Assembly (NCBI GenBank): GCA_964450175.1
Contig: CAYVHH010000199.1
Span: forward strand, 1 to 35,018
DNA length: 35,018 nt
DNA from: an uncultured bacterium
GTDB taxonomy: Bacteria; Methylomirabilota; Methylomirabilia; Rokubacteriales; CSP1-6
Reading direction: 5' to 3'
Numbering within the stretch: the first letter of the stretch is position 1; each line of letters opens with the position of its first letter. Of the stretch, positions 1 through 35,018 are shown piece by piece. Position numbers and translations under genes: made by a program. The notes beneath the pieces are model-generated. The model was given only the letters and a program-made list of their open reading frames with translations, did no database searches and was not told where the DNA came from.

Positions 1-709
1 CCAGCTGTGCCAGGACGCGTGCCTGCGTGGTGCGCGGAATCACGCACACGTCGAACACTCCGTCCGCGGGCGAGGCCGCCGGAGTCAGACTGAGGAAGCC
101 TCGGTAGGTCTCCACGTTCGCGATCGTGACCAGCCCGGCCCTGCCGGGGACCGCGTGCCCGTCGATCTCGACGTGGATCGCGTCCAGCGAGCCGTCGGCC
201 AGCTGCTTGGCCGCCGACCGGTAGTAGGCGAGGAGACGCAAGTACCGCTGGCGCGGCCGCTCGAGACGCTCGACGTCTTCCTGGATTCGCGTCAGGTAGC
301 CGTAGCTCTGGTGCGAGAGGAACAGCTCGCCTCTGACGACACCCACGTCAGCCCACACCAGATCACCCTGTCCGAGGAGCGCGACGACCTCGTCGGGGTC
401 ACTGGGATGCTCGAAGGTGCCCGTGAACAGGTTGCCGAAGCCTGAGGGCACCGGCACGAGCGGCACCGCGAGCCTCACGGCGGCCTCGGCGGCGGCGCTC
501 ACGGTCGCGTCGCCGCCGACCGCCACGAGATGCGAGAAGTTCCCGCGGCAGATCTTCGTCCACGCGACGAGATCGCCGAGCGTGCGAAAGGCCCGGAGCA
601 TCGCCGTGTAGCCTTCACGCTCGAGGCGCCGGCACACATCGCGCGCGATCGCCACCGCGCGGCCGGCGCCCGAGCCCGGCGTCACGACGATCTGAACGAG
701 TGTGGCCAT
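1..709 (-). CDS. Diacylglycerol/lipid kinase catalytic-domain protein (DAGK_cat, YegS/BmrU-like); the 3' end runs off the window
   Basis: Absent from the ORF track because there is no stop in the window. My minus-strand translation from ATG 709 reads MATLVQIVVTPGSGAGRAVAIARDVCRRLEREGY...HLVAVGGDATVSAAAEAAVRLAVPLVPVPSGFGNLF. This shows the N-terminal xPxSG loop and a GGDGT-like motif (GGDAT) typical of the DAGK_cat fold. GC3 is high in this frame. Confidence 0.7.
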   Translation of the reverse strand, partial: MATLVQIVVTPGSGAGRAVAIARDVCRRLEREGYTAMLRAFRTLGDLVAWTKICRGNFSHLVAVGGDATVSAAAEAAVRLAVPLVPVPSGFGNLFTGTFEHPSDPDEVVALLGQGDLVWADVGVVRGELFLSHQSYGYLTRIQEDVERLERPRQRYLRLLAYYRSAAKQLADGSLDAIHVEIDGHAVPGRAGLVTIANVETYRGFLSLTPAASPADGVFDVCVIPRTTQARVLAQL

Positions 710-749
710 CGGGCTGGCGCTCAGGCGCGAGAGCCGATCGCCGCGCCGA

Positions 750-1133
750 TCAACGGCGGCGCAGATCGCGGACGTAGACGTTCTGCGCCACGATGGAGTT
801 CGCGGAGATCTCCTCCGCGTAAATGACGGACGCGGTCACCTCGGGCGCCTTGATCTGGCCGCGCGTGTCACCGACCTTGACGTCCTTCGACTGATGGATC
901 TGGCCTTCGATGTTGTCGGCGTCGATCTTGTTGGCGTAGATCGTGTCGGCACGAATCTGCTGAGCCGTGATGTGGTCGGCATGAATCGTCTGCGACGACG
1001 CCGGAGCCGGATACGGAGGCGCCGGCGGGGGGCTGCCCTCGATCCTGATGTGATTGGCGCGGGCTGCGCCGATCGGCAGCGCGATGATCGCGAGCCCGGT
1101 CGCGACAGTGACAAGCAGTTCTCTGCGTCGCAT
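750..1133 (-). CDS. Small secreted protein with 5-residue periodic [IV]-x-A-x-x repeats
   Basis: ORF track 127 aa. The N-terminus MRRRELLVTVATGLAIIALPIGAARA looks like a signal peptide and is followed by a Pro-rich linker. Two repeat blocks follow: IHADH ITAQQ IRADT IYANK IDADN IEGQ, and VTASV IYAEE ISANS IVAQN. A 15-bp periodicity is visible in the DNA at 880-1000. Confidence 0.6.
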   Translation of the reverse strand: MRRRELLVTVATGLAIIALPIGAARANHIRIEGSPPPAPPYPAPASSQTIHADHITAQQIRADTIYANKIDADNIEGQIHQSKDVKVGDTRGQIKAPEVTASVIYAEEISANSIVAQNVYVRDLRRR

Positions 1134-1367
1134 CGTCGACCCCCTGGTGTGTGATGGTTGATCCGCTGTGATCTGACCTGAGGGAGCATCGGCCGTGCCA
1201 GTGGTCGACCGCTGCGAAGTGTCCGTCGTACTTGATCTGCGTCCGCCGAGCGAGCCGGCGGGTCGACGGCCTGGGGGGGAAGAACTACCGGGTTGTAGGG
1301 AAAACCTACAACGTGAAAAGAAGTACTGGCGAGCGTGAAAAAACTACAGGGTCACGGCGAGGCCGAG

Positions 1368-1949
1368 CTACTCGGCGAGCGCCCGAAAGGGCGGCGGCTG
1401 TCCCTCCCTCCAGCGGTCGGGCACGATGCCGAACGCCTCGATGAAGCGCTGCCATCCGCCCGCGAACGTGATGGTCATCCCGAGATCGATGATCTCGTCC
1501 TCCGAGAAATGCGCGCGCAGCTCCGCGTAGAACGTCGGATCGACGACCGGGTGCTCGGCGGAGAGCCGGTCCGCCAGACGGAGCGCGGCCTTCGTGCGGT
1601 CGGGCAGATCGGAACGCTCGTAGTCGGCGAGCTTCGAGACCAGATCCTCCGTCGCGCCTCGGCGCACCGCCGAGGAGGAACGCGCGAGGCTTCAGTGCAC
1701 GCACTGGTTGTTCCAGGCGAGCTTGACGCGGACGAGCTCGAACAGCTCGGGCTCGACGCTCGACCCACCGCCGTAGATGTAGCGAATGAATCCCCACGTG
1801 GCCTCGAGAAGGCCGGGCCGACGCGCCATCGTCAGGAAGAGATTATCGTCTTCGTAGGCGTTCCGGTACCACCGCCCGAGCATCTCCTGGAGCGACTCGC
1901 TCAGCTCCTCGCGCCGCGCCTTCGGAAGGAGACCACGCTCGTTGGCCAT
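1368..1949 (-). CDS. Carboxymuconolactone decarboxylase (CMD)/AhpD-like redox protein with an in-frame UGA (candidate selenocysteine) at 1692..1694
   Basis: ATG at 1949 lies 5 nt after AGGAGGA. ORFs 1692..2228 and 1368..1667 share a frame. The joined product reads ...LVRVKLAWNNQCVH[TGA]SLARSSSAVRRGATEDLVSKLADYERSDLPDRTKAALRLADRLSAEHP...FSEDEIIDLGMTITFAGGWQRFIEAFG. That matches the CMD/AhpD-core layout, with TGA at the second Cys of CxxC. Confidence 0.6.
1645..1691 (-). promoter_or_regulatory. Candidate bacterial SECIS stem-loop immediately downstream of the in-frame UGA
   Basis: The mRNA reads UGA A GCCUCGCGCG UUCCU CCUCGGCG GUG CGCCGAGG CGCGACGG AGGA. There is a perfect 8-bp upper stem (1657..1664 pairing with 1668..1675) and an apical loop GUG (1665..1667) starting 24 nt after the UGA. 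Additional lower-stem pairing is possible. Confidence 0.5.
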
Positions 1950-2046
1950 CAGGTCCTCCTGCGCTCTCGACTGGTCGTGCGCGCTGCAGGCCGTCGCGGG
2001 GCGGGGGCCCCGCCGGCCGAGGCGCGCCTCTCGATGATCGCGCCGC

Positions 2047-2409
2047 TCAACGTCGGGGAAGGAGGCGCGACGTCGCGTCGCGCTGGTCCGCCGACCGACC
2101 GGGATCGCGGCCGCGTCTGGAGCGCGCGTCGAGACGGGCGGCATGACGGTGGATGTCACGCAGCAAGAGCAGCACCTGGCCGCTGATCGCGAGCGATCCG
2201 CCGAGGACGATCGCGACCGCGACGCCACCGATCGCGGCCGGCGCGAGGCGCGATCGCCACTCGGCCGGCACCCGCGCGACGATCTCGGCCGGCCACGGCG
2301 AGAGCACGGCGAAGGCGGTCAGCGCGGCCGCAAAGATGATCAGGCAGCCTGCGACCATCTGCACGAGGGCCAGGATTCTCAGGACGCTGTACCGCCGAGC
2401 TCCTGCCAA
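2047..2409 (-). CDS. Small two-TM membrane protein (hypothetical)
   Basis: TTG at 2409 lies 6 nt after AGGAGG, and that SD overlaps the TAG stop of the upstream lipoprotein gene. Hydrophobic segments are LRILALVQMVAGCLIIFAAALTAFAVL and APAAIGGVAVAIVLGGSLAISGQVLLLL. GC3 is high in this frame. Confidence 0.6.
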   Translation of the reverse strand: MAGARRYSVLRILALVQMVAGCLIIFAAALTAFAVLSPWPAEIVARVPAEWRSRLAPAAIGGVAVAIVLGGSLAISGQVLLLLRDIHRHAARLDARSRRGRDPGRSADQRDATSRLLPRR

Positions 2410-2419
2410 TGCGTACCTC

Positions 2420-2839
2420 CTATCGCGACCGACAGACGACGCCGGCGGGCCGCGAAGCCTTCGGCTGCCGGCAGGCAACCTGCGTCGCCGCATCGTCGTG
2501 GGCGGCCTGCTGCGCGGCCGTGGGCGATGGCGGATTGTCGAATTCCGCCACCTCCTCCGGGCCTCTGAACTGGTCGGGCTCGGGCACTCCGACCTGGACG
2601 CGCTGCCATCCTCGGGCGCGCATGCAGGCGCGATACAATTGCTCCGGCTCGAAGCTGAGGCGAGGCGCCTTCGCCTCGGTGACGCACGCGGAGCTGTCCC
2701 GCTCGAAGTCCTGCACGTCCGACCCCTGACGTTGCCAGTAGTGCACCCCGCAGCCGACCGGAACAAACAGGGCAAGCGCGACCAGAATCGGCCGGCCGAT
2801 CAGGTGCCCGCGATGGTCCGGTCGAGTCCTGCCGCTCAT
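2420..2839 (-). CDS. Lipoprotein (hypothetical)
   Basis: ATG at 2839 gives MSGRTRPDHRGHLIGRPILVALALFVPVGC, which has a lipobox (VPVG-C). The mature part contains ...LYRACMRARGWQRV, a pattern common in small lipoproteins. Confidence 0.65.
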   Translation of the reverse strand: MSGRTRPDHRGHLIGRPILVALALFVPVGCGVHYWQRQGSDVQDFERDSSACVTEAKAPRLSFEPEQLYRACMRARGWQRVQVGVPEPDQFRGPEEVAEFDNPPSPTAAQQAAHDDAATQVACRQPKASRPAGVVCRSR

Positions 2840-2955
2840 CGTGCGCCCCCGCCTCGTCGGGATCGTGCACCGCAATGGTTCGACCCCCCGGCATTTTCGC
2901 TCAGACCCGGGCCCGAGTGCACGCTCGAGCTTGCGGCGACATATCATGGGGGGGC

Positions 2956-3495
2956 ATGCGCTGGGACGAGTCCCCGAGGTTTCTGCTGATCGCCAGCGTC
3001 GCGTCGGCTGCCCTCAGCGCCGCGCTGGGCTTGGCCGCCATCTGGGACCACCCGGGCTACAACGTGGCGGCTGCCGCGCTCGCCCTGCTCACCGCCCTCC
3101 TGGGGTATCGCGCGTACGAGCGCTCGACTCATCGGCGGCTGGGGCGCATCCAGCGCGAGCATCTCGTCCTCCGCCTGCGCCAGCTCCCGGCGCCGATCGA
3201 GTTTCGCGTGGTCGCGGTGCCCGACGACGAAGCGGTGCGCTTTGCCCAGGAGCTGCTCGATGTCTTCGTGGAAGCCGGCTGGCCCGCCCACGGCGTGTAC
3301 CGCGCGCTGCCCGCGAACGTCGCCAGCACCGGCCTCTTCGTCGCGGTACAGGACGGCAACTATCCGTCCGAGGAGGAGCGACGACTGCTCCTGACCCTCA
3401 GCGAGTTCGGGATGTACGCGGTGAAGTCCACGAGCCCCAAGCTCACTCATCCGAAGGCGATCGAGCTTCTGGTCGGGCATCGGCCGACCATGTAG
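2956..3495 (+). CDS. Membrane protein (hypothetical, two N-terminal TM helices)
   Basis: ATG at 2956 follows a G-rich SD. The product begins MRWDESPRFLLIASVASAALSAALGLAAIW...VAAAALALLTALLGYRAY, followed by a soluble domain. Codon bias is good. Confidence 0.6.
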   Translation: MRWDESPRFLLIASVASAALSAALGLAAIWDHPGYNVAAAALALLTALLGYRAYERSTHRRLGRIQREHLVLRLRQLPAPIEFRVVAVPDDEAVRFAQELLDVFVEAGWPAHGVYRALPANVASTGLFVAVQDGNYPSEEERRLLLTLSEFGMYAVKSTSPKLTHPKAIELLVGHRPTM

Positions 3496-3581
3496 GCGCG
3501 GTTGACCGTTCCATGCGGAGCGGCTAACGTGTGCGTATCGCGTTTCGTTCGGAACTTGCCCAACCTCACCTGGGGGCCGTC

Positions 3582-3968
3582 ATGGACGACGCCGCGGCGC
3601 TCGCCGGCAAGCGAATCCTCCTGCTCGAGGACGACACGGATTCGCGGGAATCGATGGTGATGCTGCTCGAGCTCGCCGGCGCCGAGGTCACCTCGACGCC
3701 GACCGCCGAGGACGCACTCGACGCGCTTCAGCGCACCGAGTTCGACGCGGTCGTGACCGACGTGGCGATGCCGGGTCATAGCGGCTTCTGGCTCGTCGGC
3801 CAGATCCGGCAGCTCGCGTCGAGGCCGACCGTGCCGGTCCTGGCCGTCACGGGGCAGCCCTTCCCGCGCGACGGCATGCTGCGCGCCGGGTTCGATGACC
3901 AGATGCTCAAGCCGGTCGCGCCCCGCGCGCTCTACGAGACGCTGACACAGCTGATGCGACGGGCCTGA
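3582..3968 (+). CDS. Stand-alone response regulator receiver (CheY-like) protein
   Basis: KRILLLEDD provides the acidic pocket, AVVTDVAMPG the phospho-acceptor Asp, VLAVTG the conserved T and MLKP the conserved K. There is no output domain. An alternative GTG start lies at 3531. Confidence 0.85.
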   Translation: MDDAAALAGKRILLLEDDTDSRESMVMLLELAGAEVTSTPTAEDALDALQRTEFDAVVTDVAMPGHSGFWLVGQIRQLASRPTVPVLAVTGQPFPRDGMLRAGFDDQMLKPVAPRALYETLTQLMRRA

Positions 3969-4055
3969 CGAGCCCGGCCGGCCGGGAAAACCCGACTCCA
4001 CGCTGAGGGGAATACCCGATCGTCCGGCGTGCGCGCCTCCGCGATAACGCTAGGC

Positions 4056-4322
4056 ATGGACTTCGGAGCGATCCGTCTGACGATCCGACGCAAGCTCGAG
4101 AACGGCCGTCTCCCAGTCGAACGAGCCGCGCGGGTCTGCGGCCGCTCGCCCGCCGGTGAAGCGTGTGACGGCTGCGACCTGACGATCGGAATCGGACAGC
4201 TGGCGATGGACGCCCTCGTCCCCAAGCCCGGAACGCGCGCCGTGCGGCTCCATCTGCGCTGCTTCGAGATCTGGACGCAGGAGCGCTATTCGCTGCTGCG
4301 AGAGCGGCAGCAACCCGCGTAA
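4056..4322 (+). CDS. Small Cys/His-containing hypothetical protein (possible zinc-binding)
   Basis: MDFGAIRLTIRRKLENGRLP...GEACDGCDLTI...RLHLRCFEIWTQER. It contains a CxxC followed by an HxxC pattern. Codon bias is consistent with coding. The family was not recognised. Confidence 0.5.
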   Translation: MDFGAIRLTIRRKLENGRLPVERAARVCGRSPAGEACDGCDLTIGIGQLAMDALVPKPGTRAVRLHLRCFEIWTQERYSLLRERQQPA

Positions 4323-4335
4323 CCGCCGACTCGCC

Positions 4336-6129
4336 TCAGCTTTCCGTTCGGTGCTCGGCGGGCCCGCCGCGGCGAGAGAGATTGCGCGCGGTATTGATCA
4401 GGCCGACGTGGGAGAACGCCTGGGGAAAGTTGCCCAGAAGCCGGCGCTCGTCCGGATCGTATTCCTCGGACAAGAGGCCTACGTCGTTACGAATGTCCAG
4501 GAGGCGCTGGAAGAGCGCGCGTGCCTCGACCTGCCGGCCTTGCAGCGCCAGATTGTCGGCGAGCCAGAACGTGCACGGCAGAAAGGCCCCTTCGCCCGGC
4601 GGCAGTCCGTCGAGCTCCGGCGTCGTCTGGTAGCGCGCCACCAGCCCGTCGCTCATGAGGTGCTTCTGGACGGCTTCGACGGTGCCGAGCATGCGAGGAT
4701 CCGTCGCCGGCAGGAATCCGACGAGCGGAATCATCAGAAGGCTCGCGTCGAGCAGCTTCGACCCGTAGTACTGCACGAAGGCGCCGACCTCGCGGTCGAA
4801 CCCGTTGCGGCACACGTCGTCGTGAATCGCGGCGCGAACGCCTCGCCAGCGCTCGACCGGTCCCTCGAGCCCGAAGCGCTCGACCGCCTTCACGGCGCGA
4901 TCGAGTGCGACCCATGCCATCACCTTCGAGTGCGTGAACGGACGGCGGGGGCCTCGAACCTCCCAGATGCCTTCGTCGGGCTTCTGCCATACGGATTCGA
5001 CGAACTCGACCAGATTGCCCTCGACGCGCCAGGCGTCATCGTCGGCTTCGAGCCCGAGCCGCCGAGCATAGTGCAGCGCGTCCACGACCTCGCCGAGGAC
5101 ATCGAGCTGAAACTGACTCGTCGCCGCATTCCCGACGCGGGCCGGGACGCTGCCCTCATATCCGGGAAGCCATGAAACGTTCCACTCGGGCACGAGCCGC
5201 TCGCCGGCCACGCCGTAGAGAATCTGTGCCTGCGACGGGTCGCCGGCGATCGCGCGGAGAAGCCACGCGCGCCAGGCGCGCGCCTCGTCCACGTAGCCTC
5301 CCGTCATCAGCGCGTAGAGCGCGAACGTCGCGTCCCTGAGCCAGCAATAGCGATAGTTCCAGTTCCGTATCCCGCCAAGCTTCTCCGGGATCGACGTCGT
5401 CGCGGCGGCCACGAGACCGCCGGTGGGCGCGTACGTCAGCGCCTTGAGCGTGATGAGCGAGCGCACGACGGCCTCGCGCCACTCGCCGTCGTAGCTGCAT
5501 CGCTGGGCCCACTCTCGCCACCACCGCTCCGTCGCCTCGATCGCGGCCTCCGGTTCCACCGCGGGCGCCTCAGGTCCACACGATGGAGACCAGGAGAGCG
5601 TGAACGGGACGCGCTGTCCGGCCGCGACGGTGAATTCCGACACGGTGTGAAAGCGCTCGCCCCGGAGCGCGACCGGCGCGCGAAGGCGGAGCGCGCTTGC
5701 TCCCCCGATCGCCCGGATGCCGTCGGAGGTGCGGCGCACCCATGGCACCAGCGATCCGTAGTCGAGGCGAACGACCAGATCGAGGCTCATCGGAACCCGG
5801 CCGCGTTTGCCTTCGACGATCCGGACGACGGTGGGCGTCTCGGTCCGGAGCGGCATGCAGTCGATCAGTGTGACCGCGCCGGTCTCGGTCTCGTAGTCGG
5901 TCTCGAGCACGAGCGTCCCCTGCCGATATCGCCGCCGGACGGCGCGGATCTCGGTCGACGCCGGCGCGATCCGCCATCGTCCGTGCTCGGGGGTGCCGAG
6001 GAGGGCGGCGAAGCACGCGGGCGAGTCGAAGCGCGGCACGCACAGCCAGTCGATCGACCCGTCGCGGGCGACCAGGGCCGCGGTCTCGCAATCGCCGATC
6101 AGCGCGTAGTCCTCGATCCGCGCGGCCAT
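4336..6129 (-). CDS. Glycoside hydrolase family 15 (glucoamylase/trehalase-like)
   Basis: 597 aa. The N-terminus IEDYALIGDCETAALVARDGSIDWLCVPRFDSPACFAALLG and the catalytic-domain motif NYRYCWLRDATFALYAL are GH15 hallmarks. Confidence 0.9.
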   Translation of the reverse strand: MAARIEDYALIGDCETAALVARDGSIDWLCVPRFDSPACFAALLGTPEHGRWRIAPASTEIRAVRRRYRQGTLVLETDYETETGAVTLIDCMPLRTETPTVVRIVEGKRGRVPMSLDLVVRLDYGSLVPWVRRTSDGIRAIGGASALRLRAPVALRGERFHTVSEFTVAAGQRVPFTLSWSPSCGPEAPAVEPEAAIEATERWWREWAQRCSYDGEWREAVVRSLITLKALTYAPTGGLVAAATTSIPEKLGGIRNWNYRYCWLRDATFALYALMTGGYVDEARAWRAWLLRAIAGDPSQAQILYGVAGERLVPEWNVSWLPGYEGSVPARVGNAATSQFQLDVLGEVVDALHYARRLGLEADDDAWRVEGNLVEFVESVWQKPDEGIWEVRGPRRPFTHSKVMAWVALDRAVKAVERFGLEGPVERWRGVRAAIHDDVCRNGFDREVGAFVQYYGSKLLDASLLMIPLVGFLPATDPRMLGTVEAVQKHLMSDGLVARYQTTPELDGLPPGEGAFLPCTFWLADNLALQGRQVEARALFQRLLDIRNDVGLLSEEYDPDERRLLGNFPQAFSHVGLINTARNLSRRGGPAEHRTES

Positions 6130-6134
6130 GACGG

Positions 6135-6905
6135 CTAGTCGGTGTGGCGCCGCGCGCGCGCGGCCGCCGCGTCGGCCTCCCGCTGGGCATTGCGGAGCTC
6201 ACGCCGCGCGTCCGCCAGCTGCCGCTCGAGCTTGCCGACCTCCTCGGCGGCGCGTTCAGCTGCCGCCGCGCGCTGCTCGGCCTCGCGCCGGTGCGCCTCG
6301 GCTTCCTGGGCACGGCGCGCGCGCGTGGCCGCTTCTTCGGCGCGCTTGGCCTCGGCCTGGTCGCGTGGACGGTCCGCGCTCTTTCCGCCGCGCAGCAGCT
6401 GGAGCTTTCGACCAGGCTCCACGCCCGCGAGGACTTCGAACCCCGGCGCCGCCAGCTCTTCGGCGAGCCGACCGTGCCGCAGATGCTCGACCAGATCGGC
6501 ATCGACCGCGGCACCGAGCACCGTATTCGAGATGCGAGCCGCGCCCGGGCCCGGGACGCGATAGCCGGCCTCCGCCAGCACCTCGGTCGCGCGAGTCGTC
6601 AGCGCCTGGAGCTCGGCACGGATGGTCTGCAGGCCGGCGGCGGCGGTTCGCGGATCCCGCAGCTGACTCTGGCGCACCCGGCGCACGAGGTCGACGAAGT
6701 GGGCGACCCGCTCGGGGTCCTGCCGCGCGAGCTGATTCGTCGCCCACAAGAACGGCGACGGCTTGGCGAGTCGGCGAACGGCTTGCGCGTCGGCGTCGCG
6801 TCCCGCGGCTTTCAACGCGGCCGCCTTCGCGTTGCGGGCGCTCGAGAAATCCTTGGGCGGCACGCCGTACAGCTCGTCGATCGCGCGGGCGACGTCGGAG
6901 GTCAC
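6135..6905 (-). CDS. Hypothetical protein with a C-terminal Ala/Glu/Arg-rich coiled-coil tail
   Basis: The coding-like frame reads VTSDVARAIDELYGVPPKDFSSARNAKAAALKAAGRDADAQAVRRLAKPSPFLWATNQLAR.... GTG 6905 is chosen because the ATG at 7004 lies inside an intrinsic terminator hairpin. The stop is 5 nt before the GH15 start. Confidence 0.6.
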   Translation of the reverse strand: MTSDVARAIDELYGVPPKDFSSARNAKAAALKAAGRDADAQAVRRLAKPSPFLWATNQLARQDPERVAHFVDLVRRVRQSQLRDPRTAAAGLQTIRAELQALTTRATEVLAEAGYRVPGPGAARISNTVLGAAVDADLVEHLRHGRLAEELAAPGFEVLAGVEPGRKLQLLRGGKSADRPRDQAEAKRAEEAATRARRAQEAEAHRREAEQRAAAAERAAEEVGKLERQLADARRELRNAQREADAAAARARRHTD

Positions 6906-6962
6906 GACCCAAGCGTACCGCGTCTCGATGACGGGCGTCCGGGCGAGCGCGACATGGGGTGG

Positions 6963-7002
6963 GGACGAAAACGAAATGGGCCGGGAAGCGCGTCCCCGGC
7001 CC
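6963..7002 (-). terminator. Rho-independent terminator of the tRNA-Val/small-protein unit
   Basis: The minus-strand RNA reads GGGCCGGG GACGCGCUU CCCGGCCC AUUUCGUUUUCG. This is an 8-bp GC stem (6978..6985 pairing with 6995..7002) followed directly by a U-rich tail. Confidence 0.7.
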
Positions 7003-7046
7003 ATGATCGCAGGCTGCTCGACGAAGTCGAGCGACGGGTCCCTGGG

Positions 7047-7256
7047 CTACAGGCCCATCGCGGCCCGAACCACGGCCTTCTTCATCTTGAGCGCCATACG
7101 CTCCGCCTTGTGGGGCGACGCCGAATGGTTCGACGCGTGGATCGCCCGGCGGCTGGCCCTGACGGCGCGACGGATCGACTGATCCATCTGCTTCTTCCAC
7201 CGAGAGACGTGGTTGCCGGCACTGGCCCTGTCGAGTTTGACGACCAACTTGTGCAT
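7047..7256 (-). CDS. Small basic protein (69 aa, hypothetical)
   Basis: ATG at 7256 is preceded by a strong SD (AAGGAGGAGCACA-ATG). The product is MHKLVVKLDRASAGNHVSRWKKQMDQSIRRAVRASRRAIHASNHSASPHKAERMALKMKKAVVRAAMGL. A canonical terminator follows the gene. No family was recognised. Confidence 0.6.
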   Translation of the reverse strand: MHKLVVKLDRASAGNHVSRWKKQMDQSIRRAVRASRRAIHASNHSASPHKAERMALKMKKAVVRAAMGL

Positions 7257-7353
7257 TGTGCTCCTCCTTATTTCCAACCTCTCACGGCATCGATGAAATT
7301 CGGAAGGGATTCAGAAACGAGAATTACCAATGAATTCGCGCAGTTTATTTTTC

Positions 7354-7429
7354 TGGTAGGCGGACCAGGGATCGAACCTGGGACCTCGGCCTTGTAAGGG
7401 CCGCGCTCTTCCAACTGAGCTATCCGCCC
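7354..7429 (-). tRNA. tRNA-Val (anticodon UAC), CCA encoded
   Basis: The reverse complement is GGGCGGATAGCTCAGTTGGAAGAGCGCGGCCCTTACAAGGCCGAGGTCCCAGGTTCGATCCCTGGTCCGCCTACCA, 76 nt. It has the D-loop AGCTCAGTTGG, anticodon loop CUUACAA, T-arm GGTTCGATCC, acceptor pairing, discriminator A and 3' CCA. Confidence 0.95.
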
Positions 7430-7501
7430 GGGCGTGAGCGAGCGCTGAAGCGGGACGTCCGCCATCCTAACATTGCCCGGCGCGAGCAAGCTCAGCACGA
7501 T

Positions 7502-8251
7502 CTACCTCAAGATGCTCCATAGCGATCGGAGCCAGCTGCCGACCTTCTCCACCCACGTCTCGCTCGCCGGGACCCGGCTGACGACGACGTCGTCGATCCA
7601 CGCCTTCAGCGGACCTTCCGCCACGAATCGGATGTCGAGATCGACGCGATCACCCGAGTTGAAGTCGAGGCTATAGCGCTGCCAGCCTTTGCCGGCGCCC
7701 GACACCTCGATCTTCGGCTCGTCCCACGACACCGAGCCGCCGTTCGGGCTCAGCCACAAGTCGCCGTCGTGTTCCATGCGATCGACCTTCGCCCAGAACC
7801 GCACGTTGTAGCCGGTCCGCGGTTTCACGCGAATGCGTTGAGCGAGCGTCGAGTAGACTTCGGTCTGCTTGTCGCTGCGATGCTCGACCAGGAGGGCGAA
7901 CCGACCGCCGGGCCGATGCTCGGCCGGATCCGAGCGCCAGTCGGCGACGGCGAGCTGCCCGGTCTGCGAGCTCCGGGTCGCGAGATACTGGTGAAGCCGC
8001 GCGGCGCCGCGATAGGCGGGAAAGTCCTCGAGCCAGCCCGTCCCCCAACCCACCAGGCGCGCCTCGAAGGATCCGTTCACGAGGTTGTTCGAGGTGGCCG
8101 GCAGCAAGACGAAATACCACAGCGCGGAAAAGAACAGGATCAGCCACACGGCGAGGAGGATCGAGACGGAGAGTTTCGGGGAATTCAGGTAGAACTGGAC
8201 GAGGAACTCGCCCGCCCCGTCCGACATCCGGTCGATCGTGCGATCGTACAT
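7502..8251 (-). CDS. Membrane-anchored protein with a CBM4_9-like carbohydrate-binding/jelly-roll domain
   Basis: ATG at 8251 follows GGGGAGGAA. The TM anchor is LSVSILLAVWLILFFSALWYFVLL. It is followed by NLVNGSFEARLVGWGTGW..., the NGxFE..W signature that opens CBM_4_9-type domains. Confidence 0.65.
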   Translation of the reverse strand: MYDRTIDRMSDGAGEFLVQFYLNSPKLSVSILLAVWLILFFSALWYFVLLPATSNNLVNGSFEARLVGWGTGWLEDFPAYRGAARLHQYLATRSSQTGQLAVADWRSDPAEHRPGGRFALLVEHRSDKQTEVYSTLAQRIRVKPRTGYNVRFWAKVDRMEHDGDLWLSPNGGSVSWDEPKIEVSGAGKGWQRYSLDFNSGDRVDLDIRFVAEGPLKAWIDDVVVSRVPASETWVEKVGSWLRSLWSILR

Positions 8252-8355
8252 CGCCGTTCGTTCCTCCCCTCTCGTAGGCCGTCCATCCAACGGCGCACCC
8301 GGCCCCCGGTCGTCGTCTTCGGCTTGCTTCGGCGCGCGCGCGATCCGACGCTCGA

Positions 8356-8652
8356 CTAACGAGCGGACACGCTGCGAGAGTCCAGGTCGTGCTGCCACGT
8401 CGGATCCACCACGTGGCGTAGCTCGTGGGCGAGGCACTCGTAGTCTCCCTCGGCGCAATAGACTTCGACGTGGCCGTTCGGGTAGCGCATCGTGCACCCG
8501 CGGTTGCTGCTCCCACCGGCGGCGCAGACGTGGCGGACGTCACCGATATACAGGGTGACCGGACCATTGGGGTAGCCGACGAACGGCGCAGTCGAGCAAC
8601 CGCCGACCAGGATCGCTGCCGCGCTCACCGCCGCGAGCCACTCGAGACGCAT
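8356..8652 (-). CDS. Small Cys-rich lipoprotein with an HExxH motif
   Basis: MRLEWLAAVSAAAILVGGC contains a lipobox. There is an internal duplication (YPNGPVTLY and YPNGHVEVY). The mature part has four Cys and CLAHELRHVVDPTWQH. Confidence 0.7.
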   Translation of the reverse strand: MRLEWLAAVSAAAILVGGCSTAPFVGYPNGPVTLYIGDVRHVCAAGGSSNRGCTMRYPNGHVEVYCAEGDYECLAHELRHVVDPTWQHDLDSRSVSAR

Positions 8653-8681
8653 CGAGACGCAGAAAACAGCACGAAAGGTGC

Positions 8682-8698
8682 CAGGCCAAAAGGGCCTG
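8682..8698 (-). terminator. Possible weak terminator or attenuator hairpin
   Basis: The minus-strand RNA reads CAGGCC CUUUU GGCCUG and is followed by GCACCUUUCGUGCUGUUUUCUG. It lies between the 8799 gene stop and the 8652 gene start. The U-tract is not immediately adjacent to the stem. Confidence 0.3.
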
Positions 8699-8798
8699 AA
8701 AACTTCGAGGCATACGCGCGTCGGCGGGCGCCGGCGTCGAATCTCGCGGAACAGGCTGGCACGCCGGTGACAAATATCGGTGCTCGCGCGCGCTGCGG

Positions 8799-9605
8799 CT
8801 ACTTCGGCCAGCGGGGCGAGGAGAGCTCGACTCGCCAGATCGGCCCGTTGACGAAGAACGGGCCTTCGAACTTCACGAATGCCGGCGGGGTGCCGCCGAG
8901 GACCCAGAACTTCAGATCGGGCGGCTCCTTTCCCGCGACCTTCGCGAACACGCCGGCGACGCCGCCGACCTCGAGATCGATGAGATACCGGGTCGCGCTG
9001 CGGCGCGCGTCGCCGACGATGATGGGATCCTGGCCTTGCGGCTGCATGGTCGTCTTCACCAGCCGAGGCTTCGGCGTGAAGGCCACGAGGTGCCCCGTGG
9101 CGATCTCGTCTTTCGTCAGGTTGTTCAGGATCGTCGCGGTCATCCCGTTGTAGACGTCCGGCGGGAGCTCGAGCGTCCCCGAGAACTCCTCGGTTTCTTT
9201 CTTGCCCTTCTCGCGTTGCTTGACCTCGTAGCGATTCGGCTCACGCGTGAACGCGACCTCGACGTCGGCCGGAAACGACGGGCCCCGCTGGATCTGCTTG
9301 TAGCTGAGCAGCTTGAGCACCGGCCGCTGCAGGTAGGTGACGGACTCGTCCTGGAGCGAGCCGTCGCGGAACCGCCACACGAAACGGCTCTCCATCCGAT
9401 CATCGTGCGCCAGCGCAGTCAGCTCGCCGTGCGCGAGCGTCTGGCCCTGAAGCGAGCGGAGGATGAGGAAGCCGTGTGTCTCGCCCTCGGGATAGCGCAC
9501 CGTCACGGGATCCGCCGTGGCGGCCGTCACCGTGATCACGATCAGCGACCAGACCCGGATCGCAGGGCGGAGCAATGTCCGAGGCAGCGAGTGCCGGCGC
9601 CGCAC
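8799..9605 (-). CDS. Secreted hypothetical protein
   Basis: 268 aa with a signal-like N-terminus (RVWSLIVITVTAATA). The sequence is balanced and non-repetitive with good codon bias. It starts 16 nt after the AOR stop. No family was recognised. Confidence 0.7.
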   Translation of the reverse strand: MRRRHSLPRTLLRPAIRVWSLIVITVTAATADPVTVRYPEGETHGFLILRSLQGQTLAHGELTALAHDDRMESRFVWRFRDGSLQDESVTYLQRPVLKLLSYKQIQRGPSFPADVEVAFTREPNRYEVKQREKGKKETEEFSGTLELPPDVYNGMTATILNNLTKDEIATGHLVAFTPKPRLVKTTMQPQGQDPIIVGDARRSATRYLIDLEVGGVAGVFAKVAGKEPPDLKFWVLGGTPPAFVKFEGPFFVNGPIWRVELSSPRWPK

Positions 9606-9621
9606 GACCGATGTGATCCGT

Positions 9622-11445
9622 TCAGCCTCGGAGGCCGAGCACCGACAGTCGTCCGGCCGTCGGCACGCCGTCGGCGTCCCAACCGCGCAGCGCGTAGTAG
9701 TCGTCGAGCATCGCGGCGAGCTCGGTCGGCGGACAGTACATGCCCGCGGAGGGCCCGTCCGGTATCGGCTCGTGCATCACCTTCCACGGCAGCACGTCCT
9801 GGGCCCGCCGCACGCCCTCGCGCACGTTGAAGAGCCGCTCGAGGTTGATGATGCGCTCGCCCACGCGCTCGAGCTCGTCGACGGTCACGTCCCAGCCGGT
9901 GACGGCGCGTACCATCGTGGCGTACGGATCGCCGATGAAGACGCCGAATCCGCGCTCGGAGGTGAAGCGGCACAGGACGAGCGAATCGCCGAGCGCGGTG
10001 AAGTGCTGGCTCCGCACGGCGAACGCGGGCTTGTCTTTCGTGCCGCGCCGATCGAAGCCCTGCGCGTACTGCGGTGTCGGCCGCGTATCGTGATGGCTCC
10101 CACCGCGGGTCGCGGTCGCGTAACCGATCGAGAGCCCCTTGAGCGCGCGCGCCGAGTGCGCGGGTAGCTCCAGCCCCTTCACGGCGTACACGAGCTTCGT
10201 GCCGTCGGGATGGACGGACGCGGCGAGCCGCCACGCGCCCTCGGCCACGCGGGTGCCGAATCCTTCGCGGCGCGCCGTCATCTCCACCAGCTTCAGCATG
10301 CCGCGCCAGTCACCCCAGCCGAACGGCACGCCCACCTCGCGCGCGTCGAGCCACCCGCGCTCGAGAGCCTCCGCCACGAACGCCAGGGTGACGCCGATCG
10401 AGATCGTGTCCATTCCGTAGAGGTCGCAGAGATCGTTGGCCAGGATGAGCGCCTCGGGATTCGAGATGCCGAGCATCGGCCCGAGCGCGAAGATCGTCTC
10501 GTACTCGGGCATCTTCGCCCTGGTGCCGGCGAACTCGCCCTCGACGATCCCGTACTGCTTGCCGCACGCAACCGGGCACTTGAGACAGGTCGTGTCGCGA
10601 TCGTGGTAGTGAAGCTTCATCTCCTCGCCGGAGATGACGCGCGCCTCGGCGAACGTTTCCTGGCGCAGGTTGTAGGCGCCGAGGCCGCCGAGGGCGTTGA
10701 TCGGCCCGACGAGAAACGGCGTGCCGAAGGTCGTGAGTGCCTTGGTGCCGGTCTTCAGGGGCTCGCGCGTGCCGTCGATGAGCGCCTTGAGCCCCGCGGC
10801 ATCGGCGACCTCGGTCTTGCGGGCGCCCCGGACCACGACCGCCTTGAGATTCTTCGAGCCCAGCACGGCGCCGATCCCGCCGCGCCCCGACACGCCCTCG
10901 CGGTTCTTCCAGTAGTGGGCCATCGCCGCGAACCGCACGCGATGCTCGCCGGCAGGCCCGATCGCGATCGCATCCGCGTCGGCGCCTTCGGCGTCGATCA
11001 GCGCGTTCACGGTCTCGCGCGTCGTTCGGCCCCACAATTCGGGCGCCCGCTTCACCGTCGCGCCCGTCTCGGTCACCAGGAGGTACGACGGCGCCGGCGC
11101 GCGTCCGGTGATCGCGACGGCGTCGAAACCGGTGCGCTTGAGTGTCGCCGGGAAGCGGCCTCCGAACGTCGAGTCGAAGAACAGGTTGGTCAGGGGGGAT
11201 TTGGTCGCGACGCACGCGCGGCTGTTGCCGGGCACCGTCGTGTCGGTGATCGGGCCCACGCCGAAGACGACCGCGTTTTCGGCGTCGAACGCGTCGATCC
11301 CGGGCGGCACGTGGTCGTAGAGCACGCGAGCCGCCAACCCGTTGCCGCCGAGGAGCGCGCGCGCGGTGGTCTCGTCGAGCGGCTCGACGCGGGCCGTCCC
11401 CGCCGTCAGATCGACGAACAGCAGGCGGCCCCCGTAGCCCTTCAC
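9622..11445 (-). CDS. Aldehyde:ferredoxin oxidoreductase family (tungstopterin enzyme)
   Basis: 607 aa. The N-terminus YGGRLLFVDLTAGTARVEPLDE..ARALLGGNGLAARVLY is typical of AOR. CLKCPVACGK is the CxxCxxxC 4Fe-4S motif. The GTG start at 11445 overlaps the upstream stop as GTGA. Confidence 0.9.
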   Translation of the reverse strand: MKGYGGRLLFVDLTAGTARVEPLDETTARALLGGNGLAARVLYDHVPPGIDAFDAENAVVFGVGPITDTTVPGNSRACVATKSPLTNLFFDSTFGGRFPATLKRTGFDAVAITGRAPAPSYLLVTETGATVKRAPELWGRTTRETVNALIDAEGADADAIAIGPAGEHRVRFAAMAHYWKNREGVSGRGGIGAVLGSKNLKAVVVRGARKTEVADAAGLKALIDGTREPLKTGTKALTTFGTPFLVGPINALGGLGAYNLRQETFAEARVISGEEMKLHYHDRDTTCLKCPVACGKQYGIVEGEFAGTRAKMPEYETIFALGPMLGISNPEALILANDLCDLYGMDTISIGVTLAFVAEALERGWLDAREVGVPFGWGDWRGMLKLVEMTARREGFGTRVAEGAWRLAASVHPDGTKLVYAVKGLELPAHSARALKGLSIGYATATRGGSHHDTRPTPQYAQGFDRRGTKDKPAFAVRSQHFTALGDSLVLCRFTSERGFGVFIGDPYATMVRAVTGWDVTVDELERVGERIINLERLFNVREGVRRAQDVLPWKVMHEPIPDGPSAGMYCPPTELAAMLDDYYALRGWDADGVPTAGRLSVLGLRG

Positions 11446-14420
11446 CGCCCGAGGTCTTTCAGTCCCTTGCGGGCCTTCTCGAGGACGTCGGCGGGCGCGT
11501 CCTTCTGCGCGATGAGCTTGTTGTAGACGATCGCGGCCGAATCGTTCTGCTTGAGGGCGGCCAAGCAGGCTCCGGCACCCAGCAGCCCGCTTCGTCCGGC
11601 CTGCGTGTCGGGCGCGACGTACGCCGCCGTCATGAAGTACTCGGCGGCGGCGAGATTCTCGCCCTCGCCCTGATACGCCTCACCGATGCCGATGGCCGCG
11701 GACGCGACGATATTCTTGTCGTCGCTTCGAAGCAGGCCCTCCAGCAGCTTGCGGGCCTCCGGCCCGCGCTTTTCCTGCGTGAGCACCCGCGCGTAGCCGA
11801 GCGCCATCTCCGGTCGCAGGTCGGCGGGATTCGCGTCCTTCAGCGCCCGGGTGTAAGCCTCGAGCGCGCCGGCGCGGTCGCCGGCGGCGTCACGCGCGCG
11901 AGCCAGCGCGCCCCACGCGCGCTGCGCGCGGGGATCGGTCGGCGATGTCGAGACGAATTGCTCGAGCACCGGGCGGCCGGCCTCCGGCTTTCCGGTTTCC
12001 ACCAGCGCCTCGGCGACCGTCACGCGGGCTGGCTCGAGGAATGGGCTCTTGGGATAGAGCTTTTCCATCAGGCCGTACGCGTCGATCACCGTGGGCCACG
12101 CGTCCCCCGCCGCGGCGCCGGCGCCGACGCGCTCGAGTGCGTCATCGGCGGCCTCGTCGGACGGAAACTCGGACGTGAGCCGCTTCGCGGTCGCGAGCGC
12201 GCCGGGCCAGTCCTTCTCGTCGACGGCGATGGCGGTCAGGACGTAGAGCAGTCGCGGCGCCGAGCGCGCCTTCGGGGCCTGGGCCAGGGCCGTCTGCGCC
12301 GGCTGCTTGAACTCCTTTGCGTCGCCGCGCTGGAAGGCGACCACCGCCAGCCCGTAGCCCGCGACCGCCGCGACGTCGGCCGTCCCGCCGTCGCGCGCCT
12401 CGGTGAACCTGGTCTGCGCCTGGGCCCACTGGCTCTCGGCGAGCGCCGTGGCGCCGAGGCCCAGCTGAGCCAGCGGACCGATGCCCTCCGCCTGCGCCCG
12501 CTTGAAGGCCGTCCCCGCTTCGGTCGGTCGCCCGGCGGCCAGGAGCGCGGCGCCGAGTGCCGCCTGCGCCCGACCGATGAGCGGCGGAAACGGCGCCCGT
12601 CTGATCCAGTCGCGCAGCGGCGCCTCGGCGCCGGTCGCGTCGCCCATCCGCAGCATGAGAATCGCGCGATTGAGCCGCGCGAAGTCCGTTCGCGGCGCGC
12701 TCGGGAAGGTGTTGATGACCCGATCGAGGAGCTGGCGGGCTTCCTCGCGATCGGCGTCCCGCCGGACCGCGAGCTCGGACGCGAGCTCGAGCGCGTCCGG
12801 CGCGCGAGGATCCCCCGGCATCGCCTGCGCGAACTCGAGAAACTCTCGTCGCGCGTCCTCCAGTCGGTCATGGCGCATCAGGGACCACGCGAGCCCCAGC
12901 CGCGCGGACGGCGCCTGCGCGTGCCCGGGGACGTCGGTGAGCACGCGCCGGAACGCGGCCGCGGCCGTCACGTGATCGCCCGCGTAGTACGCGGCCTCGC
13001 CGCGCAGCAGGAGCGCCGCGACGCGCGCGTCGGGCGACGGAGCGCCCGACACGACAGCGGGGAGATCGCGCACGGCCTGGGCGTATTCGCGCAGCTCGAA
13101 GTTCGACTGGGCCAGACGATACGACGCGTACCAGCCGGTCGGGCTCGTCGGCTCCATGCGCTGCGAGAGCTCATACTGCGTGCGCGCTTCGTCGCGGTTG
13201 CCGGCGAGCCGATAGCCCTCGCCCTTCAGCAGGAGCACGTGCGCGCGGATCGAGTTCGTGAGCGTGGCGCTCAGCAGCTCCTGCGTGAGCCCCGGCACCT
13301 CCGCCGGCTTCTTCGCCTCGATCATGGCCCGCGTCAACCGGATCTGGAGCGGAACGACGAGCGGCGAGCGACGCCCTTCGAGGCCGCGCAGCATCCCTCG
13401 CGCGGCGTCGGGATCGGTCGGGAACAGCGCCAGCGCAAGGCCGGCCTCGACCCAGGGGCGCTCCGGACCGTTGCCCTTCGGCGACGTGAGATACGCGCGA
13501 AACGCCGCCACGCTCTCGGGATAGCGCTCGGCGGCGAGGCTCCACCAGCCGAGCCGCGCCCGGCCCGAGTCGAGCAGCGGGTGCGGTCCGCCCTGCACGA
13601 ACTGGGCGAGCGTGGTGATCGCACGGTCGTACTGCCCGATGCGCCCGAGCGCTTCCCCGAGCCAGAACAAGACGTCGCGGGCGAGCGTGGCGGGTGCGCG
13701 GGGCGCGAGCGCCGTCCACGCGGCCACCGCGTCGTCGTGGCGTCCGAGCGCGTAGTTGGCGAGCCCCAGTCCGTGGCGTGCCCAGGCCTCGAGCTCCGGC
13801 GGCGTCGCCGACTGGAACTGCGCGAACGTGTCACGCGCGCGGTTCATGTCGTTGAGCCGGAGCGCGGTCCAGCCGCTCGAGTGCTGGCTCCAGACCGTAA
13901 AATCCGCGGTGCGCGGCCCGCGGGCCACCTGCCGGAAGAGCGCATCGGCCTGCTGGATCCGATCGAGCCGGTAGTAGGTTTCGGCCAGCCAGTAGCGCGC
14001 CTCGGTCAGGAGGTCGCGCTCCTTCCCGCGACGTACGGCGCCCTCGAGGTCCTGGACGGCGTCGTCGAGCTCGCCCTTGGCAAAGTGCGAGCGGCCGCAC
14101 TCGAGCGCCTTCGACGCGATCCCGAAGGCGGCGCCGACGCACGCGAGCGTCCCGGTCGACGTAATAGGCGCCGTGGGCTTGGGTGCGGCCGGCGTGACGA
14201 TCGCGGCCAGCGGCAGCGCCGGCAGCTCCGAGGGCGATGGCGGCAGCGGCAGGTCGGCGACCGCGATCGGAGGCTTCTCGATCGGCGCTTCGGCGAACGG
14301 AACGAGCTGCGCGATGTCCGGCGGCGGCGGCGTCAGCGGTAACACCGTCGCGGCCGGCGCCGTTCCCGGCCACCCGACCAGCGCCGCGAGCGCCACGACT
14401 GCCGAAAGGCGGCGCCTCAC
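11442..14420 (-). CDS. Large exported tetratricopeptide-repeat protein (992 aa)
   Basis: The GTG start at 14420 overlaps the upstream TGA as GTGA. The N-terminus [24 protein letters not shown] is signal-like and is followed by a Pro-rich linker. More than 800 aa of TPR-like A/L/Y/W-periodic helices follow (ARYWLAETYYRLDRIQQADALF, and others). Confidence 0.8.
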   Translation of the reverse strand: MRRRLSAVVALAALVGWPGTAPAATVLPLTPPPPDIAQLVPFAEAPIEKPPIAVADLPLPPSPSELPALPLAAIVTPAAPKPTAPITSTGTLACVGAAFGIASKALECGRSHFAKGELDDAVQDLEGAVRRGKERDLLTEARYWLAETYYRLDRIQQADALFRQVARGPRTADFTVWSQHSSGWTALRLNDMNRARDTFAQFQSATPPELEAWARHGLGLANYALGRHDDAVAAWTALAPRAPATLARDVLFWLGEALGRIGQYDRAITTLAQFVQGGPHPLLDSGRARLGWWSLAAERYPESVAAFRAYLTSPKGNGPERPWVEAGLALALFPTDPDAARGMLRGLEGRRSPLVVPLQIRLTRAMIEAKKPAEVPGLTQELLSATLTNSIRAHVLLLKGEGYRLAGNRDEARTQYELSQRMEPTSPTGWYASYRLAQSNFELREYAQAVRDLPAVVSGAPSPDARVAALLLRGEAAYYAGDHVTAAAAFRRVLTDVPGHAQAPSARLGLAWSLMRHDRLEDARREFLEFAQAMPGDPRAPDALELASELAVRRDADREEARQLLDRVINTFPSAPRTDFARLNRAILMLRMGDATGAEAPLRDWIRRAPFPPLIGRAQAALGAALLAAGRPTEAGTAFKRAQAEGIGPLAQLGLGATALAESQWAQAQTRFTEARDGGTADVAAVAGYGLAVVAFQRGDAKEFKQPAQTALAQAPKARSAPRLLYVLTAIAVDEKDWPGALATAKRLTSEFPSDEAADDALERVGAGAAAGDAWPTVIDAYGLMEKLYPKSPFLEPARVTVAEALVETGKPEAGRPVLEQFVSTSPTDPRAQRAWGALARARDAAGDRAGALEAYTRALKDANPADLRPEMALGYARVLTQEKRGPEARKLLEGLLRSDDKNIVASAAIGIGEAYQGEGENLAAAEYFMTAAYVAPDTQAGRSGLLGAGACLAALKQNDSAAIVYNKLIAQKDAPADVLEKARKGLKDLGR

Positions 14421-15793
14421 GACTTCTTCTCGGCGTTCGTGGCCGGCTTCGAGGGCTGTGCCCTGACCGCGGCCGCCCGGTCGCGCGCCCAGTTGCGCAG
14501 GGTGGCGTCCGGGCTCTTGCTGGCGACGGCGTCGTAGGCGGCCAGGGCCGCGCGGATCTCGCCGAGCTGCTCCCGCGCCAGGCCGAGGCCGGCCAGGGCG
14601 CGGTAGCGGTCGCCGGCTTCGAGATTCTTCACGCCGCCCACGGCCTCGAACGACTTCGCGGCGTCCTTGAAGCGGCTGAGCTTGAGCTCCGACTCGCCCT
14701 CGAGCAGGAGCGCGCGGGCGCGGACGCCCTCGTCGTCGCTCGCGGTGGCCGCCTTGGCCTGCGCGGCCGCCTGGGTCCATTCCTTCTTCTTGAACGCCGT
14801 CTCGGCCATGTCGTAGGCCGCCTGGTACGCCAGTGGGTGATTCGGGTGTTCCTTGCGGAGCCGTCCCCAGGCCACTTGCTGGTCCTTGACCTGGCCGAGC
14901 TTGCCCGCAATCACGCCCGCGTCGTAGAGCGATTCGGCCGTGGCCGCCGGCTGCTGCATCAGCTGTGAGTACGCGCCCTTCTGCTGGGCCGGCGTGCCGA
15001 CCTTGGCGATCGTCTCGGTGACCTTTCGCCGGGCGGCTGCCGCCTGCGGATGGCCGGGATACGCCGTGACGAAGTCCTTGAGCTCGGCGACACCCGCGTC
15101 GCGCTCGCCCATCGCCAGCCGCGTCGACCCGAGGAGGTATTGCGCGTCGGGGACGAGCTTGCTCTTTGGATATTTCGTGGCGAACGGGGTGAGCAGCGGC
15201 ACGGCCTCGGCATAGCGCTTCTGGTCGGCGAGCGTTTGCGCCAGATAGAAGGTCGCCGACGGCGCAGTCGAGTGCTCGGGCCACGAGGTCAAGAGATCGC
15301 GGAAGCCCTTGATCGCCGGCTCCGGCCGCCGCAGCTCGAGCTCGCACAGGGCGAGGCCGTAGACCGCCTCGGGAGCGAGCGGCGAGGCCGCGTCCTTGCT
15401 GAGCACGTCGTCGTAGGCCGAGCGCGCCGCCGCGAACTGCTTCAGGCGATAGAGCGACTCGGCTTCCCAGAAGCGTCCCTCGAGCTGTTGCGCCGGCAAG
15501 GTCGCGATCGCGCGGAGGCGACGGAACGCGTCGAGCGCTTTCGCGGGCTCGCCGAGCGCGAGCCGAGACCGGCCGAGGAGCAGCATGGCCTGAGCGACCC
15601 GAGTGTCGTTCGGGTACTCGACGACGAAGCGATCCAGGACGCGGCGTGCGACCGGGTGCAGGCCGTCGGCGAACGCCCCGGCGCCCACGAGCCAGAGCCG
15701 GTCGGCCTCGTCGAGGGCGAGCGCAGGCGAAGCAGCGAGGCCGGCCAGCAGAATCGACGCCAACGCCGAAATAGAAAGCAGGCGGCGCGTCAT
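14417..15793 (-). CDS. Exported tetratricopeptide-repeat protein (458 aa, YbgF/BamD-like repeats)
   Basis: [26 protein letters not shown] is a signal peptide. Repeated motifs such as A.YLLG......G....A...F..V...YP.H are typical of TPR_6/YbgF-type repeats. Confidence 0.85.
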
Positions 15794-15834
15794 GATGACG
15801 TCTCATGGTAGCACGCTTGTGATACGGTCTCAGC

Positions 15835-16500
15835 GTGGCTCTGTGCGTGTTCGATCTCGATCACACCCTCATCCAGACCCCCCTCGATCTCGCCGCCATG
15901 GCCGTGGACATGCGCACGCTCATCGAGCGTGAGAACGGGCCCATGCCGGCCCGCAAGGAGCGCTACCGCGTCGGCGAGCTGATCGCGCACTGCCAGACCA
16001 GGGCGCCGGCTCTCGAGGCCGCCGTCTGGGAGCTCGCGCTCGACCACGAGCGCCGGGCCATGGAGGTCGCCGCGCTGGAGCCCGGCGCGCTCGCGGCCGT
16101 GGTGGGGGCGCGTCGCGGCGGGTTCGCGACCGCGATCTGGACCAACAACGCCCGCGAGCTCACCTTGCCGGCGCTCGCGCGCCTGGGTCTGGCCGACGAG
16201 GTCGACCTGGTCGTCACCCGGGACGACATGCGCGCGCTCAAGCCCGACCCGGACGGGTGGCGGGTGATCGCCGAGCACTTCGGCGGATCGGGGAACGGCG
16301 TCGGCAATCCGCGTGACGCGGTCGTGGTGGGCGACTCGTGGGTCGACGGCGTCGCGGCGGCCAAGGCGGGGGTGTCGTTCATCGCCTACCGGGCCCGGCA
16401 GGAGGACCTCGACCGCTGGCGGGTGACACCGATCGTCCACCTGGCGGACCTCGCACTCCTCCCGGCCTGGCTCGCGGTGCGGCGTAACGGACGGTCCTGA
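15835..16500 (+). CDS. HAD-superfamily hydrolase
   Basis: The N-terminal motif I is FDLDHTL (DxDxT). Motif II is WTNN and motif IV is [13 protein letters not shown]. The start codon is GTG. Confidence 0.85.
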
Positions 16501-16501
16501 C

Positions 16502-17851
16502 GTGGAGCTCTTCGCCGAGTCCGACCGGGGCACGGGCGCTCCGCGCCCGCCGGCGCCCCTCGCCGACCGGATGCGGCCGCGCTCGCTCGACGAGATCGTC
16601 GGCCAAGACCACCTTCTGGGGCCGGGGCGCGTCCTGCGCGCGGCGATCGAGACCGGCGAGCTCCACTCGATGATCCTCTGGGGCCCGCCGGGCTCGGGGA
16701 AGACGACCCTCGCGTCCCTGATGGCGAGCGTGACCGGCGCCCGCTTCGTCGCGTTCTCGGCGGTTCTGTCCGGCGTCAAGGAGATCCGGGAGGTGATCGC
16801 CGAGGCGGAGCGCGAGGGGACGCGACGCGGGACCCGCACGATCCTGTTCGTCGACGAGATCCATCGCTTCAACCGCGCCCAGCAGGACGCCTTCCTGCCG
16901 CACGTGGAGAAGGGCACGGTCGTCCTGGTCGGCGCCACGACCGAGAATCCGTCGTTCGAGGTGAACTCGGCGCTCCTGTCGCGCTGCCGCGTCTACGTAT
17001 TGAGAGCGCTCGAGGACGACGATCTGCTCGCGATCATGCGCCGGGCGCTCGCCGAGGGCGCGCGCGGCCTCGCCGCCCTGCGCCCGGAGGTCACCGACGA
17101 CGGGCTGCGCTCGATCGCGCGCGTGGCCAACGGCGACGCGCGGGTCGCCCTGAACGTGCTCGAGGTGGCCGTCGCGCTCGCACCGGCCGGCGGCGGGCAG
17201 CGGCGCATCACCGACGCGACGATCCGCGAAGCCGCGCAGCGGCGGACCTTGCTCTACGACAAGTCGGGCGAGGAGCACTACAACCTGATCTCGGCGCTCC
17301 ACAAATCGCTGCGCGATTCGGACCCCGACGCCTCGCTCTACTGGCTCACGCGGATGCTCGAGGCCGGCGAGGATCGTCTCTATATCGCGCGCCGGCTCGT
17401 GCGCTTCGCGTCCGAGGACGTCGGCAACGCCGACCCCGGCGCGCTCACGCTCACGCTCGCCGCGAAGGAGGCGTACGACTTCCTCGGCGATCCGGAGGGC
17501 GAGCTGGCCCTCGCGCAGGCGACGCTCTATCTGGCGCTCGCGCCGAAATCGAACGCCGTGTACGTCGCCCACAACGAGGCGAAAGAGGACGTGGCCCAGC
17601 GGCCGGCCGAGCCGGTTCCCCTCCACATCCGGAACGCGCCGACGCGGCTCATGAAGGACATCGGCTACGGCGCCGGCTACCAGTACGCCCACGACGCGCC
17701 GGATGCGCGCGTGAGCCAGGAGGATCTGCCGGAGTCACTTCGCGGACGGCAATACTATCGTCCAACCGACCGCGGGCTCGAAGCCGAGCTCGGACGGCGG
17801 CTCGCCGAGTGGCGGCGCTGGCGCTCGGAGCGGCAACGCCCTAGGGTATAG
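16502..17851 (+). CDS. rarA: Replication-associated recombination protein A (AAA+ ATPase)
   Basis: [16 protein letters not shown], Walker [12 protein letters not shown], Walker [12 protein letters not shown], and the C-terminal MgsA domain ([30 protein letters not shown]). Confidence 0.93.
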
Positions 17852-17854
17852 ACC

Positions 17855-18301
17855 ATGTGGCCGCTCAATCTCCTCAAGCGGCGCCACTGGATCTTCCTCG
17901 GGGCCTGCGTCCTCTTCCTTGCGTCGTATTCAGGTTTCATCAGCTGGGGCAAGGTCGCCCAGGCGCTCGAACGGCTCGCCGATCAGCCGGCGGTGCGCGA
18001 GCGGTTCGCAACGCCGATCGGGCGCGGCGAGGCGATCGTCACCTCGTTCATGTTCGTCCTGCTGACGCCGCTGGCGATCGCGGCCGCGCTCGGTATCGTC
18101 GCGTTCCTCGGCGCGATCGGCGCCGGCATCCTCAGGGCGGTCCTGCCGCTTCGTGATGTGCCGGACTACGTGTTCCTGACCATCGCGTATGCCGGCGTTT
18201 CCATCGGCATCTGGCTCGCCCGCGGCTACTGGACCGGACCCGCCTGGGAATTCGTCGGCCTCATCGCCAAGGCCATCCTCATCGCGACCGGACCGGCCTG
18301 A
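17855..18301 (+). CDS. Membrane protein (hypothetical, about 4 TM)
   Basis: 148 aa and strongly hydrophobic (WIFLGACVLFLASY, SFMFVLLTPLAIAAALGIVAFLGAIGAGIL, FLTIAYAGVSIGIWL). It starts 3 nt after the rarA stop. Confidence 0.7.
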   Translation: MWPLNLLKRRHWIFLGACVLFLASYSGFISWGKVAQALERLADQPAVRERFATPIGRGEAIVTSFMFVLLTPLAIAAALGIVAFLGAIGAGILRAVLPLRDVPDYVFLTIAYAGVSIGIWLARGYWTGPAWEFVGLIAKAILIATGPA

Positions 18302-18337
18302 TCCGGTTCGGCGGGCCGCCCGCCCTCTGCTGCTAGA

Positions 18338-19477
18338 ATGGCTGGTATGCCTCGCCTGCGTGTGGGCGTGGTCTTTGGTGGGCGCTCCGGAGAGCACGAG
18401 GTGTCGCTTGCCTCCGCGGCGGCGGTCATCGCCGCCCTCGAAGAACGCGGCCACACGGTCGTCCCCATCGGCATCGCCCGCAATGGACGCTGGGTCGTCG
18501 GCGGCGAGCCCCTGCGCGCGCTGGCCGCCGAGGCGCGCGTTGCGCTCCCGTCGAACGATGCCGACGGCGCCGTGAAGAAGGCGCTCGCCAACCGCGCCGA
18601 AGCCGTCGAAAGCGCTGCCGTCGAGGGGCTCGTGCGTACCGAGCCCGCGGGAAGCCTGCCGCTCGAGCTCCGCCAGGGGCTCGATGTCGTCGTGATCATG
18701 CTGCACGGGCCCTACGGCGAGGACGGCACGATCCAGGGCCTCTTCGAGCTCGCCGACATACCCTACGTGGGCGCCGGCGTGCTCGCCTCCGCCGTCGGCA
18801 TGGACAAGGCCGCGATGAAGGCGGTGTTCCAGGCCCACGGCCTGCCGATCGTCGAGCACGTGGTCGTGACCCGTCACGAGTGGCGCCAGGTCCCCGACCG
18901 GGTCACCACGCGTGTCGCCGAGACCGTCGGCTTCCCGTGCTTCGTCAAGCCGGTAAACCTCGGCTCGAGCGTCGGGATCAGCAAGGTGGCCAGTCGCGAC
19001 GCGCTCGCCGCCGCGATGGATCTCGCCGCGCGGCACGACCGCAAGATCATCATCGAGCGCGCGGTGAACGCCCGCGAGATCGAGGTCAGCGTGCTCGGCA
19101 ACGAGGAGCCGATCGCGTCCTTGCCGGGGGAGATCACCTTCGACGCCGAATGGTACGACTACTCGACGAAGTACCTCGAGGGCCAATCCCGCCTCACGAT
19201 CCCGGCCCCCGTCCCGCCCGAGACGACCCAGCGGCTCCAGGAGCTCGCGATCGCGGCGTTCCGCGCGATCGACTGCTCCGGCATGGCGCGCGTCGACTTC
19301 TTCGTGGAGCGCGACCGGGGTCGCGTGCTGGTCAACGAGATCAACACGATCCCCGGGTTCACCGCGACGAGCGCCTACGCCAAGATGTGGGCGGCCTCCG
19401 GACTCGGCTACACCGAGCTGGTCGACCGCCTGATCGAGCTCGCCCTCGAGCGACATCAGGGCAAGGGAGCCGGTTGA
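18338..19477 (+). CDS. ddl: D-alanine--D-alanine ligase
   Basis: RVGVVFGGRSGEHEVSLASA, and ATP-grasp motifs FVKPVNLGSSVGI and VNEINTIPGFT. An alternative start lies at 18347. Confidence 0.93.
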   Translation: MAGMPRLRVGVVFGGRSGEHEVSLASAAAVIAALEERGHTVVPIGIARNGRWVVGGEPLRALAAEARVALPSNDADGAVKKALANRAEAVESAAVEGLVRTEPAGSLPLELRQGLDVVVIMLHGPYGEDGTIQGLFELADIPYVGAGVLASAVGMDKAAMKAVFQAHGLPIVEHVVVTRHEWRQVPDRVTTRVAETVGFPCFVKPVNLGSSVGISKVASRDALAAAMDLAARHDRKIIIERAVNAREIEVSVLGNEEPIASLPGEITFDAEWYDYSTKYLEGQSRLTIPAPVPPETTQRLQELAIAAFRAIDCSGMARVDFFVERDRGRVLVNEINTIPGFTATSAYAKMWAASGLGYTELVDRLIELALERHQGKGAG

Positions 19478-20586
19478 CCGCCGACGTCGTCATCGCGGGC
19501 GGCGGCACCGGGGGGCACACGAGCCCGGGCCTCGCGGTGGCGGCCCTCCTGCGCGAGCGCTCGATCACGTGCGCGTGGATCGGCTCGCGCTCCGGCATCG
19601 AAGCCCAGCGCGTGCCCCAGACCGGCATTCCGTACGTCGCGATCTCCACCGGAAAGCTCCGGCGCTACTGGGCGTGGCAGAACGTCGGCGATCTCGCCGT
19701 GAACGTGCCGATGGGAATGCTCGGCGCCGTTCGCGCCCTCCGCACGCTGCGGCCCAAGGTCGTCTTCGGCACCGGAGGCTTCGTCGCGCTGCCGGTGATG
19801 TTCGCGGCGGCCGTCTCGCGCGTGCCGATCGTGCTCCACGAGCAGACGGCGGTGCCCGGGCTCGCGAACCGGATCGGCGCTCGATTCGCCCGTCGTATCG
19901 CGGTCACGTTTCCCGACAAGACCGGACGCTTCCCGGCCTCGCGCGTCGTCGTGACCGGCAATCCCCTCCGGCCGGAGCTCCGGATGGGTACGCGGTCCGG
20001 CGCCATCGCGCGCTTCCAGCTCGATCCCGCCGTCCCGCTCGTGTATGTCACCGGCGGCGCGCTCGGGGCGCATCGGATCAACCGGGTCGTGGGCGAGGCG
20101 CTCCCGCGGCTCCTGGCGCACGCCCAGATCATCCACCAGTGCGGCGAGAATCCCGCGACCGGCGACCGGCAGTGGCTCGAGGAGCGGCGCGCCGCGCTGC
20201 CCGCGAGCCTGGCGCGGCGCTACACCGTCGTGCCCTACGTGGGCGCCGAGCTCGCCGAGATCTACGCCGCGGCCGCGCTGGCGATCGCCCGCGCCGGCGC
20301 CGGGACCGTGAACGAGTGCTGCCAGCTCGGCGTGCCCGCGCTCTACGTGCCCCTCCCCGGCACCAGCGGCGACGAGCAAACCGAGAACGCGCGGCTCGTG
20401 GAGCGCGCCGGCGGCGCCGTCGTGCTCCCGCAATCGATGCTCACCGCCGAGCGGCTCGAGCAAGAGCTCCGCGCGCTCGTCTCCGATCCAGGGCGGCTCA
20501 AGCAGATGGGCGAGCACGCGCGCACGCTCGGCGTGCCCGACGCCGCGAAGCGGATCGTCGCGGTGCTGACCGAATTCTGCCGATGA
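19474..20586 (+). CDS. murG: Undecaprenyldiphospho-muramoylpentapeptide beta-N-acetylglucosaminyltransferase
   Basis: The TTG start at 19474 follows AAGGGAG and overlaps the ddl TGA as TTGA. The N-terminus is VIAGGGTGGHTSPGLAVA and the C-terminal motifs are ARAGAGTVNE and GDEQTENA. The first 198 codons of ORF 18880..20586 are an out-of-frame shadow of ddl. Confidence 0.9.
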   Translation: MTADVVIAGGGTGGHTSPGLAVAALLRERSITCAWIGSRSGIEAQRVPQTGIPYVAISTGKLRRYWAWQNVGDLAVNVPMGMLGAVRALRTLRPKVVFGTGGFVALPVMFAAAVSRVPIVLHEQTAVPGLANRIGARFARRIAVTFPDKTGRFPASRVVVTGNPLRPELRMGTRSGAIARFQLDPAVPLVYVTGGALGAHRINRVVGEALPRLLAHAQIIHQCGENPATGDRQWLEERRAALPASLARRYTVVPYVGAELAEIYAAAALAIARAGAGTVNECCQLGVPALYVPLPGTSGDEQTENARLVERAGGAVVLPQSMLTAERLEQELRALVSDPGRLKQMGEHARTLGVPDAAKRIVAVLTEFCR

Positions 20587-20587
20587 T

Positions 20588-20617
20588 CGCGAGCGCCCGG
20601 AGCGTCGGAAGCTCGCG
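20588..20617. terminator. Possible hairpin between the convergent murG and endoIII-like genes
   Basis: CGCGAGC (20588..20594) pairs with GCTCGCG (20611..20617) across a 16-nt loop. There is no clear U-tract. Confidence 0.25.
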
Positions 20618-20632
20618 TGGCGCCCCGGTCGA

Positions 20633-21367
20633 CTAGGGAGCTGGGCGACGCCCGCGCAGGTCGAAGCGCAGCGCGCAGCCCTCGCACCGCGGCCGCGAAC
20701 GACAGTGCGACTTGCCCACGGCCACGAGCAGCGCGTGAAACTCGTTGAACAGGTCGGGATCGGACGGCAGATGCGCCTCGAGCCAATGTCGTGCCTCTTC
20801 GTAGCCCGCGCGCGGCTGGATCAGCCGATGACGAGCCAGCACCCGCCGCGCGTACGCGTCGGCGACGAAGACCGGCCGCCCCGCCGAATAGAGCAGGATC
20901 GCGTCGGCGGTCTCGGGCCCGACGCCCGGAATCTCGAGCAGCTCGGCGCGAAGCGGCTCGAGCGGCAGCGTCCGCATCCGGCGCAGGCTTCCATCCACGC
21001 GCTCGAGGATCCAGCGGGTCAGCGCCCGAAGCCGACGCGCCTTGACCCGCGGGGTGCCGGCCGAGCGAATCGCCTCCGCCAGGCGGCCGAGCTCCACGGC
21101 GGCGAGCCGTGCCGGCGTCAGCAGCCGACGGGCGCGGAGCGCCGCGATGGCGCGGGCCGCGTTGCCCCACGCGGTGTGCTGGGTGAGGACGGCGCCCACG
21201 GCGATCTCGTACGGCGAGCGGCTCGGCCACCAGCGTTGCGGCCCGAAGCGCCGATGAAGCGCCGTATGGAGCCGCAGGAGCCTCGCCTTGGACCGATCGC
21301 GGGGCGGACCGGGCGTCCCGCCGGGGCGCCGCGGAGCCAGGGCTGACCTGATGCTCGGGCTCATCAT
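20633..21367 (-). CDS. Endonuclease III-related HhH-GPD DNA glycosylase (COG2231-like) with an Fe-S cluster
   Basis: FGPQRWWP..SPYEIAVGAVLTQHTAW, the HhH motif LLEIPGVGPETADAILLY, and a C-terminal CRSRPRCEGC Cys cluster. The ATG at 21367 follows GGAGCAGG. Confidence 0.85.
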   Translation of the reverse strand: MMSPSIRSALAPRRPGGTPGPPRDRSKARLLRLHTALHRRFGPQRWWPSRSPYEIAVGAVLTQHTAWGNAARAIAALRARRLLTPARLAAVELGRLAEAIRSAGTPRVKARRLRALTRWILERVDGSLRRMRTLPLEPLRAELLEIPGVGPETADAILLYSAGRPVFVADAYARRVLARHRLIQPRAGYEEARHWLEAHLPSDPDLFNEFHALLVAVGKSHCRSRPRCEGCALRFDLRGRRPAP

Positions 21368-22304
21368 CCTGCTCCAGGCCCTGATGCTCGCAGTGAGCGG
21401 CCCGCCCACCTCACCCGAATATCTGCCGATCCGGGTCGCCGAGGCCGAGGGCTACTTCGCCGCGGAGGGCCTCGCGGTCACGGTCAGGACGACGCGGGCC
21501 GAGTCGGGAGCGGCCGAAGCCCTCGCTCAGGGCCAGGCGGATCTCGCCGCCACAACGCTCGAGGCGATCCTGCGCTTCGGCCTGCGGGCGACCTCGACTC
21601 AGTCCCCTCGGCTGATATTCGGGCTGACGGCCGCGCCGCCGGTTGCGCTGCTGGTCGCCGGCCCCCACGCGAGCGCCGTGCGTTCCATCGAGGACCTGTC
21701 CGCGATGCGCGTGGGGGTGACGACGCCGGGTGCGCCCGAGCACGCCTGGTTCGGCTGGCTCCTGGCCCGGTCCGGTATGAGCATCGCCCAGGTGCGCGTG
21801 CGAAGCCTCGGCGAGCGCGGCCTGGTCGCCGCCATCGACTCCGGCGACGTCCACGTTGGGCTGGTCCCGGAGCCGATGGCCAGTCAGCTCCTGAGTCAGG
21901 GCCGCGCCAAGCTGCTCGCCGATTTCCGAACTCCGCGCGCCGCTGCCACCGTGCTCGGATCGAGCACGGTGAACGCCGCGGTCTTCACGCGGGCGGATCG
22001 GCGTGCGCCCGATCGTGATCTGGCCGGTCTGATTCGTGCGCTCAGAAAGGCCGAGCAGCGGATCCACACCGGCGAGGCACGCGACCTGGCCGGGCGGCTT
22101 CCGACCCGAGTCGTGGGCGACTTCGCCGACTTCGAAGCCCGCCTCGCGGCCTCGCGCGGACTCTATCTGGCGGACGGCCAGGTATCCGCCGATCAGCTCC
22201 AGCAGACGATCGCGATCATCCGAGCCCATACGCCGCTGCCTCAGTCCGTGAAGATCCCCAAGCCGGAGGACATGCTGCTTCAGATCAAGCCCTCCGCTCG
22301 CTGA
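21288..22304 (+). CDS. Periplasmic substrate-binding protein, NMT1/SsuA/TauA-like (ABC-type)
   Basis: The TTG start at 21288 lies 7 nt after AGGAG. The N-terminus ...GRRGARADLMLGLIILLQALMLAVSG is signal-like. It is followed by LPIRVAEAEGYFAAEGLAV..., typical of this SBP fold. Alternative starts are 21351 and 21384. No permease or ATPase gene is adjacent. Confidence 0.7.
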   Translation: MDRSRGGPGVPPGRRGARADLMLGLIILLQALMLAVSGPPTSPEYLPIRVAEAEGYFAAEGLAVTVRTTRAESGAAEALAQGQADLAATTLEAILRFGLRATSTQSPRLIFGLTAAPPVALLVAGPHASAVRSIEDLSAMRVGVTTPGAPEHAWFGWLLARSGMSIAQVRVRSLGERGLVAAIDSGDVHVGLVPEPMASQLLSQGRAKLLADFRTPRAAATVLGSSTVNAAVFTRADRRAPDRDLAGLIRALRKAEQRIHTGEARDLAGRLPTRVVGDFADFEARLAASRGLYLADGQVSADQLQQTIAIIRAHTPLPQSVKIPKPEDMLLQIKPSAR

Positions 22305-22863
22305 GCACGCCTAACTCCTTCAGCAAACGACGCGTCGCCTCCACCGGAAGCCCGACGACGTTGGTGTACGAGCCGATCACACCGTCGACCAGCGCTCCGT
22401 TCAGGTCCTGAATCGCATAGCCGCCGGCCTTGTCGAAGGGCGAGCCCGACGCGACGTAGTCCGCGATCATCGCGTCCGGGTACGACGCCATCAGCACCCG
22501 GCTCATCGCTGTCGTCGAAGCCGACCGGCCGGTCTCCGCCTCTACGACGGCGACCCCCGTCACGACCTCGTGCTGCCGCCCTCGCAACCGCACGAGCATC
22601 CCCGTCGCCTCCTCGACTCCCACAGGCTTCCCCAGCACGACCCCATCAATCACCACGACGGTGTCCGCCGCCAGCACCACCGCACGACCGACCCGACCAG
22701 CCACCGCCCGCGCCTTCCTCAGCGCCAACGCGGCGACCTCCTCTCCGAGCGGCCCAGACCCCAACGTCTCGTCCACGTCGCCGGGAATCACCTCGAACTC
22801 GCCCCATATCCCCCGCAGAAGCTCCCGCCGCCGCGGCGACTGAGACGCGAGCACCAACCTCAC
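22285..22863 (-). CDS. maf: Maf-like nucleoside triphosphate pyrophosphatase
   Basis: RLVLASQSPRRRELL at the N-terminus and GGYAIQD near the C-terminus. The start codon is GTG. Confidence 0.9.
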   Translation of the reverse strand: MRLVLASQSPRRRELLRGIWGEFEVIPGDVDETLGSGPLGEEVAALALRKARAVAGRVGRAVVLAADTVVVIDGVVLGKPVGVEEATGMLVRLRGRQHEVVTGVAVVEAETGRSASTTAMSRVLMASYPDAMIADYVASGSPFDKAGGYAIQDLNGALVDGVIGSYTNVVGLPVEATRRLLKELGVLSERRA

Positions 22864-22978
22864 GGCCCAAACCCAGACGCCGCCGTGCGCACGTCGACGC
22901 GCGCGCCGACCAGCGAACCAATCCCACGCAGACCCCCCGGTCGCCGCAGGGTCCGAACCGTCAGGATCGACCTCATGG

Positions 22979-23134
22979 CTCTAGGCGGGGCGCCGGGGAA
23001 GGGGCTGGGGTGCTGGCCGGGATCTGTGTAGGCAGCATTGGTCTCGCGCCACGTACATGGTTTTCACGCCAAACGATCTAAGCAGTCAGATCCCGACCGG
23101 CACCCCAGCCCCTTCCCCGGCGCCCCGCCTAGAG
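22979..23134. repeat. 156-bp element: 48-bp inverted arms (46/48 complementary) around a 60-bp lower-GC core
   Basis: The left arm (22979..23026) is CTCTAGGCGGGGCGCCGGGGAAGGGGCTGGGGTGCTGGCCGGGATCTG. The reverse complement of the right arm (23087..23134) is CTCTAGGCGGGGCGCCGGGGAAGGGGCTGGGGTGCCGGTCGGGATCTG. The arms surface in the ORF track as a shared LGGAPGKGLGC peptide on both strands. Confidence 0.9.
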
Positions 23135-23395
23135 TCGGCGAAGAGCGAGAGTGGCGAGGACGACCCCGACGACGCCGACCAGATTGACCTTGAGGCTCAG
23201 CCCGAACGTCATGGCGAGGAATCGCAGGTCGATCGTGGCGGGCGGCATCAGACCGATCATCGGGCCCCGGGTGATCAGGTCGCGGGCGTTGCCGGCCGGG
23301 AGGAGGCTTCCGAAAAGCTCTCCGAGGAGCGAGCCGAGGACGAGGCCGGCGAGAACGACCAGGATGATCAGCCCGATGCCACGCTGGGCTGCCAT
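23129..23395 (-). CDS. Small membrane protein, DUF4321-like
   Basis: The 88-aa product is MAAQRGIGLIILVVLAGLVLGSLLGELFGSLLP...LRFLAMTFGLSLKVNLVGVVGVVLA. Size and pattern match my recollection of DUF4321. It starts 12 nt after the speE stop. Confidence 0.65.
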   Translation of the reverse strand: MAAQRGIGLIILVVLAGLVLGSLLGELFGSLLPAGNARDLITRGPMIGLMPPATIDLRFLAMTFGLSLKVNLVGVVGVVLATLALRRL

Positions 23396-23407
23396 CGTGG
23401 GAGGGAC

Positions 23408-24328
23408 TCAGGTGACGATCAGGGGGTTCGCGTCGGTGACGACCCGGGTCTGCTTCGCGATGCTCTTGCGGATGAACTTCGGCAGGCTGAAGGCGTGCTG
23501 ATGGGTCACGCCGTCCCAATACTCGAGGGAGCCCTTGATGCGCTCGGCGATGAGCTTGTCGACGGCCTTGACGTCCTGCTTGTTGGGGTCGACCTTCTTC
23601 GAGGCGACGATGAACCCCCACGGCGTGCCAAAGCATGAGACGAAGGTCTGATACCCGGCGACGATGGGAAACACCTCGCGCAGGGTCCGATGGATCGACG
23701 TGAAGAAGGCAAGCTCGCCGCGCTTGGTCATCCCGGCCTGCATGGACATCGTGCCGCCAGGTGTGAGCCGATCTCGCACGAGGGTGTAGAACTCCCGGGT
23801 GAAGAGCATGCAGGCGGGGCCTTCCTCGAGCGGCTCGACGAGATCGATCGAGATGAAGTCGAACCGCTCCTTGCTCTTCTCGAGATAGCCACGCGCGTCC
23901 TCGTTCCGCACCTCGGTCCGGGGGTCGTCGAACGCGCCCTGATGCATTTCCGGCAGGTGCGTCTTGCAGAGCTCGACCACCTCGCCGTCGATGTCGACCA
24001 TGACGGCTCGGGTGATGGAGGGGTATCGGAGGATCTCCCGGAGCGTGGCGCCTTCGCCGCCGCCAATCACCAGGGCGCTGCGGGGCGCTGCTTCGGTCGC
24101 CAGGAGGCCCGGGTGGACCAGCGCCTCGTGGTAGATGAACTCGTCACCCTGGCTGGACTGGATGCGCCCGTCGAGGACCAGGGTCTTGCCATAGGACGCC
24201 GTCTGGAGAATCTCGACGTGCTGGAACTTCGTCTGGGCCTCCACGATCGTCTTCGCGATGGCATGCATATGCCCCTCGAAGGTGGTCGTGGTCTCGATGA
24301 ACCACTTATGGGACTGCGAGTTGATCAA
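23408..24328 (-). CDS. speE: Polyamine aminopropyltransferase (spermidine synthase)
   Basis: WFIE...YGKTLVLDGRIQSSQGDEFIYHEALVHP, and the SAM/dcSAM site VIGGGEGATLREILRY...VDIDGEVV. The TTG start overlaps the speH TGA as TTGA. Confidence 0.92.
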   Translation of the reverse strand: MINSQSHKWFIETTTTFEGHMHAIAKTIVEAQTKFQHVEILQTASYGKTLVLDGRIQSSQGDEFIYHEALVHPGLLATEAAPRSALVIGGGEGATLREILRYPSITRAVMVDIDGEVVELCKTHLPEMHQGAFDDPRTEVRNEDARGYLEKSKERFDFISIDLVEPLEEGPACMLFTREFYTLVRDRLTPGGTMSMQAGMTKRGELAFFTSIHRTLREVFPIVAGYQTFVSCFGTPWGFIVASKKVDPNKQDVKAVDKLIAERIKGSLEYWDGVTHQHAFSLPKFIRKSIAKQTRVVTDANPLIVT

Positions 24329-24720
24329 CTGATGGGGACCGGGCTCTTGTTGACGATCGGCACCGCCGAGTTGAGGAACATGCCCCGCTGCATCTCGACG
24401 ATCGAGGTCCGCTCGGCCGCGAACTGCTCGACCAGGTAGTTGGCGGCAACCTCCGGCTGCAGGACTTCGCCGCAGGAGAAGATGTCGACCGCCGCGTACC
24501 GATATTCTGGCCAGGTGTGGATCGCCAGGTGGGATTCTGCGATGACGACGACTCCGCTGATGCCGAACGGGTTGAACTCGTGGAAGACGACGTCGACGAT
24601 GGTCGCTTGGGCCCGCTTCGCGGCTTCGATCAAGGCCCCCTTGACGGCCTCGAGGCTGTTGATGGCGTCAGGGTCGCAGTCGAACATCTCGAGCAGCAGG
24701 TGTCGTCCCAGGGCGTTCAA
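24325..24720 (-). CDS. speH: S-adenosylmethionine decarboxylase proenzyme (pyruvoyl type, SpeH/SpeD class 1)
   Basis: LGRHLLLEMFDCD...ISGVVVIAESHLAIHTWPEYRYAAVDIFSCGE contains the ES self-cleavage site. The TTG start at 24720 follows AAAGGGGGA and gives the usual N-terminus just before LGRH. An in-frame ATG at 24777 is an alternative start. Confidence 0.88.
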   Translation of the reverse strand: MNALGRHLLLEMFDCDPDAINSLEAVKGALIEAAKRAQATIVDVVFHEFNPFGISGVVVIAESHLAIHTWPEYRYAAVDIFSCGEVLQPEVAANYLVEQFAAERTSIVEMQRGMFLNSAVPIVNKSPVPIS

Positions 24721-24840
24721 GCCAGTGGTCCCCCTTTCGATCCGTTCATCTACCGCACCTCTCCTGCGACGTTTCATTCACGTCGCCATTGCGCTCATCG
24801 AGCTCCGAAAAAATTTCGCTTATAAATAAAAACTTGTTTC

Positions 24841-24869
24841 ACTGTAGGGTCCGTTTTCACCCATTGCAA
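24841..24869 (-). promoter_or_regulatory. Candidate sigma70-type promoter of speH-speE
   Basis: On the minus strand: -35 TTGCAA (24869..24864), a 17-nt spacer and -10 TACAGT (24846..24841). It lies inside the only AT-rich island of this intergenic region. Confidence 0.45.
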
Positions 24870-25208
24870 GAAAAAAACGCTTTTCCGACCACCTCGGAGC
24901 GTTGCGGGAGTGCTGCGGAGCGCGCGGCCGTGCGACGCTGACGCTGCGGAGCACGCCGCGGCGAGCGTCGCGACGCGACCCGACGAGCCGAACGTTGCAA
25001 CCGCCTCCGTCGTCCGCGACCCCGGAACGCTTCAGCCGGCCGCGGAGCGCCGACCGAGCGGGTTCGCGAACCGAGAAGTAGGAACCGGAGTTCCGCCCGG
25101 CGCTCGCAGCGCCGAGAGTGGGCGCGAGCGCGACGAACGTCTGGCGCGAGCAGAGCGCGGTGCGCTCGGCCACGCTCAAGCCGCCGCGCGGCGAGCCGCA
25201 GTTTCCAC

Positions 25209-25236
25209 TTGCAATCGATCGGCGAGCGGCTAGAGT
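25209..25236 (+). promoter_or_regulatory. Candidate sigma70-type promoter of speB (near-leaderless)
   Basis: -35 TTGCAA (25209..25214), a 16-nt spacer and -10 TAGAGT (25231..25236). The ATG at 25248 is only 11 nt after the -10 element and no SD is visible. Confidence 0.45.
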
Positions 25237-25247
25237 GACGAAGAAAT

Positions 25248-26123
25248 ATGCGCTCGGTCTCTCCGACGTTCATCGGCTGCCGCCTTCCCCTCGCTGACGC
25301 CCGCATCGTCGTCTACGGGATTCCGTTCGAGGGGCGGGTAAATCTGAGAAAGGGCGCCGACGCGGGCACGCTCGACGTGCGGCTCGGCTCCGAGTCGATC
25401 GAGACCTACTCACCGGCGCTCAAGCGCGACCTCGAAGACCTGGCGATCACCGACATCGGCGACTGCGAGCTGCCCGACGGCGCACCGCCGCGCGAGCAGC
25501 TCGATGCCGCCCGTGAGCAGATCGCCGCGTGGTGGCGCCCGGCGTTCAAGCCGTTCATGCTCGGCGGCGACCACACCGCGACCGTGTCGGTCATCGAGGT
25601 GCTGGCGCCGGCGTTCCCTGATCTCCGCATCCTGCATCTGGATGCCCATCCCGACCTGCGCGAGGAGTTCCTGGGCGAGCGCTACAACTACGCCTCGGCC
25701 CTCGCCCGCGTGATGGATGTCGTCCCGCCCGAGCGTGTCTACCAGGTCGGGCTCCGTGCGGGCGCCCGGGAGGAGTACTACCGCCACCGGCCTCACTTCT
25801 TTCCGATGTATCCGATGGTGGCCGGGCATCCGGTGGACGTCGTGCGCCGGCTGCTGCCCGAGCTCCAGGGGCATCCGCTTTACGTCACGATCGACATCGA
25901 CGTCCTCGACCCGGCGGAGGCGCCCGGGACCGGCTCTCCCGAGCCCTGCGGCCTGAGAGTGCCGGAGCTGCTCGAGATCGTGCGGATGCTGGAGGGTTGC
26001 CGGGTCATCGGCGGCGACCTCGTCGAGGTGGCTCACGCCTGGGATCCCTCCGGCCGGACCGGCATCGCCGCCTCGTGGGTGATCCGTGAGGCGCTCCTGG
26101 CATGGTGGGGGGAGCTCCGCTGA
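25248..26123 (+). CDS. speB: Agmatinase (ureohydrolase/arginase family)
   Basis: Mn-binding motifs of the arginase fold are present: LGGDHT, LHLDAHPDL, TIDIDVLDP and GGDLVEV. The context (divergent from speH-speE) favours agmatinase over other ureohydrolases. Confidence 0.8.
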   Translation: MRSVSPTFIGCRLPLADARIVVYGIPFEGRVNLRKGADAGTLDVRLGSESIETYSPALKRDLEDLAITDIGDCELPDGAPPREQLDAAREQIAAWWRPAFKPFMLGGDHTATVSVIEVLAPAFPDLRILHLDAHPDLREEFLGERYNYASALARVMDVVPPERVYQVGLRAGAREEYYRHRPHFFPMYPMVAGHPVDVVRRLLPELQGHPLYVTIDIDVLDPAEAPGTGSPEPCGLRVPELLEIVRMLEGCRVIGGDLVEVAHAWDPSGRTGIAASWVIREALLAWWGELR

Positions 26124-26908
26124 AGCTTCGCGAGAAGAGCCGGGCTCGGGAGTACAGCGCCCCGCGCTTCTACGAGATCGCGTTCGAGCTGAACCGGAAG
26201 GGCGAGGTCGACTTCCTGGTCCATTGCTTCACGCGGTTCTCGCGGCGGCCGGTCCGCCGGGTCGTCGACATCGCGTGCGGCACCGGACCCCACCTTCTGC
26301 GGTTGGCCGACCGCGGCTACCAGATGTCGGGCCTCGACCTCTCGCCGCGGAACATCCAGTTCCTGCGCGAGCGGCTCGCCAAGAAGGGCCATGAAGGCGA
26401 GCTGGTCGTCGGCGACATGACGGACTTTCGGCTCGCCCGGCCGGTCGACGCGGCCATCTGCATGCAGGACTCGCAAGGGCACCTGCTGAAAACCGAGCAG
26501 CTCGTGGCCCATCTGCGGGCCGTCGCGCGCTGCCTCAAGCGTGGCGGGCTCTACGTCTTCGACCGCTACATGGTGTCCTCGTGGACGAACCCGGCGCGGC
26601 GCTGGACGTGGTCCAAGCGCCGCGGCCGCCTGATCGTCCGGGCCTCGTTCTCGGCCCTCAACGACGTCGATCCGGTGAGCCAGGTCTTCCGCGAGCGCAT
26701 GACGCTCGAGGCCATCGAGAACGGCACCCGGCGGCTCTACCGGCAGACCCACCTGTCGCGCATGGTCTTCCCACAGGAGCTGAAGACGGTGGTCGAGCTG
26801 GCGGGCGGCTTCGAGTTCGTGCAGTGGTTCTTTGGCTTCAAGCCGCATCAAGTGCTCGAGCGGTCCCGGCATCCGATCATCATGGTCGTCGTCCTCCGTA
26901 AAAAGTAA
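26102..26908 (+). CDS. Class I SAM-dependent methyltransferase, TylM1/DesVI-like (amine N-methyltransferase-like)
   Basis: The SAM motif I is VVDIACGTGPHLLRLA. The block GDMTDFRLARPVDAAICMQDSQGHLLKTEQL...LKRGGLYVFD closely resembles my memory of TylM1 (GDMRDFRL...SSVGYLKT...LEPGGVVVVE). It overlaps the speB 3' end by 22 nt. Confidence 0.8.
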   Translation: MVGGAPLKLREKSRAREYSAPRFYEIAFELNRKGEVDFLVHCFTRFSRRPVRRVVDIACGTGPHLLRLADRGYQMSGLDLSPRNIQFLRERLAKKGHEGELVVGDMTDFRLARPVDAAICMQDSQGHLLKTEQLVAHLRAVARCLKRGGLYVFDRYMVSSWTNPARRWTWSKRRGRLIVRASFSALNDVDPVSQVFRERMTLEAIENGTRRLYRQTHLSRMVFPQELKTVVELAGGFEFVQWFFGFKPHQVLERSRHPIIMVVVLRKK

Positions 26909-26914
26909 GCCGCC

Positions 26915-27454
26915 GTGGCCAAGCGGTCGGCCGCGCTCGAAATCGGCCGCCGCGTGTTCCTGTGTGTCCCGACCGCCCGCCATCGCGAGGAGTTCGTGGC
27001 GTTGATGAAGCGGAGCCGACGCGCGCTCCGGCCGTGGGTCGTGCCGCCGGCGAGCCGCGCCGCGTTCGACGCGTATCTCCTGCGCAGCCGGGAGCCGACC
27101 GAGCGCGCGTTTCTGATCTGTCGGATCGAGGATCGAGCGATCGCCGGCGTCGTCAACGTGAGCCAGATCTTTCACGGCAATTTCTGCAGCGCCTACCTCG
27201 GCTACTACGCCGGCGCTCCGTTCATCGGCCACGGTTACATGAGCGAAGGGCTCCGCCTCGTGGTCCGCCACGCGTTCGGCGCGCTCGGCCTGCACCGGCT
27301 CGAGGCGAACATCCAGCCGGGGAATCACGCGTCGATCCGTCTCGTGAAGCGCGCCGGCTTCGAGCGAGAGGGATTCTCGCCGCGCTACCTGAAGGTCCTC
27401 GGGCGCTGGCGCGACCACGAGCGCTGGGCGATCATCGTCGAGGCGTTCCGGTGA
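26915..27454 (+). CDS. GNAT family N-acetyltransferase (RimJ/RimL-like)
   Basis: GYYAGAPFIGHGYMSEGLRLVVRHAFGALGLHRLEANIQPGNHASIRLVKRAGFEREG is the acetyl-CoA-binding core typical of the RimJ/RimL subgroup. Confidence 0.85.
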   Translation: MAKRSAALEIGRRVFLCVPTARHREEFVALMKRSRRALRPWVVPPASRAAFDAYLLRSREPTERAFLICRIEDRAIAGVVNVSQIFHGNFCSAYLGYYAGAPFIGHGYMSEGLRLVVRHAFGALGLHRLEANIQPGNHASIRLVKRAGFEREGFSPRYLKVLGRWRDHERWAIIVEAFR

Positions 27455-28629
27455 TGAAGAAGCCGGCGCTTCGGCTCAAGCGGGGGCACGAGGCCGCGCG
27501 TACCCATCCCTGGATCTTCAAGGGCGACGTGGCCGACGTCAGCGACGTCGACGCCGGCTCGGCGATCACGGTCGTCGATGCCGGCGGGCGCTTCGTCGGA
27601 CGCGGCTTATACAATCCGCGCCCGGCTCTGTGCTGCCGCATCCTCACCTGGACCGACGAGCCGCTCGACGCCGCGTTTTTCCAGCGCCGCCTCGAAGCCG
27701 CCACCGCCCTGCGCGCGCGGGGCCACTCTCAGGGCCCGCCGACGCTCTGCCGCCTGGTCTGGAGCGAGGCCGACGGGCTGCCCGGGCTCGTCGTCGACCG
27801 CTACGGACCGGTTCTGGTGACCCAGTGCCTCACCCTGGGTATGGCGCGCGCCCGACCCGTCGTGACCGCGGCGCTGGGTGCGATGTTCCCCGAGACGTCC
27901 GTCTTCGACATGGACGATCCGCACGCGGCCCAGCTCGAGGGATTTTCGGCGGCGCTCGGCTGGGCCGGCGGCTCCGGGCCCCGAACCGTGCGGGTCGTCG
28001 AGAGCGGCGTCACGTTCGAGGTGGCGATCGGGATCGGTCACAAGACCGGGCTCTACCTCGATCAGCGCGAGAACCGGGCGCGCGTCGGGGCCCTGGCGCG
28101 CGATCGCGACGTCCTCGACGCGTTCAGCTACACCGCGGGCTTCGCCTGCCACGCCCTGCGCGGCGGGGCCCGGAGGGCGGTGTGCATCGAATCCTCGCCG
28201 GAGGCAATCTCCGGCGCCCGCCAAAATCTGGAGCTCAACGGCTTCACGGCCCAGGCGGAGATCCGCGCGTCGAACGTCTTCGACGAGCTCCGGCGCTTCG
28301 AGCGCGACGGCGCGCGCTTCGGCGTGGTCGTCCTCGATCCGCCGCCGTTCGCGCGGAGCCGCTCCGCGCTCGACGCCGCGGCGCGCGGCTACAAGGAGAT
28401 CAACCTGCGCGCGCTGCGGCTCCTCGAGCGCGGCGGGAGCCTCTTCACGTTCTCCTGCTCTCATCACGTGTCCGACGCGATGTTCGAGGAAATTTGTCGT
28501 GCCGCCGCGGCCGACGCGGGCGTGCGGGTGCGGGTCGCCGACCGTCTCGCTCAAGCGCACGATCATCCCGTGCTGCTTGCGATTCCCGAGACCCGCTACC
28601 TCAAAGGACTCCAGCTCGAAGTCCTATGA
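27454..28629 (+). CDS. rlmI: 23S rRNA m5C methyltransferase RlmI-like (PUA + class I MTase)
   Basis: The ATG overlaps the GNAT TGA by 1 nt. HPWIFKGDV and GLPGLVVDRYG mark the PUA/EEHEE region. KTGLYLDQRENR, VLDAFSYTAGFA and VVLDPPPFA mark the MTase domain. The first 164 codons of ORF 26962..28629 are a shadow of the GNAT gene. Confidence 0.85.
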   Translation: MKKPALRLKRGHEAARTHPWIFKGDVADVSDVDAGSAITVVDAGGRFVGRGLYNPRPALCCRILTWTDEPLDAAFFQRRLEAATALRARGHSQGPPTLCRLVWSEADGLPGLVVDRYGPVLVTQCLTLGMARARPVVTAALGAMFPETSVFDMDDPHAAQLEGFSAALGWAGGSGPRTVRVVESGVTFEVAIGIGHKTGLYLDQRENRARVGALARDRDVLDAFSYTAGFACHALRGGARRAVCIESSPEAISGARQNLELNGFTAQAEIRASNVFDELRRFERDGARFGVVVLDPPPFARSRSALDAAARGYKEINLRALRLLERGGSLFTFSCSHHVSDAMFEEICRAAAADAGVRVRVADRLAQAHDHPVLLAIPETRYLKGLQLEVL

Positions 28630-28646
28630 TCTCCAGCACGGGTAAT

Positions 28647-28734
28647 GGCGTCGGGCCCGGGTGACGGGGATGCGGGTCAGGCGGAGTGGGTGACGCAGCC
28701 TGACCCGTACCGCCGGCATCCCGGGCCCGACGCC
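28647..28734. terminator. Compound GC-rich hairpin between the convergent rlmI and MBL genes (candidate bidirectional terminator)
   Basis: The outer 15-bp perfect stem is GGCGTCGGGCCCGGG (28647..28661) pairing with CCCGGGCCCGACGCC (28720..28734). The inner 10-bp stem is CGGGTCAGGC pairing with GCCTGACCCG. There are no U-tracts. Confidence 0.5.
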
Positions 28735-28735
28735 G

Positions 28736-29773
28736 CTACCAGGTGCGGGTCTGGCCGTGGCGGAGGAGCCAGATCGTGTCGAGGTCGAGGTTGAGGCGGC
28801 GGGCCTCGGCGACGAGGCGCTGCGGCGGCTCTTCCAGCGGCTCCTCGGCCAGATCGAACGTGCCCCAGTGGATCAGGACGAAGTGCTGGCCGCGCACGTC
28901 GGCGAACGCGCGAAGGGCCTCTTCGGGGTTCGTGTGGCTGGCGCGCATGATGACCGCCGGCACGTAGGCGCCGATCGGGATCGCCGCGAGGTCGAAGGGG
29001 CCGAGCCGCGCGCCGATCTCCTTGAATCCGGGGAAGTAGGCCGTGTCGCCGGCGAAATAGAGGCGCTTGGCGCGGCCGGCGACGACCCAGCCGCTCCAGA
29101 GTCGGCGGTTGCGGTCCCAGAGCGTGCGGCCCGAGAAGTGCTGGGCCGGCACGCACGTGAACGTCAGCTCCCGCTCGGCACGGTGATCCCACCAGTCGAG
29201 CTCGTCGACGTCGGTGATCCCGATGTTCGCGAACCATGCCTTGAGCCCGAGCGGCACCAGGAACTTCGGCCGATGCTCCGCGGCGAGCCGCTTCACCGTC
29301 GCGACGTCGAGGTGGTCGTAGTGATCGTGCGAGATCACGACGACGTGGATCGGCGGAAGATTCTCGAAGGCGAGGCCGGGTCGCGAGACCCTGCGCGGGC
29401 CGGCGAACGACAGGGGGCTCGCGCGCTCCGACCAGGTGGGATCGGTCAGGATGTTCACGCCGTCGAGCTGGAGTAGCAACGTCGAATGGCCCACCCAGGT
29501 GACGGTCGCGGCGCCCCGATTGTCGAGAATCGCCGGCAGGTCGCTGGCGACCGACGGGAAGTTGGCGGTGCGCGGGTTGAACGTCGCGGCCCAGATGCGC
29601 GTGATGAAGAACGTGAAGCGCGCCCACGCGCTCGCGGGCTCGTACGCCGGATTCACGTTGGCGAACCCGTGCTCGCGGTGATGGGCGGGCGCGCCCGGCA
29701 CCGGCCCTCCGACCCCCGCACAACCGCTCGTGAGCAGGACCAGCAGCAGCGCCGCGGTCAGGCGAACGGTCAG
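28736..29773 (-). CDS. MBL-fold metallo-hydrolase lipoprotein (NAPE-PLD/UlaG-like)
   Basis: VVVISHDHYDHLD is the HxHxDH motif, and YFAGDTAY plus LIHWGTFDL complete the fold. The N-terminus (M)[17 protein letters not shown] is a lipobox signal. No ATG, GTG or TTG is available in frame, so a CTG at 29773 is proposed. It overlaps the HK stop as CTGA. Confidence 0.8.
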   Translation of the reverse strand: MTVRLTAALLLVLLTSGCAGVGGPVPGAPAHHREHGFANVNPAYEPASAWARFTFFITRIWAATFNPRTANFPSVASDLPAILDNRGAATVTWVGHSTLLLQLDGVNILTDPTWSERASPLSFAGPRRVSRPGLAFENLPPIHVVVISHDHYDHLDVATVKRLAAEHRPKFLVPLGLKAWFANIGITDVDELDWWDHRAERELTFTCVPAQHFSGRTLWDRNRRLWSGWVVAGRAKRLYFAGDTAYFPGFKEIGARLGPFDLAAIPIGAYVPAVIMRASHTNPEEALRAFADVRGQHFVLIHWGTFDLAEEPLEEPPQRLVAEARRLNLDLDTIWLLRHGQTRTW

Positions 29774-31080
29774 GCGGCAGGCTCCCCGAGCGGCAGCTCG
29801 ACGACGAACGAGGCGCCGCCGTCGCCGCAGTTCTCGGCGCGTAGCACGCCCCCGAGCTCGGTCACGATCCCATAGGAGACGGACAGACCGAGGCCGCTTC
29901 CCTCGCCGGGCGGCTTCGTCGTGAAGAACGGATCGAAGATCCGCGGCAGCGCGTCGTCCGGGATGCCCGGGCCGGTATCCCGCACCTCGACGCAGGCATG
30001 ACGGTCGGTCGGCCACACCCGCACGGTCAGCACGCGATGCGCCGGGTGCTTGGCCATCGCCTGGTGCGCGTTCTGAACGAGGTTGAGCAGCACCACCTGG
30101 AGCTGGTTCTCGTCGGCCCACACGAAGGGGCACGAGGCGAAGTCGGTCACGACGCGAACGTTGTCCTGCTGGAGCTGATAGCCCTTGAGCTCGAGGACCC
30201 GGCGCGCCTGATCGGCGACCGAGCACGGCCGCCGCTCGGGCGTGTAGTGTCGCGCGAACAAGAGGAGGTTCTGCACGATGCGCGCGGCGCGCCCGGCTTC
30301 CTCCGCGACGATGCCGAGGCGGTCGCGCACGTGCGAGGTCGTCTCGGGATGCGTGAGCAAGAGATGGGTCTGGCCGAGGATCGTCGTCAGCGGATTGTTG
30401 ATCTCGTGCGCGACGCCCGAGGCGAGCTCGCCGACCGCCTTCATCTTCTCGGCGTGGATCAGCTGCGCGTGCGCGCGCTTGAGCTCGTCGAGCTGGCGAC
30501 GGGACTCGGAGTAGAGCCGCGCGTTGTCGAGCGCCAGGCCGATCTGGTCCGCCGCGGCCTGGACCAGAGCCAGCTCGGGCTTGTCGAAGGGAGCAACAGT
30601 CTTCCGGCCGAGCGAGAGCGTGCCCAGGATCTGGCCGCGACTGTGGATCGGCACGCACAGGAATCCCCGGATCTGCTCGCGGCGAACGGCCGCCTTGGCG
30701 CTCGGCAACACGTTCGGATCCTCGTAGTTACGGTCGAGGCGCACGATCTTGCCGGTGAGCGCCACCCGACCGATCAGCCCCGCGCCCACGGGCAAGGCGC
30801 GATTCACCTCGCGAAGACGCGCCGACATCCCGCGCTCGCCACGGAGCTCGAGCATCTTGCGGTCCTCGGACAGGAGATGGAGGCTCGAGATCTCGTGGCC
30901 GGTGACGTGGGTAAGCGCTTCGACCGCGGTGCGCAGGACCTCTTCGACGTCGAGCGTGCGGCTCACCGCCTCCGCGACGGTGTGGAGGATCTTGAGATGC
31001 GGCTCGACGTCGGGGCGACGCTGGTGCCCCCGGCGGCGTCGGTCAGCCGGCGAGCGCGAGTGACCGGCGCGCCGCTTCAA
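29770..31080 (-). CDS. Soluble sensor histidine kinase (GAF + HisKA + HATPase_c)
   Basis: The GAF region is [21 protein letters not shown]...[11 protein letters not shown]...FLCVPI. The H-box is [10 protein letters not shown], the N-box [11 protein letters not shown]1 DTGPGIP and G2 GSGLGLSVS. There are no TM segments. The start is uncertain. TTG 31080, which follows GTGGAG, is proposed and would overlap the RR gene 3' end by 38 nt. Confidence 0.85.
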
Positions 31081-31723
31081 GCGCTGACTCCACGAGCGCC
31101 CGGTCCGCGGCCGGGAGGTCACCGAACTCGGTGGCGATGTCGAGGAGCAGCTGCATCTCGGCGAGATACTCGTCGGCGACCGGGCATCGGCCGGCGGCCG
31201 CGTGGCGTGCCGCGGCGAGCGCGGCTGTTTCGAGCCGCTCACCGGTCGCGCTCCGTGCGAGCGGTTGCATGCCGCGCGCGGCGCTGAACACCGTGCGGGC
31301 CAGATGCTTCCAGGGATCGTCTTCGGCTGCGTGGCTCACCGGCGAACGCTCGCCCACGCGGGCGAGACCGGCCGCGACCGCGCGGTCGAGGTAGTCGAAA
31401 TCGAACGGCTTGGCGACGTAGTCGAAGGCGCCCAGCTTGAGGGTTTCCCTGGCGAGGCCGACGTCTTCGTTGGCCGTGACCATGATGACGGGCACGCGCT
31501 CGTCGAGCTCGCGGATCCGCCGCAGGACCTGGACTCCGTCGAGTCCGGGCATGCGGACGTCGAGCAGGACGAGGTCCGCCCGACCCCCTCGAATCGCGGT
31601 CAGGGCCTCGACGCCGCTCCCCGCCGATTCTACGGAATACCCCTCGGTGGCGAAGTACTCGGTCAGGACCTCGCGAACGGGGGTCTCGTCGTCAACGACC
31701 AGAATGCGCCCCAGGGCCATCAA
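31043..31723 (-). CDS. Response regulator: receiver domain plus an unrecognised helical C-terminal domain of about 100 aa
   Basis: ILVVDDE, LVLLDVRMPGLDG, VIMVTA and AKPF define the REC domain. The C-terminal half (DPWKHLARTVFSAARGMQPL...EYLAEMQLLLDIATEFGDLP...) has no HTH or enzymatic motif that I recognise. Confidence 0.85.
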   Translation of the reverse strand: MMALGRILVVDDETPVREVLTEYFATEGYSVESAGSGVEALTAIRGGRADLVLLDVRMPGLDGVQVLRRIRELDERVPVIMVTANEDVGLARETLKLGAFDYVAKPFDFDYLDRAVAAGLARVGERSPVSHAAEDDPWKHLARTVFSAARGMQPLARSATGERLETAALAAARHAAAGRCPVADEYLAEMQLLLDIATEFGDLPAADRALVESALEAARRSLALAG

Positions 31724-31756
31724 CCAACATTCTACCCCAGGGACGGTCCCCGACCC

Positions 31757-34441
31757 TCAGCCCCCGGCACGCGCGACGAACGCGTAGGTCAGCTCCAAGG
31801 CCGCGTCAAGCTTGGCGGGATCCTTCCCGCCGGCCTGCGCGATGTCGGGCCGGCCGCCCCCACCCCCGCCGACGGCCTTCGCGACCTCCTGGATGAGCTT
31901 GCCGGCCTGGAAGCGCGAGGTCAGGTCCTTCGTGACGGCCGCGATGAGGTTCACCTTGCCGTCGACGACGCTGCCCACGCAGACAATTCCGGAACCCAGG
32001 CGGTTTCGCAGGGTGTCCGCCACGGCCCGCAGCCCGTCGGCGTCCAGCCCATCGATCCGGCCGGCAAGCACGGCGACCCCGTTGACCTGGCGCGCGGACT
32101 TCACGAGATCCTCGGCGCGCGAGCGGGCGAGCCGCCCTTCGAGCTCGGCCAGCTGCTTCTCGAGCGCGCGCTGCTCCTCCAGAAGCTTCTGGAGCCGCTT
32201 CGGCACCTCGAGCGGTCCGATCTTCAAGAGGTCGGCCGCCTCGCGGAGCGCCGCCTCCTTCCGCGCCACGTTCTCGAGCGCGGCGGGTCCCGCGACCGCT
32301 TCGACGCGACGCACGCCGGAGGCGACGGCACCCTCCCCGGCGATCTTCAAGAGCCCGATGTCGCCGGTCCGGTCGAGATGCGTGCCGCCGCAGAGCTCGG
32401 TCGAGAAGTCGCCAATCTTGATGACACGCACGCGGTTCCCGTATTTCTCACCGAACAGCGCCATCGCGCCCAGCCGGAGCGCCTCGTCGAGATCCATCTC
32501 CGACTGGGTGACCGGGACGTTGGCCTGAACCTGCTCGTTGACCAGCTCCTCGATCTGCTCGACCTCGCGGTCCTTCAGCGAGCCCCCGTGCGAGAAATCG
32601 AAGCGCAGGTGGTCGGGCGCGACGAGCGAGCCGGCCTGCGTCACGTGAGTACCGAGCACCTTGCGGAGCCCCGCGTGGAGCAGGTGCGTGCCCGTGTGAT
32701 GCCGCCGCAGGCCCTGCCGGCGCGGCGTCTCGATCGTGACGGCGACGTCCTCGTTCTCGTGGAAGCCGCCGCTCACGACCTTCACCCGGTGCACGATCAT
32801 CTTGGAGCCGCGGTAGTAGGTGTCGACGATCTCGCCGCGACCGCTTCGGCCGACCAGGGTGCCGGTGTCACCCACCTGCCCGCCCGATTCCGCATAGGCG
32901 GGGGTGCGGTCGAGGATCATCTCGACCTCGGCGCCCTCCCCCGTCTCGGTGAGCCGCCGCGGAGCCCCGGCGCCGGCGTCGACGATCGCCAGGATGCGCG
33001 CGGGCGACGAGAGCGAGTCGTAGCCGACGAACTCGGTCGACGCAATCTCGGCGCCGAGCCGCTGGTACACCGCCGACGCCGCGGCGTCGTCGCCGCCGCC
33101 GAAGGCCGCGCCCGCGCGGGCCCGCGCGCGCTGCGCCTCCATCTCCGCGTCGGCGGCCGTGCGCGTCGCTTCCGTCACCCGCCAGCCGGCGTCCTGGAAG
33201 ACTTCCTCGGCCAGGTCCATCGGGAAGCCGTAGGTATCGTAGAGGGTGAACAGGAAACGGCCGTCCACGACCCGCCGCGTGTCGCTCGCGTGCTCGGCGA
33301 GATAGTCCTTGATCTTGAGCGTGCCGGTATCGAGCGTCTCGGCGAAGCGCTCTTCCTCGCTGCGAATCGCCTCCTGGATGCGCGGGCGCTCGGCGACGAT
33401 CTCGGGATACGCCGCGCCCATGAGCTTCACGACCCAGTCGACGGTCTTCCACAGGAACGGCTCCGTGAGCCCGAGCATCCGCCCGTGGCGCATCGCGCGC
33501 CGCATGATGCGACGCAGCACGTAGCCGCGCCACTCGTTGGAGGGCGTCACGCCGTCGGCGATCAGGAACGTGGTCGTGCGCGCGTGGTCGGCGATGACCC
33601 GCATCGACACGTCGTCGGCCTCGGCCGCGCGGTACCGGCGCCGGGACAGCGTCTCGATGTCGGCGATCAGCGGCGCGAAGAGATCGGTGTCGTAGTTCGA
33701 CTCCTTGCCCTGCACGACGGCCGCGATACGCTCGAGTCCCATGCCGGTGTCGATCGAGGGCCGCGGGAGCGGCGTGAGCGTGCCGGCCGCGTCGCGGTTG
33801 AACTGCATGAAGACGAGATTCCACACCTCGAGCCAGCGGTCGCACTCGCAAGCGACGCCGAGACACGGCCGGCCGGCGGCGACTTCTGCGCACGCGATGT
33901 GGTCGCCCTGGTGGAAGTGAACTTCCGAGCAGGGCCCGCACGGACCGGTGTCGCCCATCGCCCAGAAGTTGTCCTTCTCGCCCAGGCGCAGGACGCGATC
34001 GTCGCCGAATCCGGCGACCTGCTTCCAGAGCGCGAACGCGTCGTCGTCGTCGGTGTAGACGGTCGCGATCAGCCGCTTGCGATCGAGCGCCAGATCCTTC
34101 GTGAGGAACTCCCAGGCGAAGGCGATCGCGTCGGGCTTGAAGTAGTCGCCGAACGAGAAGTTGCCGAGCATCTCGAAGAACGTGTGGTGGCGCGCGGTGC
34201 GGCCGACGTTCTCGAGATCGTTGTGCTTGCCGCCCGCCCGCACGCACTTCTGGCTGGTCGTCGCGCGCACGTAGGCGCGCCGCTCCTCGCCGAGAAACAC
34301 GGACTTGAACTGGACCATGCCGGCGTTGGTGAACAGAAGCGTCGGATCGTCGCCGGGCACCAGCGGCGAGGAGCGCACGCGGGTGTGGCCGTTGCGCTCG
34401 AAATACTGCAGGAACGCTTCGCGAAGCTCGGGGCCGGTCAT
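31757..34441 (-). CDS. alaS: Alanine--tRNA ligase
   Basis: The ATG at 34441 gives MTGPELREAFLQYFERNGHTRVRSSPLVP.DDPTLLFTNAGMVQFK. Further motifs are HHTFFEMLGNFSFGDYFK, the editing-domain HTGTHLLH, and a C-terminal DHHA1 region with GGGGGRPDIAQAGG. The 60 codons upstream in ORF 31757..34621 are not supported. Confidence 0.95.
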   Translation of the reverse strand: MTGPELREAFLQYFERNGHTRVRSSPLVPGDDPTLLFTNAGMVQFKSVFLGEERRAYVRATTSQKCVRAGGKHNDLENVGRTARHHTFFEMLGNFSFGDYFKPDAIAFAWEFLTKDLALDRKRLIATVYTDDDDAFALWKQVAGFGDDRVLRLGEKDNFWAMGDTGPCGPCSEVHFHQGDHIACAEVAAGRPCLGVACECDRWLEVWNLVFMQFNRDAAGTLTPLPRPSIDTGMGLERIAAVVQGKESNYDTDLFAPLIADIETLSRRRYRAAEADDVSMRVIADHARTTTFLIADGVTPSNEWRGYVLRRIMRRAMRHGRMLGLTEPFLWKTVDWVVKLMGAAYPEIVAERPRIQEAIRSEEERFAETLDTGTLKIKDYLAEHASDTRRVVDGRFLFTLYDTYGFPMDLAEEVFQDAGWRVTEATRTAADAEMEAQRARARAGAAFGGGDDAAASAVYQRLGAEIASTEFVGYDSLSSPARILAIVDAGAGAPRRLTETGEGAEVEMILDRTPAYAESGGQVGDTGTLVGRSGRGEIVDTYYRGSKMIVHRVKVVSGGFHENEDVAVTIETPRRQGLRRHHTGTHLLHAGLRKVLGTHVTQAGSLVAPDHLRFDFSHGGSLKDREVEQIEELVNEQVQANVPVTQSEMDLDEALRLGAMALFGEKYGNRVRVIKIGDFSTELCGGTHLDRTGDIGLLKIAGEGAVASGVRRVEAVAGPAALENVARKEAALREAADLLKIGPLEVPKRLQKLLEEQRALEKQLAELEGRLARSRAEDLVKSARQVNGVAVLAGRIDGLDADGLRAVADTLRNRLGSGIVCVGSVVDGKVNLIAAVTKDLTSRFQAGKLIQEVAKAVGGGGGGRPDIAQAGGKDPAKLDAALELTYAFVARAGG

Positions 34442-34466
34442 TGGAGGACTGATTGTATCACCGGGG

Positions 34467-34910
34467 TCAGTCCTCGAGCCGGAGGCCGATGCACTCGCGG
34501 ACGACCCGCGTGACGACGGACACGGGATAGCCGCGGCGCAGGAGATGGTCGCGCAGGCGCGCGGCCGCGCGCGCGCGGTCGCCACGCTGGAGCGCCGGAA
34601 GACGCCGGCGAGCGACCGCACGCGCCCGCTCGAGCTCGCCGTCTTCGTTCACCCCGGACAGCGCCGCCTCGATCAGCGCCGTGTCGACCCCCCGCGCCCT
34701 GAGCTCCGCGCGCAGCCGCGCGGGCCCGTAGCCGCGCGTCGCGCGCGCGGCGACCCAGTGGCGCGCGAACGCCTCGTCGTCGAGATAGCCACGGACGGTG
34801 AGGTCGGCCACGACGTCATCCGCGACGTCCGCGGGCGCGCCGCGGCGCCGCAGCCGCACGGTCAGGTCGCGTGTGGTCCAGGCGCGCCGGGAAAGGAGGT
34901 CGGCGGCCAC
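34467..34910 (-). CDS. recX: Recombination regulator RecX
   Basis: Three-repeat RecX pattern: LLSRRAWTTRDLTVRLRRRGAPADVADDVVADLTVRGYLDDEAFARHWV. The gene sits directly upstream of alaS, as in the classical recA-recX-alaS arrangement. The GTG start at 34910 is uncertain because the frame stays open to the window edge, although codon bias decays upstream. Confidence 0.8.
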   Translation of the reverse strand: MAADLLSRRAWTTRDLTVRLRRRGAPADVADDVVADLTVRGYLDDEAFARHWVAARATRGYGPARLRAELRARGVDTALIEAALSGVNEDGELERARAVARRRLPALQRGDRARAAARLRDHLLRRGYPVSVVTRVVRECIGLRLED

Positions 34911-35018
34911 GAGCCGCGGGGTCCGCGCGTCGAGAGTGCGGCGCGGGCCGCGCGGACACGGTACGATCTGTTGTAGAAGGAGCTGCCGGCCCGCGACACC
35001 GGGCCGCGAAAGGTCGCG

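Follow-up and report, generated by a model that had tools for sequence, protein, structure and literature searches.

Gene structure at the locus

In the window, the whole stretch of 35,018 nt that was analysed, we have identified on the minus strand a single reading frame that runs from an ATG at 1949..1947 to a TAG at 1370..1368 and whose sole interruption is a TGA at 1694..1692 (Table 1). The frame is composed of 85 codons, the TGA and another 107 codons, giving 193 residues, and eight sense codons follow the TGA before the GTG at 1667, which ORF callers choose as the start of a second gene. The joining of two ORFs into one 193-codon frame across the TGA, as well as the eight-codon distance, had been proposed in the first-pass annotation, and its coordinates were verified. 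The same annotation placed an AGGAGGA motif 5 nt before the ATG; the motif is indeed found at 1960..1954, yet its spacing is 4 nt. The N-terminus MAN[ED]RG is common to all homologues. A promoter/terminator scan of 1150..2350 returned neither element. In all likelihood, 1949..1368 is one gene coding for an AhpD-like thiol/selenol oxidoreductase in which residue 86 is selenocysteine (Sec).

Table 1. Features of the AhpD-like gene and their positions in the window
Feature	Position	Strand	Remarks
AhpD-like selenoprotein CDS (predicted)	1368..1949	-	Single frame, 193 residues (MANERG...CVHUSLAR...FRALAE) followed by TAG
Shine-Dalgarno-like AGGAGGA	1954..1960	-	Seen in the sequence; putative function
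UGA codon 86, putative Sec	1692..1694	-	In the column of the second C-x-H-C Cys of the Cys homologues
Redox motif C83-V84-H85-U86	1692..1703	-	C83, H85 and position 86 invariant in the homologue alignment
Glu71 codon	1737..1739	-	Invariant in the homologue alignment; 12 residues N-terminal of Cys83
Candidate SECIS hairpin CCUCGGCG-GUG-CGCCGAGG	1657..1675	-	Loop begins 24 nt past the UGA
GUG, Val95 codon and hairpin apical loop, no start codon	1665..1667	-	C-terminal 'fragment' called from here

Conservation of the UGA codon

It had been suggested from the sequence of the locus that the TGA replaces the second Cys of a CxxC motif, and the homologues bear this out. Among the top 120 matches, each of the 30 clusters of full-length homologues (44–68% identity for those aligned) carries C-x-H-C, with its second Cys in the column of the TGA. 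Moreover, TGA occupies this codon at 75 of 80 loci from GTDB species representatives, as well as at locus L001; the other five, all of which belong to Pseudonocardia, have TGC. The 76 TGA loci come from Rokubacteria/Methylomirabilota, Binatia, Acidimicrobiia, Chloroflexota, Desulfobacteraceae, Dormibacterota, Verrucomicrobiia, Entotheonellaceae and others, and among them both flanks of the TGA are conserved, down to 46% identity.

A nonsense mutation or an assembly error could in principle have left a pseudogene truncated at residue 85, with a decaying sequence behind it, and in fact both ORF callers and public annotation keep the two halves as separate fragments. Such an origin is extremely improbable, as the same TGA recurs in independently assembled genomes and contigs at all 76 loci. 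In addition, purifying selection acts on both sides of the TGA, with dN/dS values of 0.20 before it and 0.26 after it, and the 85 codons downstream are intact, with a GC3 of 0.89 and zero frameshifts or stops. An 85-residue product would also be devoid of half of a single-domain fold and of the second redox residue. The pseudogene reading is effectively refuted by this conservation.

A hairpin directly downstream of the UGA

The 19-nt hairpin folds on its own with -13.9 kcal/mol (z = -4.0), and none of 200 shuffled sequences was as good. Bacterial SECIS (bSECIS) elements are described by an apical loop of 3–9 nt with a G in its first two positions (G[G|U]N), an upper stem of 4–16 bp, a UGA-to-loop distance of 16–37 nt and a minimum free energy of at most -7.5 kcal/mol (PMC13188914). 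The window hairpin satisfies all of these rules with its GUG loop, 8-bp stem, 24-nt spacing and the above energy. The SECIS-like hairpin of the first-pass annotation thus complies with the published constraints, and covariation is present as well. Its details were retained in part: the 8-bp stem and the GUG loop 24 nt past the UGA are there, although the eighth pair is poorly conserved and the proposed extension of the lower stem is absent from the consensus structure. Seven of the eight stem pairs (1675..1669 with 1663..1657) are conserved in the relatives, whereas the loop-closing G-C pair is found in only 4 of 35 clade-A relatives, giving a consensus loop of N-GUG-N.

The relatives fall into clades that reach the same arrangement with different stem sequences, the hairpin lying 20–24 nt from the UGA in both; in clade B it has a GUU loop, a 7-bp stem, 20-nt spacing and an energy of -9.4 kcal/mol. 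In clade A (36 sequences), 100% of the sequence-pair cells are paired, with compensatory changes at two pairs, and in clade B 97% are paired, with compensatory changes at three pairs. In the controls, slid registers were only 14–55% paired, and none of 500 shuffles reached the covariation score, a score that draws on a small number of independent changes (clade A, 3 cells; clade B, 11). The codons of the stem are also constrained at the nucleotide level: synonymous diversity is about zero within them, the 13 codons past the TGA make up the third lowest of 167 sliding windows for synonymous change, and dS is 0.32 at the hairpin versus 0.69–0.79 across the rest of the gene. Two Cys-form genes from a distant clade have lost the hairpin, while their downstream peptide remains similar.

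The surrounding sequence has a GC content of 70%, at which stable folds are common. A 71-nt stretch around the hairpin folds no better than its shuffles (z = +0.4), a result superseded by those for the minimal hairpin and by the comparison of relatives. The energies over 33 nt give no clean split between Sec and Cys forms (Sec forms, mean -13.0 kcal/mol; controls, -8.7 ± 3.5; Cys forms, -6.8 to -14.2), and this comparison was dropped as evidence, apart from the loss of the hairpin in the two distant Cys forms. A search against Rfam gave no match at the locus, neither in the window at gathering thresholds, where a tRNA-Val alone was found, nor in 1550..1800 at E ≤ 10; bacterial SECIS elements being too variable, this carries no weight against the finding.

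The position of the hairpin also bears on the view that translation stops at the UGA and that the C-terminal half is translated on its own, starting at the GUG at 1667, the two polypeptides then assembling. A GUG or AUG is present at or beside this position in all Sec-form loci, and gene callers start there. We regard such a split gene as very unlikely, for the GUG is the apical loop of a conserved hairpin and is preceded by UCCUCCUCGGCG, with no purine-rich ribosome-binding site. Moreover, the eight codons from UGA to GUG are kept as a peptide, S-L-A-R-S-[SA]-S-[AL], with a dN/dS of 0.14, the Cys homologues are single chains, and a split would delete the second redox residue.

Probable selenocysteine decoding in the lineage

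No tRNA-Sec was detected by ARAGORN in the 35-kb window and 60 loci, and tblastn with the E. coli SelA, SelB and SelD queries gave no match in the window and in 1.23 Mb of the relatives' flanks. Sec machinery genes may lie elsewhere in a genome, and this result is therefore not evidence against their presence; evidently they are not linked to the AhpD-like gene. Over 11 kb, the window shows synteny with a Rokubacteria MAG, with ~81% nucleotide identity. Contigs of related Rokubacteria hold UGSC-family genes with an in-frame TGA (NF041046, 129 and 138 bits, cut-off 125) and PrdB-like genes with an in-frame TGA at UxxC. Given these genes, the Rokubacteria/Methylomirabilota lineage very probably decodes Sec, and the source genome would be expected to carry selA, selB, selC and selD. 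According to the literature, 63 selenoproteins are predicted in a Methylomirabilota MAG and Sec-type hydrogenases occur in the same phylum, whose predicted selenoproteome was recently reported to be the largest among bacteria. The AhpD-like gene of one Rokubacteria subclade has a UGSC selenoprotein gene ~1.3 kb upstream of it.

The UGA might also be recoded to a residue other than Sec, through a selC-like tRNA(Cys), near-cognate read-through with Trp or Cys, or a code in which UGA stands for Gly or Trp. Insertion of Cys via a selC-like tRNA(Cys) has been described for some bacteria; besides, three database entries render the UGA as Gly, and the window holds no Sec machinery. Nevertheless, we consider such recoding improbable. 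Under the standard code, TGA ends 17 of the 23 coding-like ORFs of the window, and since it is an ordinary stop for most of its genes, a reassigned code is excluded. Furthermore, a rule-compliant hairpin of SECIS type is conserved only in the TGA forms, and the UGSC and PrdB-like genes on related contigs have their TGA at a known Sec position.

The window was scanned for other selenoproteins, and only one further in-frame TGA (23408, minus strand) had coding-like sequence on both sides. It was rejected, as it resembles a stop codon with the start of the next gene behind it and has no Cys context.

With Sec as the residue inserted, the ribosome would arrive at the UGA (1694..1692), where the hairpin lying within the coding sequence (1675..1657), with its G-U-containing loop, would recruit SelB with GTP and Sec-tRNA(Sec). 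Sec would be inserted in place of termination, another 107 codons would be read up to the TAG at 1368, and the product would be one all-helical domain.

Fold and active site

The joined protein scores above the gathering cut-off of the Pfam family PF02627 (28.2 bits, cut-off 23, residues 46–106). The fold was modelled on a 67%-identical Cys orthologue, P0002, standing in for the window protein; the model (pLDDT 88.6, pTM 0.84) is a single domain spanning the TGA position and resembles 2PRR, 3C1L, 2PFX and 6K40 with TM scores of 0.73–0.77. The assignment to the CMD/AhpD family made beforehand is hence upheld by the Pfam match and by the superposition of the orthologue's model on AhpD-core structures, and the window protein is predicted, via this orthologue, to adopt the all-helical AhpD-core fold. 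Among solved structures, 2PRR, an 'uncharacterized peroxidase-related protein' of Ralstonia with an AhpD core, is the nearest both in sequence profile (E = 1.3e-15) and in fold (TM 0.76 and rmsd 2.7 Å over 187 columns for the P0002 model), and its CxxC aligns with the C-x-H-U of the window protein. In contrast to the latter, 2PRR is a Cys protein with the canonical C-L-Y-C-V-V-A-H, shares 22% identity and is without known function.

The NCBIfam models point to a divergent clade. TIGR01926 ('peroxidase-related enzyme') aligns end to end (protein residues 8–177 on model positions 3–175), and its score of 39.5 bits is under the cut-off of 81.8, hence the divergence. The best NCBIfam match is NF053654, 'YciW-related (seleno)protein' (45.6 bits versus a cut-off of 310, residues 39–174), likewise a family with Sec and Cys forms within the AhpD superfamily; by its score, the window protein is no member of NF053654.

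In M. tuberculosis AhpD, the active site is Cys130-Ser-His132-Cys133, with a relay that includes Glu118 and His137, and Cys, Cys and the His at +4 are invariant in six AhpD-like crystal structures that were compared (PMC3141380). The window protein shares with it the C-x-H-C form, a Glu 12 residues ahead of the first Cys and the helix-turn-helix core; judging from this spacing, Glu71 would be the equivalent of Glu118. Sec86 stands in place of Cys133, whereas the equivalent of His137 is Arg90; at this +4 position, some Sec forms have Lys and the Cys forms have Thr. Glu71, Cys83, His85 and position 86 are all invariant, so that of the proton relay (Glu, CxxC and His at +4) it is the His that is missing. 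Glu71, Cys83, His85 and Sec86 would thus occupy four of the five proton-relay positions of AhpD, and because of this match selenol-thiol redox chemistry is favoured: by analogy, the enzyme most likely runs a selenenylsulfide/selenol-thiol cycle whose target for reduction would be either a peroxide or a partner protein in its oxidised state. With Arg in place of the +4 His, the AhpD mechanism may not transfer unchanged.

Further differences from M. tuberculosis AhpD are that the window protein is a single core domain, as are 2PRR, 3C1L and 2PFX, and that it has no ahpC neighbour as expected of the AhpC-coupled type. No conserved neighbour or partner was found among the genes within ±5 kb, where the most recurrent family reaches 11 of the 82 loci and peroxiredoxins are missing from the recurrent families; nor was a peroxiredoxin found among the Pfam-scanned genes of the window.

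Relation to known selenoproteins and their annotation

CxxU selenoproteins of the AhpD-like and CMD types have been on record since 2005 (PMC1088965, PMC2398784, PMC13188914), and these papers confirm the first-pass annotation, which took the class to be a known one. The AhpD-like selenoproteins of the Sargasso Sea and GOS (COG2128; 'AhpD-like 1', TIGR01926-type) have in common with the window protein the CxxU with Sec second, a length of ~180–200 residues, the all-helical AhpD core and a bSECIS right after the UGA. They differ in their source, marine plankton versus the lineages from soil and groundwater found here (Rokubacteria and Acidimicrobiia among them), and in that the window protein is without His at +4. 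The CMD domain selenoprotein (PF02627, 'AhpD-like 2'), likened here by description, shares the PF02627 match and the CxxU. Since both CxxU AhpD-like selenoproteins and SECIS hairpins within the ORF have been known since 2005, the protein is a newly found member of a class already described and has no novelty in kind. Three points of modest weight are the active site without the canonical His, the use of two hairpin sequences to serve one orthologous UGA, and the Rokubacteria subclade with the UGSC gene upstream.

The expectation that such a locus would normally be annotated as two fragments proved right, as public annotation splits this gene as well as its orthologues. The top 120 clusters comprise 30 full-length Cys proteins, 11 N-terminal pieces, 76 without the C-x-H motif, of which those aligned are C-terminal pieces, and three Gly read-throughs. 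The C-terminal database fragments begin with VS/VR-RGATE or MS/MR-RGATE, and the halves carry the public labels 'hypothetical protein' or 'alkylhydroperoxidase family enzyme', the latter being also the JGI label on homologues of the window protein.

Perhaps these proteins form a distinct, mostly Sec-using AhpD subfamily with the signature E-x11-C-x-H-U, without His at +4, with NCBIfam scores under the cut-offs, widely distributed in terrestrial Rokubacteria/Methylomirabilota, Acidimicrobiia, Chloroflexota and further phyla, and kept as fragments in nearly all public annotation, a proposal that we put forward tentatively and that is rather doubtful at present. If this is true, the altered active site and the lack of an ahpC partner could entail a chemistry other than AhpC reactivation, for example that of a stand-alone selenol peroxidase or, alternatively, of a reductase/dehalogenase resembling the CMD-fold debrominase Bmp8. 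Dozens of orthologues are stored as paired fragments; annotating them correctly restores a redox enzyme and enlarges the selenoproteome of Rokubacteria/Methylomirabilota.

A single gene interrupted by UGA

The AhpD-like locus is one gene in which a UGA pairs with the cysteine of its homologues, with a conserved covarying hairpin at the distance of a SECIS (the element 3' of the UGA that directs selenocysteine, Sec, insertion) and with an AhpD-core fold. A mechanical ORF list divides it into two same-frame pieces (1692..2228 and 1368..1667, minus strand), the second one starting at a GTG that comes eight sense codons after the TGA. The first-pass annotation had joined them into one 193-codon frame from ATG 1949 broken only by the TGA, and this is confirmed, the 193 residues including ...LAWNNQ-C83-V-H-[UGA]86-SLARSSSAVRRGATE... 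The AGGAGGA that it placed 5 nt before the ATG is present, but with a 4-nt spacer. The N-terminal extension 1950..2228 (-), from GTG 2228, is spurious, as all homologues start with MAN[ED]RG, corresponding to ATG 1949.

Of 5.8 billion protein clusters searched, 291 matched as relatives. Among the best 120 of these, 30 are full-length (about 190-230 aa; 44-68% identity among those aligned), and all of them carry C-x-H-C with Cys at the TGA column, in line with the proposal that the TGA replaces the second Cys of a CxxC motif. The expectation that such loci are usually annotated as fragments also holds: 11 of the 120 are N-terminal pieces ending exactly at ...C-V-H, and 76 have no C-x-H motif, the aligned ones being C-terminal pieces from a GUG or AUG just 3' of the UGA. 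Taken together, full-length Cys forms, N-terminal pieces and C-terminal pieces are the signature of a selenoprotein family split by gene callers. In the remaining three (P0031, P0037 and P0074, public predicted proteins of source "src") the UGA is read as Gly, giving CVH-G-SLARS...; evidently the genetic code applied in calling them was one with UGA=Gly, another annotation artefact of the same gene.

With each GTDB species represented by a single genome, a scan gave 80 loci; 75 of these, plus the ENA contig L001, have TGA at codon 86 with the frame continuing, and the sequence is conserved on both sides of it down to 46% identity. The other five, all Pseudonocardia, have TGC; since the loci were ranked by similarity to a Sec-form query, 75:5 is not an unbiased estimate of Sec to Cys forms. 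TGA-bearing loci are labelled Rokubacteria/Methylomirabilota, Binatia, Acidoferrum, Acidimicrobiia and other Actinomycetota, Chloroflexota, Desulfobacteraceae, Dormibacterota, Eisenbacteria, Entotheonellaceae, Verrucomicrobiia and Deferrimicrobiaceae.

In the 29-sequence clade containing the window, the 80 codons preceding the TGA have a dN/dS of 0.20 and codons +14 to +98 beyond it one of 0.26, which indicates that both halves are translated and under selection. This purifying selection excludes a pseudogene, a sequencing error and the downstream decay that the first-pass annotation had considered.

Features of the window and of relatives' contigs (L numbers) carrying orthologues
Feature	Position	Strand	Remark
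AGGAGGA	1960..1954	-	read from sequence
Start ATG, AhpD-like gene	1949..1947	-	read from sequence
In-frame TGA	1694..1692	-	sole interruption of frame; read from sequence
Hairpin CCUCGGCG-GUG-CGCCGAGG	1675..1657	-	UGA to GUG loop 24 nt
Stop TAG, AhpD-like gene	1370..1368	-	read from sequence
Tungsten-type aldehyde:ferredoxin oxidoreductase, full-length	9622..11445	-	AFOR_N 226 bits, AFOR_C 386 bits
149-codon open frame	17852..18301	+	GC3 0.89 (strongly coding-like); no Pfam match
Only other in-frame TGA with 50 open coding-like codons each side	23408..23410	-	...PLIVT-TGA-VPPTMAAQRGIGLIILVVLA
UGSC genes, in-frame TGA	L009:4984, 15652; L011:8707, 19528; L012:12008; L015:8645; L018:4350, 8202; L022:2807	+, -; +, -; +; +; +, -; +
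PrdB/GrdB-like genes	L063:12787; L069:9590; L070:14830; L074:16280; L075:6632	-; +; -; -; -

A conserved hairpin downstream of the UGA

Folding of the 19-nt hairpin gave -13.9 kcal/mol (z = -4.0 against dinucleotide shuffles), while its 71-nt context, in 70% GC sequence, is no more stable than shuffles, so that fold energy by itself is unconvincing. At the nucleotide level two versions exist. In the window clade (n = 36) RNAalifold yields CCUCGGC-N-GUG-N-GCCGRGG, a 7-bp stem paired in 100%, one pair varying as U-G/U-A/A-U and another as C-G/G-U. In the distant clade (n = 41) the consensus is GCGCAUC-GUU-GRUGCGC, 4 nt nearer the UGA; 97% is paired, and three of the pairs show compensatory changes (A-U to G-C in 4 sequences, G-C to U-A/U-G in 5, C-G to U-A in 2). 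In both clades the observed covariation score was reached by 0 of 500 column shuffles, and sliding the 3' arm by 1-3 nt lowers pairing to 14-55%.

Synonymous diversity is close to zero in stem codons +6 to +10 and +12 and high in +4 and +5, just 5' of the stem. Among 167 sliding windows, the one made up of the 13 codons past the TGA is third lowest, and it overlaps the lowest; dS in these codons is 0.32, whereas the rest of the gene has 0.69-0.79. TGA forms conserve the peptide S-L-A-R-S-[SA]-S-[AL]-[VM] after the UGA; in the Pseudonocardia Cys forms it reads S-A-V-T-S-R-A-A. Cys-form genes in which the peptide has stayed similar, C-V-H-C-S-L-V-[KR]-S, have lost the stem, though the sample is only two genes.

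Published bSECIS constraints are a loop of 3-9 nt starting with G[G/U]N, a stem of 4-16 bp, 16-37 nt from the UGA and MFE <= -7.5 kcal/mol (PMC13188914), and both versions satisfy all of them. The SECIS-like hairpin first proposed thus stands in its spacing and GUG loop, but the eighth, loop-closing pair of its 8-bp stem is common to only 4 of 35 window-clade relatives. No conserved lower stem, such as the suggested extension by lower pairing, was detected in the window-clade RNAalifold consensus.

Genomic setting and Sec decoding in the lineage

The window is an ordinary chromosomal region, with genes for a DAG-kinase-like protein, a response regulator, a GH15 glycosidase, aldehyde:ferredoxin oxidoreductase, MgsA, Ddl, Maf, AdoMet decarboxylase, agmatinase and AlaRS, among others, and over a stretch of about 11 kb it runs colinear with L004, a "Candidatus Rokubacteria" MAG contig, the nucleotide identity being about 81%. 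The best-conserved stretch shared with L004 and L002, another relative's contig, is 8795..11785 (about 87% nucleotide identity); the aldehyde:ferredoxin oxidoreductase sits in a Rokubacteria-like chromosome. The 149-codon frame, between MgsA (stop 17851) and Ddl (ATG 18338) and ending at a TGA in frame with Ddl, is probably a small unannotated gene. The TGA at 23408..23410 was rejected as a selenoprotein candidate: it looks like a stop followed by an in-frame small-membrane-protein start, and there is no Cys context.

TGA ends 17 of the 23 coding-like ORFs of the window, which marks the genetic code as standard. Neither the 35-kb window nor 1.23 Mb of flanking sequence from relatives contains tRNA-Sec, selA, selB or selD, as expected if sel genes are unlinked. 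Good indirect support for Sec decoding in the lineage comes from other genes on the orthologues' contigs, in several Rokubacteria/Methylomirabilota genomes, in which an in-frame TGA falls where recognised selenoprotein families are known to have Sec. One is the UGSC family (D-U-G-S-C; NF041046 128.8 and 138 bits, cut-off 125; PF24696), of which the window has no gene. Five Rokubacteria loci have a same-strand UGSC copy about 1.3 kb upstream of the AhpD-like gene, suggesting that selenoprotein genes are loosely clustered. PrdB/GrdB-like genes have the TGA in LLVP[TS]-U-PVCHQ (U-P-V-C, a UxxC motif; PF07355 27 bits; TIGR04483 90 bits, below its cut-off of 300); they lie <10 kb from the AhpD-like gene on Methylomirabilota and Actinomycetota contigs. 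According to a 2026 review, 63 selenoprotein genes are predicted in one Methylomirabilota MAG (PMC13188914), and Sec-type [NiFeSe] hydrogenases have been reported in this phylum (PMC13582414).

Fold, active site and relation to known selenoproteins

Membership of the CMD/AhpD family is borne out: with the stop replaced by Cys, the window protein passes PF02627 (28.2 bits, cut-off 23), and the family profile matches the AhpD-core structure 2PRR (E = 1.3e-15), aligning its C-L-Y-C pair to C-x-H-C. Modelled with AlphaFold, a 67%-identical Cys orthologue forms one all-helical domain (pLDDT 88.6, pTM 0.84) that superposes on 2PRR, 3C1L, 2PFX and D. radiodurans AhpD 6K40 (TM 0.73-0.77). As the TGA position falls in the middle of this domain, an 85-residue truncation product would not form a folded unit.

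By the established bacterial pathway, SelB with GTP and Sec-tRNA(Sec) would bind the hairpin as the ribosome meets the UGA, and Sec86 would be inserted. The M. tuberculosis AhpD active site comprises Cys130-Ser-His132-Cys133, with Glu118 and His137 in the proton relay (PMC3141380). Glu71, Cys83, His85 and Sec86 are conserved here, the invariant Glu71 lying 12 residues before Cys83, the same spacing, whereas the His137 equivalent is Arg90 in the window protein and Lys or Thr in relatives. The attacking nucleophile of the M. tuberculosis enzyme is the second Cys, which would fit Sec at the second position. By analogy with the AhpD family, a selenol/thiol to selenenylsulfide cycle likely reduces peroxide or an oxidised partner. 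No conserved neighbour gene points to a partner in the relatives' loci, and other thiol chemistry occurs on the CMD fold as well, e.g. in the debrominase Bmp8.

The class was rightly regarded as already known. CxxU AhpD-like (COG2128) and CMD-domain selenoproteins have been on record since 2005, from the Sargasso Sea (PMC1088965); AhpD-like 1 (299 sequences) and AhpD-like 2 (70) were among the most abundant families in GOS (PMC2398784); and the 2026 review lists them with models TIGR01926, PF02627, NF041238 and NF041047 (PMC13188914). The window gene shares their working and superfamily, yet its protein, although aligned end to end, scores below the NCBIfam cut-offs of TIGR01926 "peroxidase-related enzyme" (39.5 bits, cut-off 81.8) and NF053654 "YciW-related (seleno)protein" (45.6 bits, cut-off 310) and is without the canonical His, so that among known CxxU selenoproteins it is best regarded as a member that is new or at least uncurated. 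The first-pass annotation is correct in both observation and interpretation, and what the finding offers is a sound correction of annotation; it does not uncover a new mechanism.
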